In this document: positions 1 to 64,000 of the stretch, piece by piece | Position numbering within the stretch: the first letter of the stretch is position 1 | Layout: every line of letters starts with the position of its first letter | DNA from: a virus | Taxonomy: Duplodnaviria > Heunggongvirae > Uroviricota > Caudoviricetes | Virus record (IMG/VR): IMGVR_UViG_3300045988_158233 | DNA length: 64,000 nt | Direction: 5' to 3' (one strand) | Notes under the pieces: model-generated | What the model was told of the DNA's origin: nothing | Seen by the model: only the letters and a program-made list of their open reading frames with translations | The model's database searches: none | Position numbers and translations under genes: made by a program

Positions 1-24
1 GTCAGAGAGCGTCGTCAGCGAGGA

Positions 25-363
25 TTGTGTCACCGTACCTATCTCTTTCTTCTTCATTGGTATGAGCATTTAGTCTGCGACGATACACAAACCATTCCTG
101 GTGCTAAGATCTGGGCAGGGCCTCTCATGCGAACCGGCGATGTGCGTATATACAATGCCAAAACAGAAACGTTCGAGGATGTGTTAGGTGAGTACGGGAT
201 GGGGAAAGAAACCGGATTTTTGCCGTGGAACAGAGGATTGTTGCTTGATGCAGAGTTAAGCTCTTGGCTCCCAAACAAAGTGCAAGTTAACGTTCAGAAA
301 TTTATCGTACTTATCATCTCCCGCAAAACAAGAACTCCAGTAGGTTTATACCTAAAAGATTAA
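25..363 (+). CDS. hypothetical protein (possibly truncated at window edge)
   Basis: 112-aa ORF with no recognisable motif; followed by hairpin plus T-run. Confidence 0.3.
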   Translation: MCHRTYLFLLHWYEHLVCDDTQTIPGAKIWAGPLMRTGDVRIYNAKTETFEDVLGEYGMGKETGFLPWNRGLLLDAELSSWLPNKVQVNVQKFIVLIISRKTRTPVGLYLKD

Positions 364-368
364 AAATC

Positions 369-391
369 AGGCGACTTTGGTCGCCTTTTTG
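369..391 (+). terminator. rho-independent terminator-like hairpin
   Basis: aggcgac-tttg-gtcgcct followed by TTTTT. Confidence 0.5.
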
Positions 392-490
392 TTAACAGCC
401 ATTGATTCTCGCCTAAAAATTCTAAGGCAGCACCTACCATTTAACCTTTACACCACAGCCGTAGGCATTTAGGCTATATCACATATAAGA

Positions 491-503
491 AAACAAGTTG
501 TTT
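491..503. promoter_or_regulatory. AAACAA-N-TTGTTT palindrome (motif A) upstream of parA
   Basis: aaacaagttgttt about 35 bp upstream of parA ATG; same 13-bp palindrome recurs upstream of several other genes. Confidence 0.4.
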
Positions 504-538
504 CAGACGATAATTATATACGCAAAGGGAACTCTCCA

Positions 539-1207
539 ATGACCAAGATCTTTGTGGTTGGCGGCACAAAGGGCGGGCCTGGCAAATCCACCGTTGCCCA
601 GCAAATTGCCGTTTGCCTGAAAGTCAAAAAGAAGAAGAAGGTTTATATCACCGATATAGATATTCAGCGCACGACAACGAGCTGGTGTGAAGACCGTCGA
701 CAGAACGAAGATCTTGAGCTGATTCCTTTTGCATACGTTCAAGATGACATCATTAAGCACCTAAAATCGCTTCAGGGTAGAGCTGAGTATGTAGTGGTAG
801 ATGCTGGTGGCTTTGACTCCGAAATTCAGCGACAAGCGATGCTGATGGCCGACGTTATCATTATCCCGCTGCGTCCTAAGCGTCGTGATTTGAAATCTTT
901 ACGTGACATCGATCCTATTATCGACAATGTTCGCAATGTAAACGACAAAGTGAAAGTCCGCGCGGTCATGAACCAATGCCCGGCTTTGCCATCACAAGTG
1001 TCTCGCATTCTAGCGGCTAAAGAGATTGTCGAGACGTTTGGCATCGAGTCTGCGCCAGTCAATCTATATAACCGCAACGTCTATGATGATGCGGAAGAGT
1101 CTGGTCGTTCTATCTTTGAAATGACCGGTAGCGAGCGCGACAAAAAGGCGGAAGCCGAGTTTGAAGAATTTGTAGATTATCTGTTGAGTCTGGAGGAAGA
1201 AGAATAA
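539..1207 (+). CDS. parA: ParA-family partition ATPase
   Basis: Deviant Walker A GGTKGGPGKST near N-terminus, ~220 aa, followed by overlapping small gene (ATAATG). Confidence 0.8.
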   Translation: MTKIFVVGGTKGGPGKSTVAQQIAVCLKVKKKKKVYITDIDIQRTTTSWCEDRRQNEDLELIPFAYVQDDIIKHLKSLQGRAEYVVVDAGGFDSEIQRQAMLMADVIIIPLRPKRRDLKSLRDIDPIIDNVRNVNDKVKVRAVMNQCPALPSQVSRILAAKEIVETFGIESAPVNLYNRNVYDDAEESGRSIFEMTGSERDKKAEAEFEEFVDYLLSLEEEE

Positions 1208-1566
1208 TGTCCATGAAAATGGGTGACCTAGCAAAGCGCAAAGAGCCTGATGCACCGGCTAAGAACACAACTCCTTTGCGCCAACCAATCAGACCACAGG
1301 GACGCCCGACTCGTGGCAAAGAGAAAATTAAAAGCCGCACGATGTCACTGGAAGACGAATACTTCGAACTGCTGGAGATGATGAAGTTCATCCCTCGCTT
1401 CGAGAAGTTCACCCGTTCTGACGTGATTCGCGCAGCCATTTTCCATCTGGCAGAGAAGTCACCGCAGGAAATCGAGGACATCGTGAAACTTAACGAGGCG
1501 ATCACTGCTGCCGATGTCACGATGCGTACCGATGAAATTAAACGCGAGTTAATGAAGAAAGGTTGA
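1207..1566 (+). CDS. small partition-associated protein (ParG/ParB-like centromere binder), tentative
   Basis: 119 aa, translationally coupled to parA, basic disordered N-terminus then helical C-terminal half; typical position of type Ib partner. Confidence 0.45.
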   Translation: MSMKMGDLAKRKEPDAPAKNTTPLRQPIRPQGRPTRGKEKIKSRTMSLEDEYFELLEMMKFIPRFEKFTRSDVIRAAIFHLAEKSPQEIEDIVKLNEAITAADVTMRTDEIKRELMKKG

Positions 1567-1576
1567 TATAAATCTC

Positions 1577-1608
1577 TAAGGCTGGTCTGCATTGGACAGC
1601 CTTAGAAA
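1577..1608. terminator. hairpin between convergent genes
   Basis: ctaaggctg...cagccttag inverted repeat between + gene ending 1566 and - gene ending 1627. Confidence 0.4.
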
Positions 1609-1626
1609 TATTTCGTTCTATGAAAG

Positions 1627-2700
1627 CTATTCGTAGTTAAGCTCACCGAACAGACTGAACATCAAGTCACCATCCAAAATTTCAAAGGGCAACTCGACAT
1701 ACTCATCCTTATGTCTCGGAATTGCGTTGCCGTCGTTAGGGGCATTCTTGGTATAACCTTTTACATGTTTACCGTTTTCTTTTGTATACGGCAGCACGAC
1801 AATTCGACCGTGATTTTTTGAAATGATAGTTCCTTCTTTCCAGAGCGTATTGCCTCTTGAGGTGGTTTCGCTTTCGCTAGCAACTTTAACACTCCAACCT
1901 ACCTGATTTTTGTCCTCAAACCAGAAAACAAAGTTGCCAACAACCAGTACCTTTTGCCCATTCCTGAGAGCTTCATCCAGCATTCTTTTTACGCTGGCGA
2001 GTTGCAGTAACCGGTTAGCACGCGGCAGAAGCATTGAGCGAATAGTCGCTTTTGTTTTTCCCCAATGTGCAGCGCCTGATAAACCAAAACCTCTGGCTAT
2101 GCGTTCTTGGTAGCAGATCTTCGCTGTCTTAGCTTTGTTGTTATATGAACATTCCCAAGTGTTAGGAGCAACGAGTTGAAGTGAAACTTGGAATTTGGGA
2201 AGAAAAACAAAATGTAAGTAAGGCATCTCGCTTAGCACGTCAAAAAGGGGTTGACGCAAAGTTTCGTAATCTGGGTTAATTATTAACTCATTTAATGTCA
2301 CTCGCGGATCGTTGGCGTGTGCCTTAATTGCTTCGTTGAGCATTATATGCTCTTCATCCATGAGACGTGATTTGGCTTTGAGTGCTTTGTCAACTTTCAA
2401 ACGCAATGACTTCTTTTGAAACATAGATAGAGGAAGTTTTTCAATGTCAAAGCTCACGTTTTTATTCAGCTCTAATGCCGCTTTTCTTGCTTCAGGATAG
2501 TTATCGTAGTCGTCATCAAAAGCGTGGTTTGGCATACCACGATCAACATATCGCCGATACCAAGCAAGGGTTCCATCATTACGGAGTTTCAGACAGAACA
2601 TCGACCATTTATTCCGTTCATATTTAGGCTGAGGCCAAAAAGCCAGTTCGGGAAGGCCATATCCTGGAAGTCTATTCATGCGCATGGTGACAATATCCAC
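1627..2700 (-). CDS. hypothetical protein
   Basis: 357-aa ORF convergent with par genes; no motif recognised. Confidence 0.5.
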   Translation of the reverse strand: MDIVTMRMNRLPGYGLPELAFWPQPKYERNKWSMFCLKLRNDGTLAWYRRYVDRGMPNHAFDDDYDNYPEARKAALELNKNVSFDIEKLPLSMFQKKSLRLKVDKALKAKSRLMDEEHIMLNEAIKAHANDPRVTLNELIINPDYETLRQPLFDVLSEMPYLHFVFLPKFQVSLQLVAPNTWECSYNNKAKTAKICYQERIARGFGLSGAAHWGKTKATIRSMLLPRANRLLQLASVKRMLDEALRNGQKVLVVGNFVFWFEDKNQVGWSVKVASESETTSRGNTLWKEGTIISKNHGRIVVLPYTKENGKHVKGYTKNAPNDGNAIPRHKDEYVELPFEILDGDLMFSLFGELNYE

Positions 2701-2804
2701 GAGGCTAAAACACTGATTCTAACATGATCTCCCTTGATAAATCTGTCAATGACATAGCATCTGGGGTTGGAGTCAAATTATGTTGTTCTTGGTATCCATT
2801 AGGA

Positions 2805-2863
2805 GCCTGTTTCTGTATATAAATAATAAGTAACTTATTAAATATATACGGAAGCAGGTCTTT
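2805..2863 (+). repeat. long AT-rich-loop hairpin, copy 1 of a shared element
   Basis: arms gcctgtttctgtatat / atatacggaagcagg; near-identical arms at 49944..50003; contains TATAAATA. Confidence 0.45.
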
Positions 2864-2965
2864 TAAAAGACACCACCAGACCAACTCCCTTCCGTTTTCA
2901 CTTCCAAAAACTGACACCAGTCGCTATCATCCGCTCATTGTGATAAGTAAGTAACTACCTACCAG

Positions 2966-3715
2966 GTGAGCCACATGAGCCAAATCTTTTTCGATACCAT
3001 CGACAACGACCAGTACGACTTCATGACAGAGTGGAATACCGCTGTTATGGACAAGTGGGTCGCTGAAAACATTGGTTTGTCGCGCTGTAAAGACGAGGCT
3101 GAACTCTTCGAGACGAAGTGGTTTGATTACCGCGACATGCATCCTCTGATGGCCACCTGTCTATTTACGGAGGCATACAAACGTCAGTACTCAAATATCA
3201 TGCTGACGCACGGTCGCGAACACTTTGAAACAGCTCCGTTCACCACCGGGTTAAAACGCCTGCCTTATCAGGAGTTGTCGACTGCCAATAAAACGTCGCT
3301 ATGGAAAGCACGCCAGTTTGCTGACCGCTATTGCTGCTCATACGACTACTTTATCTCCACCGTTCTTTCCGCAGCTGCACGACGACTGTGGGACAAGCTG
3401 CCGCGTCCGCAGCATTTGTGGCAGCCAGAACTGATTGAGATATTTGAAGATAAATTAGCCAGACGCGCAACAACCCGTCTGGATGACTCTCTGGTTAGCT
3501 TTAAGCATATGGGAGACATGCAGTTCAACCCGATTCAGGAAAGCTATTTTGAGTGGATTCTGGAGCGTTTACGCGCCATCCCCCGCAGCAAGCGCATACG
3601 CGCAATTTTCTCCGCTATCTGGCTAATGGAAATCGTTCCAGAGCGCCTTATTTCCGCCCACTTTCCAGAAGAACTGGAAGAAGCACGGCGGTTTATTGAT
3701 CCCCTATCTAATTAA
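2966..3715 (+). CDS. hypothetical protein
   Basis: 249-aa ORF (GTG at 2966 or ATG at 2975). Confidence 0.5.
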   Translation: MSHMSQIFFDTIDNDQYDFMTEWNTAVMDKWVAENIGLSRCKDEAELFETKWFDYRDMHPLMATCLFTEAYKRQYSNIMLTHGREHFETAPFTTGLKRLPYQELSTANKTSLWKARQFADRYCCSYDYFISTVLSAAARRLWDKLPRPQHLWQPELIEIFEDKLARRATTRLDDSLVSFKHMGDMQFNPIQESYFEWILERLRAIPRSKRIRAIFSAIWLMEIVPERLISAHFPEELEEARRFIDPLSN

Positions 3716-3726
3716 CTAATACTAGA

Positions 3727-3739
3727 AAACAATTTGTTT
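3727..3739. promoter_or_regulatory. motif A palindrome AAACAA-T-TTGTTT
   Basis: aaacaatttgttt about 20 bp upstream of helicase ATG, followed by aaaggaaa RBS-like tract. Confidence 0.4.
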
Positions 3740-3758
3740 AAAAAACAAAGGAAAGCAC

Positions 3759-5099
3759 ATGACCGAACTTTGCCATACAGGACGCGGGCTGTCCGAAGAG
3801 TTTGATGAAGATTTCCAGAACAGACTGACGGCATATTTTTGTCGTGATCACGAGTTTCTTACTCGTGCGGGAGATCTGGTTGTGCCTAGCCAATTTGCCA
3901 ATGCGGCCAATGCCATATTGGTTAATATGGTTTCGGGCTATTACCGTATGTACAAGAGCGCGCCCTCTTCATCTGCAATTCTGGATATGCTTAAGCGTGC
4001 GAAACGCGATAAGACTATCCGTGAGGAACTATTCGCCGATGTTGTTGCTGCGTTTAAGCGCATCCTTGCAGAAAAATTGTCCGATACCTCGTACATGGTT
4101 GACCAGGTATCAACCTTCGCAAAAAGCGTAGCGTTTGATGATGCTCTGATTAAGGCTGCTGAACTGAAAGAGAAAGGCGACTTTCAGGGGGCGATGGCAA
4201 TCATGGCCAAGGTTCAGCAGATTGGATCGAACGAAGCGACCGGAATCTATGACTACTACACCTCCGCAAGTGAGCGATTGAAAGCGCGTGAATATGAGGC
4301 TTCAGAGGAGTATGTGCCAAACAGCATTACAACTGGACTCCCTCTGCTCGATAGGTTGTTGTACCAAAAAGGCTGGGCGAAGCGTGAAATGGTGCTCTTC
4401 ATGGGGTTCGCTAAATCCGGTAAATCGACCGCAATGGGTGAGTTTTCCATAAACGCAACGCTTGCTGGCTACAATGTTCTGTATCTCTCGCTGGAGGTTC
4501 ACACCACCATTTTATCCGACCGTTTTGATGCAAGATTGTCGGAGACAGAAATGTCCAAGCTAGTGGAACGGCGCGATGAGGTTCATCGTAAGTTGGCAGA
4601 GTTGGGAGCCACGAAGGGGATTGGTAGTTTGTGGGTGGTTGAGCGTCCGTCAGGAAGTATGTCACCGGCAGATCTGGACCGTATGCTTAACAGCATGAAA
4701 GCCAACGGCATGGTGCCTGACATGGTTGTTGTCGACTACGCAGATTTGATGCGTGCCAGTTATGACCTTCGTGATGATCGCGCCAACATTCGTAGTATCT
4801 ACACCGATTTACGTGCTCTTTATGACAAACATAACGTTGCTGGAATCACGGCATCGCAGACAAACCGTGAAGGTGGCGCGTCAGAAGTTGCCACAATGAT
4901 GCACGCCGCCGACAACATCGAAAAAGTACGTATTGCTGACCTGGTAATAACGATCAACAAAACCGAAGAAGAAGAAGCGAAAGGAGAGGCTCGTCTCTAC
5001 TTTGCTGGTTCACGTAACCAGCAGGGAGGGATCAGCATTCGCGTTAAACAAAACCTCGAACAAATGCGCTTCATTGAGCGAATCTTAGACGTTACCTAA
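3759..5099 (+). CDS. DnaB-family replicative DNA helicase (phage gp41-like)
   Basis: Walker A GFAKSGKST, Walker B VVVDYADL, SQTNREG motif, RecA-like C-terminal domain. Confidence 0.75.
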   Translation: MTELCHTGRGLSEEFDEDFQNRLTAYFCRDHEFLTRAGDLVVPSQFANAANAILVNMVSGYYRMYKSAPSSSAILDMLKRAKRDKTIREELFADVVAAFKRILAEKLSDTSYMVDQVSTFAKSVAFDDALIKAAELKEKGDFQGAMAIMAKVQQIGSNEATGIYDYYTSASERLKAREYEASEEYVPNSITTGLPLLDRLLYQKGWAKREMVLFMGFAKSGKSTAMGEFSINATLAGYNVLYLSLEVHTTILSDRFDARLSETEMSKLVERRDEVHRKLAELGATKGIGSLWVVERPSGSMSPADLDRMLNSMKANGMVPDMVVVDYADLMRASYDLRDDRANIRSIYTDLRALYDKHNVAGITASQTNREGGASEVATMMHAADNIEKVRIADLVITINKTEEEEAKGEARLYFAGSRNQQGGISIRVKQNLEQMRFIERILDVT

Positions 5100-5180
5100 A
5101 AAATAAGCGTGGAGAACACCTCCACGCTTGATTCATTGGTGAAACAACTTTTCTTTTGCCAAACCACAAAAGAAAAACAC

Positions 5181-6362
5181 ATGAGCCTTTATGTTATATC
5201 AACATTTAGGTTGGTCACAATATTGCCTGTTAAAAGTGGAATTATCGTGAGCGAGCTGAAAGAGCTAATTACCGAATTAGATTTTGAACAATGGTTGGAC
5301 ACTGAAGGTATCGTTTATCGACGTGGAGGCGTGAGTGCTCGCGGTCGTGAAGTGAATATCAAGGAGTGTCCGGTATGCGGCAGCTCCAACTGGAAGGTAT
5401 ATTTCAATCTGACCAGTGGCGTCGGCAAATGCTTCGCTGGTGATCATCCCGAAGAGATTCAGTTCAATAAGCTGGTCTTCCTCAAGCACTACAGCGGTAA
5501 ATCACGACGACAGTTCGAGGAATATGTGCAGAACGCTCTTCTTTCCCAGGGGTGGGCACCAAAGAAAGAAGAGATAGTGCTTACAAGCACAGTCGAGTTA
5601 GAGGGACCACTTGCACTCCCTCGTCATTACGAACTTCCTATAGATGGCCGTCTTCCAGACTATCTGGTTGAACGAAACATATCGCCTGAAATGGCAAAGT
5701 ATTTTGACCTACGATACTGCGTCGAAGGCAAGCACGCTTATGTAGATCCGTATACAGATCAGGTAAAAGGACAGATATTCGATATGCGAGTACTGATACC
5801 GGTTTACGATCTGGATGGGGTAATGAAGACATTTCAGGGACGAGACATTACCGGTACAGCAGACCGCCGCTACCTCTTTCCTATGCAGCTTCCAGCTTCA
5901 GGTAAGTTTCTCTACAACGGCCATAATGCAGTTGGCAAACAGACTGTAGTTGTCTGTGAGGGGGCGTTCGATGTTATGGGAGTTAAACGAGCTATTTTTG
6001 ACGAAGAAACATTACGTGATTACGTGGAACCAATAGGAACGTTCGGGATGCATCTATCTGGCAACACCACTCAGGATGCAGAAGATCAGCTGGGCGCGTT
6101 CCTGACGCTCAAGGCGCGTGGATTACGTAATGTGATCATGATGTGGGATAGTGAAAAGCAAGCTATACGCAACACTATGGCCGCAGCCAGGCGACTCACA
6201 AGTATTGGTCTTAATGTCAAAGTTGCGTGTTTGGGCGAGGAAGGACTCGACCCCGGCGATGCGACACCGGGGCAGATTATCAAAGCCTACTATTGCGCAA
6301 AACCTTATTCACGACAGCTTGAACTCTTAAGCAAGGTGAAAGGCATTGCAGCACTAGTTTGA
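5181..6362 (+). CDS. DNA primase (zinc-ribbon plus TOPRIM)
   Basis: CPVCGSS...C..GDH zinc motif, TOPRIM-like VVCEGAFDV and WDSE; start chosen at ATG after gaaaaacac; longer ORF starts 5109. Confidence 0.7.
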   Translation: MSLYVISTFRLVTILPVKSGIIVSELKELITELDFEQWLDTEGIVYRRGGVSARGREVNIKECPVCGSSNWKVYFNLTSGVGKCFAGDHPEEIQFNKLVFLKHYSGKSRRQFEEYVQNALLSQGWAPKKEEIVLTSTVELEGPLALPRHYELPIDGRLPDYLVERNISPEMAKYFDLRYCVEGKHAYVDPYTDQVKGQIFDMRVLIPVYDLDGVMKTFQGRDITGTADRRYLFPMQLPASGKFLYNGHNAVGKQTVVVCEGAFDVMGVKRAIFDEETLRDYVEPIGTFGMHLSGNTTQDAEDQLGAFLTLKARGLRNVIMMWDSEKQAIRNTMAAARRLTSIGLNVKVACLGEEGLDPGDATPGQIIKAYYCAKPYSRQLELLSKVKGIAALV

Positions 6363-7499
6363 ACCAGTATTAGTCACATACACATTGACCGAAAATGATT
6401 TAACTTCTGTATTGAAGTTGTCAGTCATTACCGCGAGGTAGGCATTCTTGGTATCTCTGAATTGCTTCAGGATGATTTGAACGTTATCGGTGCAAACAAA
6501 CGAGGTAGCCAGATTGCCTCCTTTCTCTGAAAAATCCTTCAGGAAGGTGCAGTCAACTTTGCCATCATTAGCGGTGAAGGTAGCATCATCACCCTGCCAG
6601 GTAAATGTAGCGTTAACGCCCTTATCAATGGATTTAGCAATAAGTCGCTGGGTGGCGGATTTTGTTTTGGCTTTGGAAGCCGGCGCTCGATATTTGCCGC
6701 TTTCTTTCAGTTCTGCAATGTAATCGCAGCCTCTTTTTTCTCCTTTATCGCAAGCAGTCTGATAAAGGTCGGCTGCTTTTTTATAGTCCTTTTTTACACC
6801 TTCCCCATTCTCATACATAATGCCAAGATTGGTTATGGCGTCGGCGTTTCCAAGTTCCGCTGCCTTTTTATACCACTTAACTGCTTCTGCATCATTGCGT
6901 TTAACGCCTAACCCATCATCGTATAGTATTCCTAATCCTATCATAGCTTCTGAACTGCCTTGGTCTGCCGCCTTTTTGTAATAAGTAAAAGCCTTTTTAT
7001 AATTCTTTTTAACGCCTTTACCATATTGGTAATACGCCCCAAGAACTGAAGTTGCTTTAACATACCCGGCATCAGAGGCTAGTTTGAAGTATTTAATGGC
7101 GAGTGCATGATCTACTTTACCAAGCATCCCCTTTTGATAAATAGCACCAAGATTGTTGTAGGCTCTACCTTCACGAGCATCCCCCGCAAGTTTGTAGTAC
7201 TCAACAGCTTTATTTAGGTCTTTATCTACACCCTCGCCAAATGTGTACATAACTCCAAGTGCATAATATGCTACTTTATCTCCCTTTTCTGCAGCTAGAT
7301 CAATCCACTTCTTGGCCTCAACTACATCCTTATCAAAACCATTGACACCATCAAAATAATTTGTACCTAACTCACTTTGTGCTGCGGTATCCCCTGCGGT
7401 AGCGGCTTCTATCAGCGTTTGTTTATTGTCTGCGTTAACGAATCCAGAGTTAAAAAGCAAAGTTAATGCCAGCAACGATGAAGATTTTATGTATTTCAT
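6354..7499 (-). CDS. secreted Sel1-repeat (TPR-like) protein
   Basis: N-terminal signal peptide MKYIKSSSLLALTLLFNSGFVNA, then repeated A..YY.LG..Y..G.GV.KD Sel1-type units. Confidence 0.75.
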   Translation of the reverse strand: MKYIKSSSLLALTLLFNSGFVNADNKQTLIEAATAGDTAAQSELGTNYFDGVNGFDKDVVEAKKWIDLAAEKGDKVAYYALGVMYTFGEGVDKDLNKAVEYYKLAGDAREGRAYNNLGAIYQKGMLGKVDHALAIKYFKLASDAGYVKATSVLGAYYQYGKGVKKNYKKAFTYYKKAADQGSSEAMIGLGILYDDGLGVKRNDAEAVKWYKKAAELGNADAITNLGIMYENGEGVKKDYKKAADLYQTACDKGEKRGCDYIAELKESGKYRAPASKAKTKSATQRLIAKSIDKGVNATFTWQGDDATFTANDGKVDCTFLKDFSEKGGNLATSFVCTDNVQIILKQFRDTKNAYLAVMTDNFNTEVKSFSVNVYVTNTGSN

Positions 7500-7732
7500 G
7501 TTTTTTTTTCTGTTGATATAGGATGAACAGTTTAGACGCGGCAAGCGTCAAGTGTGCGAAAAAGGGTACTTAAATTTAGTTAATATGTCAGCTTTGTTGA
7601 TTTAGTTTATGGTCGGTAAAGTTACTGGGAAACTAATAACCATAAGAAATAGTACGCCATTTAATTATTGTGGCACTGCTCGTGTTTTGATTAACTAATA
7701 CCTGCGATAAATATAAATAAAGGGAAGCCAAC

Positions 7733-8146
7733 ATGAGCAAAAATAAGCTGATTTTAACAGGAGCTTTATTGTCTTTGTTTGCTTTAGTGGGGTGTAAGCC
7801 TACAGACGAGAAGGCTATTGCTCTGGGCCAACAAGCAATTGCGGATGATATGAAAGATCCCACGTCGGTGATGTTTAGGAAAGATAAGTTTGTCAGGACT
7901 GATCATGACGATGGGAGTGTGACAGGCTTTGTGTGCGGAGAATTGAACGCCAAAAATGGCTTTGGTGCATACGTGGGCTATCACTCATATGTTGTTGAAC
8001 TCGAAATGAAACCAAAGGGCATGTTTTCGAAAGGGGTGGTATACAAAATCCTATCGAAGTCGTTGGCACCTAATGATCCTCATGACTTACAGCGTTATAA
8101 GCAGGTCTACAGAAAGATGTGCAACAGTGAGGCTGTAGCTCATTAA
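7733..8146 (+). CDS. putative lipoprotein
   Basis: Signal peptide with lipobox LVGC (MSKNKLILTGALLSLFALVGC). Confidence 0.6.
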   Translation: MSKNKLILTGALLSLFALVGCKPTDEKAIALGQQAIADDMKDPTSVMFRKDKFVRTDHDDGSVTGFVCGELNAKNGFGAYVGYHSYVVELEMKPKGMFSKGVVYKILSKSLAPNDPHDLQRYKQVYRKMCNSEAVAH

Positions 8147-8271
8147 TGGTGAATGCCGGGCAGACTATAAGCCCGGCATCTTCGTATAGGGAACTATTGC
8201 GCCTAAAATGATAAGTAGATACATACTTAGTTTTTTGTAAGAATACTTTCATCTGTTAGCTAGGAGTTGGT

Positions 8272-9048
8272 ATGAAAGACGAAATTCAGAAATTGGCCTG
8301 TGACATCATTGATAAAACAGGTTTAGAAATCAGCGAGGGCAGTCGACTAGACATCATTGGAAAGGCCGTCAATACAGCAATGAATCATATCGCTGCTCGT
8401 ATGGACGAGATCCCGCTACCAGGGTTGCCTTATCTGAAAGTTGAGTTACACGTATGGGGCGAACCTTCTTGTGCACGGCGTTCTGCATTAGTTGTTTTTA
8501 TTAGCAAAGAAAACCCGCTCAGTCTTAAAGTGCAGGTTGGAGCATGGCTTGATGGCAGAGTGATCTACACAAATACCGTTTTTTGTCTTTCAAACGACGA
8601 AACTATTGAAGCGGCCATTCAAGAAGCAGTTCTAGCAATGCGCAGCAGCGGTTTGATGAAGAATAACTACGAAGAGTACTTGCGTTCGATAAGTGGTGAA
8701 AAGACATTATCTCTGAAAGCAGATTTCGTTACCCCGAAAAATCTGTTGGAAGTTTTGATTAATAAAGGGGCTAATAGTGCCGTAAATGTAATCAGAGAGA
8801 GTGAATACGCGTCTCTTTGGGATATGTGCAAAAGCCAGTTGGATCTTGTGCATATCGTTGTTGATGCGGGGAAGGCTTGTGATGGCGTAATGGCGGAATT
8901 TGCTGGGAAGATGGTCAGGATTGCTAACGAATTACCGATGATTAAGCAAGAGGCTAAATCATACGCCACCAATCATGTCACAGAGCTTCTTGCCCCTTAT
9001 CGCTTAGAAAGCGATCAGCGCAAGATGATTAGCTGGGGAAGTTGGTAA
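8272..9048 (+). CDS. hypothetical protein
   Basis: 258-aa ORF. Confidence 0.5.
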   Translation: MKDEIQKLACDIIDKTGLEISEGSRLDIIGKAVNTAMNHIAARMDEIPLPGLPYLKVELHVWGEPSCARRSALVVFISKENPLSLKVQVGAWLDGRVIYTNTVFCLSNDETIEAAIQEAVLAMRSSGLMKNNYEEYLRSISGEKTLSLKADFVTPKNLLEVLINKGANSAVNVIRESEYASLWDMCKSQLDLVHIVVDAGKACDGVMAEFAGKMVRIANELPMIKQEAKSYATNHVTELLAPYRLESDQRKMISWGSW

Positions 9049-9115
9049 GCTCTCTGTGTGTCGTTTTTTACGCAAATAATGATAGGTAAGCACAAGATTA
9101 TTTCTGGCGGTAATT

Positions 9116-9586
9116 GTGAAAGCTGATTTGTCAAAAATCCCTTCTATTTCAGGAAATAACGGTTATTCACTTCGTTGTGAGGAAGTAAAGATAAACGGTG
9201 AGTCGGCATATTGCAGCTATTCCGTTTGCCAGCACACCATTCTTGCCTTCAAAGAAAACCGTCTTCCTCGAACTTCTTTCCAGTCGTGCGCAACCGCTAT
9301 TAAAGCAGGCAAATGCAAGGCGTTAAAAATGATGGTTGAAGAGATTCGTAAAGGAGAATCTCTGTATTTCGAAGATATGACCGCACTCATTAAGGAGGTT
9401 GAAGAACGGAATAAACAAGCCAGAACTATAAAACGAAAACGTGACAGTGTAACGATTAGTAGCATGGTTAAGAAGAGCGCCACATCACAAACAGCGATCA
9501 CTGACGTGTATGCGGCGTTGCTTGAAGAAACAACAAAAGAAACACATGAGCAAATCGATCAACATATGGAGGCAAAACAACAATGA
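9116..9586 (+). CDS. hypothetical protein (start uncertain)
   Basis: ORF with GTG start; stop overlaps ligase start. Confidence 0.35.
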   Translation: MKADLSKIPSISGNNGYSLRCEEVKINGESAYCSYSVCQHTILAFKENRLPRTSFQSCATAIKAGKCKALKMMVEEIRKGESLYFEDMTALIKEVEERNKQARTIKRKRDSVTISSMVKKSATSQTAITDVYAALLEETTKETHEQIDQHMEAKQQ

Positions 9587-10905
9587 AAAAGTTGATCGCA
9601 CTTAAGCATAAGCTGGACGAAATGAAAGCTATGGGAACCAATGCAAAAAAAGAGGCATTGGCCAACATGGATGACTTTGAACAAAGCATGGTTTCATTGA
9701 TGCTCAACCCTTTCATCCGTTTTGGGGTAAAGAAATACAAAGTGGCAGAGCCGCTTAGTGAGTCCGTCCCAAGTGACGAAAAAGCCATTGATGTACTGAA
9801 TAAGCTGGCCTCTCGCGAGCTGACGGGGAACGCAGCAATAGCAGCTGTTGAGTCTATCGTGGCGTCAATGTGCGCCGATGGGCAGGACGTGTTCCGTCGT
9901 TTCCTCTTAAAAGACCCGAAAGCAGGTGTTGGGATTAGCCTATGCAACAAGGTTTTTGAAAATCCCATTCCGAAATTCGAGGTGCAGCTGGCGTCACCGT
10001 ATAAAGAAAAAGGCGACAAATACCCCTTCAAGCCAAATCCTAAAGCAAAATGGCCGATGATTGGCAGTCTTAAGCTCGATGGTTTGCGAGTAATTTGCGA
10101 GGTTATTGTTGACGAGGAAGAGGTTAACTTCCTTTCTCGTACTGGTAATCCAATCACGTCTCTCGATCACCTAAAGCCAGCAATGCTCGAATTAGGCAAA
10201 CTTTCAGGCCACAAACACATCTTCTTCGATGGTGAAGGAACAGCCGGTTCATTTAACCAGTCTGTATCTGCATTGCGCAAAAAGAACGTGCAGGCAATTG
10301 GCGCTATTTATCATGTTTTCGACTTCTTCCTACCGGAATGGCGGGCACAGGCTAAATCCAAAGAGTATGCAAAGACAGGTATGAAGCTGAAAGAGCGCCT
10401 GGCTATGCTGGTGGCGTTGTTTAAAAACGATCGCAGTGAAGGCTACGCACAAGACATTCACCTGCATCCGTTCTATATCATCCATAGCCACGAAGATTTC
10501 ATCGAACGCTTCATGAAACGCCTAGACGATAACGAAGAAGGGGAGATGGGCAAAGATCCGAACTCTGTTTACGAGTTTAAACGTACCCGCAGCTGGTGGA
10601 AGTTAAAAGACGAAGATTCAGAAGATGGTGAAATTATCGACTTTGAGCCGGGCGACCCGGACTCTGGTTTTGCCAACACGCTTGGAAAAATTGTTATTCG
10701 CCTTGAAAACGGTGTGATTGTTCGTGCGAGCGGCATTAAGCATAAATATCTGGACGAGATCTGGAACAACAAAGAGAAGTACCGTGGTCGTATTGTCGAG
10801 GTTCATTGTCACGAGAAAACGCCGGATGGCAGCTTACGCCACCCACGACTGAAATGGCCGCGTTGCTTACGCGATACAGAAGATCGAATCGGAGATAAAG
10901 AATGA
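9583..10905 (+). CDS. ATP-dependent DNA ligase
   Basis: Adenylation motif KLDGLR (KxDG), C-terminal ...SLRHPRLKWPR... typical of ATP ligases. Confidence 0.75.
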   Translation: MKKLIALKHKLDEMKAMGTNAKKEALANMDDFEQSMVSLMLNPFIRFGVKKYKVAEPLSESVPSDEKAIDVLNKLASRELTGNAAIAAVESIVASMCADGQDVFRRFLLKDPKAGVGISLCNKVFENPIPKFEVQLASPYKEKGDKYPFKPNPKAKWPMIGSLKLDGLRVICEVIVDEEEVNFLSRTGNPITSLDHLKPAMLELGKLSGHKHIFFDGEGTAGSFNQSVSALRKKNVQAIGAIYHVFDFFLPEWRAQAKSKEYAKTGMKLKERLAMLVALFKNDRSEGYAQDIHLHPFYIIHSHEDFIERFMKRLDDNEEGEMGKDPNSVYEFKRTRSWWKLKDEDSEDGEIIDFEPGDPDSGFANTLGKIVIRLENGVIVRASGIKHKYLDEIWNNKEKYRGRIVEVHCHEKTPDGSLRHPRLKWPRCLRDTEDRIGDKE

Positions 10906-11081
10906 TGCTCGGCTGGATGATTGCATTTTTAGCAGTTGGTTTTTTCATAGGTATTGTGGTGATGTCCAGTTGCATCAATGACTACATTAAAAGCGGTGTT
11001 ATAGAAAGACGCGGTCGTATTTATCGCATTGTAGAAATAACCAACACCCAGAAGGAGATTAAGGATGATCGTATTAAGTAA
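10902..11081 (+). CDS. small membrane protein
   Basis: 59-aa ORF overlapping ligase stop (ATGA); hydrophobic helix WMIAFLAVGFFIGIVVM. Confidence 0.3.
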   Translation: MMLGWMIAFLAVGFFIGIVVMSSCINDYIKSGVIERRGRIYRIVEITNTQKEIKDDRIK

Positions 11082-11280
11082 ACGGGAGAAGGAAACGCTT
11101 CATGAAATCAGTAAGTGGCCGGAGTTCCCTGAGTACTGGAAGCCTAAAACGCGAGCTAAGTTAGAGCGTTTAGGGTTGGTTGCAAACGTTTCTGAAACGT
11201 GGTGTTCGGCCAACTACCAGTTAACTGATAAAGGGAAAGTATTGCTACAGCAATTAGTAGAATCAGGAGTGTTAAAATGA
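11065..11280 (+). CDS. hypothetical small protein
   Basis: 71-aa ORF. Confidence 0.4.
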   Translation: MIVLSKREKETLHEISKWPEFPEYWKPKTRAKLERLGLVANVSETWCSANYQLTDKGKVLLQQLVESGVLK

Positions 11281-11425
11281 TTCCATACATCTCATTAGCT
11301 TTTATGGGTGGCTTCCTTATCGGCTTCGGCATCTGTCGTGATTTAATTAAGCAGGAACTTAAAACCAAAACACTGTGCATCGGAAAGCGTGTGTATCGGG
11401 TAGTTCATGAAACAAAGGTGAAAAA

Positions 11426-11716
11426 ATGAGCAATTTAACTTCTTGGGAATGGTGGTTGGCCACCTATTTCTTAGCGGCCGGAGTCGCATTCGCCTTTTAC
11501 GTAGGTCAGTTAGTCGTAAAACTGTTGCTGATTAAATTTGCTAGTCATAAACGTATCGATGATGGTCTGTGGCGTCTTGGCACCCTGGTGGAAACTCGCT
11601 ACGGGCAACTTAAGGAGAACGAAACCATTACTATCCAGGCGAAACGATTCACTGCCACCATCACAAGAACACCTAGTCGTAGAGTGGCCTTGATCAAAAA
11701 AGTCACAACCGAATAA
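11426..11716 (+). CDS. small membrane protein
   Basis: 96-aa ORF with N-terminal hydrophobic helix. Confidence 0.4.
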   Translation: MSNLTSWEWWLATYFLAAGVAFAFYVGQLVVKLLLIKFASHKRIDDGLWRLGTLVETRYGQLKENETITIQAKRFTATITRTPSRRVALIKKVTTE

Positions 11717-11724
11717 AAACATCA

Positions 11725-11747
11725 CGATAAGTATTTACTTACTTATC
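11725..11747. promoter_or_regulatory. motif B palindrome (GATAAGTA-N6-TACTTATC)
   Basis: cgataagtatttacttacttatc directly after stop of 11426..11716. Confidence 0.4.
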
Positions 11748-11890
11748 TTTTATGTATAAGATGACTTTGTTTTCGTTGAGACGCGACTGTTTGAACTTAA
11801 ATACAAGTGCAAACGAAGAAGTCTATCTGGCAGTAGCCTAATAAGCCAAACACCAGCGAGGTCAGTTTCCAGCCTCGTTACCGAAATGGG

Positions 11891-12228
11891 ACACACTGAG
11901 CGAGTGTGATTGCAGAACGCAGGAGGGAACATTCATGTTCCCTCCGATGAAGTAACAGAATGGGCGGTTGGTATATTTTCAACTCCATATGACTCCCGGA
12001 TTCTTAGCCACTGACCGCCCATCCTGTTACGTCATTTTGTTCAATTATGTCGTTTATACTGGGTTAAAAAGCGGCGACGTAGCCCGGCTGGTATGGTTAG
12101 CCAGCACACAACGTTGAGGCCATTACATTTTTATCAATTCTAAGGTTCTATTCACAGAGATACCGGCGAGCGTTGATATGTAACATGTTGGGCAAACATT
12201 CAATCGGAGTAGTGGCCTCAACGTTGTG
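11891..12228 (+). other. structured non-coding region with three long inverted repeats
   Basis: 10-bp stem hairpin ggagggaaca-ttca-tgttccctcc (11922..11945); 17-bp arms at 11952..11968 / 12014..12030; 16-bp perfect arms at 12106..12122 / 12213..12228. Confidence 0.4.
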
Positions 12229-12491
12229 AAGACAGGATTGTTGTGTAGGTTTAACCACTGTTGCCATTGGTGCCTGTTTTCACAACAAATGATTCCATAC
12301 ATCACATTGTATAAATTACAAAGTAGGTGCTGTCCTCAAAAACATCATCTACTTAAAGATTTTGCCTACTATTGAGCGAAGTCGAAAGCGTCTGGCACTA
12401 ACGAAAAGTGCAAGTAGCGGTGCGTTTCCTGGCAGAAACTAAACCGTCGCGATTGGCACTGTTGAGTAATAAATACTGGCAGTGTCGAATT

Positions 12492-12566
12492 GATGGTGTA
12501 GCTCAGCGGTAGAGCAGTTGGCTGTTAACCAACTGGTCGGTGGTTCGAATCCACCCACCATCGCCA
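12492..12566 (+). tRNA. tRNA-Asn (GTT)
   Basis: Cloverleaf by eye: acceptor GATGGTG/CACCATC, anticodon loop CTGTTAA, T-loop TTCGAAT, 3' GCCA. Confidence 0.85.
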
Positions 12567-12571
12567 ATTTA

Positions 12572-12658
12572 GGAGAGTTAGTCCGTAGAGGTAGCGGGGT
12601 AGACTGTAAATCTACTGTCATTGCGACTCGGGTGGTTCGACTCCATCACTCCCCACCA
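12572..12658 (+). tRNA. tRNA-Tyr (GTA), class II
   Basis: Anticodon stem GTAGA/TCTAC with loop CTGTAAA, long variable arm, T-loop TTCGACT, 3' ACCA; one A-C mismatch in acceptor stem, D-arm imperfect. Confidence 0.65.
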
Positions 12659-12662
12659 AATT

Positions 12663-12738
12663 GCCGGTTTAGCTCAGTTGGTAGAGCGCCTGCCTTGTAA
12701 GCAGGATGTCAGCGGTTCGAGTCCGTTAACCGGCACCA
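12663..12738 (+). tRNA. tRNA-Thr (TGT)
   Basis: Acceptor GCCGGTT/AACCGGC, anticodon stem CCTGC/GCAGG with loop CTTGTAA, T-loop TTCGAGT, 3' ACCA. Confidence 0.85.
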
Positions 12739-12962
12739 ATACAACGATAAGATCATTACGGTTAATCGTCGTTCATGTGCACAATGACTGGTCGAAAGGT
12801 AGTGATCTTACCGTTGTGGTGGATTCGCAGACTGATGCGATAGCTTTCTTGGATGTTAGGGAAATGCGGCCGCAAATCTTCCCTTTCGCGAGCGGTGATC
12901 GTCCGTAGTCCTAATTGGCTGCACCGTATGCCGGAGATTCAGTACCGGCTATCACAACGGCC

Positions 12963-13049
12963 GGAGAGTAGGGAGCATGGTGCTCAAGCGGTCTTGAAAA
13001 CCGTCCCATTGCGCAAGCGATGATGGTTCGATTCCATTACTCTCCGCCA
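12963..13049 (+). tRNA. tRNA-Ser (TGA), class II
   Basis: Acceptor GGAGAGT/ACTCTCC perfect, anticodon loop CTTGAAA, long variable arm, T-loop TTCGATT, 3' GCCA. Confidence 0.75.
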
Positions 13050-13051
13050 GA

Positions 13052-13129
13052 CACAGCGTTGAGCGGTTTGGCCTTTTAATCAACTCGATTAAGACTCCGC
13101 TAACATAAACCAGACCGCTCAACGCTGTG
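13052..13129 (+). repeat. perfect 16-bp inverted repeat immediately after tRNA-Ser
   Basis: cacagcgttgagcggt ... accgctcaacgctgtg separated by 46 nt. Confidence 0.5.
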
Positions 13130-13234
13130 ATAGACAATTACGGCAGACGTTCTTAACCATAGCTTGCTAACATCCTAGCAACACTTTTTTTTCAGCGCAA
13201 AATTCAAAGGGGCTTCGGCCCCTTTTTGGCTGGG

Positions 13235-14455
13235 TTAATTAAAACCGAATGAATTAAGTTCTGCTTTGAATTTATCGACCATTTTTTCAACTTCGTTTAC
13301 AATTGCGTGAATCTCTTCGTCTTTTCTCGGATTAGAATTGAGGTCAAAATATGCCTTATATAAGGCATATTTTGACAAGCTTCCTTCAATATTTTCAGAG
13401 AAAATATTGGTACGACCATCAGTTAATAAGATATCAGCAGATCGGGAATTTAAATTATATTTATAGTAAATCTTTATTAGTCTGCTTATCTCTTTTTCAT
13501 TCTTGATTACCCTCTGTCTTTTACCAGCAATATTAAGACTCCAGCCTACATAACTAGTCAGATCGGAATTAAACTTACACACTTCCGCATCAGCTTTTTC
13601 CATATTTAGATTAATATTATTTCTCATGTGTAGCGGTAATTCGTTGAATTTTTGCTGTAAATGCTGTTTGCAGGGATTGTTGTAAGACCACAGAATTGCG
13701 AACGTAGCTCTTTGCATCCGGGTATTCAGATCGATGTTAAAGTTCTCACGATCACGAATCATTTCATCTACATAAAACTCTACAGCTTTTCGGTATTCTT
13801 TGTTAAAGATCTCGGTAACATACATTTCTAAATAATGGACTTTCGAGATTGCCTCATCAAAAAAAAGCTCACTCTCAAAGAAGTTGTATTTATTTAAGAG
13901 ATTAGAAAGTCTACTTAAGTCATAGGTTTTATTATTTTCAATATTAAGACCAAAAATGGCAATTAACAGACTTACTTTATGATTAATACTGCTACGTAAT
14001 TGAGCTATATAAATTCTCTTTTCATCTTCTGCTGATGACAGTAGATAAAACTCTTTATCTAAATAATTTAAAATTAGAATTATGTGATTTACATATTTAA
14101 TGTAAATAGGTTGTTTTGTTACATAATAATAAATGCTTTTGATGGAATTAATGCTCAATTTCGTATTAAACTCTTTGTCATTCAACAAAGTGTTATTTAC
14201 GTCCTCAAGTAATTTATCATGTTGCTCTAGTAATATTCCGTACCATTCCTTAAAAGAGGCTTTTTTCATTTCAAGAAGTGAATCTGCCGTTAATTGTGTT
14301 GCCTTCATTGCAGCTTTTGCACTATTTCTTGCCTCATAAGCAGCCCAAGCAGTAACAAAAGTAGCAAGTGAACCTATAGCCTCTTTGTATTCTTTAGCCA
14401 CATCCCAAAAAATAATAGTTATTACACACAATATGAGAATTAATATTAAAGGCAT
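13235..14455 (-). CDS. AT-rich membrane-anchored protein of unknown function (candidate accessory/exclusion gene)
   Basis: 406 aa, N-terminal TM helix LILILILCVITIIFW, rich in K/N/I/Y; markedly lower GC than neighbours; opposite strand to flanking genes. Confidence 0.6.
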   Translation of the reverse strand: MPLILILILCVITIIFWDVAKEYKEAIGSLATFVTAWAAYEARNSAKAAMKATQLTADSLLEMKKASFKEWYGILLEQHDKLLEDVNNTLLNDKEFNTKLSINSIKSIYYYVTKQPIYIKYVNHIILILNYLDKEFYLLSSAEDEKRIYIAQLRSSINHKVSLLIAIFGLNIENNKTYDLSRLSNLLNKYNFFESELFFDEAISKVHYLEMYVTEIFNKEYRKAVEFYVDEMIRDRENFNIDLNTRMQRATFAILWSYNNPCKQHLQQKFNELPLHMRNNINLNMEKADAEVCKFNSDLTSYVGWSLNIAGKRQRVIKNEKEISRLIKIYYKYNLNSRSADILLTDGRTNIFSENIEGSLSKYALYKAYFDLNSNPRKDEEIHAIVNEVEKMVDKFKAELNSFGFN

Positions 14456-14590
14456 GTTATCTATATCGTTAGTTAATTTTGAACATAAATGATACTTAGT
14501 CCACCGCTAAATTTCATCAAATTTGATAATTTTCTTGACGATCATGTCTCAAAATTATTTATACTTGGCATATTTGAGATATATAATAAT

Positions 14591-14610
14591 AGGTAATAAC
14601 ACACCTATCA
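14591..14610. promoter_or_regulatory. motif B-like palindrome ATAGGT-N8-ACCTAT
   Basis: ataggtaataacacacctat about 50 bp upstream of glutaredoxin ATG. Confidence 0.3.
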
Positions 14611-14661
14611 CATTTAAGCATCAACAAGATAAATTACGGACCCAGACCAGAAAGGAAACTA

Positions 14662-14910
14662 ATGAGAAATATACTTATCTACGGACGAGATAACTGCTCA
14701 TACTGCAAACGTGCGGTCGAGCTGGCGAAGAAACTAAAGGGACATGGCTACGGTGATTATGAGTACATCGACATCACCACTGCCGGTATCGATAAGGAAA
14801 AACTTAGCGAAATTGTTGGTAAACCGGTAGAGACTATCCCCCAGGTGCTGATCGATGGCCAGCCGATTGGCGGATACACAGAACTGGCTGCATACGTCAG
14901 CACCCTCTGA
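14662..14910 (+). CDS. glutaredoxin (NrdH/NrdC-like redoxin)
   Basis: 82 aa with CSYC active-site motif near N-terminus and thioredoxin-fold length; sits with RNR genes in element. Confidence 0.75.
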   Translation: MRNILIYGRDNCSYCKRAVELAKKLKGHGYGDYEYIDITTAGIDKEKLSEIVGKPVETIPQVLIDGQPIGGYTELAAYVSTL

Positions 14911-14916
14911 TTTTAA

Positions 14917-14938
14917 CGGCTCACAGGAGCCGTTTTTT
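14917..14938 (+). terminator. rho-independent terminator
   Basis: cggctc-acag-gagccg followed by TTTTTT. Confidence 0.6.
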
Positions 14939-15075
14939 ATTCCCACCAAACTCACACCTGTTTCCATTAAAATTCAAAAAACAACGCCTGAATGATTCCA
15001 TACCTACTATGTATGGAATCATTGCTGAAAATGAGTTACTTTTACTCTTGATCCTATAAGAATCTATGCCTAATA

Positions 15076-15095
15076 TACTGTTTACTTATACAGTG
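15076..15095. promoter_or_regulatory. LexA box (SOS operator) upstream of integrase
   Basis: TACTGT-ttacttat-ACAGTG fits CTGT-N8-ACAG consensus; about 27 bp upstream of int start. Confidence 0.6.
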
Positions 15096-15121
15096 CATCG
15101 GCGTAACTCGGTGATTGTCAT

Positions 15122-16225
15122 ATGAAAAATAGCTTTGACAGAGCACGCGCTGCGGAGAACACCTCAAAAGAGGCGATAGAGTATCTCGAAAGAGCATCTC
15201 AAATGCAGGCCGTTATGATCTCCCAGGTCAGCAATGACATGAGATTCTCGGACGCATTCATGTTATTCACTCGCTTATCTCTGCTGATAACCAGACGTCG
15301 GCCAGAGATCGCTGTTCATTGTATTTTGATACATGTTTTGCCGCACATTGCCGATGTAAAAGTAAGTGACATTAATAGGTTCATGGTGAACCAACTGGTC
15401 AACCCACTAATACTGGATGGCAAAATTGTTATGGGCCGCCGCGTTTTCTCTCTGATGAAGCAGTTCCTTAGCTGGTGCGCCTTCCAGGGGATGATAGACG
15501 TGTCACCGTTAAACGATATGTCACTTAACAAAGTTGCCGGTGGCGCAAAGCCCACACCTCGCGAGCGGAAGCTGACCGACGCAGAGGTATGGGTGTTCTG
15601 GAATATATGGGACTACTTCAATGTGTGTGCTGGTACAAAATGGGCGGCCAGGCTGTGTCTTGTATCAGCAAGACGACCTGACGAAGTACTGCGGGCTAAA
15701 AAAAGTGAGTTCAATCTTAAGCGTGGGGTTTGGAATCAAGGCAAGAGGAACAAATCTGCCCGTGAGCATTCTCTGCCTTTAAGCTCATTAATGCGCACTT
15801 GTATTGAAGAGTTGTTCGAATATGGTAAAGACAGCCAGTGGCTCGTGCCTTCGAATAAAAAAATCGGGAAAGACCTTCCTATGTCTAAAGTGGCAATAGC
15901 CCAGGCATTACGTCGTATTCTGGAACGACCAGAACTGATGGAGCTTGAGCCATTTACACCCCGAGATTTGCGCCGTACTGCGCGTAGTTACTTCCCAGCA
16001 TTAGGCATAAGCCAGGAGGTATCACGTAAAATCATGAACCACAGTCTTGAGGGGATAGATCGGGTCTACGACCGGCACGATTATATGGACGAGATGCGAG
16101 ACGCCTTAGAAAGTTTCTCGACGTACATCGCATCAATCGTAGAGCAACCGGATTTAGACGAAATTGACCACAAATTTAAGGGAGATCGTCTATCAACAGA
16201 GCTTATTCGTGTAAATTTTTCATAG
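15122..16225 (+). CDS. tyrosine recombinase / integrase (P4-type)
   Basis: Catalytic-region motifs LVSARRPDEV (R), HSLPL, TPRDLRRTARS, and C-terminal RVYDRHDYMDEMRDAL with tyrosine nucleophile. Confidence 0.75.
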   Translation: MKNSFDRARAAENTSKEAIEYLERASQMQAVMISQVSNDMRFSDAFMLFTRLSLLITRRRPEIAVHCILIHVLPHIADVKVSDINRFMVNQLVNPLILDGKIVMGRRVFSLMKQFLSWCAFQGMIDVSPLNDMSLNKVAGGAKPTPRERKLTDAEVWVFWNIWDYFNVCAGTKWAARLCLVSARRPDEVLRAKKSEFNLKRGVWNQGKRNKSAREHSLPLSSLMRTCIEELFEYGKDSQWLVPSNKKIGKDLPMSKVAIAQALRRILERPELMELEPFTPRDLRRTARSYFPALGISQEVSRKIMNHSLEGIDRVYDRHDYMDEMRDALESFSTYIASIVEQPDLDEIDHKFKGDRLSTELIRVNFS

Positions 16226-16606
16226 AGACTTTATGGCCTCAACAACCTTTTGTGATGCGCCTTTCTCTTTACCGAATCGCTCGTTATATGCAGCAAGAAC
16301 CTGTTTTTCGTCCTCGTTAAGAGGAGCAGTGCCTTCTTTGTATAAAAATGCTGCGAGTTCGGGTTGGCGTTCTTCCAGCACCATCATCATAAGACGACTT
16401 GGCTCAATACCCAGTGCCAGCGCCAGCGGACGAACCTTATCGATAGGCAAAGGAATTTTGCCGCTTTTAATTAAAGAAAGGTTGTTGGCGTTTTTATACC
16501 CAATTGTTTTGGCTATCTGGGCCTGGCTCATAGGTGAGGATTCAATCAACCCTGCGATAAAAGCAGCGTAGCGACTTTCTATAAATTCAATCTTGTTATC
16601 AGACAT
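16220..16606 (-). CDS. XRE-family helix-turn-helix transcriptional regulator
   Basis: HTH segment MSQAQIAKTIGYKNANNLSLIKSGK; 128 aa; 3' end overlaps integrase stop. Confidence 0.65.
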   Translation of the reverse strand: MSDNKIEFIESRYAAFIAGLIESSPMSQAQIAKTIGYKNANNLSLIKSGKIPLPIDKVRPLALALGIEPSRLMMMVLEERQPELAAFLYKEGTAPLNEDEKQVLAAYNERFGKEKGASQKVVEAIKSL

Positions 16607-16637
16607 GGTTACAACCTTTGCGCGTTCAATTCTCTCT

Positions 16638-16651
16638 GGTAAGTGCTTACC
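16638..16651. promoter_or_regulatory. motif B core palindrome GGTAAGTGCTTACC adjacent to regulator gene start
   Basis: Perfect palindrome 30-45 bp upstream of the XRE regulator ATG; same core at 39700..39720. Confidence 0.45.
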
Positions 16652-16857
16652 GATATTACATCAAAGGTTAGGGTTGTAAAGCTATTATCATTTTTTTCGA
16701 TAGGCACTTAAAAGACCGGTTAAAGGCCATTGCACGGAGAAAAATTAGCCCAAAACAGGTAAGAAAATCAACTTGCATATGATATGTATGTATTCAGTAT
16801 TGATACAAATTTTAGTAGTATTCCTTACCATAGTATAAGTTAGAATGGATTGATTGA

Positions 16858-17070
16858 ATGAACACCACTATTTCCAGCCTAATCGCTCTTGAGATCGGAC
16901 ACGTACAGAAATTAGCTGATGAGTGTGTAGCTGACATCCTCACCGATCTACCGAATGAGCAGATTCAGGTTGGTGTGAATGACACAACTGGATTTATATT
17001 CGAACTTAACAACAAACGCTTCACGCTTCTCAATACCGGCTCCGGGTCTTTAGCCGTCAGAATCTGTTAA
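16858..17070 (+). CDS. hypothetical small protein
   Basis: 70-aa ORF. Confidence 0.4.
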   Translation: MNTTISSLIALEIGHVQKLADECVADILTDLPNEQIQVGVNDTTGFIFELNNKRFTLLNTGSGSLAVRIC

Positions 17071-17168
17071 CCCCTCTTCTCCCTGCGCGAATGGCTTAGT
17101 TCCCTGTTCGCGCAGTGCTACATTAAACACACTAGTAAATAATTTGTTTTCATAACAAAGGATTAGCC

Positions 17169-19277
17169 ATGTCTAAAAAACGTTCCATCAAAGAGGTTCA
17201 GGACTTCCGTGACAGTGTAAAACGAGTAGTCGCTCTCCTTTCAGGTAAAAACATCCCTGTTGCAGAACGAGGGGACGACGCTTATGTACGCTATAACGAT
17301 GATGGAGAGCCAATTCTCGTAAACATCCCATCAATCCCGGATAACGCAACACCGGCATTGATGAATGCTGTGCGCGGATTTCTCGATCATGAGGTTGCTC
17401 ACATTTTGTTTACCGATATTCGTGTGTCCAACAAAATGAGAGAAAAAGGACGCGTTCCTTCCTGGTCGCTATGGAATGCCTTAGAAGACGTGTTCATCGA
17501 GCGAAAAATGGGTCAGGTCTTTAACGGAACAAGACGTAATCTGATGGCAACTCAGCGCCTTATAATCGAAAAAGTCTTTAAACCAAAGGCTTCAGAGGCT
17601 ATTGCTTATTGTGGCAAAGATCAGCGCGCGCTTTTTCTAAACTTCTTTCTCTGTCCGGTTGTAAGAGCCTGGGATGGCCAAGCACCGTTCGTAGATTTCA
17701 TGGATGAATATTGGCCTGTCATTGAGAAACCAATTTCATTATTAAAAGAACATGGTATCGATGTGGCCGTGCGTAACATGTCTTGCACCGAGGATTGTGT
17801 AAAGGTGGCTGCGACCATAGCTAAGATCCTCAAAGACACTGAAAGTGAAAGCAAAGGTAAGGAGTCAGCTCCGGGAAAAACTTCCGATCCTTCAGACGCT
17901 GACCAGACGGATGCCTCTGGAGAAAACAATGAAGACAACGAAGATCATGAGACACCCTCAGCGTTAGATAACCACAAATCTATCAAATCAGAATCACAGA
18001 GTAAGCACAAACATGATAATAACGACAGTGATGATTCAGATAATTCTGAATCATCAGAAACAATATTCGATGATACAGAAAATGATAAAGAGGTATCAGA
18101 TTCTGATGCTTCTGATAACGCGGTGTCAGAATCATTTACCGCTGACCACGAAAAAAGAAAAACGACAGAAGACGGCTCTTCAGATATTCCAACTCCGTCA
18201 AAAATGAGTCTGGAAGAGGCTTTAGAGGAGCTGGATAGCATAGAAGATGAAGTCGGAGGCATGACAGAAGATGCTCTATCCGAAACGATTAAAAGCGAGT
18301 TAACAGAAAGCTCGAAAAGCGAATACAGGCCATACAATCGCTCATACGACTTCATCGGCTCGATTGATCAGGCAGAAGCCCATATCAAACGGCTTATTAA
18401 AACATTCTCCGATATTGATTTAGGAGGATATCCAATCAGCCGCTATCGCATCGTTCCTGAAGGCAACCAGCTCTTCGACAAATATATTGAAAAGCATCTT
18501 TCGTCAGGTGTTTCGTCGACGCTGGCAAAAGACCTGGAGCGAGCAATAGCAAGCAGAAACAGAGTTCAGTTTATACCGGGCCAGCGTCGGGGGCGCATTC
18601 ATGGTTCTAGTATCTACAGATTAGCAATGAATGATGATCGCGTGTTTCGTAAAAAAGAAGAATCTAAAGCCGTTAACGCCTGTGTTCAACAAGTGATTGA
18701 TTTATCAGGTTCAATGAGTGGTATAACGATACAATTGGCTCTTGCAAGTGCATATACCATCGCCGATGCCCTTGATCGAATAAATGTTCCCAACATTATC
18801 ACCGGCTTCACTACATTTGGTAGTCATATGGCGGCAGGAGAACTTAAGGCTGTCAAGTATGAGTTCTCTCGCTTTGAATCTTTAATGCTACCTATCATCA
18901 AAAATTGGAATGAAAAGGTAAATTCTCGCGAAGTTCGCTCACGTATGGGGTGCGTAGGCTACACATTCCCACTTCTTAATAACGTGGATGGTGAAAGCAT
19001 AGCCAGCCTTGCATCGTTATTTTCCGGTCGCATGGAGGACAGGAAGATCATGCTTGTTCTGAGTGATGGCGCGCCGTGGGCTGTTGGGAGAGGTTTTGAC
19101 GCTCATTTGCGTTCGGTTGCGAAGCAAATTGAAACGCAGACTGACATTGATTTGATGGCAATTGGCATCATGACTGACGCACCGGAGAGATTTTACTCAA
19201 ATCATGCCCTGGTAACGAGCGTTGATAGTCTTGGTTCATCTGTAGTTACTGAACTATCTCGTATCATTTTAAAGTGA
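17169..19277 (+). CDS. vWA-domain protein with acidic linker (CobT-like)
   Basis: C-terminal von Willebrand A MIDAS motif DLSGSMSG and ...LVLSDGAPW; long D/E/S-rich middle region. Confidence 0.7.
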   Translation: MSKKRSIKEVQDFRDSVKRVVALLSGKNIPVAERGDDAYVRYNDDGEPILVNIPSIPDNATPALMNAVRGFLDHEVAHILFTDIRVSNKMREKGRVPSWSLWNALEDVFIERKMGQVFNGTRRNLMATQRLIIEKVFKPKASEAIAYCGKDQRALFLNFFLCPVVRAWDGQAPFVDFMDEYWPVIEKPISLLKEHGIDVAVRNMSCTEDCVKVAATIAKILKDTESESKGKESAPGKTSDPSDADQTDASGENNEDNEDHETPSALDNHKSIKSESQSKHKHDNNDSDDSDNSESSETIFDDTENDKEVSDSDASDNAVSESFTADHEKRKTTEDGSSDIPTPSKMSLEEALEELDSIEDEVGGMTEDALSETIKSELTESSKSEYRPYNRSYDFIGSIDQAEAHIKRLIKTFSDIDLGGYPISRYRIVPEGNQLFDKYIEKHLSSGVSSTLAKDLERAIASRNRVQFIPGQRRGRIHGSSIYRLAMNDDRVFRKKEESKAVNACVQQVIDLSGSMSGITIQLALASAYTIADALDRINVPNIITGFTTFGSHMAAGELKAVKYEFSRFESLMLPIIKNWNEKVNSREVRSRMGCVGYTFPLLNNVDGESIASLASLFSGRMEDRKIMLVLSDGAPWAVGRGFDAHLRSVAKQIETQTDIDLMAIGIMTDAPERFYSNHALVTSVDSLGSSVVTELSRIILK

Positions 19278-19291
19278 ACAAAACAGCCTTA

Positions 19292-19314
19292 ACGATAAGT
19301 AACCACTTACGATA
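19292..19314. promoter_or_regulatory. motif B-like palindrome
   Basis: cgataagtaaccacttacgatag between CobT-like stop and CobS-like start. Confidence 0.3.
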
Positions 19315-19372
19315 GATAATGATATATTTATATAAGAAGTTGAACGCTCATTAGAAAACAAAGGAAAAACGC

Positions 19373-20608
19373 ATGACTACTACTGCACTGCAAAATGAAA
19401 AAAATCCTTCTGATTACCTTGTTTGCAAGTGGTGCGGAAAATCATTTCACTATTTTAAGTCCCATGTAGCCAATGGTAATTGCGAGGGCATTCCTGAGTC
19501 AGTAAAAGATGCCGATCCTGACACCGTACTGAAAATGTACACAACACAGTTTCCAGATGAGCCAACGCTATCGAAAAAGGCACTTGATGCAATTCAAGCT
19601 AAACGTGCCGAGCAAAAAAGCGAAATGGCCAAATCATCTGGCGTGACCAGTAGCCCAGGCTACACAGGCACAGTTGAGTACAAGACAGATCTGGTCGCAG
19701 CTCACGAACTGCTAAATGTAACGGTGAAAGAACTCGGAACAAAACGTGGGACGCCGCTCATGGTTAGCGTCAACGTCAATACGCCGTTTCCAGAGTTCGT
19801 TCCAGAAGTGAAGAAGGGATACGTATATGGCGACTTCGAACTGATCAAAGACATTTTCATGATGCTTGAACTTGGCATACCTGGCTATTTGTGGGGTCAT
19901 GCAGGAACAGGCAAATCTTCATTGCCTACACAACTATGTGCTTTGCTCAATCGTCCGTTAATCCGTGCCCAACATACAGCATCAATGGAAGAGGCTCATG
20001 TTACGGGACAAATTCTGGCGCGTGATGGCTCTACGTATTTCGAGCCTGGCTTGCTTGCGCTCGCAATGAAGCATGGCTGGGTTTACCTCGCGGATGAATA
20101 CGACTTTGCGTTTCCACAGATTCTTGGCGTGTATCAGCCAGTGCTGGAAGGTGAAGCGTTGGTCATCAAAGAGGCGACTCCAGAATGGCGTCGCATTACT
20201 CCGCATGAACGGTTTGCTTTCATTGGCACTGGCAACACGAACGGATCTGGTGATGAAACCGGCTTGTACCAGGGTACAAACATCCAGAACGCCGCGAACT
20301 TTTCGCGTTTTGGCATCGTTTCGAATGTGAAATACATGAGCAAAGAGGCAGAGATCAACATGTTGATAAATGCCGGTATCGTGGATGAATACGCAGAAAA
20401 GATGGTTAAGTTTGCCGGTATCGTTCGCGATGGATACGAAGAACACCTTATCAGTCAGCCAATTGGCCCTCGTGAACTTTTGTTGTCGGCCAAGATTGGA
20501 ATGATGCGAGGCGACTTTGTGACAGGTATTGAGCGTTCTTTCATTAACAAACTCCCTTCAGCTTCTGCACAAGCGGCTCGTGAAGTTGTTCAAAAAATAT
20601 TTGGTTGA
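19373..20608 (+). CDS. MoxR/CobS-like AAA+ ATPase with N-terminal Cys-rich segment
   Basis: Walker A GHAGTGKSS, Walker B-like VYLADEYD, N-terminal CKWCG...C motif. Confidence 0.7.
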   Translation: MTTTALQNEKNPSDYLVCKWCGKSFHYFKSHVANGNCEGIPESVKDADPDTVLKMYTTQFPDEPTLSKKALDAIQAKRAEQKSEMAKSSGVTSSPGYTGTVEYKTDLVAAHELLNVTVKELGTKRGTPLMVSVNVNTPFPEFVPEVKKGYVYGDFELIKDIFMMLELGIPGYLWGHAGTGKSSLPTQLCALLNRPLIRAQHTASMEEAHVTGQILARDGSTYFEPGLLALAMKHGWVYLADEYDFAFPQILGVYQPVLEGEALVIKEATPEWRRITPHERFAFIGTGNTNGSGDETGLYQGTNIQNAANFSRFGIVSNVKYMSKEAEINMLINAGIVDEYAEKMVKFAGIVRDGYEEHLISQPIGPRELLLSAKIGMMRGDFVTGIERSFINKLPSASAQAAREVVQKIFG

Positions 20609-20814
20609 TCGTGCGTAAAGGATGTTTCGGCTCTCTTATCGCTGCTTCTGAAACTGGTAAGGCTTGTCTGGTGTGTCCAGACAAGCCCGATTGTCACCAA
20701 TCAGCAAAAGAAGTTGCGATTTCGATGCATGGGAAGTTCGTAGGCTTCCCCAATGACAAAATCAAAAAAACCAGAAAGGTAAAAACACATGAAGGCACTG
20801 ATGGTTCGAACTGA
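20605..20814 (+). CDS. small Cys-rich protein (doubtful)
   Basis: 69-aa ORF with C..CxxCPDKPDC; overlaps polymerase start by 26 bp. Confidence 0.25.
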   Translation: MIVRKGCFGSLIAASETGKACLVCPDKPDCHQSAKEVAISMHGKFVGFPNDKIKKTRKVKTHEGTDGSN

Positions 20815-23800
20815 CTTCTCACTTGGGGAGTCGGCTCTAAAAGCAGAAAACGCGGTGAAGATTGCCAGAGAAGCTGGCTACACCGCTGTAATTTCAGCAG
20901 ATAGCATGAATATTGCGAGCGTTATTCCACTACAACGTGCCGCTGGTGACGACATGGCGGTTATTTGTGGTGTGAAACTAAACATTGTTGATGATCCCAC
21001 ATACGAGCACCGGGCTAAACTTGCTAAAGAATCTATGAGATGTATGGAATCATTAGAGCGGGGACGTAACTACTCGTTTACCGCTCTAATTAAAAATGAG
21101 CAAGGATATCGCGACATCTGCGAACTAATGACGGTGGCCAACACACGAGAACAGTTCTACTTTGTACCGCGTCTCTCGCTCGAACAGTTGGTTTCTACAT
21201 ATGCCAAAGGCAACATCATCCTGCTCACTTCCGACATCGGTAGCGTGTTCCAACGCAACGATTTTGCAAAAATCATAAGCTCACTGATTACAGCGGGCGG
21301 GAAAGACAACTTCTATAGCGTGGTTTATCCGCACCCTACCCCATTCTACGACCAGATTAACGTCCGAGCGATGAAAGTAGCCAGCGCACTGAAAATAGAG
21401 CCAGTAGCGTTCTATCCCGCTTATTACGAATCGATCGACGATGCAGACATTAAAGACATTGCGCACATGGTTACGAACAACATAAAAATCGACCAGCCGC
21501 ATCGTCTGCGTATCCCCCACCAGCGAGATAACGCCGTCAATGGTCGCCGCCATCTCCTTGAGGCGCTTAAAGCCTTCTCCGTTCGCATGGATGTGCCGGT
21601 AACAGCTGCAATGGCCTCAACAACGCAGGACTCCATTATCGAAGCCTGTACATGGCGCTGGCATGAATTGCCACCAGCACTGCCCAAGATGGCAGACGAC
21701 GAGCCTGCAACGCTGATGAAACTGGCTGTTGCAGGGCTGCGCAAACGTCTTACCACAAAAGAGTTTGGCTACACACCACCGGCTTCTGAGAACAGGGTTT
21801 ATGTTGAGCGACTTAAGTACGAAATGGACACGCTTACTCGCCTGGGATTTTGTGGTTACTTCCTGATGGTACGCGATCTGATGAATCACAGCCGTGAAAC
21901 TGGCATTCCTGTCGGGCCTGGTCGTGGTTCCTCCGCTGGCTCTTTGGTGGCATGGTGCATAGGCATAACCAACGTCGACCCTATCCGTCACGGTCTTCTG
22001 TTTGAACGTTTCATCAACCCTGAGCGTCTCGACTTGCCAGATGCGGATTTGGACTTCAGCCAGGCACGTCGCCATGAGGTGATCGAGTATCTGAATGAAC
22101 GATACGGCGAAGATTACGTTGCGGGTATTCCGAACTTCACATATCTGGGCGCAGCCTCTGCACTACGTGACACCGCTCGTATTTATGGTGTGGAGTCCGC
22201 AGATATGGCGGTATCAAAAGAACTGAAGAACGTCGAGGATGATAGCCTTCCATTGGAAGAGCTGCGCGAACAACTGGCAAGTCTCGACAAATACGCGACA
22301 AAATATCCTGATGCATTCAATGCAGCCTGCAAGTTACAAAGCCTTATGCGTGGCTTTGGTAGACATGCGGCAGGGATGATCGTAGCAGGTGTTCCTCTGA
22401 CAGAACGTACACCGGTTGAGCGCCGTGGTGACGCGCGTTGTATCGCATTTGACAAGCGTTACTGCGAGGCTATGGGCCTAATTAAGCTGGACGTACTTGG
22501 CCTAGCAACTCTCGATTTGCTTGATAGTGCAAAACGCTACATTAAAGAGAACACAGGTGAAGATATCAATCTTGATGCCATTTCTCTTGAAGATCGCAAG
22601 GTGCTGGATGGTTTTGCTGCTGGGTACACTCAAGGTGTTTTCCAGCTTGAATCAGGCCCAATGCGCAAGCTGCTTAAAGATTTAGGTGGTGGAATTGAGC
22701 CAATGAGCTTTAAAACGGTCGTCGCTACGACTGCGCTCTTCCGGCCGGGGCCAATTCAGTCAGGCATGTTGGATGACTATGTTTCTGTCGCCAAAGGCTT
22801 TATGACGCCGGAATCATTACACCCCGTTCTTGATGAACTTACCGCGGAAACAAATGGCGTGATTCTCTATCAGGAACAGACGATGAACGCGACTCGATTG
22901 CTTGCCGGCTTCACAATGGCTGAAGCTGACGCTGTGCGTTCCGCAATCGGTAAGAAGAACATGGAAAAAATGAAGAGCATGGGCGAGAAGTTCATCGTTC
23001 AGGCTCAAGCTGGCTGGATAGACGTTGAGCTGGAAGATGGCACTACACAGCGCATTCACCGTGCGGAACATTTTAAATGCGAAGACGGAACTCTGAAAAC
23101 TGTCGAAGAGGCACTTGAGCACGGCGCAAAACTACCTATAAACGCAGTACGCGTTACAGCGTCACATCCAGGGCTATCAGAGATGAAAGCGAAGGAGATC
23201 TGGACCGCATTCGAAAAAAATGGTGCCTACCAGTTCAACAAATCACACTCTGTTGCTTACTCCTTGATCAGTTATCAATCTATGTGGTTGAAAACTCATT
23301 ATCCCGCAGAGTTTTTCGCTGCTGCTCTCACTATTCTTGGCGAAGATAAACACCAGGGGCTGGTTAAAGATGCGCTGACCTATGGTATTCGCGTATTGCC
23401 ACCAGACGTTAACGTGTCATCCAACCGAATCGAGATCCGCACGCTTGAAGATGGCAGCCAGGTGCTGTATGCGCCCTTCTCTGCTGTGAAGGGGTGTTCT
23501 GAGAATGGCTGCCAAGCCATCATGAGAGCGCGAGAAAAAGTTGGCGGCAAATTCGAGTCACTGGCGCAATTCGAAGAAGCTGTCGAGAAACGTGCCTGTA
23601 ATAGTCGAGTGCGCGAATCGCTGCAAAAAGTAGGGGCGTTTGCATCCATCGAGCCAGGTAGTCTGCCAGCAACTGATCCAGAGCGCCTACGCGACCAGGC
23701 TGAATTGATGGGAAACCTTGTCATAGACGCAGTTAAAGCCTCACGTCCGTTTGAGATGAACTCCAAACGTTCGGCTGAGATTAACGTGCTCATGACACGG

Positions 23801-24307
23801 ATGGCGGCTGAAATGGGCTTAGGTGATGAACTAATCCGCCCCAGCATTGGTATTAAGCCGAAAATCATGATCATTCTGGACAATGCGAACGGCAATGATG
23901 CTCGAACCGGTTACTTTATGGAGAACGGATACGACGATTTTAAGGCCAAGCTATTGACGGCTGGAGATTTACGCATGGGCGATCTGTATGTCACAGGCGT
24001 TTGCAAAAAGGTGAAAGACAAAGAAAAGGACTACACCAAAGACGAGATCGGCCAGTTCACCGACTTTATGCGTGAAGAGATCAATCTGGTACGTCCGACC
24101 TATGTGCTGACGTGTGGCAGCCGGGCGACGTCGCTCTTCAACAACAAGATCAAACCATCCGACCTGGTTGGACGCAAAGAGTATCTGCCGGAGCTAGATG
24201 TGACTGTTTTCTACGGATTTAACCCGAATATTTTGTACTTTCGCCCAGAGGAAGGCGAAAAGCTGGAAGCAATTCTTGCAGAGGTAGCGGAGACTATTAG
24301 CAAATGA
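20789..24307 (+). CDS. DnaE-family (Pol III alpha-like) DNA polymerase
   Basis: 1172 aa; palm motifs GYFLMVRDL...GIPVGPGRGSSAGSLVAWCIGIT..DP....LLFERFINPER and ..FDK......GLIKLDVLGL..; N-terminal PHP region lacks His residues. Confidence 0.85.
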   Translation: MKALMVRTDFSLGESALKAENAVKIAREAGYTAVISADSMNIASVIPLQRAAGDDMAVICGVKLNIVDDPTYEHRAKLAKESMRCMESLERGRNYSFTALIKNEQGYRDICELMTVANTREQFYFVPRLSLEQLVSTYAKGNIILLTSDIGSVFQRNDFAKIISSLITAGGKDNFYSVVYPHPTPFYDQINVRAMKVASALKIEPVAFYPAYYESIDDADIKDIAHMVTNNIKIDQPHRLRIPHQRDNAVNGRRHLLEALKAFSVRMDVPVTAAMASTTQDSIIEACTWRWHELPPALPKMADDEPATLMKLAVAGLRKRLTTKEFGYTPPASENRVYVERLKYEMDTLTRLGFCGYFLMVRDLMNHSRETGIPVGPGRGSSAGSLVAWCIGITNVDPIRHGLLFERFINPERLDLPDADLDFSQARRHEVIEYLNERYGEDYVAGIPNFTYLGAASALRDTARIYGVESADMAVSKELKNVEDDSLPLEELREQLASLDKYATKYPDAFNAACKLQSLMRGFGRHAAGMIVAGVPLTERTPVERRGDARCIAFDKRYCEAMGLIKLDVLGLATLDLLDSAKRYIKENTGEDINLDAISLEDRKVLDGFAAGYTQGVFQLESGPMRKLLKDLGGGIEPMSFKTVVATTALFRPGPIQSGMLDDYVSVAKGFMTPESLHPVLDELTAETNGVILYQEQTMNATRLLAGFTMAEADAVRSAIGKKNMEKMKSMGEKFIVQAQAGWIDVELEDGTTQRIHRAEHFKCEDGTLKTVEEALEHGAKLPINAVRVTASHPGLSEMKAKEIWTAFEKNGAYQFNKSHSVAYSLISYQSMWLKTHYPAEFFAAALTILGEDKHQGLVKDALTYGIRVLPPDVNVSSNRIEIRTLEDGSQVLYAPFSAVKGCSENGCQAIMRAREKVGGKFESLAQFEEAVEKRACNSRVRESLQKVGAFASIEPGSLPATDPERLRDQAELMGNLVIDAVKASRPFEMNSKRSAEINVLMTRMAAEMGLGDELIRPSIGIKPKIMIILDNANGNDARTGYFMENGYDDFKAKLLTAGDLRMGDLYVTGVCKKVKDKEKDYTKDEIGQFTDFMREEINLVRPTYVLTCGSRATSLFNNKIKPSDLVGRKEYLPELDVTVFYGFNPNILYFRPEEGEKLEAILAEVAETISK

Positions 24308-24455
24308 ACAAAGAGAACACCATGAAGGTGGCCAGAGAGAAAAGAGTTTATGGAAGTAAACAAGATTGGCGATGTAAGACAGTACAGGCTGAAGTGCCAA
24401 ACCAGAGTCTCGCTATCCAACATTCTTGGTAAGAAGGTCGCTTAATATAATAAAC

Positions 24456-24481
24456 AGGCCCGTTATATAACGGGCCTTTTA
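24456..24481. terminator. bidirectional terminator hairpin
   Basis: aggcccg-ttatataa-cgggcct followed by TTTT; between DnaE (+) and convergent minus-strand gene. Confidence 0.6.
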
Positions 24482-24482
24482 G

Positions 24483-25463
24483 TTAACAAATTCTATTATT
24501 AACTAGTATAGTATGGAGTTTATTATTTATAGGGGAATACGGATCGAAATCACTCATCATGACACTATTTGATTCGCACGCCTGTTCAAAGGCATACATA
24601 ATTATAGGCATATAGCGCTCATGACATTTTTTAAGTGATTTAACTTCCTCTGATAGATACTCTAGTCGATTGTTACCTCTAATAGCCAATTCCACCTCAT
24701 CATATGAGTACAACAAATCGTTTAAATCACAGAAAAAATTAAAATTTGGTAGTCCATGTTTTAAATCCCCGTCCACAATTGTTTCTTCAAAGAATTCCCC
24801 TAATGCAGTAATGTTTCTCTCAATACCTTCGCATCGTTCAATGATCTTCAGATCTTCACTAGATAGCCATAATCTAAGCCATTTCTCTCTATCCCTTGGA
24901 GATTTCAGATATTGGTCTTCGTTAAATGTTACTGATGTACTTCCTGAGTTATTGTAATCCGCTGTACTTGATAACGATGCGATGGTTTGTTTGTCTAAAT
25001 GCCGCCAGTAAATATCTGGCTCTTCATGCTTATTATCTTCGTTTAGACAAATTAAAACGATCACTATAGGGAAATCGCATTCCCCCCAATACTTTAAATT
25101 TTTATAGGGGATCTGTACTCCTAGACTACTACTCATTGTGCGTGAGGTGGTTTTTACCTGAACGCCAATAAACATACCGGTAGAAAGTTCATTTTCATAG
25201 ATTTCAACCTGTGCATCCAACCCCATATCAATATCCAGCAGTCGACAAGGCCATTTGAAATAACGGGAAATCCAATAAGCAAATAAGTACTCACCAGCGT
25301 GTCCTTCTGCACTGGTCTTCGGATATGTCATGCCTTCAGTTTTATTTTTTTCTGCTGCTGACCTCGCAGACTTAACTTTTGGGGGTGGGGACAGTTCTTT
25401 AGTCGGCACAGGCTTTTCTGCTTTTGCTTGATTGTTAGCTTTATTCATTGATTTTATTCTCAC
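24483..25463 (-). CDS. AT-rich protein with PD-(D/E)xK-like nuclease-fold motif (DUF4365-like, tentative)
   Basis: 326 aa; motif GHAGEYLFAYW...DIDMGLDAQVEIY......GVQVKTT; low GC; opposite strand to neighbours. Confidence 0.55.
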   Translation of the reverse strand: MRIKSMNKANNQAKAEKPVPTKELSPPPKVKSARSAAEKNKTEGMTYPKTSAEGHAGEYLFAYWISRYFKWPCRLLDIDMGLDAQVEIYENELSTGMFIGVQVKTTSRTMSSSLGVQIPYKNLKYWGECDFPIVIVLICLNEDNKHEEPDIYWRHLDKQTIASLSSTADYNNSGSTSVTFNEDQYLKSPRDREKWLRLWLSSEDLKIIERCEGIERNITALGEFFEETIVDGDLKHGLPNFNFFCDLNDLLYSYDEVELAIRGNNRLEYLSEEVKSLKKCHERYMPIIMYAFEQACESNSVMMSDFDPYSPINNKLHTILVNNRIC

Positions 25464-25591
25464 TTTGTTCTGTTCGCTTTATGCCCTGATTCTGCCCTTT
25501 AGCTCCCATACTGTCTACCGCTAATCATAGCAGTAAAGCTCTTTTTATTTGATATAATCAAATACACAAAATTAAGTTGGAACCTATCAAA

Positions 25592-26023
25592 ATGAGTGCA
25601 GATATCTACGAAAAAATAATGTCCGATCTTGAATTCGACCGCGACAATCTGGAGGAAGTCTGGCGTCAGCAACCGCGCTTGTTGATGGAGTATGGCTCAA
25701 AACTCGCTCATGCAGAAAGAAGTGTCGCAGAGGCAAAACTTAACCTTGAAGCTGTTGAAGCAAAGCTATACGACACAGAGCGTAAGAACTTGAGTATGAA
25801 CGGCATTAAGTTCAACGAGTCTGTACTGGACGCTAAGGTTAAAACAAACCCACAGTATCTATCTAAACGTCAGAAGTTGGATGACGCACGGCACATAGCA
25901 GACATATACAAACATGCTGTCGCCGCCTTTTCGCATCGCCGAGACATGATCGTTCAGGCGTCAAAGATGGCCATCGTTGAATTAGAGCGATTAGGCTCTG
26001 AACGCTTTATTACTCCCCGTTAA
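25592..26023 (+). CDS. hypothetical protein
   Basis: 143 aa from ATG; helical; longer ORF begins at TTG 25577. Confidence 0.45.
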   Translation: MSADIYEKIMSDLEFDRDNLEEVWRQQPRLLMEYGSKLAHAERSVAEAKLNLEAVEAKLYDTERKNLSMNGIKFNESVLDAKVKTNPQYLSKRQKLDDARHIADIYKHAVAAFSHRRDMIVQASKMAIVELERLGSERFITPR

Positions 26024-26028
26024 TTTTT

Positions 26029-26057
26029 GATAGATAATAAGTAAGTACTGATCTATC
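26029..26057. promoter_or_regulatory. motif B-like palindrome
   Basis: gatagat-aataagtaagtactg-atctatc. Confidence 0.35.
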
Positions 26058-26140
26058 ATTTAACAGCTCGAAAGAGCCACGAATGAACGAAAGCCCAACG
26101 CGCATAGCGCCATCGGCCAAATCACAACAAGGAGAAACAC

Positions 26141-27169
26141 ATGTCTAAGACATTACTTGATTTGCTTAACAAAACTCGTGAAGACATTGCCGCCAAACGT
26201 GGTAACAACGTTGATCTGACTCGCTTAAAAGACGGCGTTAACTATATCCGCATCTTCCCGAATAAAGACGACCCAAACGGTAAGTTCTTCCAGACTTTCG
26301 GTATGCACTACGTTAAGTATCAGAACGAGGAAGGTAAAGAAGCAACCAACGCTTATATTTGTGAGCAACATACTCACGGTCGCGCTTGTCAGCTATGCGA
26401 AATGGTGATGGAAGGTCGCGCTCGTCACAAGGGTAACAAAGCAATGGAAGAACGCATCGGTCAAATGCGTGCCACTCCTCGCTACCTGGTCAACGGCATT
26501 CTTTCTGCTCGTGAGGATTTCGCAGATGCTGAGAAATGCCAGTTAATCGAGCTGCCGTCTACTGTATTCGATGATATCTGCAAAGCAATCACCGAAGACA
26601 TCGCTGATGATATCGGCAATCCACTGAGCAAAGAGGAAGGCTACGCATTCCTGATTAAACGTACTGGCTCTGGTCGCGATACCAAATATGACGTCTCGCC
26701 TAAGCGTAAAGTCTACAAAGGCGATATCGAAGATAAATTCTGGAACACCCAGCATGATCTGATCGCATACGCAAATCAGGCTGATGAAACTCGTCTTCTG
26801 TCGACAGTTCGCACTATGGGTCGTCTGATTGGCATCGCTGCACCAACTGCCGCAGCATCTGCACCAGCAATTTCCTCAACCGCGAAAACATCGGCTGCGG
26901 CACTACCTGGATTTGGCTCTGTCACTGGTCATACAGAAGGAGCGACGGCTGTAGCAACCGCGCACACACCGGCTTCTGAACCAACCAGTCTGGTTGATGA
27001 AGAAATCCTCCGTGCCGTTGAAACTGAATTTAAACCAGAGGCAAGTTCCGCTGCCGTTGCCGTATCAGTCAAAGAGTCTGAAGCAGTCGCAGCGACATCT
27101 GTAGCAACCGCATCTGCGACGGAAGATGAAGGTCTGGATGACCTACTGAGAGAGCTGGACTCTCTGTAA
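26141..27169 (+). CDS. single-stranded DNA-binding protein, gp32-like (tentative)
   Basis: Zn-type motif CEQHTHGRACQLC, Ala/Ser/Thr-rich linker and acidic C-terminal tail EDEGLDDLLRELDSL. Confidence 0.5.
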   Translation: MSKTLLDLLNKTREDIAAKRGNNVDLTRLKDGVNYIRIFPNKDDPNGKFFQTFGMHYVKYQNEEGKEATNAYICEQHTHGRACQLCEMVMEGRARHKGNKAMEERIGQMRATPRYLVNGILSAREDFADAEKCQLIELPSTVFDDICKAITEDIADDIGNPLSKEEGYAFLIKRTGSGRDTKYDVSPKRKVYKGDIEDKFWNTQHDLIAYANQADETRLLSTVRTMGRLIGIAAPTAAASAPAISSTAKTSAAALPGFGSVTGHTEGATAVATAHTPASEPTSLVDEEILRAVETEFKPEASSAAVAVSVKESEAVAATSVATASATEDEGLDDLLRELDSL

Positions 27170-27178
27170 TCCCATTAC

Positions 27179-28174
27179 GTGACCAGTAAGGCGTCTACGG
27201 ACGCCTTACTTTTTGGAAGGAATGTACCGGTGAATTATCTCTTCGTAGATGGCAATAGCCTGGGTTATTACCACCAACAATCTGACAAATTGCACAACGG
27301 CGAAATGGAAGTACAGGCTGCTTTCGGCTTTGTTAAGAACGTCCGTCGTTATGCCTCCATCCTCCATGCCCGACCTATGATTCTTTGGGATGGATTTAGT
27401 GACAAGCGTCGCGACTTTTACCCGGACTACAAAGCAAATCGCGACGACGATCCTGATATGAAAAAGATGAAGGAAGGCTTTGCTATCCAGAAGCCATACA
27501 TCCTCAAAATGATGACCGCGCTTGGAGTTACCCAACTCATTGCAAAAGATGCAGAAGCGGATGATCTGGCCGGGCTGCTGGTATCCCGCATGGCACCGCA
27601 GCCAACCGTTGAACACATCTATCTGTTAACAGGCGATAGCGACTGGCTTCAGTTAGTTCGTGAAAACGTAAGCTGGGTAAGCCTGCGTGAAGACGCCAAA
27701 AACAAGCAGGTTAATTTTGAGCAATTTGCGGAGCTGACAGGATTCGCCACGCCTCGCGCATTTTTGGAAGCAAAAGCATTACAAGGCGATAACTCGGACA
27801 ACATTAGCGGTGTTGGTGGCATTGGTGCTGGCGGTGCGAAAGAGCTGCTGCATGAATGGGGAAGTGTCGCAACGATGGTACGCGGCATCAACGACGGCTC
27901 AATCGTGGTTAATAAAGGGCGTCATAAGACCGCCTTCAACAAACTAGCGAAGAATGCCTTCAACGAGAAAACAGGCTGTCGAATGCTCGAAGCGTTCAAG
28001 AGAAACATCACGCTAATGAACCTGATTGAGACGAAGTTTCCGCCTACCGAAATCGAAACAATCAAAGGCAATCGTGACGTGAAAGCATTCGAGCAACTGT
28101 GCTACGAGCTGAATTTCCGTTCGTTCCTTGAAGACCTTGAAGTGTTTGTTCTTCCATTCGAAAGGTATTGCTAA
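27179..28174 (+). CDS. 5'-3' exonuclease / flap endonuclease (T4 RNase H-like)
   Basis: FEN motifs LFVDGNSL, YKANRD, LTGDSD, QGDNSDNISGVGGIG; a hairpin plus T-run overlies 27186..27214 so true start may be GTG 27230. Confidence 0.75.
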   Translation: MTSKASTDALLFGRNVPVNYLFVDGNSLGYYHQQSDKLHNGEMEVQAAFGFVKNVRRYASILHARPMILWDGFSDKRRDFYPDYKANRDDDPDMKKMKEGFAIQKPYILKMMTALGVTQLIAKDAEADDLAGLLVSRMAPQPTVEHIYLLTGDSDWLQLVRENVSWVSLREDAKNKQVNFEQFAELTGFATPRAFLEAKALQGDNSDNISGVGGIGAGGAKELLHEWGSVATMVRGINDGSIVVNKGRHKTAFNKLAKNAFNEKTGCRMLEAFKRNITLMNLIETKFPPTEIETIKGNRDVKAFEQLCYELNFRSFLEDLEVFVLPFERYC

Positions 28175-28440
28175 TGCTTAAATCGATTATCAATGGCGCT
28201 ACAACCACCCCTGCCCAACTGGCAAAAGAGATTGTCTTTTATCACGGTGAGTACGCTGTCATCGCACTGCCGTCAATTCTAGGCGCTGCCGGAATGAAAG
28301 CGACAGATCGCGAGTTTGGATTAGTCAGCGAGCAGGTCGTAAAAATCCTCGCTCGTGTATCCAGACTCCTTAACCACGATGCGATTGTATTCGATGAATC
28401 CGCCGCTTTAAAACGAATCAACGAAACAAAAGGAGCCTGA
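28168..28440 (+). CDS. hypothetical small protein
   Basis: 90-aa ORF between FEN and RecA-like genes. Confidence 0.35.
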   Translation: MLMLKSIINGATTTPAQLAKEIVFYHGEYAVIALPSILGAAGMKATDREFGLVSEQVVKILARVSRLLNHDAIVFDESAALKRINETKGA

Positions 28441-28442
28441 TC

Positions 28443-29516
28443 ATGGCAAAAGGAAAATCCGCACTGGCACTTGCTCTGAAAAAGAAAATCGGTAGCAACG
28501 ACGAAATTCAGAAAGTAACTCATTGGATTGATACAGGCTTTCCACCGTTAAACAAAGCTATTTCTGGTCGTTACGATGGCGGCTTCCCATGTGGTCGTAT
28601 CGTCGAAGTATTCGGTCCTCCAAGTGCAGGGAAAACGTTCCTTGCAACAGCAGCGATGATCTCCGCTCAAAAACAAGATGGTCTGGCGGTATTCCTCGAT
28701 CATGAAAACAGTTTTGACGTTGGCCTGGCTGTAGCCAATGGCCTGAACGCAGATGAGGATGACGGTCAGTGGGTATACAAGCAGCCAGATACCTTCGAAG
28801 ACTCTGTAGAGTTGATCGGCACAATACTTAAATTGGTTCGTGATGAAGAGCTTATCCCCGAATCAGCACCTATCTGTATCGTGGCTGACTCTCTTGCGTC
28901 TATGGTTCCGAACTCCAAAGCTGAGAAGTTCGAAAAGATGGCTGAAGGCACTGCCAAAGACAAAGATCAGCTAAACATGAACGACAATACGGCACTGGCT
29001 CGTGCGACGAGTGCGAACTTCCCTACTCTGGCTTTGTGGGCACGCAAATACAACGCCTGCATCATCTTCTTGAATCAGGTTCGCACAAAAATCGGTGTAA
29101 TGTTTGGCGACCCTACTACGTCGCCAGGTGGAGATTCACCGAAGTTCTACGCTTCTGTACGTATCCGTCTTGGTGCATCGGTGATGAAGGATGGTAAAGA
29201 GAAGATCGGCCAGGACGTAGGCGCAGAATGCATCAAAAACAAAGTTGCACCACCGTATGGCAAATGCACCTGGAAATTCTACTTCGATCCTACTCGTGGC
29301 CTCGACGTTATCGAATCGCTCGTCGAGTACATGCTGGAAGAAGGATACCTGCCAAAGAACGCCAGCGGGCGAGTTGAAATTGGTGACAAGAAATACACCA
29401 AATCGCAGATCGTCGAGATGTATCGGGAGAAGCCACTGGCTGAAATCATTGCGGCTTTGCAGGCAATCGACGACCGAAGAGCAAAAGACAACCCCACCGA
29501 GTCAGTAGAAGAGTAA
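28443..29516 (+). CDS. RecA-family recombinase
   Basis: Walker A GPPSAGKT, Walker B ICIVADSLASM, and conserved FLNQVRTKIGVMFGDPTTSPGG..PKFYASVRIRLG. Confidence 0.8.
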   Translation: MAKGKSALALALKKKIGSNDEIQKVTHWIDTGFPPLNKAISGRYDGGFPCGRIVEVFGPPSAGKTFLATAAMISAQKQDGLAVFLDHENSFDVGLAVANGLNADEDDGQWVYKQPDTFEDSVELIGTILKLVRDEELIPESAPICIVADSLASMVPNSKAEKFEKMAEGTAKDKDQLNMNDNTALARATSANFPTLALWARKYNACIIFLNQVRTKIGVMFGDPTTSPGGDSPKFYASVRIRLGASVMKDGKEKIGQDVGAECIKNKVAPPYGKCTWKFYFDPTRGLDVIESLVEYMLEEGYLPKNASGRVEIGDKKYTKSQIVEMYREKPLAEIIAALQAIDDRRAKDNPTESVEE

Positions 29517-29522
29517 ACACAA

Positions 29523-29550
29523 GGCGTCCACAGGACGCCTTTTTTATCTC
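29523..29550 (+). terminator. rho-independent terminator
   Basis: aggcgtcc-acag-gacgcct followed by TTTTTT. Confidence 0.6.
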
Positions 29551-29557
29551 TTGAAAA

Positions 29558-29576
29558 TATATAAGTACTTACTTAT
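29558..29576. promoter_or_regulatory. motif B-like palindrome
   Basis: atataagtacttacttat. Confidence 0.35.
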
Positions 29577-29608
29577 TATTTTCGCATAACAACCACATAG
29601 GAAAACAC

Positions 29609-29809
29609 ATGATCAAAATCTATCTATTGGCAGTAGCCACAGGCCTTTCAGTGGCTCTCATCTACGGTTTACTGGTTCCGTCGCTGATTTCTACCAAGAG
29701 TGATTTAGCCGTCATGTTTGGAGTTATCGTTGGTTTTGGTGCTCCTGTAATCGGTCTTATTGCTGGTCGTAAGTTTATCAACTCATTAATCAAAGCAAAG
29801 GGGAAATAA
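29609..29809 (+). CDS. small membrane protein
   Basis: 66 aa, two hydrophobic helices. Confidence 0.4.
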   Translation: MIKIYLLAVATGLSVALIYGLLVPSLISTKSDLAVMFGVIVGFGAPVIGLIAGRKFINSLIKAKGK

Positions 29810-29812
29810 GTA

Positions 29813-30643
29813 ATGAAGAAAGGTTTACTTGCAGTTGCTCTGGCGGCTATTTGCACAATGGGTCTTACTGGCTGCGATCGCGTGGAGCCTGGATACGTTG
29901 GCATCAAAGTAAACAAATTAGGTGAAGACAAAGGGATTGGTGAAGTGGTTGGCGTTGGTCGCCAATGGACAGGTCTTAACACCGAACTTTACGTATTCCC
30001 GACCTTCAAACAAATGAAGACCTACGACGAGCCGTTCACATTCCAGATGAGTGACGGTACTGCTATTGGTCACAAAATTGGCGTTGCGTATCTGGTTAAT
30101 CGTGACAAGGTAACGACGGTGTTCCAGACCTATCGCAAAGGCGTAGACGATATCACCGAATCAGATCTGCGTCAGAAAATTGCCGACTCTCTAAACCGTT
30201 TGGCCAGCCGTATGACCACTGACTCATTTATCGACGGTGGTAAGGCACAATTGCTGGACAACGCACTGAAAGATATTCAGAAAGAGATGTCTCCGGTTGG
30301 TATTGAGGTACTGAGCCTGTCATGGGTTGGAAAGCCTGATTACCCAAAAACTGTCATTGAATCTATTAACGCCAAAGTAACGGCTAACCAGCGTACTCTG
30401 CAACGTCAGCAGGAAGTTGAACAACGTAAAGCTGAGGCGAATATGCTACGTGAACAGGCTAATGGTGAAGCTGATGCTATCCGTGCTCGTGCGCAAGCAG
30501 AAGCAGACGCCATTCGTCTGCGCGGTGAAGCTCTGCGTCAAAACCCGAACGTTATGGAACTGGAAGCCATCAATAAATGGAATGGCCAGTTACCGCAGTA
30601 CATGACTCAAGGGGCTAACACTCCTTTCATTACAGTGAAATAA
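29813..30643 (+). CDS. SPFH/band-7 (prohibitin-like) lipoprotein
   Basis: Lipobox LTGC signal; band-7 core followed by Ala/Glu/Arg-rich coiled coil (EADAIRARAQAEADAIRLRGEA). Confidence 0.7.
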   Translation: MKKGLLAVALAAICTMGLTGCDRVEPGYVGIKVNKLGEDKGIGEVVGVGRQWTGLNTELYVFPTFKQMKTYDEPFTFQMSDGTAIGHKIGVAYLVNRDKVTTVFQTYRKGVDDITESDLRQKIADSLNRLASRMTTDSFIDGGKAQLLDNALKDIQKEMSPVGIEVLSLSWVGKPDYPKTVIESINAKVTANQRTLQRQQEVEQRKAEANMLREQANGEADAIRARAQAEADAIRLRGEALRQNPNVMELEAINKWNGQLPQYMTQGANTPFITVK

Positions 30644-30658
30644 CTCCCCTAAAAAGTT

Positions 30659-30686
30659 CAGGCGTCCAGTTGGACGCCTTTTTTAT
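30659..30686 (+). terminator. rho-independent terminator
   Basis: aggcgtcca-gttg-gacgcct followed by TTTTT. Confidence 0.6.
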
Positions 30687-30705
30687 CGCAATTATCTTAT
30701 TAAGA

Positions 30706-30718
30706 AAACAATTTGTTT
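30706..30718. promoter_or_regulatory. motif A palindrome
   Basis: aaacaatttgttt about 17 bp upstream of ATG at 30735. Confidence 0.4.
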
Positions 30719-30734
30719 AAAAGGATAAGAAAAC

Positions 30735-31160
30735 ATGGCAGCTATTAAGAAACTCTACGATGCCGCAAACGTGGCTCTGGATGTTATTGATGATGAAGTA
30801 GCAAAAGGCTTTCCTGAACCTGATTGGGCGCATCAGCTACGAAACGCTATCGCAGAAATGACCCCACCAGATCCAACCCCCGACGAGACAGACTGGCAGC
30901 GATTCATCCGTATGTACGCTCAGGAAATAGGTCCAACGCCAACGGCAGAGCAGGCAATGCTGCTGAAATACTTCAAAGAGGCGGGAGAGGATTTACCAAT
31001 TGATGACTCAGCATATTGGTTCCACTGCGCATGGCGTAAGTATGACGTGATATTCACACAAGGCATGGGAAGCAAAGATATGGTTGTGTGGCATCTACTC
31101 CATATAGACACAGCCGTTGACAGAGTTATTGAACAGTTTTTCCCTAAACAAGAAGATTGA
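30735..31160 (+). CDS. hypothetical protein
   Basis: 141-aa ORF. Confidence 0.45.
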   Translation: MAAIKKLYDAANVALDVIDDEVAKGFPEPDWAHQLRNAIAEMTPPDPTPDETDWQRFIRMYAQEIGPTPTAEQAMLLKYFKEAGEDLPIDDSAYWFHCAWRKYDVIFTQGMGSKDMVVWHLLHIDTAVDRVIEQFFPKQED

Positions 31161-31215
31161 TCGCCTATTCATAACTAACAAAATAAGTAAACACTAACCA
31201 CAAAAGGAAAAACAC

Positions 31216-31491
31216 ATGAGAGTTTTAGTTCGAATCGTTACCAGCACTGTCTATGACGTGTTTCCGCTTTTTATGGTCAAAGCCGATGGCCTTAACGACG
31301 AAGAAACTGACGCGCTGATCCAGCGTATTCTCGTTGAATATACAGGTCATGACGCTGATTCAGTGATGGTTGATGATGATGGTGTTTGTTGGCATAACGG
31401 CAACTGTTGGTACGTAGAAGAGACTCAACAAATCAGTGATGAAGATGCCGCACATCTTGAGCGTATTTTAAGCATCAGCACTTTTGAGTGA
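31216..31491 (+). CDS. hypothetical protein
   Basis: 91-aa ORF. Confidence 0.4.
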   Translation: MRVLVRIVTSTVYDVFPLFMVKADGLNDEETDALIQRILVEYTGHDADSVMVDDDGVCWHNGNCWYVEETQQISDEDAAHLERILSISTFE

Positions 31492-31706
31492 GTTTACAGT
31501 AAAATTTATATAAGTTAGTATCTACCTATCATGAAGATTTTTATTGAATACTTGTTACTCATCGTTTCAATAGCTTTTGCCATCGACTGCATTTTCACCG
31601 GTGTCATTCGTAAAGTCTTTTCCCCGGTGAACGACGTAGTCATAAACGCTTTGGCTATCGTGCTCGTATTTAATTCAGCATTTGATGTAATCAAAGAGGT
31701 GGCAGC

Positions 31707-32042
31707 ATGAAGGCCATCCCATTCGCGCTGTTGTTCCTTTCTTCGATCGTTGTGGCCGACACCACTGTTTATCAGTGTGAAATGTCTGTAGCCGACGTTA
31801 AGAATGGCGCTCTTACCGACGTCATAAAAGCACCATATGGCGCGATGGTCGTAGACAGCGGCGACCAGTTCTATGTTGTGCGAGACGATCGAGTATTGTC
31901 ATCCCCATATCTCACAAACCGTAATGGCAAATTAACCGGCGTCGGAGAAGACCACTTCGTATACAACAAATACAAGGGCTTCTATGGCGTTCACGCTTCT
32001 CAGCAAAGCTACCTTTTCGATGACTGCAAGGAGGTTGGATAA
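31707..32042 (+). CDS. small secreted protein
   Basis: N-terminal signal peptide MKAIPFALLFLSSIVVA. Confidence 0.45.
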   Translation: MKAIPFALLFLSSIVVADTTVYQCEMSVADVKNGALTDVIKAPYGAMVVDSGDQFYVVRDDRVLSSPYLTNRNGKLTGVGEDHFVYNKYKGFYGVHASQQSYLFDDCKEVG

Positions 32043-32254
32043 TGGCATTAACACTGGCAGGTCTGGAAATCGAGAAAACAAGCGGATACTGGCGTGCTAA
32101 GGGTTTCAAGCAGCCTGGCATTCTTGAGCGTCTGGAACGTGAAGATGGGTATATCGTCCACCAGCGGCGTGAATGGCGTATGTACGATCCAGAAACAGGA
32201 AAACTGACTACAAAAGCCGGAACACTTTGGGGTCTGTTGAAGAAAATACACTAA
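32042..32254 (+). CDS. hypothetical small protein
   Basis: 70-aa ORF overlapping previous stop. Confidence 0.35.
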   Translation: MALTLAGLEIEKTSGYWRAKGFKQPGILERLEREDGYIVHQRREWRMYDPETGKLTTKAGTLWGLLKKIH

Positions 32255-32302
32255 ATGCAAACTGACTGCGGCACGTTCCGCAGTCATATTTCATAGTCGT
32301 CA

Positions 32303-32834
32303 CCGCTGACAGCATACACAATCAACTGCCGCTGATAGCATATCGAGAGTCTATCTCACCGCTCACAGCATACTTTACTCGATTTTTTACCGCTGACAGC
32401 ATACTTAAGACATTGCATGAATAATGTGTACCGGTATGGGTATAACCAGAACAAAATTACCGCTGGCAGCATACGAAGGTCTGATATATGCCATTAATTA
32501 CCGCTGATAGCATATCCAAACAAAAATTCCTCAATAAAACACCGCTGACAGCATACGTTCTATCAGGGAGCAGCAGGCAATAAATACCTTTCACTACAAG
32601 TAATCAGCGCAATGGGAATAGAATGTTAGTGAGCGCAAACCTATATGGAATGCACTCTTCGAGGTTAGTAACCACTGGGGAGGTATAAAAGAGCATTGAG
32701 TGGTGATAGATGATTTACCGCTCACAGCATACGTTTATCTCACTATACCGCTGGTAGCATATCTTTAACCGTTCACAGCATACTTTTCAGAAAAATAGCC
32801 GCTGATAGCATACATTTCACCGCTGACAGCATAT
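32303..32834. repeat. iteron array downstream of repA (incA-like copy-control repeats)
   Basis: About 11 copies of CCGCTGACAGCATAC and variants (ccgctgatagcatat, ccgctcacagcatac, ccgctggcagcatac, ccgttcacagcatac) with irregular spacing. Confidence 0.8.
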
Positions 32835-33928
32835 CAAAGCAGTTTGAGACTATTGGAAAGGATCTCAATCATCTTGATATTTTCAGGCGTCAAATTCTGC
32901 GAAAGTTCAGTTATCTTGTTGATAATGTTCTGTTTAGCATCAATTTCCCCGGCTTTCTCATCTGGTTTTTTGGGTTCGATGTCTTCAGGTTTTGGCGGTG
33001 CGACTTTAAGTTTTGGATTGCGGCTGTGAATCTGGATATAGATCGACCGCCCTCGCTTAATCTCGCTGTATTCGAGATAGCCCAAATCTTGGAGAGCTTT
33101 TAAGCCGTTACGTATAGTCTGATTCTGCGAGCTTACATTCCTGCTACTCAAATTGAGTCGCGCACGCAATCGAGCAAGCGATACCGGCGCAGGCTTGGTT
33201 GGAAGACTTTCGATGAAGGTGTACAGAGCCTGTGCTGTTTCTTTGCGTGGTAGCTTATTGATAACCTTTAACTGCAAAAGAACCTTATGGTCAAAGCGAT
33301 ATAGTTCGGCCAGCTTCGGTTCTGCATAGAACACCACCGTATCTTTCTGCTCGTTGTAGTCCACGCTATTGATGAGGTGCACCATCAGAAGCGAGATCTT
33401 GTTAGAGCCGTCGACGTTCTTTTCTTCATACGTTCTCTGGAAAGACAGAGTTGTACGCATGATCTTCAAAAGACTGTTTGTAAGCCGGTCGCGGAGTGTT
33501 TTGCGGATCTGTGACGATGGATAGCCACAAAACTTCGCAAATTTCGTGATGCTTAACTCGACACGACCGTTAGGTTCGCCGTATTCTGCCAGCGAACGCA
33601 CAACGCCCACCCACGTTTTGAAATCATGATCCATGTCGAGACGAGGACCGGTTATCTTGATATCGGAATAGCCTTCAGAACGGGCTACTTCGAGCTGAAC
33701 AAGCTCCTTTGAAGCATCGATCTCATTTGGCTTGTTACGCTTGCTGTATTTTGTCCCCTTGAGCGTGGGCACGAACAATCCCAGCCGCATCAACGCAATT
33801 GGTTGGACTGTATTGTTGCTATTAGGGACAAGTTCCCCTGTGTACAATTCAAGGGAACCTTCTTCAAAGTTGTCGAGATTATCTTCTACTTCTTTGTTAT
33901 TTTTACCTTTTTTATTTTTTGTGGACAT
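32834..33928 (-). CDS. repA: iteron-binding replication initiator (RepA-like)
   Basis: Gene flanked on both sides by the same 15-bp iterons; start chosen at internal ATG (MSTKNKKGK) just downstream of the upstream iterons; basic N-terminus. Confidence 0.65.
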   Translation of the reverse strand: MSTKNKKGKNNKEVEDNLDNFEEGSLELYTGELVPNSNNTVQPIALMRLGLFVPTLKGTKYSKRNKPNEIDASKELVQLEVARSEGYSDIKITGPRLDMDHDFKTWVGVVRSLAEYGEPNGRVELSITKFAKFCGYPSSQIRKTLRDRLTNSLLKIMRTTLSFQRTYEEKNVDGSNKISLLMVHLINSVDYNEQKDTVVFYAEPKLAELYRFDHKVLLQLKVINKLPRKETAQALYTFIESLPTKPAPVSLARLRARLNLSSRNVSSQNQTIRNGLKALQDLGYLEYSEIKRGRSIYIQIHSRNPKLKVAPPKPEDIEPKKPDEKAGEIDAKQNIINKITELSQNLTPENIKMIEILSNSLKLL

Positions 33929-33949
33929 GTGGACACCTTTGTCATTCAA

Positions 33950-34050
33950 CCGCTGACAGCATACTTGATTTGCCGCTGACAGAATACCAAAAACAGTTGG
34001 CAGCATACGGTGAACCGCTGACAGACTATCAATTACCGCTGACAGCATAC
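33950..34050. repeat. iteron array upstream of repA (origin/incC-like)
   Basis: About 5 copies of CCGCTGACAGCATAC-type repeats between 33950 and 34050. Confidence 0.75.
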
Positions 34051-34087
34051 ATGAACATGGCTTCAGACCAGTCGTGGCGCGGCTTAC

Positions 34088-34165
34088 AGCGATCGGGGAT
34101 CTTATTTGATCTATACAAGGATCTATCTATGGATCTCTTTATTGGGATCTATCCTGTGGATATGT
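34088..34165. promoter_or_regulatory. GATC-rich origin segment with DnaA-box-like site
   Basis: Six GATC within 34091..34149 at 7-12 bp spacing, then TGTGGATAT (8/9 match to DnaA box TGTGGATAA). Confidence 0.55.
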
Positions 34166-34249
34166 GAATAATTAAAACAGGCATTTACTACCTTCGGCGC
34201 ACCTGGTGGGTTATCGTTGCCTCGGCTAACAATCACAGAAAAATGACAT

Positions 34250-34894
34250 ATGGATCTAAAACGCACGCGCTGGGTTCGTCGTCTTGAAGACGGCTCCTAC
34301 ACTATCGAATCAAATTCCAACCTGAATAAGCAGAAGTTGCTTTGTGACATCTGCGGTATAGCGGCGAAGTGCCCGATCTACGAAACCAGAATTAAACTTG
34401 ATAAGGCTGGTGTGAATTTTCATTTAAACAGTTGCATCAGGTACGTTCCATTACTCGCATTTCGTAAACCGATCATCGGATTGGATGCTCCCTACTTCAA
34501 CACACTCCGTTCAGGTGTGACGTGGCGAGATCGTTTATCACCAGACAAGCTGATTTGCCTCGTATCCGCAGACACAGGGAAAATCATCCGTTTTGGGAAA
34601 GTAGACAAGGTTTACTCAGGCCCAGTAGACGAAATGTTGCGGAAACACAGCCGGTTTAATCATCTCTGTATGGGTGGTGAGAAAATCGAGAAGGTAGAAG
34701 AAGTGATCCGCAAATCCTACGGACACTTTCTGACCAAAGATAGCCTGCTCACCGCAATCTACATCAGACATGTAAAACGTGAGTTCGACCTCGAATACCA
34801 CAGCGAAGAAGAGCTTAACCTTGTTGACCCACGTCCAAAAGCTGGCGTCATAAGCATAAACGCAGCGCGTAAAAAGCCCACTGACGCGCTGTAA
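34250..34894 (+). CDS. hypothetical protein
   Basis: 214-aa ORF next to origin. Confidence 0.5.
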   Translation: MDLKRTRWVRRLEDGSYTIESNSNLNKQKLLCDICGIAAKCPIYETRIKLDKAGVNFHLNSCIRYVPLLAFRKPIIGLDAPYFNTLRSGVTWRDRLSPDKLICLVSADTGKIIRFGKVDKVYSGPVDEMLRKHSRFNHLCMGGEKIEKVEEVIRKSYGHFLTKDSLLTAIYIRHVKREFDLEYHSEEELNLVDPRPKAGVISINAARKKPTDAL

Positions 34895-35017
34895 CCCTCC
34901 AGATCGTATATTGGCGTAGATAGAATCTACGCCCCCTCAAAATAGCTCTCATAGCGTTCTACAGTGATCCTGTCTTATTTTTAGTCATACAGACAAGCAA
35001 AGTTGCGCCACGATAAA

Positions 35018-35040
35018 TAGGTATATACTTACTTATAAAT
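35018..35040. promoter_or_regulatory. motif B-like palindrome
   Basis: ataggtatatacttacttat. Confidence 0.3.
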
Positions 35041-35148
35041 TTTGTATATTAAGGCGCTCGTTTCATTCCTAACATACCGTTATGCATAGTTGTTTACCTC
35101 CTCATTGCTCTTAGAATTTGTATCAAAATAACCACAAAGGAAAAATAC

Positions 35149-36234
35149 ATGACTTTGCCATACGGCGTCATTTCTGACTGCCACTACCACAAATGGGATG
35201 CGTTCTCCACGACGAACGCTGAGGGGCTTAACTCCAGACTTGAAATACAGTTGGAAGCAACGAAAGAAGCAGCCATCGCCATGAAGAAGGCCGGTTGTAA
35301 GTACATGTTGGTTGCCGGTGATACATTTCACGTCCGAGGAACTGTGTCCCCTTCTGTTTTGCATTACGTAACTGAAACGTACAAGTGGATTATCAACGAG
35401 CTTGATCTGACAGTAGTAATGCTGGCCGGTAATCACGATCTTGAAACCAACGATTCAGTATATAGCGCCAACGCAGCAGCATCGCTGAGTTCTATCGGCG
35501 TGGTAATCGTATGTGGCAAGCGCCCACACTCAATAAAAATTGGTGATGTGACTGTCCACCTGATTAGCTGGCGTAACAATCATGCGGAACTTATCAGCGA
35601 TCTGAAAGCATTACGTAAGAGCGTAGAAGGTGATAATCATGACGTTGTTATCCATACATCCATTAACAAAGCCATTCCAACAATGCCTGACGTCGGTATC
35701 GATGCGCAGGAGTTAAAGGATATCGGCTTTCGTCTCGTGCTTAGTGGGCATTACCACAACCACAAAGAGGTCATTCCTGGAGTTATCAGTGTCGGTGCAC
35801 TGACTCATCAAAATTGGGGAGATGTTGGATCTCTGGCTGGCTACATGATCGTAAACCCGGACGGCAGTTTCAGTCACTACGAAACCAGTGCGCCTAAATT
35901 CATTAACCTGGAAGATGATGTTGCTGATGACCAAATTCGCGGCAACTACGTGCGTTTCCGCGCCGTAATTGAGAACGATGAAGAAGGCATTAAGTACCAG
36001 AACATCCTCAAAACAATGGGTGCAAAAGGTGTCGTGTGCAACTTCATCCGTAAGTCATCAATGATGGAAGGGACAGCCAGCACAACTGAAACCAGCAAAA
36101 TCGATAGCCTAGGAGAGTCGGTATCTGCTTATTGCAAGATTGTCCACGATACTGACGGCGGATTTGATCTGAGCAAATTGGATATTTTGTGTCAGGAAAT
36201 CCTCACCGAAGCGGAGAGTTCGGAGGCTGTGTGA
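35149..36234 (+). CDS. SbcD/Mre11-like nuclease (calcineurin-like phosphoesterase)
   Basis: Phosphoesterase motifs DCHYH, GDTFH, GNHD, SGHYHNH. Confidence 0.75.
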   Translation: MTLPYGVISDCHYHKWDAFSTTNAEGLNSRLEIQLEATKEAAIAMKKAGCKYMLVAGDTFHVRGTVSPSVLHYVTETYKWIINELDLTVVMLAGNHDLETNDSVYSANAAASLSSIGVVIVCGKRPHSIKIGDVTVHLISWRNNHAELISDLKALRKSVEGDNHDVVIHTSINKAIPTMPDVGIDAQELKDIGFRLVLSGHYHNHKEVIPGVISVGALTHQNWGDVGSLAGYMIVNPDGSFSHYETSAPKFINLEDDVADDQIRGNYVRFRAVIENDEEGIKYQNILKTMGAKGVVCNFIRKSSMMEGTASTTETSKIDSLGESVSAYCKIVHDTDGGFDLSKLDILCQEILTEAESSEAV

Positions 36235-36463
36235 AGCAAAGTCGTTATGGGAGCTTTCGAGACTTTGCCATCACGATGAAAAGACTTGAACGAGGCCAGA
36301 CGGTGATGTTTCACAAGCCCTACCCGCCACAAGGAAATCCCGTAGCGTTTTATCTTGGAAGGTTAACAAGAAAAGGCGTATTGAGGCGCAGATCCTTCCC
36401 GGCGCATACGGAGTTCAGATTGAAAGAAGGCCAAAAGCTAACACACGGTATCAGAGGTGTTAT

Positions 36464-38380
36464 ATGAAGTTTTTAAAGCTCCAGGTTGAGAATTTTATGG
36501 CTATCGCCAGCGCGGAGGTCGAGTTAGATCAGCGTGGTTTAGTGCTCATTCAGGGTGTTAATAGTGATGATAGTTCCGCATCAAGTAATGGCTCTGGAAA
36601 GTCAACTCTAATGAATAGCCTGATGTGGTGTCTTTATGGCGAAACAGCTCATGGTGTGAAGGGTGACGATGTGTTGTCTACCGACCATGAAAAGAACTGT
36701 CGTGTTGCAGTAACCATCGAGGATGAAGGCAAGAGATACGCAATCATTCGTCACCGTAAACACAAAGAGTTCAAAAATCGTCTTATCGTTCGTGGTGAAG
36801 ATGGCGATATGACGAAAGGCAAAGATGCGCTGACGCAGGAGTTCGTCGAGCGTCTGATCGGTGCATCTAAAGAGGTTTTCATGGCTTCCATCTATGCGAG
36901 CCAAGAAGCTATGCCAGATTTACCTGGAATGTCCGACAAAAACCTCAAAACCATCGTAGAAGAAGCCGCTGGCGTTGACAGACTGACACGCGCCTACGCT
37001 ATTGCTCGTGAGCGAGCTAATGCAGCTGCCGCACGTATGGATGTGGTTAAAACCAAATTGGAGTCGACAATCTCGACCATTGAGGCAACACAGTCAGAAA
37101 TTGAGTCAGCGAAAGCCTCCTCTGAATCATGGGAGCAAGAGCGTTCTAAACGTTATGACGATGCCCTGGCTGGGCTGGCCAGTGCCGAAGTTGAGTTAAC
37201 GGAAGTTGAACTTGAGATCCGCACTCTTCCCGAACAGATACGTGATACCGAGAAGGCAATCGAAAGTGAGCGCAAAAAGTTAGCCTCAAAAGAAGAACAT
37301 GACGCCAAGTTGCTCAAAGTTCGTGGTGCGATAACTGATATTCGGGCAAGCATCAAAGCTACAGAAAATAGTCAGGCTGATGCAATGAACCGCGCGCGTA
37401 ATTTTAAGACCAAAGCAGAAGAGGTTGGTACTAAAGTGGGATCACCATGCCCTACTTGTGGCAAAGCCTACTGCGAAGAAGATCTATCAACGGTGAAGGA
37501 GAATTTCATTGAACAAGCACGTCAGGAAATTGGTCAGGCGAAGACACTTGCAGAGGCAATGGCTAAACACAAAACGAATCTTGAGAAAGCGTTAAGCATT
37601 GAGTCTGCCCTTGTTAAAACGACACCTGATGTAACGGCTATCATTGCCCGGATTGAAGAGCTTACGAAACAACTCTCATCTTTGCGTCATCGTGAGAAGG
37701 AGGTTGTTGCTATTGAGTCTCTTGTGACTCGTGCTCGTACTGAGGTCGATCGTATATCAAAAGAGATTAATCCGTTTATTGCTCTTATCGCCAGACACGA
37801 AGATAACTTGGTATCCAGTAAGTCTACCTTCAAGTCCTTAAAAGATGAGTTGAAGGCTATTCAGGAACAAACGTTGCTATTGGAAAAAGCTCGTCAGGTC
37901 TACTCTCCTGCCGGGGTGCGTTCTCATATTTTGACGTCTGTTACGCCTTTCCTGAATACACGCACTGCCGAGTATCTCAATACGTTGTCTGACGGGAATA
38001 TTACTGCTGAGTGGTCGACGATGGATGTCACTAAAAAAGGTGAGTATCGCGACAAATTCAACATTAGTGTGCAGAAGAAAGGTTCAAGTAAGTCGTTCCA
38101 GACCCTCTCTGGTGGTGAGAAGCGGAAGGTTCGCATTGCGTGTTCTTTGGCATTGCAGGATCTGGTTAGTAACCGGGCGAGTAAAAACATCGATTTGTTT
38201 ATCGGCGACGAAATTGACGATGCACTCGATACAGCCGGTCTTGAACGCCTCATGGGTATTCTGGAGTCCAAAGCTCGCGAGCGAGGTACTGTGCTGATTA
38301 TCTCCCATAAAGAGATGAAGTCATGGTTCCGGGAAACTATTACGCTGGAAGTTAAAGAGGGGCGCAGCTATGTCGTTTAA
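36464..38380 (+). CDS. SbcC/Rad50-like ATPase
   Basis: Walker A GSGKST, long coiled coil with CPTCGKAYC zinc hook, signature LSGGEKRK and Walker B DLFIGDEID. Confidence 0.8.
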   Translation: MKFLKLQVENFMAIASAEVELDQRGLVLIQGVNSDDSSASSNGSGKSTLMNSLMWCLYGETAHGVKGDDVLSTDHEKNCRVAVTIEDEGKRYAIIRHRKHKEFKNRLIVRGEDGDMTKGKDALTQEFVERLIGASKEVFMASIYASQEAMPDLPGMSDKNLKTIVEEAAGVDRLTRAYAIARERANAAAARMDVVKTKLESTISTIEATQSEIESAKASSESWEQERSKRYDDALAGLASAEVELTEVELEIRTLPEQIRDTEKAIESERKKLASKEEHDAKLLKVRGAITDIRASIKATENSQADAMNRARNFKTKAEEVGTKVGSPCPTCGKAYCEEDLSTVKENFIEQARQEIGQAKTLAEAMAKHKTNLEKALSIESALVKTTPDVTAIIARIEELTKQLSSLRHREKEVVAIESLVTRARTEVDRISKEINPFIALIARHEDNLVSSKSTFKSLKDELKAIQEQTLLLEKARQVYSPAGVRSHILTSVTPFLNTRTAEYLNTLSDGNITAEWSTMDVTKKGEYRDKFNISVQKKGSSKSFQTLSGGEKRKVRIACSLALQDLVSNRASKNIDLFIGDEIDDALDTAGLERLMGILESKARERGTVLIISHKEMKSWFRETITLEVKEGRSYVV

Positions 38381-39113
38381 ATTAAGCCGCTCGCAGTTTT
38401 TGCAGGTATTTGCAGTGATGCAGTCGATAAAACTGATCAATGGGCATACTTCCAATGGTGCGGCTCCACGTATTCTGTGGGGCAGCAACAATATTGACGG
38501 AGTACAATTCGCCGCGTTGCTTGGTCTAATATCCGAGACGCCATTGATGCAAAGTTTGAAATCACTACCACCTGGATGTATTGCGCCGATCCTGATTAAT
38601 CCTTTTGTTGAGGGGGGATATCTTCCCAACGTCGGGCCTGGGTTTATTGCATCCCATGAAACTGAAGATCTTAACATTAATAGCGAAGGGTTCTTTGGGG
38701 GAATGGGTGCGCATCACTGTATGGCTTTCACGAACCTTATTCGACTTGCCAATAAGCGGGTGGATAGTTTGGCATCGCCAGGTGATGCTTTTACTGGTTT
38801 CCTTATCCAAAGGAGGGATAAAAAGTACAGTGCGGACAAACTACAGTTTGTTGGTAAGTATGGAGAAATGGTAGAAATCGAACTTCAGCTCCCTCATGTT
38901 TTAGCAAACGATAGTGCAGACAGTCGGAGGCTGTTGGGCATCATGCGTCATTTCATAGCAAGTGGTGTTAAACATGCCGCAGATAAACGTGTCACGCAGG
39001 AAAATGAGTATTCAGACTTTGCAAACTATCCCCAACCAACGTTGCAAACGGCAATAGTAGCCAATTCGTTGGAGGCGAGATTATTGGAAAACCCTATATG
39101 GGGAACATGGTAA
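38370..39113 (+). CDS. hypothetical protein
   Basis: 247-aa ORF overlapping SbcC stop. Confidence 0.45.
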   Translation: MSFKLSRSQFLQVFAVMQSIKLINGHTSNGAAPRILWGSNNIDGVQFAALLGLISETPLMQSLKSLPPGCIAPILINPFVEGGYLPNVGPGFIASHETEDLNINSEGFFGGMGAHHCMAFTNLIRLANKRVDSLASPGDAFTGFLIQRRDKKYSADKLQFVGKYGEMVEIELQLPHVLANDSADSRRLLGIMRHFIASGVKHAADKRVTQENEYSDFANYPQPTLQTAIVANSLEARLLENPIWGTW

Positions 39114-39122
39114 GGAGACTAT

Positions 39123-39692
39123 ATGAGTAAAAAAATCAGCGTAGTTGGTGTTGATCCCTCAATGAGCAACTTTGGGCTTGCTGTGGGCACTTTAGACCTT
39201 GAGACGGACGAACTTGAGATTCACGGCCTTACTCTTGTTGAGACTAAAGCGGGGAGTAACAAAAAGACCGTTCGTGTGAACAGTGACGATCTGCGCCGAG
39301 CCAGTGAAATATGGCGTGTTGCGAAGCCAATCATTGATAAGGCAAATATGGTTTTTTGTGAGCTACCGGTTGGGAGCCAAAACTCTCGTTCGCAGACGTC
39401 TTACGGTATTTGTATCGGTGTACTTGCGTGTGTGGATAAGCCATTGATCCAGGTTACTCCAAACGAAATCAAGCATTTTGTCGGCAATAAACTTACTACA
39501 TCGAAAGAAGAGATTATCCAGTGGGCTACGAAAAAACACCCTAAAGCACCGTGGCTGCGTCGTAAGCAATCTGGACAGGATGTTCTCGTGAACAAAAACG
39601 AACATTTGGCTGATGCGGTGGCTGCCATCCATACCGGTATGCAAACAGATCAGTTCCGCCAGGTGCGCGATGTTCTTAAGTCTCTCATTTGA
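39123..39692 (+). CDS. RuvC-like Holliday junction resolvase (tentative)
   Basis: N-terminal VVGVDPSMSNFGLAV, CELP and C-terminal EHLADAVAAIH resemble RuvC catalytic motifs. Confidence 0.55.
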   Translation: MSKKISVVGVDPSMSNFGLAVGTLDLETDELEIHGLTLVETKAGSNKKTVRVNSDDLRRASEIWRVAKPIIDKANMVFCELPVGSQNSRSQTSYGICIGVLACVDKPLIQVTPNEIKHFVGNKLTTSKEEIIQWATKKHPKAPWLRRKQSGQDVLVNKNEHLADAVAAIHTGMQTDQFRQVRDVLKSLI

Positions 39693-39699
39693 TTTCATT

Positions 39700-39720
39700 G
39701 ATAGGTAAGTGCTTATCTAT
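39700..39720. promoter_or_regulatory. motif B palindrome upstream of nrdA
   Basis: gataggtaagtgcttatctat about 45 bp upstream of nrdA ATG. Confidence 0.4.
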
Positions 39721-39765
39721 TAACATGAGCCACTATATTTAGTGGCCCTCTTTATTTGGTGATAC

Positions 39766-42125
39766 ATGATAAGCATCGTAAAACGTAACGGCCAAACAGA
39801 GCCGTTATCCGAAGAAAAATACAACCGCGTCGTAATGTATGGCGTAGAAGGCATTCGTGGTGTAAGCGCATCCGCTGTAGCAATGGGAGCTGCGGCCAGC
39901 ATTTTTGATGGGATTACCACCAGCCAGTTGCATGAGGCTTTGGTTAAATCTGCCGCTGATTTGATCTCACCAGAAGCACCAAATTACTCACAGGTGGCTG
40001 CCCGCCTGAACATTTTTAAAATCCGCAAAGATGCCTTCGGTCGTTACGACTATCCGAACTTCTACCAACACATTGTCAAGAACGTTAACAAGGGCGTTTA
40101 TGACAAGGATTTGCTGACACATTATTCGTTTGAAGAGATCGAAGAACTCGGCAATTACATTAAGCCGAAACGTGACGATCTTTTTGGCTATGCAGCTACG
40201 GTGCAGTTGCAAAGCAAATACCTCGTTCAAAACCGTGTTACTGGTGAGATTCATGAGGGGCCGCAACATATCTATATGCTGGTAGGCATGTGTCTGTTCC
40301 AGAATTGGGAAGACGACTGCGCTGGCAAAACACGTATGGAGATGGTCAAAGGTTTCTATGACGTTACAAGTACGTTCAAACTGTCTCTGCCCACACCAAT
40401 CATGGCCGGCGTCCGTACTCCAACCCGTCAGTTCTCCAGTTGTGTGCTGATTGAGTCTGGCGATAGTCTGAAAGGGATTAGTGCAGCTTCAGCCGCAATT
40501 ATCGACTACGTTTCACGTCGTGCTGGAATTGGTATTGGTTTTGGCCGTATCCGTGCGCTGGGCAGCGAGATCCGCAATGGTGAAGCCACCCATACTGGAG
40601 TTATTCCATTCCTGAAGCATTTCCAGACGGCTGTTAAATCTTGTTCGCAAGGTGGTGTTCGTGGTGGCGCAGCAACAGCGTTTTACCCGATCTGGCATCT
40701 TGAAGTTGAAAGTCTGCTGGTGGTGAAAAATAACCGTGGTATTGATGAAAACCGCGTTCGCCATCTTGATTACGGCGTCATGAGTAACCGTCTAATGTAC
40801 CGTCGACTCGTCAGAAGCGAGAACATCACTCTGTTCAGCCCGCATGATGTGCCTGATATGTACGAAGCCTTCTTCACAGACCAGGAGCTGTTTGAAAAGC
40901 TGTACCATAAATACGAAGCCGATGATTCAATTCGCAAGAAGTCAGTACCTGCCATTGAGCTGTTCTCATCTCTGATGCAGGAACGAGCGTCCACGGGCCG
41001 AATTTATATTGCGAACGTCGATCATATTAATGAGCATGGCGCTTTCATTCCTGCTCTTGCACCTGTTCGCCAGTCAAACCTGTGTATGGAGATCACCCTA
41101 CCCACCCGTCCACTGGCATTTACCGACGACCCGAACGGTGAGATCGCGCTATGCACTTTATCCGCTTTTAACCTCGGAGCCATCCGTTCACTGGAGTCTC
41201 TTAAAGAGGTGGCGTTCTATGCCGTTGCTGCACTGGATTCGTTACTGGATTATCAAGACTATCCGATGGAGGCAGGCCGAGTTGCCCGCCACTCAAAGTT
41301 GCTTATCCGATGGAGGCAGCCGAAGTGCCTGCCAAAGCTCGTCGTAGCTTGGGAATTGGTGTAACCAACTTTGCTTATTACCTGGCAAAGAATGGCGTTC
41401 GTTATTCTGATACCGCTGGCAATAAACTGGTGCATGAAACGTTCGAAGCTATCCAGTATTACCTTCTTGATGCCAGCTGCCGACTTGCTGAAGCAAAAGG
41501 TGAGTGTGACTGGTTTGAGCAGACCAAATACGCAATTGGTCAGTTGCCGATCGACCATTACCGTTCTTCATTAGACGAAAGTGGCGAAACCAACTTTGAG
41601 TTAAAGATGCCGTGGGAAGAACTGCGTGAACGTATTGCAAAATACGGCCTTCGCAACTCCACTCTGACGGCACAAATGCCATGCGAGACTTCCAGCCAGA
41701 TCACTAATTCCACCAACGGCATCGAACCGCCTCGTGGCCCGGTGTCAGTGAAATCTTCTAAGGACGGCATCGTCAAGATGGTCGTGCCTGAGTTTGAAAA
41801 ACTGAAGGAACAGTATGAATACCTGTGGGATATGCCGGACAACCGCGGCTATCTGACAAAGGTGGCGATCATCCAGAAGTTCTTTGACCAGGCTATTTCG
41901 GCCAATACCAACTATGACCCTTCTCGCTTTGAAGGCGATAAAGTCCCAATGATGACGCTACTGTCAGATTTGCTTCTCGCCTACAAGATGGGAGTTAAAA
42001 CGCTTTACTACCACAACACCAGAGATGGTGCAGGAAAGCGTGATGACGACGAACCGCAGAATCCACTGGCGCAAGCTGTAGCCGTCGAGCCAGAAGATGA
42101 GTGCGACGGAGCCTGCAAAATCTGA
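39766..42125 (+). pseudogene. nrdA: class Ia ribonucleotide reductase alpha subunit, reading frame interrupted near 41276..41319
   Basis: Two ORFs (39766..41364 and 41310..42125) together align to full-length NrdA; 44-nt segment flanked by 16-bp direct repeats causes the frame change. Confidence 0.8.
41276..41319 (+). repeat. 44-nt insert within nrdA bounded by 16-bp direct repeat
   Basis: tatccgatggaggcag at 41260..41275 and again at 41304..41319; intervening unique 28 nt gccgagttgcccgccactcaaagttgct. Confidence 0.8.
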
Positions 42126-42130
42126 CATAT

Positions 42131-42149
42131 GGTGGGGGATATCCCCACC
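42131..42149 (+). terminator. GC-rich hairpin after nrdA
   Basis: ggtgggggatatccccacc followed by T-rich tract. Confidence 0.5.
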
Positions 42150-42187
42150 TTCTCTTTGATTTGTAAGCCTTGTTTAAACACATAAGA

Positions 42188-42200
42188 TAACAACTTGTTT
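42188..42200. promoter_or_regulatory. motif A palindrome (1 mismatch) upstream of nrdB
   Basis: taacaacttgttt; a second half-site ttgtttaaac at 42170. Confidence 0.35.
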
Positions 42201-42231
42201 AAACGCACCAAAAAAGAAAAAGGAAAAACAC

Positions 42232-43374
42232 ATGTCATATTCAACGTTCCGTTTGGGTGCTAATGATGCAACCAAAGAGCCTATGTTCCTCGGACAATCT
42301 GTCAACGTGGCACGTTACGATCAGCAAAAATACCGTGATTTTGAAAAGTTGATTGAACGTCAATTGTCTTTCTTCTGGCGGCCGGAAGAAGTTGATATTT
42401 CGAGCGATCGTATCGACTTCAACACGAAGCTGCGGGACCACGAACGTCACATTTTTCTGAGCAATCTCCGTTATCAAACGTTACTCGATTCAGTTCAGGG
42501 ACGTAGTCCAAATGCAACGCTGCTGCCGCTTATCTCTATTCCTGAACTGGAAACGTGGGTTGAAACGTGGTCTTTCTCTGAGACTATCCATAGCCGCAGC
42601 TACACCCACATTATTCGTGGCATGGTGGACGATCCGAGCATTGTTTTTGACGGTATTGTTACGGATGAAGAAATCATCAACCGAGCGATCAGTATCTCTG
42701 CTGAATATGACAGGCTTTATGGGATGACCTGCGAGCGCCAGTCGTTAGGTGAGAAGGAGTTTGAACGTCTGTACGTAAATGAATATGGCTGGGAGCCATA
42801 CCCTTTGCACCGTCAGCTTTTCCGCACGTTGGTGTCCATTAATGCGCTTGAGGCGATCCGTTTCTATGTAAGTTTTGCATGTACGTTTGCCTTTGGCGAA
42901 CGGAAGTTGCTTGAGGGTAACACCAAAATTATGCGCTTTATTGCCCGTGATGAAGCTCTGCATTGCGAAGGAACTGAACGCATGATCCGCTTCATGCGTA
43001 CCGGTCGCGAAGGTTTATTGTGGAAAGAGATTGCTGCTGATGAAGAAAACGTCATTTACGACACCATGAAATCAGTCGCCGAACAAGAAATGAACTGGGC
43101 AGACTATCTCTTCAAAGACGGTTCGATGATTGGTTTAAACGCGGATATTCTCAAAACCTATGTAAAATACCGCACCAATCTGGCTATGAATCGTCTTGGC
43201 CTGAAGGCTTTATTTCCAGAGGTTACCACCGATCCGCTGGTCTGGATGAACAAGTGGTTGTTAACCGACACACTGCAAATTGCACCACAAGAGGCAGAGC
43301 AAAGCACATATCTGGTAGGTCAGATCGATTCTACCGTGGATAAGGCTTCTCTAAGCCAGTTTGCTGACCTGTAA
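42232..43374 (+). CDS. nrdB: class Ia ribonucleotide reductase beta subunit
   Basis: 380 aa; diiron/tyrosyl-radical region ...[15 protein letters not shown]... and [11 protein letters not shown]. Confidence 0.85.
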
Positions 43375-43451
43375 ACCGATACAAAGCATTATGTGGCCTG
43401 GCAACGCTGGGCCACAATGGATCACAAGAATTAAGAAGGAACAAAACTAGC

Positions 43452-44321
43452 ATGAACTTTACCAAACTGACTGACCACCTGAAACTTGCCACCGATCGAC
43501 TCATTGGATTTAAGCCAGAACCATATGAGTTGCATGAAGGTCATGGTGTAGCTACTGAAAGTATTTACAAGATGGTCGATCAGTTTCATGAACTCTTCCA
43601 GCATCCGAGACGCGTTATGCCGACACCAGAGCTGCTTCGTCTCCGTGCAAGCCTGATTCATGAAGAAGCTGTAGTGGAAGGTATTCCAGCCGCAATGAAT
43701 GGGGATATTGAGCAACTGCTGGATGCAATGGCCGACTTTTTATACGTTGGTGTTGGTACGATGGTCGCCATCAAAGGTGGTATTTCTACCGGCATGACCT
43801 ATTACACGCAGGAACAGAGCATTGATCGCTTTATGCAGACAATTTTTGTGCCCGGTAACACTGTTTTCGATGATATGGCAATGCCATTTCAGGAAGCTCG
43901 TGAGGCGTCATGTATGCTCGAAGAGCTGGCAGATAAACTTGAGAACAAGACTGTTAAGGATTCTGAGCTGATTCAGGAACTGCGCCGTGTCATGAACAAA
44001 ATCTATGTGGCGTGCATGATGACCTATCGACTGGCTGATTTCCTCGGTATCAATGTAGTCGAGCTGGTTGGCGAAATTCATCGGTCTAACATGACAAAAT
44101 TATGGCCTGCTGATGTCGAGGAACGTCGCCAGGCTGTGGCCAACTGCAAATACGACTCTTCAGACCTGGGATTTCGCCATGCTGATGGTACCGATAAGAT
44201 GATCGGTTTTCGAATTTCCGATGGAAAGATTCTGAAGTCTCCAACCTATAGTGATGTCGATTTATCCTCCTTTGTTGAGCAAGCTAAAGCCTCAGCAATG
44301 TACGGAATGATCAAAAAATAA
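43452..44321 (+). CDS. hypothetical protein (possibly MazG-like NTP pyrophosphohydrolase)
   Basis: Acidic helical motifs HEEAVVEG...GDIEQLLDAMADFLY; location within nucleotide-metabolism cluster. Confidence 0.35.
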   Translation: MNFTKLTDHLKLATDRLIGFKPEPYELHEGHGVATESIYKMVDQFHELFQHPRRVMPTPELLRLRASLIHEEAVVEGIPAAMNGDIEQLLDAMADFLYVGVGTMVAIKGGISTGMTYYTQEQSIDRFMQTIFVPGNTVFDDMAMPFQEAREASCMLEELADKLENKTVKDSELIQELRRVMNKIYVACMMTYRLADFLGINVVELVGEIHRSNMTKLWPADVEERRQAVANCKYDSSDLGFRHADGTDKMIGFRISDGKILKSPTYSDVDLSSFVEQAKASAMYGMIKK

Positions 44322-44464
44322 TTGTAGGTAGTTATCTATCTATGTATATTGTGTTAGCGCGTTAAATTCCTGAAACAACTATTCGTTTTGGTGGCCTATG
44401 GCCACCATTTTTTTATCTATCTGGCCTTGTTCCCTCAATAAATGTAAACTCACGTAATGAATAA

Positions 44465-45595
44465 GTGGTTACTTATCTTTGTGAGGTTTTTGTGTCACTC
44501 CTTTTGAATCGTGAGCATACGAACGGTCAGGTAACAAACGCATCGTATGCAAAAGTTATTGAGACGGTGCTTAAAAGCGGCGTGCAGGCTGATGATCGCA
44601 CAGGCACTGGTACTTTAAGCACCTGCTACGTTCCCTCTTACTACATGCTTACTGGTGGGACTGTGCCGCTTATTTCTGGAAAGGCGGTAAATCTTAAGCC
44701 ACTGCTTGTCGAACTTGAGTGGTATCTGAAAGGCACGGGCAACATCCAATTTCTCAAGGATAACGGCGTTAAGATTTGGGATGCATGGGCCGATGAGAAT
44801 GGCGATTTGGGGCCAGTTTACGGTAAGCAGTGGCGTCGATGGGAAGATACCCGCATCGTGAGCCATAGTGAATATCTGAGCAAGATCGCTACTTTCCGTG
44901 AACGCGGGTACAAAGTCGAGGGATACCTAGGTATCAGTGAAGATCGCGTAGTGCTGTCCCGTGAAATCGATCAGCTACAGCGTATTGTCGATACACTGCG
45001 CACGAACCCTACCGATCGTCGCATCATGCTTAACGCATGGAACGTAGGCGAGCTTGAGGATATGAAACTGCCACCTTGCCACTTTGTCTTCTCTTTGTGG
45101 AGTCGTGAGCTTGATTTTGAAACCCGTTTAACGATGGCAACTGACATTGGTCTTCAACACAGTCGCCTCGGTTACGAGTCTATCTACACCAAGATGCTAT
45201 ACGATCTGGAGATGGACGGCAGTGTTACTGAAGCTGAACTGGATGAACTTGGAATCCCCAAACGCATCCTCAACTCCTGCCTCGTACAGCGTAGCGTAGA
45301 CACTTTTGTTGGTATGCCATTCAATATTGCTGGCTATGGCATTCTCACTCATTTTCTCGCGAAGATTACGGGTCACATGGCCGGTGCATTTGTGCATTTT
45401 GGCTTTGACGTGCATTTGTACAATAACCACATGGAAAGTGTGCGTGAGCTAATGCAACGACAGGCTCCAGAGCATTCAGATCCGGTCGTTATATTCCCTA
45501 ATGAATGGTCTGAGCTGGATGATTTCAAATGGGACGAGATTCTTATTCTTGGCTATGCCCCTCTACCGTGGATCAAGGTTCCAGTGGCGGTGTGA
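44465..45595 (+). CDS. thyA: thymidylate synthase
   Basis: DRTGTGTLS and catalytic LPPCHF motifs; no in-frame ATG, start GTG 44465 or GTG 44492. Confidence 0.8.
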   Translation: MVTYLCEVFVSLLLNREHTNGQVTNASYAKVIETVLKSGVQADDRTGTGTLSTCYVPSYYMLTGGTVPLISGKAVNLKPLLVELEWYLKGTGNIQFLKDNGVKIWDAWADENGDLGPVYGKQWRRWEDTRIVSHSEYLSKIATFRERGYKVEGYLGISEDRVVLSREIDQLQRIVDTLRTNPTDRRIMLNAWNVGELEDMKLPPCHFVFSLWSRELDFETRLTMATDIGLQHSRLGYESIYTKMLYDLEMDGSVTEAELDELGIPKRILNSCLVQRSVDTFVGMPFNIAGYGILTHFLAKITGHMAGAFVHFGFDVHLYNNHMESVRELMQRQAPEHSDPVVIFPNEWSELDDFKWDEILILGYAPLPWIKVPVAV

Positions 45596-45596
45596 T

Positions 45597-46010
45597 ATGG
45601 CAAGAGGTATGTATGTCTTATGCGAAATTGAAGGTGTGCTGGCAAATACCAGCCATCGTAAATCTGTATCTGACTCGGATGCAGGCCAATTCATTGCCGG
45701 TGATGAACTCATTTTCCCCACCAGCCGTATGTTGCGTGGTTTTGCTCGCTCAGGGGCTGAAGTGGTGCTTATCAGTAGCCGCTCTGAAACTCTTGAAGCG
45801 CCCACTAAACGATGGCTGAAAGATTTTGGTGTTGATTACGACTGGCTTCATCTCGTACCGAATAGCACTAGTTATGAGAAGCATATTAAGCGCACATTAG
45901 CGGAGCATAAAGGCGATCTGCTTATCGCTGCGCTGGTGCACGATCCTCGACTCCGTGCCGCTTTAGCTGACTCTCATCATAGACCGGTCATCTATGAGGT
46001 GAGCAAATGA
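45597..46010 (+). CDS. hypothetical protein
   Basis: 138 aa from ATG overlapping thyA stop (TGATATG). Confidence 0.4.
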   Translation: MARGMYVLCEIEGVLANTSHRKSVSDSDAGQFIAGDELIFPTSRMLRGFARSGAEVVLISSRSETLEAPTKRWLKDFGVDYDWLHLVPNSTSYEKHIKRTLAEHKGDLLIAALVHDPRLRAALADSHHRPVIYEVSK

Positions 46011-46483
46011 AGATGATAGCTGCTGTTGGCCGTAACTATGAGATCGGCATAGCGAACGAACTGCCCTGGCGTTGTTCTACCGATCTGAAGCTATTTAAGA
46101 GACTCACCAAAAACGCCACTGTCGTTATGGGGCGTAAAACGATGGAAAGTCTCAAACGCCCTCTTCCAGAGCGTCATAACCTCGTTTTGACGCGCTCTCA
46201 TGGCTTTGTACCAAATGGATTCTACCCTGCTGGTGTGGATGATGTGTTGCGATTACCAGAGCCTGTGTGGGTGATTGGCGGGAAACAAATTTACTCGCTA
46301 TTCATGCCGCATGTTGAAGAGATTTGGCTCTCCCACATCGACGTTGATGTGCCAAACGCCGATGCATTCTTCCCGGCAAGCATGATGCGTAATTTAGGCT
46401 TTGTGCCTGTTGAAACAGCTTATACCCAACGAGCCAGCGAGGAAGAGCCTGGCTTTTCGCAGATCGTATACAGAAGGTCGTAA
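46007..46483 (+). CDS. dihydrofolate reductase
   Basis: MIAAVGRNYEIGIANELPW, VVMGRKTMESL, VIGGKQIY. Confidence 0.8.
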   Translation: MKMIAAVGRNYEIGIANELPWRCSTDLKLFKRLTKNATVVMGRKTMESLKRPLPERHNLVLTRSHGFVPNGFYPAGVDDVLRLPEPVWVIGGKQIYSLFMPHVEEIWLSHIDVDVPNADAFFPASMMRNLGFVPVETAYTQRASEEEPGFSQIVYRRS

Positions 46484-47127
46484 TGGATTACCGGATTGGG
46501 ATCACTGGTGCTCAGGGCAGTGGGAAAACAACCCTGGCTAAATATATCGACAAACATTACGGAATCCCTTACGTGGATGCTGGTGTCGGAAGTTTGATGA
46601 GCCGCCTCGGTGTTCGAGTAGGTGAGTCTATGCCTCTATATGAGCGGCTTCAGATTCAAATGGAAATAGCAAAGCATATAGAGCTACTTACACGTGGTGT
46701 TGAAGGCTTTGTTATCGATCGCACACCTGCTGATGTTATGGCCTACACGTTGGATTTGGTCGGCCATACAAATGAAGATCGGTGTATTGAGTTAGCCCTC
46801 GATATCGAAAAGTTTTGCCACAAAACTGCTATTTCAAACTTTAACGCCATTGCTGGCCTACGCCCGGGGGTCTCTCTCTCAGAGCGAGATTACTTGCGGT
46901 CACAACGAGCATCATTAGACCGTCTGTATGTCGCTCGTATTGATGCGTTGATGTGCGGGGAACTGACAAAAATTCACCTGCATCCGCAAAGGGGAGATCT
47001 GCAAACCTTCGTCGTTTCCAACCGGTATCGCACAGTTGAAGCAAGAGCCAGATCAGTAATGAGAATGCTCGATAACGCGGTAGAAAAGATAGAAAACCGC
47101 TTCTGTGGCCGAGTTACCGTTCATTAG
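46483..47127 (+). CDS. P-loop nucleotide/nucleoside kinase (dNMP-kinase-like)
   Basis: Walker A GITGAQGSGKTT at N-terminus, ~210 aa, in nucleotide-metabolism operon. Confidence 0.5.
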   Translation: MDYRIGITGAQGSGKTTLAKYIDKHYGIPYVDAGVGSLMSRLGVRVGESMPLYERLQIQMEIAKHIELLTRGVEGFVIDRTPADVMAYTLDLVGHTNEDRCIELALDIEKFCHKTAISNFNAIAGLRPGVSLSERDYLRSQRASLDRLYVARIDALMCGELTKIHLHPQRGDLQTFVVSNRYRTVEARARSVMRMLDNAVEKIENRFCGRVTVH

Positions 47128-47188
47128 AAATTGTTCGCCTCTTCGACATTGCGACAATAAAACTCTCAAAATGGGTTAAGGATAAAAA

Positions 47189-47608
47189 ATGTTTAGTGAA
47201 CTGTTGCTTGAAGATGAACTGGATCGGAAAACAACAGAGGCTTTGATTCGTGTAGCGGACGAACATTCCCGGTCGCTTATGAGCGATCGAGAGGCTCGTC
47301 TGGCTATTCGTGCCATATTCGAAACTGTGCAGGGGCTTGTTGGCGCACAAGTAGGTGAAGCCATTAACATCGCCATGTCTCAGTTCAGTGAAGGCAGTAT
47401 AAAGCCTCTGTTTCCTATGCATTTGATGCTGGCTGGTGGCACGGTGCTTTACGTCTCTGTTTGTCTGGATAGCAACCAAATCAACATTCTCAACACGGCG
47501 TCAGGTAAGTGGAAAGATCCGGTTGTCTGTGAAACCAGTGAAGAAACTTTGAAAAAAGCGGCTCAATTTGTACGTAGCGCACTACTTAAGGGCGCTAAGA
47601 AGTTGTAA
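47189..47608 (+). CDS. hypothetical protein
   Basis: 139-aa ORF. Confidence 0.4.
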   Translation: MFSELLLEDELDRKTTEALIRVADEHSRSLMSDREARLAIRAIFETVQGLVGAQVGEAINIAMSQFSEGSIKPLFPMHLMLAGGTVLYVSVCLDSNQINILNTASGKWKDPVVCETSEETLKKAAQFVRSALLKGAKKL

Positions 47609-47617
47609 GGAGTTTTG

Positions 47618-48175
47618 ATGACAACGATTGTTGCAGGCATCGATATCGAGTCTACGGGGCTGGATTTCCTTTCTGGTCATAAAATTATTGAAATCGCAAT
47701 TACCCGCTATGAACTGGAGACACAGAGACATATTGATAGTCTGGAGATGCGTTTTAACCCTCGCAGGAACATAGATCCGAAAGCTCAAGCCGTTCATGGC
47801 ATTTCATTAGAACAGCTGGCAGCTGAACCTTTGTTGTCAAATCATGCCAGCGAAATTGGCGCTTATATGGAGGCATGTAGTGCGTGGGTTGCTCATAACG
47901 GCGAAGCGTTTGATATACCATTTATTAGACACGAGTTTTCAGGGTATGGAGTAAGACTGCCAGACGTTCCCGTTATAGATACTATGTTATCGGGATTGTG
48001 GGCCACAGAAGACGGCAAACGTCCTCGCCTTGAAGAATTGGCCTTCTCTCTTGGCTTTATATACGATCATACCAAAGCACATAGTGCCTTATATGACACA
48101 AACTTAATGATGCAATGCTTCTTTAAGGCACGTAATAAATACGGATTTTTTAAATTACCCTCTGAAATTGTGTAA
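47618..48175 (+). CDS. DnaQ-like 3'-5' exonuclease (DEDDh)
   Basis: Exo motifs GIDIESTG, HNGEAFDIPF, HSALYD; RBS aaggag before ATG 47618. Confidence 0.75.
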   Translation: MTTIVAGIDIESTGLDFLSGHKIIEIAITRYELETQRHIDSLEMRFNPRRNIDPKAQAVHGISLEQLAAEPLLSNHASEIGAYMEACSAWVAHNGEAFDIPFIRHEFSGYGVRLPDVPVIDTMLSGLWATEDGKRPRLEELAFSLGFIYDHTKAHSALYDTNLMMQCFFKARNKYGFFKLPSEIV

Positions 48176-48180
48176 AACAA

Positions 48181-48219
48181 AAGCCTGCTTTAAAGATAGT
48201 TTGAAGCAGGCTTTCTTTT
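48181..48219 (+). terminator. rho-independent terminator
   Basis: aagcctgcttt...aagcaggcttt inverted repeat then T-run. Confidence 0.6.
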
Positions 48220-48335
48220 AAAGAACAGTCGCCTTTCAATCATTTCCTGCCTGTATTTAATACTTTTCCGCCTGATAGGTTTAGTCAAAATGTAGCCATC
48301 GAAACGCAAATGCAACTAAACAGAAGGAGACTTAC

Positions 48336-49145
48336 ATGAGTTCGGTTGAAAATGTAATGACAAATGATGATCTGGATGAGCTGACAGCCATGTTGCAATC
48401 ACTTGATGAACCAGTAAAAAAAGCTGCACAGGTTGAAAATACTGATGATATTGACGATCTGCTTCTCGGCCTCGATGCTGGCGTAGCCATGAGTTCTGAT
48501 GATGTTGCCGAAGAACTGTTCAATGAAGAAAAAGTAGGTGATTTCAGCTCCGCTTTAAATGAGTTGGAATTAGCTCATGAGCCTATAAACGTAATTAACG
48601 CTGAAAGTGTTGAAGCTGCCGTAAACGAGCCAGAACAATTGGGATTTATTGAGGTTGAAGAGTGTGTTGAGGTTAATGAAGAATTAAAAGTTCAACAGTC
48701 AAATGATAGCAATACAAATAAAAAAGCTCGTACTGCAAGAGGTCCTCGTTTTACTTTAAGTGATAAAGATGATTCGTTTTTCAATAAAGCAGGCTTAGAA
48801 AAAGATATTTTCTTAGACGCTTACGATAACGCGCCTGTCAAAGCAAAGGATAAGATATTAAACCTTCTTAATTGGTTTAGCGGAGGTCCAGATATTAGTG
48901 TTTACACGGTAATTTCCATGAGACACCTTCTCACAGAAAAGAAGGCTACAAGTAATAGTATTAAGATTGCTTTAATGAGCAATCCAGAAAAACCGTATCC
49001 GCTTAACACTGCGTCAACTCAGGCTGGGCAAATGATGGCTGTATTTCCAGCTACAGGAATTGCCGTTAGAGACGGTGGAAATCTAACATTGAACGAAGAA
49101 TCACCGATCGTTAAGAAGTTTGTCGCGGAGTACACTATTGGATGA
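48336..49145 (+). CDS. acidic protein of unknown function
   Basis: 269 aa; N-terminal ~120 aa very rich in D/E. Confidence 0.45.
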   Translation: MSSVENVMTNDDLDELTAMLQSLDEPVKKAAQVENTDDIDDLLLGLDAGVAMSSDDVAEELFNEEKVGDFSSALNELELAHEPINVINAESVEAAVNEPEQLGFIEVEECVEVNEELKVQQSNDSNTNKKARTARGPRFTLSDKDDSFFNKAGLEKDIFLDAYDNAPVKAKDKILNLLNWFSGGPDISVYTVISMRHLLTEKKATSNSIKIALMSNPEKPYPLNTASTQAGQMMAVFPATGIAVRDGGNLTLNEESPIVKKFVAEYTIG

Positions 49146-49298
49146 CGTTCCCCTACTGAAAATAAAGCCCATAGAGAGCTTTATAGTGCTGGGTAAGCCA
49201 ATCACATACCCAGCACCACAAAAACGCGCCAGAGAGCTTCTCGTTTGCATTTCTGGCGCGTTTTATTTGATTGCCATACATAAAATCAAATGCAAAAA

Positions 49299-49318
49299 TA
49301 GGTAATCACTTACCTATT
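49299..49318. promoter_or_regulatory. motif B perfect palindrome ATAGGTAA-N4-TTACCTAT
   Basis: ataggtaatcacttacctat, 10-30 bp upstream of methyltransferase ATG. Confidence 0.45.
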
Positions 49319-49922
49319 GAGAAAGAAGATGATTGCAGCCGAAAAAATCAAAAAGCGAAAGCGCGACAACTCTCTTCGTGACCTCTGGAGAACACCTGAC
49401 TGGCTGTTTAATGCCATTCAACGTTATCTGGGAGTGACATTTGATGTTGACGTTGCCTGCAATAAGGACAATGCAAAGCTGCCTATTTTCATAGGCGTTG
49501 AGCGCGATGCTTTGAAATCTGAATGGGGGCAGCCAGGTACAATTGCCTTCCTCAATCCACCCTACTCCAAAATCTCCCCCTGGATTGATGCGGCTATACG
49601 TGAGCAGGCTCGCGGAGTTACAACAGTGATGCTAATTCCTCAATCCCTCGATACAAAGTGGTATGAGCGTGCAACAGAGTGTGCGAATGAGACGATTATT
49701 CTGTCTGGTGGCCGCGTAGCGTTTGTCGAGCCTGACGTCAATCTGGGTCAGGTAGAAGTAAACATCAACCCCGGTGGCAGTATGCTCGTTGTTTTTCGCG
49801 GATTCTGTCAGGACGCTGGGCACTCTATAAGCAAGATCCCTTTGGACGTCATGAAAAGTCTGGGAGGGTATGATCCTGCGAATGTGATCAGGAAAAAAAG
49901 ACCATCAAAGAAGGCTGCTTAG
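49317..49922 (+). CDS. phage-type DNA N6-adenine methyltransferase (Dam-like)
   Basis: FLNPPYS catalytic motif, ~200 aa; probable start ATG 49329. Confidence 0.7.
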   Translation: MRKKMIAAEKIKKRKRDNSLRDLWRTPDWLFNAIQRYLGVTFDVDVACNKDNAKLPIFIGVERDALKSEWGQPGTIAFLNPPYSKISPWIDAAIREQARGVTTVMLIPQSLDTKWYERATECANETIILSGGRVAFVEPDVNLGQVEVNINPGGSMLVVFRGFCQDAGHSISKIPLDVMKSLGGYDPANVIRKKRPSKKAA

Positions 49923-49943
49923 TTTGCTCTGGCGTCTGTAATT

Positions 49944-50003
49944 AGCCTGCTTCTGTATATATAAATAACTACATATTAATTATTAATATACGGAAGCAGG
50001 CTG
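49944..50003 (+). repeat. long AT-rich-loop hairpin, copy 2 of shared element
   Basis: arms agcctgcttctgtatat / atatacggaagcaggct; 3' arm identical to copy at 2843..2858. Confidence 0.45.
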
Positions 50004-50084
50004 TTTTGTATCAGAGACTCCCAGACCTGAACATCACTACAGAATCCACTAGAACCCCTTCCCAGACGCTTTAAAATCGATTTT

Positions 50085-50339
50085 ATGAACCACTTTAAGG
50101 AAACCAACATGTCATACCCGACTAATGTCGTTGCGCTCGTAGAGAGCGATTTTCTGGCCCAGGCTCGTGAAATGATGAAAGATCGTGAGCAGGCCTTCAA
50201 CTTGTACGAATGGGCAATTAAGTGCTTGCATCTTGGCGAGCATCGCGAACTTGTTGAACAGCTTTTAGGTGAGTTGATCAATGAGGTGTTTGCCTTGAAT
50301 GTTCAACTACATGGTAGAGAAAATAATCAATCACAATGA
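50085..50339 (+). CDS. hypothetical small protein
   Basis: ORF; probable start ATG 50109. Confidence 0.35.
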   Translation: MNHFKETNMSYPTNVVALVESDFLAQAREMMKDREQAFNLYEWAIKCLHLGEHRELVEQLLGELINEVFALNVQLHGRENNQSQ

Positions 50340-50860
50340 TAGATAAGTACAAACTATTCATAAAGTGAATTGTAAGTGCTAAGATCTGATAGTTTCCAGT
50401 CGTAGACTGGAGGCTCGATCTGATGGGTGGGGGTAAGCGTCACTGGCGTCAGGTTTAAAAAAGCTCACTACCAGCGTAGAACCGGTGCCGTTTAGGTGTC
50501 GGGGAAGGGGGAACCAAAGTGAGCAGAGACAAGGGTCACTTTATGATTGTCGAGTCTGGGGTGTTTCGAGAGGTTGAATCCAGTACTCCCCTTCATAAAG
50601 TGTGGGAAGATCTCGGTTCTGGGGTGCTGTCATCCATAACTTCCCAAGTCTAAGCTGGCAGTAGACTTAGACCATAGCTTTTCAGGTTATGAAACGACCA
50701 GGTTGGTGAGGAATTTTATACTCACCTCCCTGGGAGAGTATTACCTGAAAAGACAACCTCTCACTTCGTTCGAGGTGAACTTCACTCACTTCGTTCGTTC
50801 AGTTCAGGTTTATAAAAACCTGTTCTGGGAAGTAATTTGTTTATTTTAATAATTATTAAC
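50340..50860 (+). other. structured non-coding region (candidate ncRNA or secondary origin)
   Basis: ~520 bp without ORF of 60 aa or more; several stem-loops, direct repeat cacttcgttcg x2, ends in alternating Pu-Py palindromes cacgcgtgtgcgcacgcg. Confidence 0.3.
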
Positions 50861-50921
50861 ACGCACGCGTGTGCGCACGCGCGAGGAAAAAATCGGCGCG
50901 GCGCTTGATTCAGGAGTTTAT

Positions 50922-51515
50922 ATGACGACGAAGACACCAGCCCGATCGCAAGCAAAAACTCGCAAAAAAGACAAAAACAAAAATTCTCCCCGCACCAATC
51001 CCACAACGCCTGTCGTAGAGTTCAACCCCCAGCTTAAAACCGTGAAAATCTTTAGTGATGGCTCTTGCCTCAAAAATCCGGGTGGCCCGGGCGGTTACGG
51101 TATCGTTCTCCAGTATCGTGGTGAGGAACGCGAGTTCTCAGATGGTTTTCATAGCACCACCAATAACCGCATGGAGATGATGGGGGCACTTATCGGGCTG
51201 GAGCGTTTGAAATATCCATGCAACGTTATTTTGTACTCTGATAGCCAGTATCTGAAAAACGGCATGACACAGTGGATGAAATGGTGGAAACGTAATGGAT
51301 GGATGACTTCTGATAAAAAACCGGTAAAGAATGTTGATCTGTGGAAACGTCTGGATGAGGCCGCAAGTCGACATAATGTTCGCTGGAAGTGGGTTAAAGG
51401 TCACGCCGGGCATCGTGAAAATGAAATATGTGATCGACTCGCGAAGATCGCAGCTTTTTCCGCAGCCGATACGCCTCACAAGAAAGACATTGGTTTTATT
51501 TACAACAAGTGGTAA
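50922..51515 (+). CDS. rnhA: ribonuclease HI
   Basis: [43 protein letters not shown] match RNase HI catalytic motifs; basic N-terminal extension. Confidence 0.8.
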
Positions 51516-51533
51516 GTAAGTGTTTACCTATCA
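51512..51533. promoter_or_regulatory. motif B-like palindrome
   Basis: ggtaagtaagtgtttacctatc overlapping rnhA stop. Confidence 0.35.
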
Positions 51534-51608
51534 TATTAAATCATGTATCTTATCGGCGTCAGGATGACAATGTGTCGGTAAGACACAGTTCCAGGATGGA
51601 ACGAGAAA

Positions 51609-51630
51609 GGCGGCTGGCGATCGCCAGCCG
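51609..51630. other. 22-bp perfect GC-rich palindrome
   Basis: gcggctggcgatcgccagccgc. Confidence 0.5.
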
Positions 51631-51660
51631 CAACTCTTTCTGACACTGGATGGAGTCCAC

Positions 51661-52155
51661 ATGGCACGTCAAACCTATTTCACTTCTGCAACTAAACGTC
51701 CTCGTTCACTACGTCAAATTTTGGCCGAATTATTTAGCGGTCGTGTTCTGTCACGTCTTGATGAACTGGAGACTACCGTTCGGTTGCTGAATGAACGTTT
51801 AGATAAGCAAGCGTCAGTTGTTGCGAACGTGGGGGCGATTGTTACCTCTGGTTCTTCACACCAAGCGAAAAATGCACGGCCTTTAGTGAAGGAGAAAAAC
51901 AACAAGGACAGTTCGAATGGAAAATTTTCAAAGAAAGAGGCTGAAACCAATGGCCTACGTTCTCATTATAGTTTCACTGGCGACGGTAGCCGTTCCAGCC
52001 GGTCAGAGCCTTTTGATGCCGGATTCATCCATCACCACACCTCCGTCGACGACAATTACCACCACTCCAGTAGAGCGTCCTGTCACTCTGGATGGGATGA
52101 CGGTGGATGCGATACCTCAAGTTCATCCAGTTACTCAGGATCATGTTGTGACTAA
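51661..52155 (+). CDS. hypothetical protein with His/Cys-rich C-terminus (frame uncertain)
   Basis: 164-aa ORF; overlaps alternative-frame ORF 51917..52168 that encodes a hydrophobic helix. Confidence 0.3.
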   Translation: MARQTYFTSATKRPRSLRQILAELFSGRVLSRLDELETTVRLLNERLDKQASVVANVGAIVTSGSSHQAKNARPLVKEKNNKDSSNGKFSKKEAETNGLRSHYSFTGDGSRSSRSEPFDAGFIHHHTSVDDNYHHSSRASCHSGWDDGGCDTSSSSSYSGSCCD

Positions 52156-52164
52156 GGTGGTTGT

Positions 52165-52353
52165 ATGAACTGGCTTTCAAATCACTTTGGGAAAATTTGG
52201 CTGGCAATTCTGGCTCTCATGGCCGCCGGTTGGGTATCCAACATTATAAAACTCGTTTGCTCAGGTGATCTCCAGTTTCAGGCTGGCATGACCTTGGCTC
52301 GTGTAGTTGGGATTTTTATTTTTCCAGTCGGTTCGGTACTTGGTTATTTCTGA
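52165..52353 (+). CDS. small membrane protein
   Basis: 62 aa, two hydrophobic helices. Confidence 0.35.
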   Translation: MNWLSNHFGKIWLAILALMAAGWVSNIIKLVCSGDLQFQAGMTLARVVGIFIFPVGSVLGYF

Positions 52354-52409
52354 CGGTTGTTAGTGCATATGCATTGACCGTCTTTGCGTAAGCAATTTAT
52401 GTAACCAGA

Positions 52410-52422
52410 AAACAATTTGTTT
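52410..52422. promoter_or_regulatory. motif A palindrome
   Basis: aaacaatttgttt about 25 bp upstream of ATG 52447. Confidence 0.4.
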
Positions 52423-52446
52423 TGACAAATAGCAAAAGGAAAACAC

Positions 52447-52872
52447 ATGTTAGGTTTCTTCAAAAAGAAAACTCGTAAAGCTGTTATCGAAGTCAAAAAA
52501 ATGGAGAACCGTGATGCGGTTGAAGCCACCGTGTGGGGCGGGTACATGATCTCCTATGCCAACGGTACATGCGATGCAAAAGAAATTTCCATTCTTGAGA
52601 AAACAATTGCAGCTCTGCCTGCATTTTCTCCTTTTGCTGGTGAGATTGCCCAGATGAGCGCCAATATCCGCGCTCAATACGAAGCCTCACCGCGCCGTGC
52701 TAATGCCCAGGCTTTACGTGAGCTGGCGGATGTGGCCGGGACTGATGATGCAGTAGATGTACTGTGTCTGTGCCTTGATATTGCCGACCAGGACGGCATT
52801 GATGAACCAGAAGAGCAGGCGCTGAAAAAGATCGCCCAGGCGCTTCAGTTGTCACTGGATGCTTATCTCTAA
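52447..52872 (+). CDS. TerB-like domain protein (tentative)
   Basis: Two TerB-type acidic motifs: YANGTCDAKEISILEKTI and IADQDGIDEPEEQALKKIAQALQLS. Confidence 0.5.
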   Translation: MLGFFKKKTRKAVIEVKKMENRDAVEATVWGGYMISYANGTCDAKEISILEKTIAALPAFSPFAGEIAQMSANIRAQYEASPRRANAQALRELADVAGTDDAVDVLCLCLDIADQDGIDEPEEQALKKIAQALQLSLDAYL

Positions 52873-53138
52873 TGCTTGAGAGATTCCGGCTTGTGACCGT
52901 CATTGCTCTTCTGGTGATGGCGGTGTTGGTGGATTTTACGGGAAAGATGATGTCTGTCATTTCTGATGGCGTCCTCATTGGTCTGGCGATCTACTTCGCT
53001 TATCCGCTAGTCCGTAAAGCAACGTGTTAATGACAAGGGCCAAATGGCCCTTGTGTTTCGTTGACCGAAATAGAGAGTTTGCACCTTTACGTTTAGCTTG
53101 CTCCCCTTTTATGCCACATCACAATAAAGCCAATAAGA

Positions 53139-53151
53139 AAACAACTTGTTT
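53139..53151. promoter_or_regulatory. motif A palindrome
   Basis: aaacaacttgttt about 19 bp upstream of ATG 53170. Confidence 0.4.
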
Positions 53152-53169
53152 AAGCATTAGGAAAAACAC

Positions 53170-53739
53170 ATGTGCAAGAAATGCAAAGCGATAGCTGATG
53201 AACAAAACGCCTTATTCGAAGAAATGGATGCTAATGAACTGGTCAAAATGTTAGCCATTCTTCGAGGAATAGAAGACGTTTCCATATTTGAGAGAGTGGT
53301 TACAGCACTTAATTTTGAGTCCACCTTTGAAGAGCCAACTCAGGTTGTAGCTTTAGCACATCATTTCGGTGTTCATTATCTTGCTGAAAAAGAGCGCGCT
53401 GATAAGTTGCAGGCGACTTTGGATATGGTGAGCGAGACTCAACGAACTGATGACACTAACAAGAGTGAGGCGATTATTGCCAGCAAAGATCGTGAAATTG
53501 CTGGGCTTAAATCCTCTCTAACGATGTTGATGTCTGCGTTCAATCTTATGTCTTCTCAGGCGGGTTATAAAATGCCATCACTAAACAGCGATGATCCGAT
53601 GGCCGTTCGTCAGCTTTTGGGAGCAATGGCCGACCAACTCGACGACACAAAGAGTCGCCTTGAAGACATGATGCGTGAGTTAAGCCATCGACATAACCTC
53701 GCAACACAACCACACAAAGTCTTTCAAAGCTCTAATTGA
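53170..53739 (+). CDS. hypothetical protein
   Basis: 189-aa ORF, N-terminal CKKC. Confidence 0.45.
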   Translation: MCKKCKAIADEQNALFEEMDANELVKMLAILRGIEDVSIFERVVTALNFESTFEEPTQVVALAHHFGVHYLAEKERADKLQATLDMVSETQRTDDTNKSEAIIASKDREIAGLKSSLTMLMSAFNLMSSQAGYKMPSLNSDDPMAVRQLLGAMADQLDDTKSRLEDMMRELSHRHNLATQPHKVFQSSN

Positions 53740-53793
53740 TCTGATATGGCCGCATGATCGGCCATATTGTGTTGATAAAAACAAGGGTGAAAA

Positions 53794-54075
53794 ATGGCAT
53801 ACGGTACAGGGATTTACAACAATAAAGGAATTAACGTTACTGGCTTCCTTACACCTATTTTTTTTCTTGATCGATTTACGGCGTCATCAGGCTCTAAGAC
53901 GTACTCTAATCCGCCACCGGGTAAATCACTACATGCCGTGTGGTCATTAATGCCTCTTAACAACGACAACTACATCAATTTACCTGTTCCAAATGTTACT
54001 ATTAATGGAAATACGGTTAGTTGGTCAAATTTATATACGGGGCTTGGTTCTTACATATACACATACTGGGGATAA
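53794..54075 (+). CDS. hypothetical protein (low GC)
   Basis: 93 aa, Asn/Thr/Gly/Tyr-rich. Confidence 0.4.
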   Translation: MAYGTGIYNNKGINVTGFLTPIFFLDRFTASSGSKTYSNPPPGKSLHAVWSLMPLNNDNYINLPVPNVTINGNTVSWSNLYTGLGSYIYTYWG

Positions 54076-54077
54076 TT

Positions 54078-54692
54078 ATGTTCGGGATGTCAATTACTCA
54101 ATCAGATGGAAGTTTGTGGATGAGTCCAGAATTTACTCCGCAAAATCTGATTAATAAAGGGACAATGTCTACATCTAAAGGTTCTGTTTTTCAAACATCA
54201 ATCCCATCAAACAAATCATGTTTTTTTTTCATAAAAAGCAGTAATAAGGCGAACATGATGTTTATTCATGAGCATAGTAACGGATACAATGCTCTCAGAT
54301 TGCATCAGGTAAATGGTAGCCCCGGAACAATAACAGTTTATGCTTTTTCTGATATGGTGTTACCACATTCTGGCTATGGCATTGCCATGTATAACAGCGC
54401 AGGCGCAATGGTGTATCACGGTGAGATGATGCCCCTTGATGCGAAACTTATCACTATTTCTGACCCTCAATTTACAATAGATATGGGGTATCCATGTGCG
54501 GTAATGCCTGCTATGGTTGGAGTATATAACTATAGACGAACCGATTACGACAGACCTGTCTATGTAACAATGACAGGTGCAACTGGAAACCAAGTATATA
54601 ACGGTCAATGGTATTCCGGTAATGTCACATGGGATATTAAGAAGATTTATACAAACAAAATTCTGGTGATAAATACCTCCAAGTATGATTAG
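54078..54692 (+). CDS. hypothetical protein (low GC) containing T9 tract
   Basis: 204 aa from ATG 54078; T9 homopolymer at 54221..54229 in coding frame. Confidence 0.45.
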   Translation: MFGMSITQSDGSLWMSPEFTPQNLINKGTMSTSKGSVFQTSIPSNKSCFFFIKSSNKANMMFIHEHSNGYNALRLHQVNGSPGTITVYAFSDMVLPHSGYGIAMYNSAGAMVYHGEMMPLDAKLITISDPQFTIDMGYPCAVMPAMVGVYNYRRTDYDRPVYVTMTGATGNQVYNGQWYSGNVTWDIKKIYTNKILVINTSKYD

Positions 54693-54758
54693 CCAATGCC
54701 TTTATTTGAAGGATTGCCTGTTTATTTCTATTTAGTACCTTTTCATTTTTGAAATAAT

Positions 54759-54793
54759 TGCACCATTAAACAAATCACTTCTTAATGGTGCAA
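54759..54793. promoter_or_regulatory. 12-bp perfect inverted repeat spanning RBS/start region of methyltransferase gene
   Basis: ttgcaccattaa ... ttaatggtgcaa separated by 10 nt, ending 3 bp before ATG 54796. Confidence 0.45.
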
Positions 54794-54795
54794 TT

Positions 54796-56481
54796 ATGAA
54801 TACAGCCCTTTCCATCATCGACGATGCCAACTCAAACACTGCTATCGACTATCGGCAGGAAATGAACGTCATCCACGAAATTGTGGCCGAGTGCGAGAAA
54901 GAGATCGCCTTCATGTATCAGGTTCACGACTTCGTTTATGGCGACGAACGCCACAACATGATTAATCGCCTGCTGAGACTAAACCATCGACCAGATGAAG
55001 ATCGCTCGCGTTTAAATCGAGGTTGGTTGGATAAAGTCGATCTGGAATGGGTGAAACAGAATATTTGGGCCGAGTACTGGAGGAAGGTCACGGACATGAC
55101 TAACGTTTTGCTGATCATGCCAGCTTCCCGTCGAGATGAGTGGCGCGAGCAGTTTATAGAGGGCAAACAGGAAGTCATCAAAACTGACAGAACCGGCTAC
55201 CAGATGAAGGTTAAAGAGTTCGTTGGTGTACCGGAGTTCAAAGCAGAAACGGTCATACCCACGATGCTTAATTTGCTGAATGACAGGCACAAATATCTCT
55301 CTGAGCGCGTGTATGGCTTGTTTAAGGCGCTGAGTCCTGCGCACAAGACAAATAAGACAAACGGTTTCAGCGAGCGTCTGATAATCGCTGACTGCATTTC
55401 TGATTTCTGGCGGGACAGCGTTAGCGTGAACTATCGCAAAGAGGACTACATCGACGATCTGCGTGTCTTGCTTCATTTCTTCGCGCACAAAGAATTTATT
55501 ACCATCAACCGCACTGCTGAGGTGCTATCAGCTGCGTATCGGGCAAACGACTGCCAGACCGGTGACTGGATGAACGTCGATGGAAATCTGATGCGCGTGA
55601 AGATGTTCAAGAACGGCAACGTTCACTTTGAAATACATCCTGACGTGGCCTGGAAGTTGAATGAGGTGCTGGCTTACAGTATGCCTGCTGCAATTCCCGC
55701 GCCATGCCGAACTGCGCCAAAAACACGGGCACCAAAGCAGTTCGGGTTAATCCAGAAGACGATCTCCGTGCCGGTTCGCACTGCGCTTCGTGACGGGCGA
55801 TTTAGCAAAGACAAAGGCGTATGGTACTTCTCTGATTCAGCTCTCCAGAAGTCGCAGGTGGAAGAGCTTGAGCGCACACTGAGCTTCATTGGCGGCGTGC
55901 AGGAGAAAAAGCACTGGCAGTTCCCGTATGAGATCGGCCATACGCTAAATACGATTGTGGCTACCGGTTTAATACCGGATACAAAATCACACCAGTTCTA
56001 CCCTACCCCACGCTTGATTGCTGAGTACGTTGCCAGAGCCACTGAATTGAAGCCTGGTGAGAAGTTGTTGGAGCCTCAAGCCGGACGTGGGGATCTTCTG
56101 GCCTATATTAACGCCGATCTGGAAGATGTTACCTGCATAGAAATCGCACCTCTCTTCGCTGATATCCTGCGTGGAAAAGGGTATACGAACACGATTTGCT
56201 GCGACTTCATAAAGTGGTCTGAGGACAACGCAGGTTATCAGTTCGACAAAATCGTTATGAACCCGCCGTACTCGCTTGGTCGTCATAGAGAGCACACGCT
56301 GGCTGCGCTGGGGCATCTGAAAGTCGGCGGGCGTCTTGTAGCAGTATTGCCGGGCACTGCGCCAATACTGGACTGGATGACGATGGATAATTACGTTTAT
56401 GCCAGAGGGAAGTCGTTTACCAACGAGTTTGAAGACACAGGGATCACAGTCAGCGTATACGTTTTCAAACGCGTTAAATGA
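54796..56481 (+). CDS. DNA methyltransferase with ~380-aa N-terminal domain of unknown function
   Basis: C-terminal SAM motif LLEPQAGRGDL followed by catalytic VMNPPYS (amino-MTase). Confidence 0.65.
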   Translation: MNTALSIIDDANSNTAIDYRQEMNVIHEIVAECEKEIAFMYQVHDFVYGDERHNMINRLLRLNHRPDEDRSRLNRGWLDKVDLEWVKQNIWAEYWRKVTDMTNVLLIMPASRRDEWREQFIEGKQEVIKTDRTGYQMKVKEFVGVPEFKAETVIPTMLNLLNDRHKYLSERVYGLFKALSPAHKTNKTNGFSERLIIADCISDFWRDSVSVNYRKEDYIDDLRVLLHFFAHKEFITINRTAEVLSAAYRANDCQTGDWMNVDGNLMRVKMFKNGNVHFEIHPDVAWKLNEVLAYSMPAAIPAPCRTAPKTRAPKQFGLIQKTISVPVRTALRDGRFSKDKGVWYFSDSALQKSQVEELERTLSFIGGVQEKKHWQFPYEIGHTLNTIVATGLIPDTKSHQFYPTPRLIAEYVARATELKPGEKLLEPQAGRGDLLAYINADLEDVTCIEIAPLFADILRGKGYTNTICCDFIKWSEDNAGYQFDKIVMNPPYSLGRHREHTLAALGHLKVGGRLVAVLPGTAPILDWMTMDNYVYARGKSFTNEFEDTGITVSVYVFKRVK

Positions 56482-56501
56482 TAGGTAAATACTTACTTAA
56501 T
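56480..56501. promoter_or_regulatory. motif B-like palindrome
   Basis: gataggtaaatacttacttaat overlapping MTase stop. Confidence 0.35.
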
Positions 56502-56542
56502 TTGTGTAAGAATGTAATAACTAAACGATAAGAGAAAAACAC

Positions 56543-57247
56543 ATGAACAACCTCCAGTTAGAGCATTTTAACGTCACAGGCCATTCTGATTTTCCTTTCA
56601 AGTTTACATTGAAAGGTTATGCAGAGGATGCGGTAGGCCAGATCATTATTGATAAAGGCATCGTTAAGTTTGAGGGGGATTTTGATGAATCCGCGAAAAC
56701 ATTCATAGACTTCGTTGCCAAACGTTGGAGCGAGCAATGGAAAGACCTGGAAAAGCGCGCTAATGAGTTTGATCGGTTCATGGATGCAATGGATACAGCA
56801 AAAGAGGCTCTTGCTGCCGGGACTCCGTTAGATCTGGAGTCACTTTTCAACGGCGAAGTGGCCTCTGCGATGTTCGCCACCATGTTCGCGGGTGAGTTCG
56901 TCCGCAGCGGTGCCAAAAACTACCTTGAGCTGGATTACAACGTCCCTGCAATTGGCGATTTCGTCGTTACCATCCAACGCAAAGAAGGTAAGACGCCAGG
57001 TGAACGCGTCGCAGAGCTTGAGGCCGTTGTGGATCAGCGTAACGGAGAGTGTGACCGTTTGATCAACGAGCTTCATGCACTTCGGGAAGAAAGAATATGC
57101 GCGGGTAGTAATACACGTAATGCAGCGGATATCTACTTCCAGTTAGTTGAGGAATGCCAGATTCCACCAGGTGGCTCTCTTGTCGATTACGTCAGACATT
57201 TAATGGCGGAAGTTAACTCCAGCCATAAAGATGGTGAGGTGCGCTGA
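56543..57247 (+). CDS. hypothetical protein
   Basis: 234-aa ORF, first of tightly packed operon. Confidence 0.45.
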   Translation: MNNLQLEHFNVTGHSDFPFKFTLKGYAEDAVGQIIIDKGIVKFEGDFDESAKTFIDFVAKRWSEQWKDLEKRANEFDRFMDAMDTAKEALAAGTPLDLESLFNGEVASAMFATMFAGEFVRSGAKNYLELDYNVPAIGDFVVTIQRKEGKTPGERVAELEAVVDQRNGECDRLINELHALREERICAGSNTRNAADIYFQLVEECQIPPGGSLVDYVRHLMAEVNSSHKDGEVR

Positions 57248-57627
57248 TGTTTGGCATTGATGCACAGCGTATAGCCGCTTTTGCAAAAAGTCCTCTTGAT
57301 AATCCCTTGTCTCGTAGTGAGCAAATGGCGCTGGCAAGGCTTTTTCTTCACATTCAAAAACAGGCAGACGTTTTCAATAACATGCCTGATCAACCTATTC
57401 TGGATGGTCACATCCAGATGGTCATTAACAGTCATGAGAAAGGCTGGGCTGCAATCGTCCCCTGCACAATTACATACAAGTTGGCGAAAGAGGTTCAAGA
57501 GTTTCGAAAAGCCAGTGTCGAATCGGAGTCTACCAAAGCCGCAATAAACACTCTTATTCGCATGGGGTTCACATGGACCGGTGGAGCCTACTGGCAAGCA
57601 CCTCAACCCATTTTATCCGGCAATTAG
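57247..57627 (+). CDS. hypothetical protein
   Basis: 126-aa ORF overlapping previous stop. Confidence 0.4.
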   Translation: MFGIDAQRIAAFAKSPLDNPLSRSEQMALARLFLHIQKQADVFNNMPDQPILDGHIQMVINSHEKGWAAIVPCTITYKLAKEVQEFRKASVESESTKAAINTLIRMGFTWTGGAYWQAPQPILSGN

Positions 57628-57765
57628 GCGCTACAAATCCTTCTGCATGAATAAATAAAGGCCATAACTTATGTCCTTAAATAAATTGTTTTCTACCTTT
57701 TCTTATTTGTGAAAATAAACCAGCACTTGGTAGTGCTTATGTAACAGCAAAGAAGAGAAAAACAC

Positions 57766-58221
57766 ATGAGTAACAAAATCGAAAATCCCGTAGTTCTCAT
57801 TCACAAGCGCGAGAACCACGACTCCTATGCGGTGGCGATCACCAATGGGAGTCACGATTTTTACGATGGCCTGCTAATGGCCTCAGTGTCGCCTGATGAG
57901 GCAGACAACTCTTTTGCCGTCTTCGCTATGGTTGGTTACTACATGGCTGCCGAAATTGAGAAGTTGCGGGCGCAGAGAGACGCATTAGCGGCGGAGAATG
58001 CAGCCCTGAAAGAATCTGAGCGAGCATTCGATGCGATGTGTGCCGAGGAACACGGAGATAATTGGGTTAGCGAATTAACGGAGACTCCAGCAACCGATGC
58101 TTTTCTGGCTGAAGTACGTGCGCAGGGCGTGGAGATGTTTGCTGAGTGCGCATACACACTTGAACATCATGATCACGCAGTAGCTTTTGCCGCTGAGCTT
58201 CGTACAGGAGCTAAACAGTGA
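57766..58221 (+). CDS. hypothetical protein
   Basis: 151-aa ORF. Confidence 0.45.
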   Translation: MSNKIENPVVLIHKRENHDSYAVAITNGSHDFYDGLLMASVSPDEADNSFAVFAMVGYYMAAEIEKLRAQRDALAAENAALKESERAFDAMCAEEHGDNWVSELTETPATDAFLAEVRAQGVEMFAECAYTLEHHDHAVAFAAELRTGAKQ

Positions 58222-58784
58222 ATGAGATTTACTACCTGACGTTACGTGAACGTTATTCACCAAAACCAGCGCCTAAATGCTCTGTTTGTGGCGAGGAAAT
58301 GTCAATACAGCGCATATCTGGAGCACATGTTGTTTATGCCTGTTCCGGTGAGGGTGATGACGGATATTTTAAGATAGGGCGTACTTTTGCAGACGAACAT
58401 TATGAAAAATCACGCGTAACAGTAGTTGATGATAGTGATCCCGATGTGATTGCACTGCTGGACGAACTGGATAAAAGACAGCAACACATCCGACGTCTTG
58501 AGCAGGAGAACGTAGAGATGGCCCTAACGCTTGAGAAACTGCGTGTTGAGCTGGAGACCGTTAAACAGCGGGAAAAGGATCTGTTTATGGAAAATGTTCG
58601 ACTTAAGTCAGGTATAGCAGGTCTGATACACCTCGGTATTCGATATGCGGATGTCGAAGTCATGAAAATAGCTGGAGATGCCCAGCTTTCTACTCCCTGT
58701 ACTGACAGCATCATAAACAGTATTGCATCAGGCGTTTTCACCAAAGAGGGTCAGCATGATGAGAACAGTAGAAGTTCGCGCTGA
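58218..58784 (+). CDS. hypothetical protein with zinc-ribbon-like motif and coiled coil
   Basis: CSVCGEE...YACSGEGDDG, heptad-rich middle. Confidence 0.45.
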   Translation: MNEIYYLTLRERYSPKPAPKCSVCGEEMSIQRISGAHVVYACSGEGDDGYFKIGRTFADEHYEKSRVTVVDDSDPDVIALLDELDKRQQHIRRLEQENVEMALTLEKLRVELETVKQREKDLFMENVRLKSGIAGLIHLGIRYADVEVMKIAGDAQLSTPCTDSIINSIASGVFTKEGQHDENSRSSR

Positions 58785-58944
58785 AGATGTAACCCCAGGT
58801 GATGTGGTCATAACATCTAAAGGCAAACGATGTGCGGTTAAATCTTTCTGGATGAACGGTGAAAAAGTGACTCTGTTCGGTACGGATGGTTCCGAAACTG
58901 ATTATGACTACGACGAATTGCTTGTTGTTGAGAGAGCCACCTAA
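58756..58944 (+). CDS. hypothetical small protein
   Basis: 62 aa from ATG 58756. Confidence 0.35.
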   Translation: MMRTVEVRAEDVTPGDVVITSKGKRCAVKSFWMNGEKVTLFGTDGSETDYDYDELLVVERAT

Positions 58945-59480
58945 TGACCACCTTTACCAAAGAACAGTTAATCTCCCATGCACGCGAAAGCGTTAGTTAT
59001 CTGGAAGACTTGAAAGGACGTGTTAGTAAAGAAGGAGCGGACTGCAAAGTTGTTCATGAGATGGTTGAACGAGATCTAAAACTGGCTCGAATTGCACTGA
59101 CCTCACTGGAGGCAGAGCCAGTGGCGTGGCTGGTAACACTCACAAAAAACGATCAGGAATCAGTCTCTATTATTTACCGTGACTGTGCAGAGAAAGATAC
59201 ATGGGTTCGGATACATGAGTCACTCGGTTCTGTCGCACATGTTGCCCCGCTTTACATGGCGCAGCCAGAACCGTCGAAGGAGGAGAAAGGACGTTCAGTC
59301 ATCCAGGGTAAAGCCGATAATTCACCATTGCCGCGCTACCAGGTTATCGAATTAACAATGCTGGTTAAACAATTGGTCAGCCAACTGAAAAAAGCAAAAC
59401 CTGATTGCAAATTACCGGATAGGGCGATGGATTATCTTTTGCGGAACGGACTGCTAAGTGTGGAGGATGCCTTACGATGA
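58944..59480 (+). CDS. hypothetical protein
   Basis: 178-aa ORF overlapping neighbours. Confidence 0.45.
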   Translation: MTTFTKEQLISHARESVSYLEDLKGRVSKEGADCKVVHEMVERDLKLARIALTSLEAEPVAWLVTLTKNDQESVSIIYRDCAEKDTWVRIHESLGSVAHVAPLYMAQPEPSKEEKGRSVIQGKADNSPLPRYQVIELTMLVKQLVSQLKKAKPDCKLPDRAMDYLLRNGLLSVEDALR

Positions 59481-60064
59481 TTGAAATGACAAAAGAAGAA
59501 CTAACACAGGCAACAAAGGATTACGGAAAAAAGCACATCGCACATCGTATGGCGAATGTGTTACTGGCCTTGTCTGAACAAAAGCCATCTGCGTTTGTAA
59601 TGAAAGATGATTTGGCCGATCCGGCAATTGTTTCGACTCCGGCATATTTAGATATTGAGGATGCGGAACAAAAAACGATTGGGGATATTGTCGCGCTTTA
59701 TGCCGATCCCTTTCCTGTCATCGGCGACACTACTGCTCTTGTGGACGATATTTTAAACATTCTCGCGCTTCTTGAGGCTGGCGATTGGTCAGAACATTGC
59801 ACTAAAACGGAGTTAGGCGGTCGGCTTGAAAGAGAGATTACACAACTTATTGGTGATGCCCAAAATGATTTGTCACCTGAGCATCTCCCCTGCGATGTAG
59901 TCCTTGTGCCAGGGATGAGGATACACGAAGGCGTCAGAACGAAAACATTATTAACCGCATTACAGAGAAGAGCCGAACTAAGCTCGCGGATAAAGTTGAT
60001 GCCATCCAAAATATTTGATGTCGTCAAATTTACGCCATCGCAACATACTGAGAGAGATAAATGA
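59477..60064 (+). CDS. hypothetical protein
   Basis: 195-aa ORF. Confidence 0.45.
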   Translation: MIEMTKEELTQATKDYGKKHIAHRMANVLLALSEQKPSAFVMKDDLADPAIVSTPAYLDIEDAEQKTIGDIVALYADPFPVIGDTTALVDDILNILALLEAGDWSEHCTKTELGGRLEREITQLIGDAQNDLSPEHLPCDVVLVPGMRIHEGVRTKTLLTALQRRAELSSRIKLMPSKIFDVVKFTPSQHTERDK

Positions 60065-60693
60065 GCACGGTAGCGAAAGATCTCACAGAAGATATTCTCA
60101 ATGAAATTATTGCTGGTGCAAATACCTCGCTTGAGCAACTTCTTGCGTTAGCACTGAGAGCCGAACGTCGAGACAGAAATCGTTTTTATGAACGATTACC
60201 AGGGAAACGACCAGATAGATCAGATGAAGAAGGTTGCGATATAGACTACATGGAGCCTTCAGAGATTTATCAACTTGGTAAAGATGACGGCTGGAACGCT
60301 TATCACGATGCTGTGATGAAGTTGGATGAAAAAGTTAAACCTCTTTCTCGACCGGTAGATCACGGTTTCCGCGATAACTGCGAATGCTCTAGTTGCCAGA
60401 CCACGGCCCGTATTTGTTCCGAATTGACAGATAAGTCCAGCCTAATCTACGAAGTTAATGTAGGCGGTAATACATGGGTCGAATGCACAAGAGCTGCATA
60501 CGTAAGAGCAAAAGACAAGGGTGAATTAACCAGAGTTGTTGCCCATCACCCAAATAATGAGCTTAAAGATCACCAGATTAGAGAACTGGTGAATGAGTTG
60601 CGGGATATTGCGGTTCAGTACCACGGAACGCAGCAATTGCGGGAGAAAATTGCCAGAGCAGTGAACAACTCAATTAGATCAGAAAGTATGTAG
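60061..60693 (+). CDS. hypothetical protein
   Basis: 210-aa ORF with CECSSC motif. Confidence 0.45.
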   Translation: MSTVAKDLTEDILNEIIAGANTSLEQLLALALRAERRDRNRFYERLPGKRPDRSDEEGCDIDYMEPSEIYQLGKDDGWNAYHDAVMKLDEKVKPLSRPVDHGFRDNCECSSCQTTARICSELTDKSSLIYEVNVGGNTWVECTRAAYVRAKDKGELTRVVAHHPNNELKDHQIRELVNELRDIAVQYHGTQQLREKIARAVNNSIRSESM

Positions 60694-60900
60694 TCAATAC
60701 AATAAAATGGCCCCATTTGGATGGGGCCGGTAACAACTAGCATTATGGGCGCTGGTTGACGTACTCAATGATCGCTTCGATGATTGCGAACATAGGCGGC
60801 ACGATTTTGAAAAGTAAGTTAAGCACTATAGGCCTCACTTAGTTTTATCGCACCTAGCTGCAAATACCTTTGAGCTTGCCTTTGCAGTTGCAATATCTGT

Positions 60901-61093
60901 AGTCGCCAGATACTTACGGCACGATTTCGAGTTAAGGTAAGGTTTTAGAGTCACCAAAAACCTGGACTTAAATCTTCTTTGAGAACAACGATGTTTGGTA
61001 AATGGTCATTATTACCTAGCATGACGGCTCAACGTTTCTTGATGAATCCAGTACATTCGGTTAATCTTAGCTCAGTCGCCAGATACTTATGGC
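60901..61093. repeat. 20-bp direct repeat pair in non-coding region
   Basis: agtcgccagatacttacggc (60901..60920) and agtcgccagatacttatggc (61074..61093), 173 bp apart. Confidence 0.6.
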
Positions 61094-61126
61094 TCAGGAA
61101 CAGAGGCGCAAACTCTGTTTCCTTTT

Positions 61127-61160
61127 AAAAAGCCCAGCCTAGTCAACTGGGCTTTTTTAA
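61127..61160. terminator. bidirectional terminator-like hairpin
   Basis: aaaaagcccag-cctagtcaa-ctgggctttttt. Confidence 0.55.
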
Positions 61161-61453
61161 TGTCCGTTTTTAACCAAATGTACCCACAATACCGCAACAT
61201 CAGTGTCTTGCGAATTAAGATAGGATTTATAGAGACTATGTGCAAGTGCATAACTTTGTGGATAACTCGTAAAGGAAAAAGTGGTTTCCGCGGACATTAG
61301 TTCAGACAAGGAGTCTGGGAAAGTCAATGGGAAGTAAAAATTTGTTAAAAATAACGTTTGTTGGAATTGTATATATTTATGCCTTTCAATAGTTAGCATC
61401 TTATTAACATCTTTTTTAAGAGATAGAGTTCAAAAATATATAGCTTCAACATA

Positions 61454-61473
61454 TACTGTATGCATATACAGCA
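61454..61473. promoter_or_regulatory. LexA box upstream of umuD-prime-like gene
   Basis: tACTGTatgcatatACAGca = CTGT-N8-ACAG; 16 bp upstream of ATG, RBS aagagg between. Confidence 0.6.
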
Positions 61474-61489
61474 TTAAGAGGCGAGTATT

Positions 61490-61879
61490 ATGGGCTTCCC
61501 TTCTCCTGCGGCGGATTATGCTGAGAGCCGTATTTCTCTTGATCAGCAGATAATTAGACATCCTTCAGCGACCTACTTCATGAGGGCGGCTGATAGTCAT
61601 CATCGTGAGGGAATATTGCAGGGTGCATTGCTGGTGGTCGATTCCTCACTGACTCCTGTTGATGGATCTCTTCTTGTATGTGCTCTGGATGGGGAATATC
61701 GCGTAAAAAGATACCGGAAGTATCCACGTCAGCATCTGGAGGATTTAAGAACTGGTAAGAAGGAAGCATTGCCAAAGGATGATGATGGATGCACGGGCAG
61801 CAATGCCGTGTTTGGTGTGATCACTCACATTATCAACGACGCAAGAAGTGGCGAGTTTGATGATTGTCCTGTGATGTAG
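61490..61879 (+). CDS. UmuD-prime-like (HumD-like) S24 peptidase-family protein lacking the N-terminal arm
   Basis: Begins MGFPSPAADY (matches UmuD sequence from the Cys24-Gly25 cleavage site onward), retains DS (Ser nucleophile region) and VKR (Lys) positions. Confidence 0.7.
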   Translation: MGFPSPAADYAESRISLDQQIIRHPSATYFMRAADSHHREGILQGALLVVDSSLTPVDGSLLVCALDGEYRVKRYRKYPRQHLEDLRTGKKEALPKDDDGCTGSNAVFGVITHIINDARSGEFDDCPVM

Positions 61880-61891
61880 GAGAACTGTTTA

Positions 61892-61916
61892 GGTGGTGCA
61901 TTGCACCACCTTTTTA
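61892..61916 (+). terminator. rho-independent terminator
   Basis: ggtggtgca-t-tgcaccacc followed by TTTTT; abuts mrp stop codon. Confidence 0.6.
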
Positions 61917-63017
61917 TCACACTGCGCGGAATGCGATTTCGCCAGGTATTACTTCACCTTGCCAATACATTTGGGCAGCAACGCGATCTGCGAGGTCACG
62001 ATAAATAGCCGTAAATTCGCTATCTGGACGACTAATAACGGTTGGTGTTCCGTTATCCAGATCTTCACGAAGAGAGATATGAAGTGGCATTTGGCCTAAC
62101 AACTGCGTGTTGTATTTCTCGGCCAGTTTCTGTGCGCCACCGGTGCCAAAAATTGGCTCGTGATGACCGCAGTTACTGCAAATATGCACACTCATGTTTT
62201 CGACGATACCTAGTACCGGCACTTCGACTTTTTCGAACATCACAATGCCTTTCTTCGCATCGATCAGCGCGATGTCTTGCGGCGTAGTTACCACAACCGC
62301 ACCAGTTACAGGAATGTTCTGCGCCAGCGTCAATTGAATATCACCAGTGCCCGGCGGCATATCGAGAACGAGATAGTCCAGATCAGGCCACAGTGTTTCC
62401 TGCAACATCTGCATCAGCGCCTTGCTGGCCATCGGTCCACGCCACACCATTGCATTGTCGTCGGTGACCAGATAACCAATAGAGTTGGTTGCCAGGCCAT
62501 GAGACATGATAGGTGCCATGTGAGTACCGTCCGGTGAGGTTGGACGTTGGTTTTCCGCGCCCAGCATGGTTGGAATTGATGGACCATAGATATCGGCATC
62601 CAAAATACCAACTTTCGCACCTTCAGCAGCCAAAGCCAGTGCCAAGTTTACTGCTGTGGACGATTTGCCTACACCGCCCTTGCCTGAGCTTACGGCGATA
62701 ATATTCTTAACACCATTAATGCCTGGTTGGTTTTTGACGCGCTTAAGCGTGGCAATGTTGTACGACAGCTTCCAGTCAATAGCCTTTGCGCCAGTGATAC
62801 GGAGCAGATCACCACTACATTGCTCTTTCAGGTCTTCAAAAGGCTTATTCCACACGAAAGGCATGATTAGTTCGACATGCAGTGTGTCATCCATCAACGC
62901 AACATGGTGTAACGCTTTAAGCGTAGTCAGGTTGTGTTTCAGGGTTGGGTGCTGAAAATTAGCCAGCGTACCGGCTACCATTGCTCTCAGGGCATCCGGC
63001 GATTTGGACTCGCTCAT
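61917..63017 (-). CDS. apbC: iron-sulfur cluster carrier ATPase Mrp/ApbC
   Basis: Full-length match by eye to E. coli Mrp: deviant Walker A SGKGGVGKSST, CSNCGHH motif. Confidence 0.9.
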   Translation of the reverse strand: MSESKSPDALRAMVAGTLANFQHPTLKHNLTTLKALHHVALMDDTLHVELIMPFVWNKPFEDLKEQCSGDLLRITGAKAIDWKLSYNIATLKRVKNQPGINGVKNIIAVSSGKGGVGKSSTAVNLALALAAEGAKVGILDADIYGPSIPTMLGAENQRPTSPDGTHMAPIMSHGLATNSIGYLVTDDNAMVWRGPMASKALMQMLQETLWPDLDYLVLDMPPGTGDIQLTLAQNIPVTGAVVVTTPQDIALIDAKKGIVMFEKVEVPVLGIVENMSVHICSNCGHHEPIFGTGGAQKLAEKYNTQLLGQMPLHISLREDLDNGTPTVISRPDSEFTAIYRDLADRVAAQMYWQGEVIPGEIAFRAV

Positions 63018-63174
63018 CCCGTCTCCTTTATTTTAATTTGCGCAATTGTCGCCTTGTAGTGTACTCCAGCTACGACATTTAATCATTTATGAGAAATGCT
63101 GTTATCACATGGCAGACATAAGGCCATTTTGTTACTATCAAGCCCCTTTTCACTACAAAGAAGTAATGCCTACT

Positions 63175-64000
63175 ATGACCCAAGTCGCGAAGAAAATTCT
63201 GGTGACGTGCGCGCTGCCGTACGCTAACGGCTCAATCCACCTCGGCCATATGCTGGAGCACATCCAGGCTGATGTCTGGGTTCGTTACCAGCGAATGCGC
63301 GGCCACGAGGTTAATTTCATCTGTGCCGACGATGCCCACGGTACGCCGATCATGCTGAAAGCACAGCAGCTTGGTATCACACCGGAGCAGATGATTGGCG
63401 AAATGAGTCAGGAACACCAGACTGATTTCGCAGGCTTTAACATCAGCTATGACAACTATCACTCGACGCACAGCGAAGAGAACCGTCAGTTGTCTGAGCT
63501 TATCTATACTCGCCTGAAAGAGAACGGTTTTATTAAAAACCGCACTATCTCTCAGTTGTACGACCCGGAAAAAGGCATGTTCCTGCCGGATCGTTTTGTA
63601 AAAGGCACCTGCCCGAAATGTAAAGCGCCAGATCAATACGGCGATAACTGTGAAGTCTGCGGCGCAACATATAGCCCGACTGAATTGATCGAGCCGAAAT
63701 CGGTGGTTTCTGGCGCTACCCCGGTAATGCGTGATTCCGAACACTTCTTCTTTGATCTGCCTTCTTTCAGCGAAATGTTGCAGGCATGGACCCGCAGCGG
63801 CGCGTTGCAGGAGCAGGTGGCGAACAAAATGCAGGAATGGTTTGAATCCGGCCTGCAACAGTGGGATATCTCCCGAGATGCGCCTTACTTCGGTTTTGAA
63901 ATTCCGAACGCGCCGGGCAAATATTTCTACGTCTGGCTGGACGCGCCGATTGGCTACATGGGTTCCTTCAAGAATCTGTGCGACAAGCGCGGCGATACCA
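63175..64000 (+). CDS. metG: methionyl-tRNA synthetase (5' part; continues beyond window)
   Basis: N-terminus [35 protein letters not shown] with HLGH motif and zinc knuckle CPKC...CEVCG. Confidence 0.9.

What the first reader, a model, noticed from the sequence alone, without database searches (positions are those of the whole stretch)
60730..61160. Non-coding 430-bp region with 20-bp direct repeats and a terminal terminator
Between the last operon and the UmuD-prime-like gene there is no ORF but two copies of AGTCGCCAGATACTTA(C/T)GGC 173 bp apart, several hairpins, and a strong terminator at 61127..61160. It could be an sRNA gene, a recombination (att-like) region at the element boundary, or a packaging-related site.
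Basis: seen in the sequence. Interest (0 to 1): 0.4.

Follow-up and report, generated by a model that had tools for sequence, protein, structure and literature searches.

The report
Unannotated small-RNA/toxin gene pair (dinQ/agrB-like)
The "non-coding" gap is most likely an unannotated plasmid-maintenance (addiction) cassette: a 27-amino-acid membrane peptide gene on the minus strand and a divergent ~85-nt small RNA that pairs with its leader, so the two 20-bp repeats are the RNA's seed and its target, distantly related to E. coli dinQ/agrB.

Summary
There are two copies of a 20-mer, 173 bp apart, with no further copy in the 64 kb, and a strong terminator at 61129-61158. "No ORF" is wrong.

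The window is an SSU5/pECOH89-like E. coli phage-plasmid. Positions 60705-61160 form a self-contained cassette that recurs, unannotated, in about 100 plasmids and phage-plasmids of several enterobacterial genera.

- **Minus strand:** a Shine-Dalgarno sequence (SD), a 27-codon hydrophobic ORF under purifying selection (60826..60743) and its own terminator.
- **Plus strand:** a conserved promoter, an ~85-nt structured sRNA (61074-~61158) and a terminator.

Repeat copy 2 is the sRNA 5' end. Repeat copy 1 lies in the mRNA leader. The two copies co-vary through five sequence "alleles". Every difference between them gives a G·U wobble in the sRNA:mRNA duplex.

The sRNA's best Rfam match is AgrB (27 bits, below threshold). 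A covariance model of this sRNA finds K-12 agrA/agrB and the plasmid dqlB-linked sRNAs as top hits. The peptide is not recognised by DinQ, DqlB or TisB models, and there is no LexA box.

Verdict: a divergent, unannotated type I toxin-antitoxin module of the dinQ/agrB kind. It is not an att or pac site. Toxicity and transcript ends are inferred, not shown.

The parts
60709..60728 (-). Intrinsic terminator of the small-protein (toxin) mRNA: GGCCCCAUCCAAAUGGGGCC followed by AUUUUAUUGU on the minus strand
   Evidence: Terminator scan. The T-run is on the minus strand only. Each relative has its own minus-strand terminator at the same place after the ORF.
60743..60826 (-). 27-codon ORF with a GTG start (ATG in relatives), plus its stop codon: MLNLLFKIVPPMFAIIEAIIEYVNQRP. 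This is the putative membrane toxin.
   Evidence: Purifying selection: pS 0.35-0.58 against pN 0.02-0.10, and variable sites by codon position are 8/3/15. tblastn finds it in 93 plasmids and 2 phages, almost never annotated.
60833..60836 (-). Shine-Dalgarno sequence GAGG, 6 nt upstream of the start codon
   Evidence: Read from the sequence. An SD is present before the ORF in the relatives scanned.
60797..60810 (-). 'ORF arm' (A)AAUCGUGCC inside codons 6-10. It is one copy of the second direct repeat and can pair with element X to enclose the SD and start codon.
   Evidence: Repeat D4. X:ORF-arm helix is 84% paired across 13 sequences. It is present in the minimum-energy fold of the window mRNA.
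60847..60854 (-). Element X, GGUGCGAU. It is complementary to both copies of AUCGUGCC.
   Evidence: Variation in X is confined to Y/R positions, which keep pairing with G and U.
60858..60887 (-). Invariant leader hairpin CUGCAAA...UUUGCAG (hairpin D)
   Evidence: All 7 stem pairs are invariant in 13 sequences. This hairpin was used as the search pattern that recovered 31 loci.
60894..60912 (-). Leader hairpin C, UAUCUG-GCGACUA-CAGAUA. The 3' half of the target forms the stem. The loop is complementary to the first 7 nt of the sRNA.
   Evidence: The helix is 92% paired with 2 compensatory pairs. The stem changes together with the repeats (Klebsiella GUUAAC/GUUAAC, L011 CACUG/CAGUG).
60901..60920 (-). 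Repeat copy 1. On the mRNA this is the target GCCGUAAGUAUCUGGCGACU of the sRNA seed, about 65 nt upstream of the SD.
   Evidence: RNAduplex for the cognate seed:leader pair is -38.5 kcal/mol.
60917..60930 (-). Leader copy of AAAUCGUGCC. It abuts and overlaps the target and is the alternative partner of element X.
   Evidence: Repeat D4. X:leader-copy helix is 92% paired across 13 sequences.
60961..61002 (-). Probable promoter and 5'-end region of the toxin mRNA: weak TTACCA-18-GAAGAT, then UUUAAGUCCAGG. The position is inferred and uncertain.
   Evidence: The best positionally conserved sigma-70-like match across relatives. By eye, the motif resembles the +44 5' end of dinQ, UUUCAAAGUCCUGG. 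No statistical support.
61039..61067 (+). sRNA promoter: -35 TTGATG (61039-61044), 17-nt spacer, -10 TAATCT (61062-61067)
   Evidence: TTG..G and T.AA..T are invariant across 7 divergent sequences, while the neighbouring spacer is full of substitutions and indels. The geometry is the same as the K-12 agrB promoter.
61074..61158 (+). AgrB-like antitoxin sRNA of about 85 nt: seed = repeat copy 2 (61074-61093), stem-loop (61097-61122), terminator (61129-61158)
   Evidence: Fold z = -4.6. Structure is 94% paired against 32-59% in slid controls, with 5 compensatory pairs. The best Rfam family is AgrB at 27 bits, E 0.0047. Model R1 finds agrA, agrB and the dqlB-linked sRNAs.

Best explanation
Window 60705-61160 is a type I toxin-antitoxin cassette of the dinQ/agrB kind, carried by an SSU5/pECOH89-like phage-plasmid.

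Components:
- The minus strand gives an mRNA of about 260-300 nt. It has a leader of about 140 nt, an SD, a 27-aa hydrophobic peptide ORF (60826..60743) and a terminator (60728..60709).
- The plus strand gives a divergent sRNA of about 85 nt. It runs from a conserved promoter (61039-61067), starts at about 61074 and ends at the terminator at about 61158.
- The first 20 nt of the sRNA are repeat copy 2. They are complementary to the leader at repeat copy 1.

Proposed mechanism:
1. The single-stranded sRNA 5' end contacts the GGCGACU loop of leader hairpin C.
2. It zips into a duplex of 20 bp or more, about 65 nt upstream of the SD.
3. As shown experimentally for agrB on dinQ, the duplex is proposed to do two things.
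   - It occupies the leader copy of AUCGUGCC. Element X (GGUGCGAU) then pairs with the identical sequence inside the ORF and locks the SD and start codon in a closed helix.
   - It creates an RNase III substrate.
4. On loss of the phage-plasmid, the short-lived sRNA would decay first, the peptide would be made, and plasmid-free cells would be killed or arrested (addiction).

Shown here by computation: the cassette, the ORF's coding signature, the conserved sRNA promoter, structure and terminator, seed/target co-variation following RNA rules, and the resemblance of the sRNA to AgrB.

Inferred: transcript ends, toxicity, sRNA instability, RNase III involvement, the structural switch, and the addiction role.
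For: 1. Cassette.
   - The same unit occurs in about 100 plasmids or phage-plasmids and 2 phages of Escherichia, Shigella, Citrobacter, Klebsiella, Enterobacter and Kosakonia.
   - It sits in different neighbourhoods, for example next to repA or RepB and in IncFIB and MPF_F conjugative plasmids.
   - Similarity to the relatives drops off close to the two terminators.
2. ORF.
   - It has an SD, 27 codons and a hydrophobic product. pN/pS is about 0.1, and 15 third-position against 3 second-position variable sites were counted.
   - Distant relatives carry two tandem paralogous ORFs under one leader.
3. sRNA.
   - The -35 and -10 elements are invariant within an otherwise variable spacer.
   - Fold z = -4.6.
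   - 94% of cells are paired against 32-59% when the structure is slid. 5 pairs show compensatory change, and 0 of 500 shuffles reach the observed covariation score.
4. Seed and target.
   - Nine distinct repeat pairs fall into 5 seed variants. Both copies always change together.
   - 10 of 24 duplex positions show changes on both sides, and positions 2-20 are 100% paired.
   - The only one-sided changes are C/A in copy 1 against T/G in copy 2. These are G·U wobbles for plus-strand sRNA pairing with minus-strand mRNA.
   - The opposite strand assignment gives C·A mismatches.
   - Cognate duplexes are -38 to -49 kcal/mol.
5. Relation to AgrB.
   - Of 4227 Rfam families, AgrB is the best match to 61079-61160: full model length, 27 bits, E 0.0047.
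   - Model R1, built from this sRNA family, finds the annotated agrB (26.1 bits) and agrA (24.6 bits) of K-12 as the top hits in that locus.
   - It also finds the sRNA beside dqlB on IncX3, IncI, IncX4 and IncFIB/HI1B plasmids at 21.7-30.1 bits. In three of those four loci (L041, L042, L044) this is the top hit. In L043 the 21.7-bit hit is the best in that locus but ranks below the K-12 hits.
   - Background in the 64-kb window is at most 14.9 bits.
6. Layout. K-12 dinQ has 27 codons, a GTG start, a divergent 82-nt sRNA, and a direct repeat between the leader and the sRNA 5' end. The layout and sizes match.
7. Mechanism precedent.
   - agrB acts far from the SD by re-routing mutually exclusive leader helices, and RNase III cleaves the duplex (PMC5066626).
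   - DqlB-agrB on pOXA-48 is an experimentally shown addiction module (PMC12365149).
   - Here, element X can pair with either copy of AUCGUGCC in all 13 sequences: 92% and 84% of cells paired.
Against: - No expression data. Both transcript 5' ends are predictions, and the toxin promoter match is weak and poorly conserved.
- The peptide is not recognised by any model, even at E <= 10: NCBIfam DinQ, DqlB and TisB, Pfam and PHROGs. The same NCBIfam library does recognise DinQ and TisB controls.
- A profile comparison with DinQ/Dql aligns only 10 N-terminal residues, P = 0.023. The LELIR signature is absent.
- The AgrB match is below Rfam's gathering score (27 against 40 bits), and part of any such score comes from a generic terminator.
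- The leader shows no significant nucleotide similarity to dinQ/dql leaders.
- Thermodynamic modelling of the switch is mixed. Blocking the target flips X from the leader copy to the ORF arm in L011 and L023. In the window's own sequence, and in most others, the closed form is already favoured without the sRNA.
- Toxicity is assumed only from size, hydrophobicity and family resemblance.
Confidence: 0.8

Rival explanations
1. This is an sRNA-regulated small membrane protein that is not a toxin. The pair would be an ordinary riboregulated accessory gene with some physiological role for the phage-plasmid, for example membrane or transport modulation or superinfection exclusion. It would not be an addiction module.
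For: Everything shown here concerns the ORF, the sRNA and their pairing, not toxicity. The peptide matches no known toxin model.
Against: - The sRNA resembles the AgrB antitoxin in both search directions.
- The layout and sizes equal those of dinQ/agrB.
- The cassette moves among unrelated plasmids and sits next to replication genes, as maintenance modules do.
- The peptide is short and hydrophobic with a polar or charged C-terminal end, the usual form of type I toxins (PMC2887945).
Confidence: 0.12
2. The two 20-mers are DNA sites for a protein (iterons, an operator, or the core sites of a recombinase or terminase). They would co-vary because both must fit the same protein.
For: Direct repeats that change together are also expected for paired protein-binding sites. 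The cassette often lies near rep genes.
Against: - There are only two copies and no third in 64 kb.
- No protein gene travels with the cassette, because the flanks differ in every context.
- All differences between the copies at positions 2-20 are transitions in the one direction that keeps RNA pairing, which DNA-site recognition does not predict.
- Copy 2 starts exactly where a conserved promoter would start transcription, and a structured RNA and terminator follow it.
- The cassette is internal to plasmids, not at an integration boundary.
Confidence: 0.03
3. The antitoxin is a long cis-antisense RNA. It would start at the plus-strand promoter-like site inside the ORF (TTGACG-17-GATGAT, 60756-60784) and run about 375 nt to the 61158 terminator. 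It would overlap the whole leader, as in hok/sok-type loci, and the short sRNA would be irrelevant.
For: The promoter scan finds this site at 9/12 matches. Similar hexamers occur in close relatives.
Against: - The site lies in coding sequence, so its conservation is explained by the protein.
- The scan finds no more promoter-like sites than in shuffled sequence: 2 found against 2.9 expected.
- A fully complementary antisense RNA would not need a second, co-varying copy of the target sequence, nor the conserved promoter at 61039-61067.
Confidence: 0.05

Closest known systems
dinQ/agrA-agrB of E. coli K-12, with the plasmid and chromosomal dinQ-like (dqlA/dqlB)-agrB loci (Kristiansen et al. 2016, PMC5066626; pOXA-48 DqlB-agrB, PMC12365149)
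   Same: - Divergent layout, with the toxin on one strand and an sRNA of about 82-85 nt on the other.
- The first 20-35 nt of the sRNA are a direct repeat of a leader segment far upstream of the SD.
- A 27-codon ORF with a GTG start, as in dinQ.
- The sRNA has the same build: a single-stranded seed, a stem-loop with an AGAG...AACUC core, an A-rich spacer and a terminator. It is detected in both directions by covariance models.
- The leader can form mutually exclusive helices around the SD.
- It is plasmid-borne, like dqlB, which acts as an addiction module.
   Different: - The peptide is not recognised by the NCBIfam DinQ or DqlB models and lacks the ALI..LELIR signature.
- The leader has no significant nucleotide similarity to dinQ/dql leaders.
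- The seed sequence is unrelated and shorter, 20-23 nt against about 34 nt.
- The SD-closing partner lies inside the ORF rather than next to the SD.
- There is no LexA box.
- There is one sRNA copy rather than two.
- Distant relatives carry two tandem toxin ORFs.
- The Rfam AgrB score is below the gathering threshold.
tisB/istR-1 (E. coli)
   Same: A divergent, trans-acting sRNA whose 5' tail pairs about 20 nt in the leader, well upstream of the SD (standby-site region), followed by RNase III cleavage (PMC8167048). The toxin is a 29-aa amphipathic helix. A weak profile alignment covers 20 columns, P = 0.003, probability 10%.
   Different: The TisB models do not match. No IstR match appears in Rfam. 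There is no LexA box and no tisA-like upstream ORF.
zorO/orzO (E. coli O157:H7) and shoB/ohsC
   Same: A short hydrophobic toxin of 26-29 aa with a long structured leader that inhibits its own translation. The sRNA pairs through its 5' end with about 18-19 nt in the leader (PMC8309996, PMC8167048). The seed is specific enough that close paralogues do not cross-react, as here with five seed variants.
   Different: No sequence similarity of the peptide or the sRNA. Those loci are chromosomal. Sensitive blastn of the cassette against 5,426 E. coli genomes hits only the 115 that carry the phage-plasmid-type sequence.
hok/sok family (plasmid R1 and relatives)
   Same: A plasmid-borne type I addiction module with a highly structured mRNA and a short antisense RNA.
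   Different: In hok/sok the antisense RNA is cis-encoded and overlaps the mok/hok translation start. The toxin is about 50 aa, and there is an overlapping mok reading frame. None of this is present here.

Membership tests
dinQ/agrB - dql (DinQ-like) type I TA family | The antitoxin sRNA matches the AgrB covariance model (Rfam RF02891, gathering score 40 bits). | tested here: inconclusive
   The score is 27.0 bits, E 0.0047, over the full model length. This is the best of 4227 families for 61050-61175 but lies below the gathering score. It was not seen in the 3-kb scan at E <= 1. Positive control: K-12 agrA and agrB score 106-108 bits. Reciprocal test: model R1 from this sRNA finds agrA, agrB and the dqlB-linked sRNAs at 21.7-30.1 bits, against a background of at most 14.9 bits.
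dinQ/agrB - dql (DinQ-like) type I TA family | The toxin peptide has the DinQ/Dql signature (NCBIfam NF041472 toxin_DinQ or NF041473 DqlB; conserved ALI..LELIR). | tested here: not met
   No hit for 7 peptides of this family even at E <= 10. The DinQ control hits NF041472 at 1.4e-14. hhalign of A2 against A6 aligns only 10 N-terminal residues, P = 0.023. LELIR is absent.
dinQ/agrB - dql (DinQ-like) type I TA family | The 5' UTR has nucleotide similarity to the dinQ leader. This is the criterion used to define dql genes (PMC5066626). | tested here: not met
   nhmmer with the leader alignment A4 against the dinQ and dqlB loci gives no relevant hit. The dql profile hits only the 3' half of the sRNA in these modules. 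Only a short motif, UUUAAGUCCAGG against UUUCAAAGUCCUGG, is similar by eye.
dinQ/agrB - dql (DinQ-like) type I TA family | Divergent toxin and sRNA genes, with the sRNA 5' end a direct repeat of a leader segment distant from the SD. | tested here: met
   for the window. for K-12 dinQ/agrAB, which has the same geometry and sizes.
dinQ/agrB - dql (DinQ-like) type I TA family | Mutually exclusive leader helices open or close the SD, and the sRNA shifts the balance. | tested here: inconclusive
   Element X can pair with either copy of AUCGUGCC in all 13 sequences: 92% and 84% of cells paired, with few compensatory changes. Partition-function modelling shows the predicted flip in L011 and L023 but not in the window's own sequence.
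dinQ proper / tisB (SOS-induced type I toxins) | A LexA box in the toxin promoter. | tested here: not met
   The only LexA-like boxes in the window are at 61454-61473 (humD promoter), 15076-15095 and a weak one at 51096. None lies within 60705-61160.
[quoted passage not shown] | The small protein is toxic on overexpression, and the sRNA relieves toxicity by base pairing. | not testable with these tools
   This needs expression and rescue experiments. Only the pairing potential and its co-variation are shown.
tisB/istR-1 | TisB peptide models (NF011340, TIGR04459) and the IstR RNA family. | tested here: not met
   No hit for the peptides, while the TisB control hits at 1.5e-19. No IstR match in Rfam. 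hhalign probability is 10%.
hok/sok | A Hok_Gef peptide of about 50 aa, an overlapping mok frame, and a cis-overlapping Sok RNA. | tested here: not met
   No Pfam hit. There is no ORF of that size or arrangement. No Sok match in Rfam.
   There are exactly two copies in 64 kb. The cassette is internal to unrelated plasmids with different flanking genes.

The most novel reading that the evidence does not exclude
This cassette may be a distinct, so far undescribed toxin family that has kept an AgrB-type antitoxin scaffold. Three possibilities follow.
- Its five co-varying seed/target variants could be orthogonal "specificity alleles". Co-resident phage-plasmids and plasmids would then each stay addictive without cross-protection, a form of RNA-level incompatibility or competition.
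- In the branch with two tandem toxin ORFs, one sRNA would control a two-toxin operon.
- On a phage-plasmid the module might also act in superinfection exclusion or abortive infection, rather than only in segregational stability.
Probability: 0.25. Interest if true: 0.5.

Novelty: new variant of a known kind. Interest (0 to 1): 0.38.

Why it matters
- **Annotation gap.** The finding assigns a likely function to a conserved, unannotated 450-bp gap. The gap is present in about 100 sequenced SSU5/pECOH89-like phage-plasmids, several of which carry ESBL genes such as CTX-M-15, and in other enterobacterial plasmids. Type I toxin genes are routinely missed by annotation pipelines, and this one is absent from NCBIfam, Pfam and PHROGs.
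- **Plasmid persistence.** If it is an addiction module, it helps explain the stable carriage of these phage-plasmids. It would be a target for plasmid-curing strategies, as was done with agrB on pOXA-48.
- **RNA biology.** It extends the dinQ/agrB kind to a peptide with a different sequence. It also offers a natural series of five seed/target variants for studying antisense specificity and leader switches.
- **Scale.** It is not a new principle.

Tried and rejected
- **Rfam at 3-kb scale.** The scan at E <= 1 gave only a terminator-level hit. The AgrB relation appeared only when the search was narrowed to 126 nt.
- **Exact-sequence look-up.** It found only unnamed or hypothetical entries.
- **Exhaustive phmmer with the 31-aa frame.** Only 3 proteins were found.
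- **Full-text searches.** Searches for the peptide strings and the seed sequence found nothing relevant.
- **tblastn with DinQ against plasmids.** No match, probably because of low-complexity masking.
- **pOXA-48 record JN626286.** It is not in the collections, so dqlB loci were reached by blastn with the dinQ leader instead.
- **Supplement of PMC11264685.** It holds no mention of these plasmids.
- **Toxin promoter.** No convincing sigma-70 promoter was found. Only a weak, positionally conserved candidate emerged, so the mRNA 5' end is left open.
- **Longer minus-strand ORFs through the leader.** The 40-aa ORF at 60835..60957 and the 117-aa CDS annotated in Enterobacter were considered. Both were rejected because stops and frame changes occur among relatives, and conservation follows hairpins rather than codons.
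- **Plus-strand 49-aa ORF at 60979..61128.** Rejected, because it spans the indel-rich spacer and the sRNA.
- **LexA control.** Rejected.
- **att, pac and iteron readings.** Rejected.
- **Structural switch.** Modelling gives mixed support, so the switch is kept only as a hypothesis.
Full report
**Context**

The window is part of a phage-plasmid of about 110 kb from E. coli. Positions 60650-61500 are 99.8-100% identical to plasmids such as NZ_CP027358.1 and pECOH89 (NC_023916.1). They are 90-94% identical to the phages Cyrano and CMS-2020a.

The finding lies between a plus-strand ORF that ends at 60693 and a humD (UmuD'-like) gene at 61490-61879. That gene is followed by host-like apbC and metG. 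In the records inspected, the stretch 60700-61240 is almost always unannotated; two carry a 'hypothetical protein'.

**Checking the observation**

The two 20-mers are at 60901-60920 and 61074-61093. They match at 19 of 20 positions and lie 173 nt apart. They are the only matches in the 64 kb, even with three mismatches allowed. The expected number is 0.01.

The terminator is real: stem 61132-61152, T-run 61153-61158. Two things were missed.
- A second direct repeat, CGGCACGATTT, occurs at 60797 and 60917.
- A hairpin at 60709-60728 has its T-run on the minus strand, so it is a terminator for a minus-strand transcript.

**A conserved, mobile cassette**

Sensitive blastn found the region in 98 plasmids. 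Beyond the E. coli phage-plasmids, 67-80% identical copies occur in several other hosts:
- a Kosakonia conjugative plasmid, next to repA;
- Citrobacter plasmids, one next to a RepB gene;
- a Klebsiella IncFIB plasmid;
- an Enterobacter plasmid.

A pattern taken from an invariant hairpin recovered 31 further loci from genome and viral collections. In alignments, similarity to the relatives drops off close to the two terminators, and the flanks are unrelated. The unit is therefore 60705-61160.

**A small protein gene on the minus strand**

All copies carry a 25-28-codon ORF on the minus strand, preceded by an SD sequence in the copies scanned.
- In the window it is GTG 60826..60743, encoding MLNLLFKIVPPMFAIIEAIIEYVNQRP. 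The SD is GAGG at 60836-60833.
- Close relatives use ATG as the start codon.
- Among seven distinct alleles, pS is 0.35-0.58 and pN is 0.02-0.10 in most pairwise comparisons. Variable sites by codon position number 8, 3 and 15. The ORF is therefore translated and under purifying selection.
- The distant branch has two tandem paralogous ORFs under one leader, for example MQMLLLFLKLAHPVAVIIMTLLGYWKDR and MVSLLLKILPPLVAIITTIIDYINKR.
- The peptide has no Pfam, NCBIfam or PHROG match. It is almost never annotated.

**A small RNA gene on the plus strand**

Upstream of repeat copy 2 there is a promoter, TTGATG-17-TAATCT (61039-61067). Its key bases are invariant across seven divergent sequences, while the adjacent spacer is full of substitutions and indels. 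Transcription would start at about A61074, the first base of the repeat.

The 85-87-nt RNA has three parts: a largely single-stranded 5' seed, a stem-loop (61097-61122) and the terminator. It folds at -32.9 kcal/mol, z = -4.6.

Across 12 distinct sequences, 94% of cells are paired, against 32-59% when the structure is slid. Five pairs show compensatory change, and no shuffle reaches the observed covariation score.

**The repeats are seed and target**

Nine distinct copy-1/copy-2 pairs fall into five sequence variants:
- GTCGCCAGATACTTAYGGC
- ..ACATTYGGCAC
- GTCGCCGGTTAACAACRGCAC
- GCTGCC...
- GTCGCCAGTGTTTTACGGCAC

Both copies always carry the same variant. I treated the plus-strand RNA of copy 2 as pairing with the minus-strand RNA at copy 1.
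- Positions 2-20 are paired in every case.
- 10 of 24 positions show changes on both sides.
- The only one-sided changes are C or A in copy 1 against T or G in copy 2, which gives G·U wobbles.

With the opposite strand assignment, these same differences become C·A mismatches. This asymmetry is what RNA pairing predicts and what a DNA-binding-site explanation does not. Cognate duplex energies are -38 to -49 kcal/mol. The most divergent variants are 10-25 kcal/mol worse on each other's leaders.

**Leader anatomy**

The target lies about 65 nt upstream of the SD.
- **Hairpin C.** The 3' half of the target forms a hairpin with downstream sequence: UAUCUG-GCGACUA-CAGAUA. Its stem changes together with the repeats. 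Its loop is complementary to the first seven bases of the sRNA.
- **Hairpin D.** An invariant hairpin follows at 60858-60887.
- **Element X.** Next comes GGUGCGAU (60847-60854). It is complementary to both copies of AUCGUGCC. One copy lies just 5' of the target and overlaps it (60917-60930). The other lies inside the ORF (60797-60810).

Both alternative helices can form in all 13 sequences, with 92% and 84% of cells paired. Pairing of X with the ORF copy encloses the SD and the start codon.

Modelling with the target blocked flips X from the leader copy to the ORF copy in two variants, L011 and L023. In the window's own sequence the closed form already dominates. The switch remains a hypothesis.

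**Relation to known systems**

The first Rfam scan, over 3 kb, found nothing relevant. Literature on type I systems pointed to dinQ/agrB and its dinQ-like (dql) relatives on plasmids.

The K-12 locus has the same layout and sizes:
- dinQ has 27 codons and a GTG start;
- the divergent sRNAs AgrA and AgrB are 82 nt long;
- the sRNA 5' ends repeat a leader segment.

Evidence that the sRNAs are related:
- A narrow Rfam scan of 61050-61175 puts AgrB (RF02891) first of 4227 families. The match covers the full model length at 27.0 bits, E 0.0047. This is below the 40-bit gathering score.
- Conversely, covariance model R1, built from this sRNA family, finds the annotated agrB (26.1 bits) and agrA (24.6 bits) as the top hits in the K-12 locus.
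- R1 also finds the sRNA next to dqlB on IncX3, IncI, IncX4 and IncFIB/HI1B plasmids at 21.7-30.1 bits. These are the best hits in each of those loci. The L043 hit, at 21.7 bits, ranks below the K-12 hits overall.
- Nothing unrelated in the 64-kb window exceeds 14.9 bits.

The sRNA is therefore a distant relative of AgrB. The rest of the cassette is not demonstrably related:
- The DinQ and DqlB protein models recognise DinQ but not these peptides.
- A profile comparison aligns only the N-terminal 10 residues.
- The leader has no significant similarity to dinQ/dql leaders.
- There is no LexA box in the cassette.

**Mechanism by analogy**

For dinQ, agrB binds far from the SD. It re-routes mutually exclusive leader helices so that the SD hairpin closes, and RNase III cleaves the duplex (PMC5066626). 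DqlB-agrB on pOXA-48 kills cells that lose the plasmid unless agrB is supplied (PMC12365149).

The anatomy found here fits the same logic. These are the steps I infer but did not show.

**Verdict**

The finding is a real feature, but it is not a non-coding region. It is an unannotated type I toxin-antitoxin-like gene pair of the dinQ/agrB kind, with a peptide that no current family model recognises.

The att and packaging ideas are not supported. Confidence in the sRNA/small-protein pair is high. Confidence that it is toxic and acts as an addiction module is moderate. Interest is modest: a useful annotation and a new variant, not a new principle.

Noticed in passing
window 61241-61368: Just right of the cassette, about 120-130 bp are 88-89% identical to the chromosomal ypaB/nrdA-upstream region present in 5,423 of 5,426 E. 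coli genomes. The stretch includes a consensus DnaA box, TGTGGATAA, at about 61258. P1 carries the same stretch in upfN/upfO, annotated as 'E. coli DNA region containing two predicted DnaA boxes'. It looks like a host regulatory fragment captured by P1-like and SSU5-like phage-plasmids upstream of humD.
   Followed up: partly
window 61454-61473 and 15076-15095: A near-consensus LexA box, TACTGTATGCATATACAGCA, lies 17 nt upstream of the humD start codon, so humD is probably SOS-regulated. A second LexA-like box, TACTGTTTACTTATACAGTG, is at 15076-15095. Its neighbouring gene was not examined.
   Followed up: partly
window 61917-64000: The phage-plasmid carries full-length host-like apbC (mrp) and metG (methionyl-tRNA synthetase) genes directly after humD. 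The same is true in the related plasmid NZ_CP027358.1 and in phage Cyrano. This is an unusual housekeeping cargo for a phage-plasmid.
   Followed up: no
L010 (JAEWTL010000044.1, 'MAG: Bacillota bacterium'): A contig assigned to a Bacillota metagenome-assembled genome carries a near-identical copy of this E. coli phage-plasmid cassette and its flanks. This is most likely mis-binning or contamination.
   Followed up: no
L007 1375-1728 (NZ_CP074151.1, KGP24_RS24060): In the Enterobacter plasmid a 117-aa 'hypothetical protein' is annotated across the toxin leader and ORFs. The reading frame is not conserved among relatives, so it is probably a spurious call that hides the two real small ORFs.
   Followed up: partly
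L004-L008, about 40-60 nt downstream of the sRNA terminator: The distant copies of the cassette (Kosakonia, Enterobacter, Citrobacter, Klebsiella) share an extra conserved block, AAATACTACATATAGGGG, beyond the sRNA terminator. The block is absent from the window. Its function is unknown.
   Followed up: no
L042 157-240 and 403-486 (NZ_CP027374.1, IncI plasmid): The IncI dqlB locus has two tandem AgrB-like sRNA copies, as K-12 has agrA and agrB. The window's cassette has only one.
   Followed up: no
window 60756-60784: A plus-strand sigma-70-like site, TTGACG-17-GATGAT, lies inside the small ORF in antisense orientation. It could give a cis-antisense transcript, but its conservation is confounded by the coding sequence.
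   Followed up: partly

Follow-up and report, generated by a model that had tools for sequence, protein, structure and literature searches.

Among described systems, the closest to the gene examined here is humD of phage P1. Reportedly characterised by McLenigan et al. in 1999, the P1 protein is said to bind UmuC and to be poorly expressed, with good complementation obtained only from a high-copy plasmid; if expression is indeed that poor, the protein may add little to mutagenesis under natural conditions. The P1 database record carries the note that HumD 'functionally complements E. coli UmuD′'. humD is a LexA-regulated SOS gene of P1 (PMC9603915), and the ability to substitute for UmuD′ with the host UmuC is known for the P1 orthologue alone (PMC7092418).

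Here we analysed a homologue found in a 64,000-nucleotide stretch of viral DNA (IMG/VR record IMGVR_UViG_3300045988_158233; hereafter, the window), for which an initial annotation, made from the sequence alone, had proposed a UmuD′-like gene in pre-processed form under a LexA box. The gene is a catalogued, already known member of the HumD family: at a site on an E. coli plasmid matching the window at 100%, RefSeq lists WP_000506720.1, HumD family translesion DNA polymerase.

The window is part of an SSU5/pSLy3-type phage-plasmid

Over its full length, and leaving aside IS100 insertions in the plasmid, the window is 99.8–99.99% identical to the 115.7-kb circular E. coli plasmid NZ_JBWDPU010000001.1. 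The genes of this plasmid include RepB and ParB functions, terminase, portal, capsid and tail genes, tRNAs, nrdAB, thyA and dfrA51, and it also encodes a DnaE-like polymerase and a RecA-like protein. The window thus comes from a phage-plasmid of the SSU5/pSLy3 type (group names as in PMC11652158), related to phages Cyrano, CMS-2020a and PhiR41_1.

Directly downstream of humD lie apbC (61917..63017, minus strand) and the 5′ part of metG (approximately 63175..64000, plus strand), a divergent pair that has the arrangement of the E. coli chromosome and is only about 88% identical to the chromosomal copy. A chromosomal prophage junction at this pair was considered and rejected, because the whole window is plasmid-borne; the pair represents two housekeeping genes present a second time, in diverged form. 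In complete E. coli genomes, the query matched 222 plasmid-borne places.

On the other side, a stretch of about 800 bp with low GC content (37–41%) and no RefSeq gene separates the upstream operon from humD (60694..61489). It contains a minus-strand ORF of 80 aa (61157..61399) that matches PHROG 28987, of unknown function, over its full length (E 1.5e-38), as well as a sub-threshold RNAI-like Rfam match (61071..61160; 24 bits, gathering score 47) with a terminator-like hairpin at its end (61136..61153). Scanning 60600..62000 against Rfam at E ≤ 1 returned sub-threshold matches only, among them a toxic-sRNA model (21 bits, gathering score 50). The gap 5′ of humD is only about 160 bp in PhiR41_1, and its last 65 bp or so are P1-like.

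humD encodes a protein that begins at the UmuD cleavage point

The humD coding sequence (61490..61879, plus strand) specifies 129 aa plus a stop codon, and its product, a pre-truncated accessory subunit of the UmuD′ type, opens with MGFPSPAADY (N-terminal residues MGFPSPAADYAESR.../MGFPSPAADYAESRISLDQQ). An in-frame TAA stop (61475..61477, plus strand) lies four codons upstream of the ATG, the interval 61454..61519 being translated as YCMHIQH*EASIMGFPSPAADY, and a longer N-terminus is therefore not encodable. A Shine-Dalgarno-like AAGAGG can be read from the sequence at 61476..61481 (plus strand), 8 nt 5′ of the ATG.

The initial annotation had placed the N-terminus exactly where self-cleavage of UmuD produces UmuD′, and two alignments agree with it. 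In a search against solved structures, Gly2 of HumD corresponded to Gly25 of full-length UmuD (PDB 8gmt_B) and to residue 1 of UmuD′ (1umu, E 7e-23), these two being the best structure matches. A MAFFT alignment with MG1655 UmuD and P1 HumD gave the same register, with Met1 in the place of UmuD Cys24. Together with the upstream stop, these alignments put the N-terminus of HumD at the Cys24/Gly25 cleavage position of UmuD, with the N-terminal arm absent.

The proposed likeness to P1 HumD was also upheld, with 91% identity and equal length, as compared with 44% identity to MG1655 UmuD (both by MAFFT); yet what it identifies is a member of a catalogued family and not a new parallel. Scored with NF051876, the equivalog model of NCBIfam for the HumD family translesion DNA polymerase (cutoff 120), the protein reached 219.8 bits (E 8e-66), its residues 1–129 covering profile positions 1–129 of 129. 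Relative to UmuD, it has a four-residue insertion and a ten-residue C-terminal tail, SGEFDDCPVM, both of which are found in P1 HumD too. Pfam identifies a Peptidase_S24 domain.

Two neighbouring classes fit less well. The subfamily model for UmuD/MucA-type proteins, NF007621, gave 87 bits, below its cutoff of 110, and both the alignment and the upstream stop leave HumD without the autoproteolysis arm that carries the cleavage site in proteins of that type. The LexA model reached 27 bits against a cutoff of 111, over the C-terminal part only; with 129 aa consisting of the S24 domain alone, HumD is without the N-terminal DNA-binding domain of LexA/CI-type repressors. The AlphaFold2 model (mean pLDDT 48.6, pTM 0.38), built on a 53-sequence alignment in which all members were at least 67% identical, was too poor to interpret, and we therefore relied on the sequence match to solved UmuD′ structures.

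A predicted LexA operator precedes humD

A 20-bp palindrome of the LexA type begins at 61454, the position from which the initial annotation had counted the locus. This predicted LexA (SOS) box, TACTGTATGCATATACAGCA (61454..61473), agrees with the consensus TACTG(TA)5CAGTA in 17 of its 20 letters; 16 nt separate the end of the 20-mer from the ATG, and 18 nt separate the ACAG from it. It is the one site in the 64 kb of the window with three or fewer mismatches from the consensus, and no such site appeared in 100 shuffles. The shorter motif CTGT-N8-ACAG taken alone was found twice against 0.94 expected, which is not significant, so that the significance of the box rests on the 20-mer and on a position weight matrix (PWM). 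This matrix was built from E. coli SOS boxes, and its absolute scores are approximate: the humD box scored 23.6 bits, compared with a median of 19.8 for the training sites and a best score of 16.2 in 30 shuffles. The ranking is robust, two sites in the window exceeding 21 bits and all others staying at or below 10.9. The box has the same position as the annotated site of P1, a position conserved also in N15, phiKO2 and others, and at the sequence level it supports the LexA box that had been proposed upstream of the gene.

A sigma-70 promoter-like sequence, TTCAAA-17 nt-TATACT (61429..61457, plus strand), is predicted next to the box; it is weak, matching the consensus at 9 of 12 positions, and its −10 hexamer (61452..61457) reaches into the box from the left. 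A consensus scan showed no enrichment of such sites in the humD region, with two found against 3.5 expected. Downstream, a terminator scan identified an intrinsic terminator (61891..61916, plus strand) made of a 9-bp GC-rich stem, a 3-nt loop and TTTTT, with a predicted fold of −17.9 kcal/mol (z = −3.1), between the stop codon of humD and that of the convergent apbC. The box, the promoter-like site and the terminator around humD therefore delimit a compact monocistronic cassette.

The other site of the window above 11 bits, TACTGTTTACTTATACAGTG (15076..15095; 21.3 bits), is an equally convincing LexA box that lies 26 nt 5′ of a gene for a 367-aa tyrosine recombinase/integrase (15122..16225, plus strand), a promoter-like TTGATC-17-TAATAT coming just before the box. 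Both its CTG/CAG half-sites and the hexamers of the promoter are kept, with a varying spacer, in the E. coli phage CMS-2020a (SCU-175), and also in the Klebsiella phage-plasmid pJN2-26 (box TACTGTATATAAACACAGTA), where the DNA is only about 73% identical. This arrangement suggests that SSU5-type phage-plasmids carry a recombinase under SOS control.

Purifying selection, conservation of the start and drift of the catalytic dyad

humD is under strong purifying selection. Comparison with P1 humD gave a dN/dS of 0.043 at a dS of about 1 (Nei-Gojobori), and that with the Cyrano gene showed zero nonsynonymous changes at a pS of 0.136. The family is also widespread: a search of 5.8 billion proteins retrieved 561 relatives, the humD region was matched in 773 of 5426 E. 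coli genomes, where it is mostly plasmid-borne, and matches with no less than 60% identity occur in about 690 PLSDB plasmids. The 120 best cluster representatives, none below 67% identity, came from Escherichia, Citrobacter, Klebsiella, Enterobacter, Salmonella, Kluyvera and Trabulsiella.

Within this set, 106 of the 120 representatives start with M-G-F/Y-P-S-P, and a Met occupies the start column in 117 of 121 sequences (the query plus the 120 representatives). Most of the longer gene calls, such as P0023, P0024 and P0046, keep a Met right before GFPSP, which points to miscalled starts. At the other end, the tail conserved in the family, GEFDDCPV(M/I), has no counterpart in UmuD.

Ser and Lys had been noted at the expected catalytic positions, and Ser36 and Lys73 do align with UmuD Ser60 and Lys97 (MAFFT, with MG1655 UmuD and P1 HumD). 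Judging from sequence variation, their retention is no sign of activity. In the same 121 sequences, the Ser column holds S in 76, T in 43 and A in 2; the Asp of the GDSM motif, which reads ADSH in the window, is hypervariable; and the Lys is kept in 118. The N15 and phiKO2 proteins have Thr at the Ser position, and in more distant pre-truncated relatives from IncX3 plasmids neither residue is left, Tyr and Met standing in their place. The dyad is probably vestigial in the family, and its retention here would be vestigial or structural. In these pre-truncated proteins, which have no site left to cleave, the peptidase function appears to be decaying, as would be expected when self-cleavage has become dispensable.

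The element encodes no UmuC

In agreement with the initial annotation, which had seen no umuC-like partner, tblastn with E. coli UmuC at E ≤ 10 gave no match in the window or in the 115.7-kb plasmid, and the annotation of the plasmid lists no Y-family polymerase. Nor is there a umuC in the operon, since a terminator closes humD and the convergent apbC comes next. By contrast, umuC is nearly universal in E. coli (5423 of 5426 complete genomes). The element must depend on the catalytic subunit of its host, as reported for P1.

The window does contain two other genes that could bear on how the element uses HumD. One (20789..24307, plus strand) encodes a Pol III alpha-like DnaE of 1172 aa with a C-terminal domain resembling family-4 uracil-DNA glycosylases (TIGR00758, residues 1053–1170), and the other (28443..29516, plus strand) a divergent RecA-like protein, which scored 153.7 bits with TIGR02012, below the cutoff of 325.

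The cassette recurs in phage-plasmids and prophages

One strong LexA box (21–25 bits) precedes humD in P1, PhiR41_1, Cyrano, N15, phiKO2 and a P2-like chromosomal prophage of Citrobacter, and the site is annotated in the P1 and phiKO2 records. DNA similarity between the window and P1-like sequences begins about 0–10 bp 5′ of the box (query positions 145–155, with the box at 155) and ends approximately at the stop codon (query positions 572–579, with the stop at 580). Because the similarity is limited by the box and the stop codon, the moving unit comprises operator and gene.

In PhiR41_1, a phage-plasmid of the same type, the coding region of humD shares 98.5% identity with that of the window, but the upstream region is of the P1 type, GCACCAAAGGTG...TTTAATGT... 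(stretches compared: PhiR41_1 2437..2501 and P1 2975..3039, each in its own numbering, and window 61425..61489). The combination of a window-like coding region with promoter and operator of the P1 type indicates that recombination took place inside the cassette, yielding a mosaic of P1-like and SSU5-like sequences. The LexA box plus humD is thus a portable cassette of P1-, N15- and SSU5-type phage-plasmids and of prophages.

A related SOS cassette has two genes: a LexA box is followed by an ORF of 79–80 aa and, 3 nt downstream, by a pre-truncated UmuD′-like gene. We found it on an IncX3 plasmid (1759..2381) and in a Citrobacter prophage (5697..6390; each in its own numbering). The first ORF has the pattern MPR...EPNGR.TVTT...QANEWIE.YV...STQEGENRTF.LFNPNGG, with no Pfam hit on record. 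In the P2-like prophages of Citrobacter, the two-gene cassette is divergent from dinI, and on IncX3 plasmids it adjoins the DinQ-like toxin gene dqlB, with a UmuD′-like protein that lacks both dyad residues.

Discussion

Taken together, the promoter-like site, LexA operator, ribosome-binding site, humD and terminator very probably form a self-contained SOS cassette that would supply the host UmuC with a preformed UmuD′. In an undamaged cell, host LexA bound to the box would cover the −10 and start region and keep humD off; after DNA damage, activated RecA would promote the self-cleavage of LexA, and humD would be transcribed. The protein would be synthesised directly in the active UmuD′ form, skipping the delay imposed by slow RecA-mediated self-cleavage. 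Methionine aminopeptidase removes the initiator Met when it precedes Gly; residue 2 of HumD being Gly, Met1 should be removed, and the mature start, GFPSPAADY, would be the N-terminus of UmuD′. The N-terminal arm of UmuD carries determinants for degradation by Lon and ClpXP, which HumD would be without. A HumD dimer, host UmuC and RecA-ATP would then assemble into a translesion polymerase of the Pol V type. For LexA repression, SOS induction, UmuC and RecA binding and translesion synthesis, this scheme follows by analogy the work on P1 HumD; for Met removal and dimerisation, it also draws on what is known of UmuD and methionine aminopeptidase. None of the present results speaks against it.

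Of the alternatives, only one retains a real, although small, probability: that HumD is SOS-induced but has a role other than host Pol V mutagenesis, through other contacts of UmuD and UmuD′ or through the DnaE-like and RecA-like partners of the element itself. It could act, for example, via RecA filaments or Pol III subunits, by damping RecA-mediated recombination, or in a replication checkpoint. We consider this improbable since P1 HumD complements UmuD′, according to the annotation of its record, and reportedly binds UmuC (McLenigan et al., 1999), and N15-like phage-plasmids and Citrobacter prophages have no dnaE beside humD in the stretches examined. What keeps it in play is that a Pol III alpha-like and a divergent RecA-like protein are encoded on the element itself, that humD lies near hot, which encodes a Pol III theta homologue, in P1 and D6, and that the tail shared by the family, missing in UmuD, has no known function. 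In addition, McLenigan et al. in 1999 are said to have left unsettled why phages carry humD, and the role of umu-like genes of plasmids has been called unclear (PMC11541004).

In a related and likewise unlikely scenario, HumD would serve the replication of the phage-plasmid itself and, with the putatively LexA-controlled tyrosine recombinase, would constitute a small SOS regulon encoded by the element. HumD would then engage the DnaE-like or RecA-like protein of the element, or immediately the host UmuC, so that the episome of about 110 kb is copied past lesions before induction or while it proceeds. That the cassette recurs in all three of the enterobacterial phage-plasmid lineages examined (P1, N15 and SSU5) would in that case reflect a need peculiar to episomal prophages.

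It is very doubtful that HumD, as an S24-only protein, is an SOS-induced anti-repressor or a dominant-negative partner of a phage repressor that aids prophage induction. Known SOS-dependent antirepressors share the LexA control, an antirepressor regulated by LexA occurs in N15 (PMC11652158), and the S24 domain is common to the CI and LexA repressors. However, LexA is a far more remote match of HumD (E about 1e-3) than UmuD′ is (E 7e-23, 44% identity), the protein fits the HumD equivalog model, its P1 orthologue has UmuD′ activity, and no S24-type repressor was identified next to humD. Finally, a functionless pseudogene or 5′-truncated remnant of umuDC, as the length below that of umuD, the lack of umuC and the change from GDSM to ADSH might suggest, is effectively refuted by the dN/dS of 0.043 and the precise Met-Gly start conserved across the family, besides the gene having its own Shine-Dalgarno sequence, operator and terminator and its wide distribution in genomes and plasmids.

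The analysis confirms the annotation of the window as regards operator, promoter, start and terminator. As a discovery the locus carries little weight, with a curated NCBIfam model and a RefSeq name at the fully matching site already in existence, and it leads to the minor question of what episomal prophages gain from a preformed UmuD′, which they carry so regularly.

Comparison with described systems

The locus is most similar to that of P1, whose HumD (YP_006569.1) shares the length of 129 aa, the MGFPSPAADY start and the C-terminal tail, as well as a LexA box 16–19 nt upstream, the lack of a cognate umuC and residence on a phage-plasmid. It differs in that the element of the window is a siphovirus phage-plasmid of the SSU5/pSLy3 type, and in unrelated flanks: lxr upstream and phd-doc downstream in P1, as opposed to the spacer of about 800 bp and apbC-metG in the window. 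The operators differ as well, that of P1 being TACTGTATAAATGAACAGTA.

The UmuD-like proteins gp26 of N15 and gp23 of phiKO2, both linear phage-plasmids, have in common with the window a pre-truncated (M/V)GFPSPA start, the GEFDDCPV tail, a LexA box, identical to that of the window at 19 of 20 positions in phiKO2, and no umuC; in contrast, their DNA is about 68% identical, and the phiKO2 gene is divergent from dinI. With UmuD and UmuD′, the accessory subunit of Pol V (PDB 1UMU, 1AY9 and 8GMT), HumD shares the S24 fold family, LexA regulation and the N-terminus of UmuD′. Unlike UmuD, which has a 24-residue N-terminal arm, HumD lacks the arm and, hence, the RecA-dependent activation step, and its gene lies outside a umuC operon. 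The S24 proteins of IncX3 conjugative plasmids (e.g. WP_000506741.1) resemble it in their MGFPSPATDY start, their LexA box and the absence of an adjacent umuC, but they are 49% identical and have lost both dyad residues, and their gene is the second one, after a 79-aa ORF homologous to the 80-aa ORF that precedes humD in the Citrobacter prophage.
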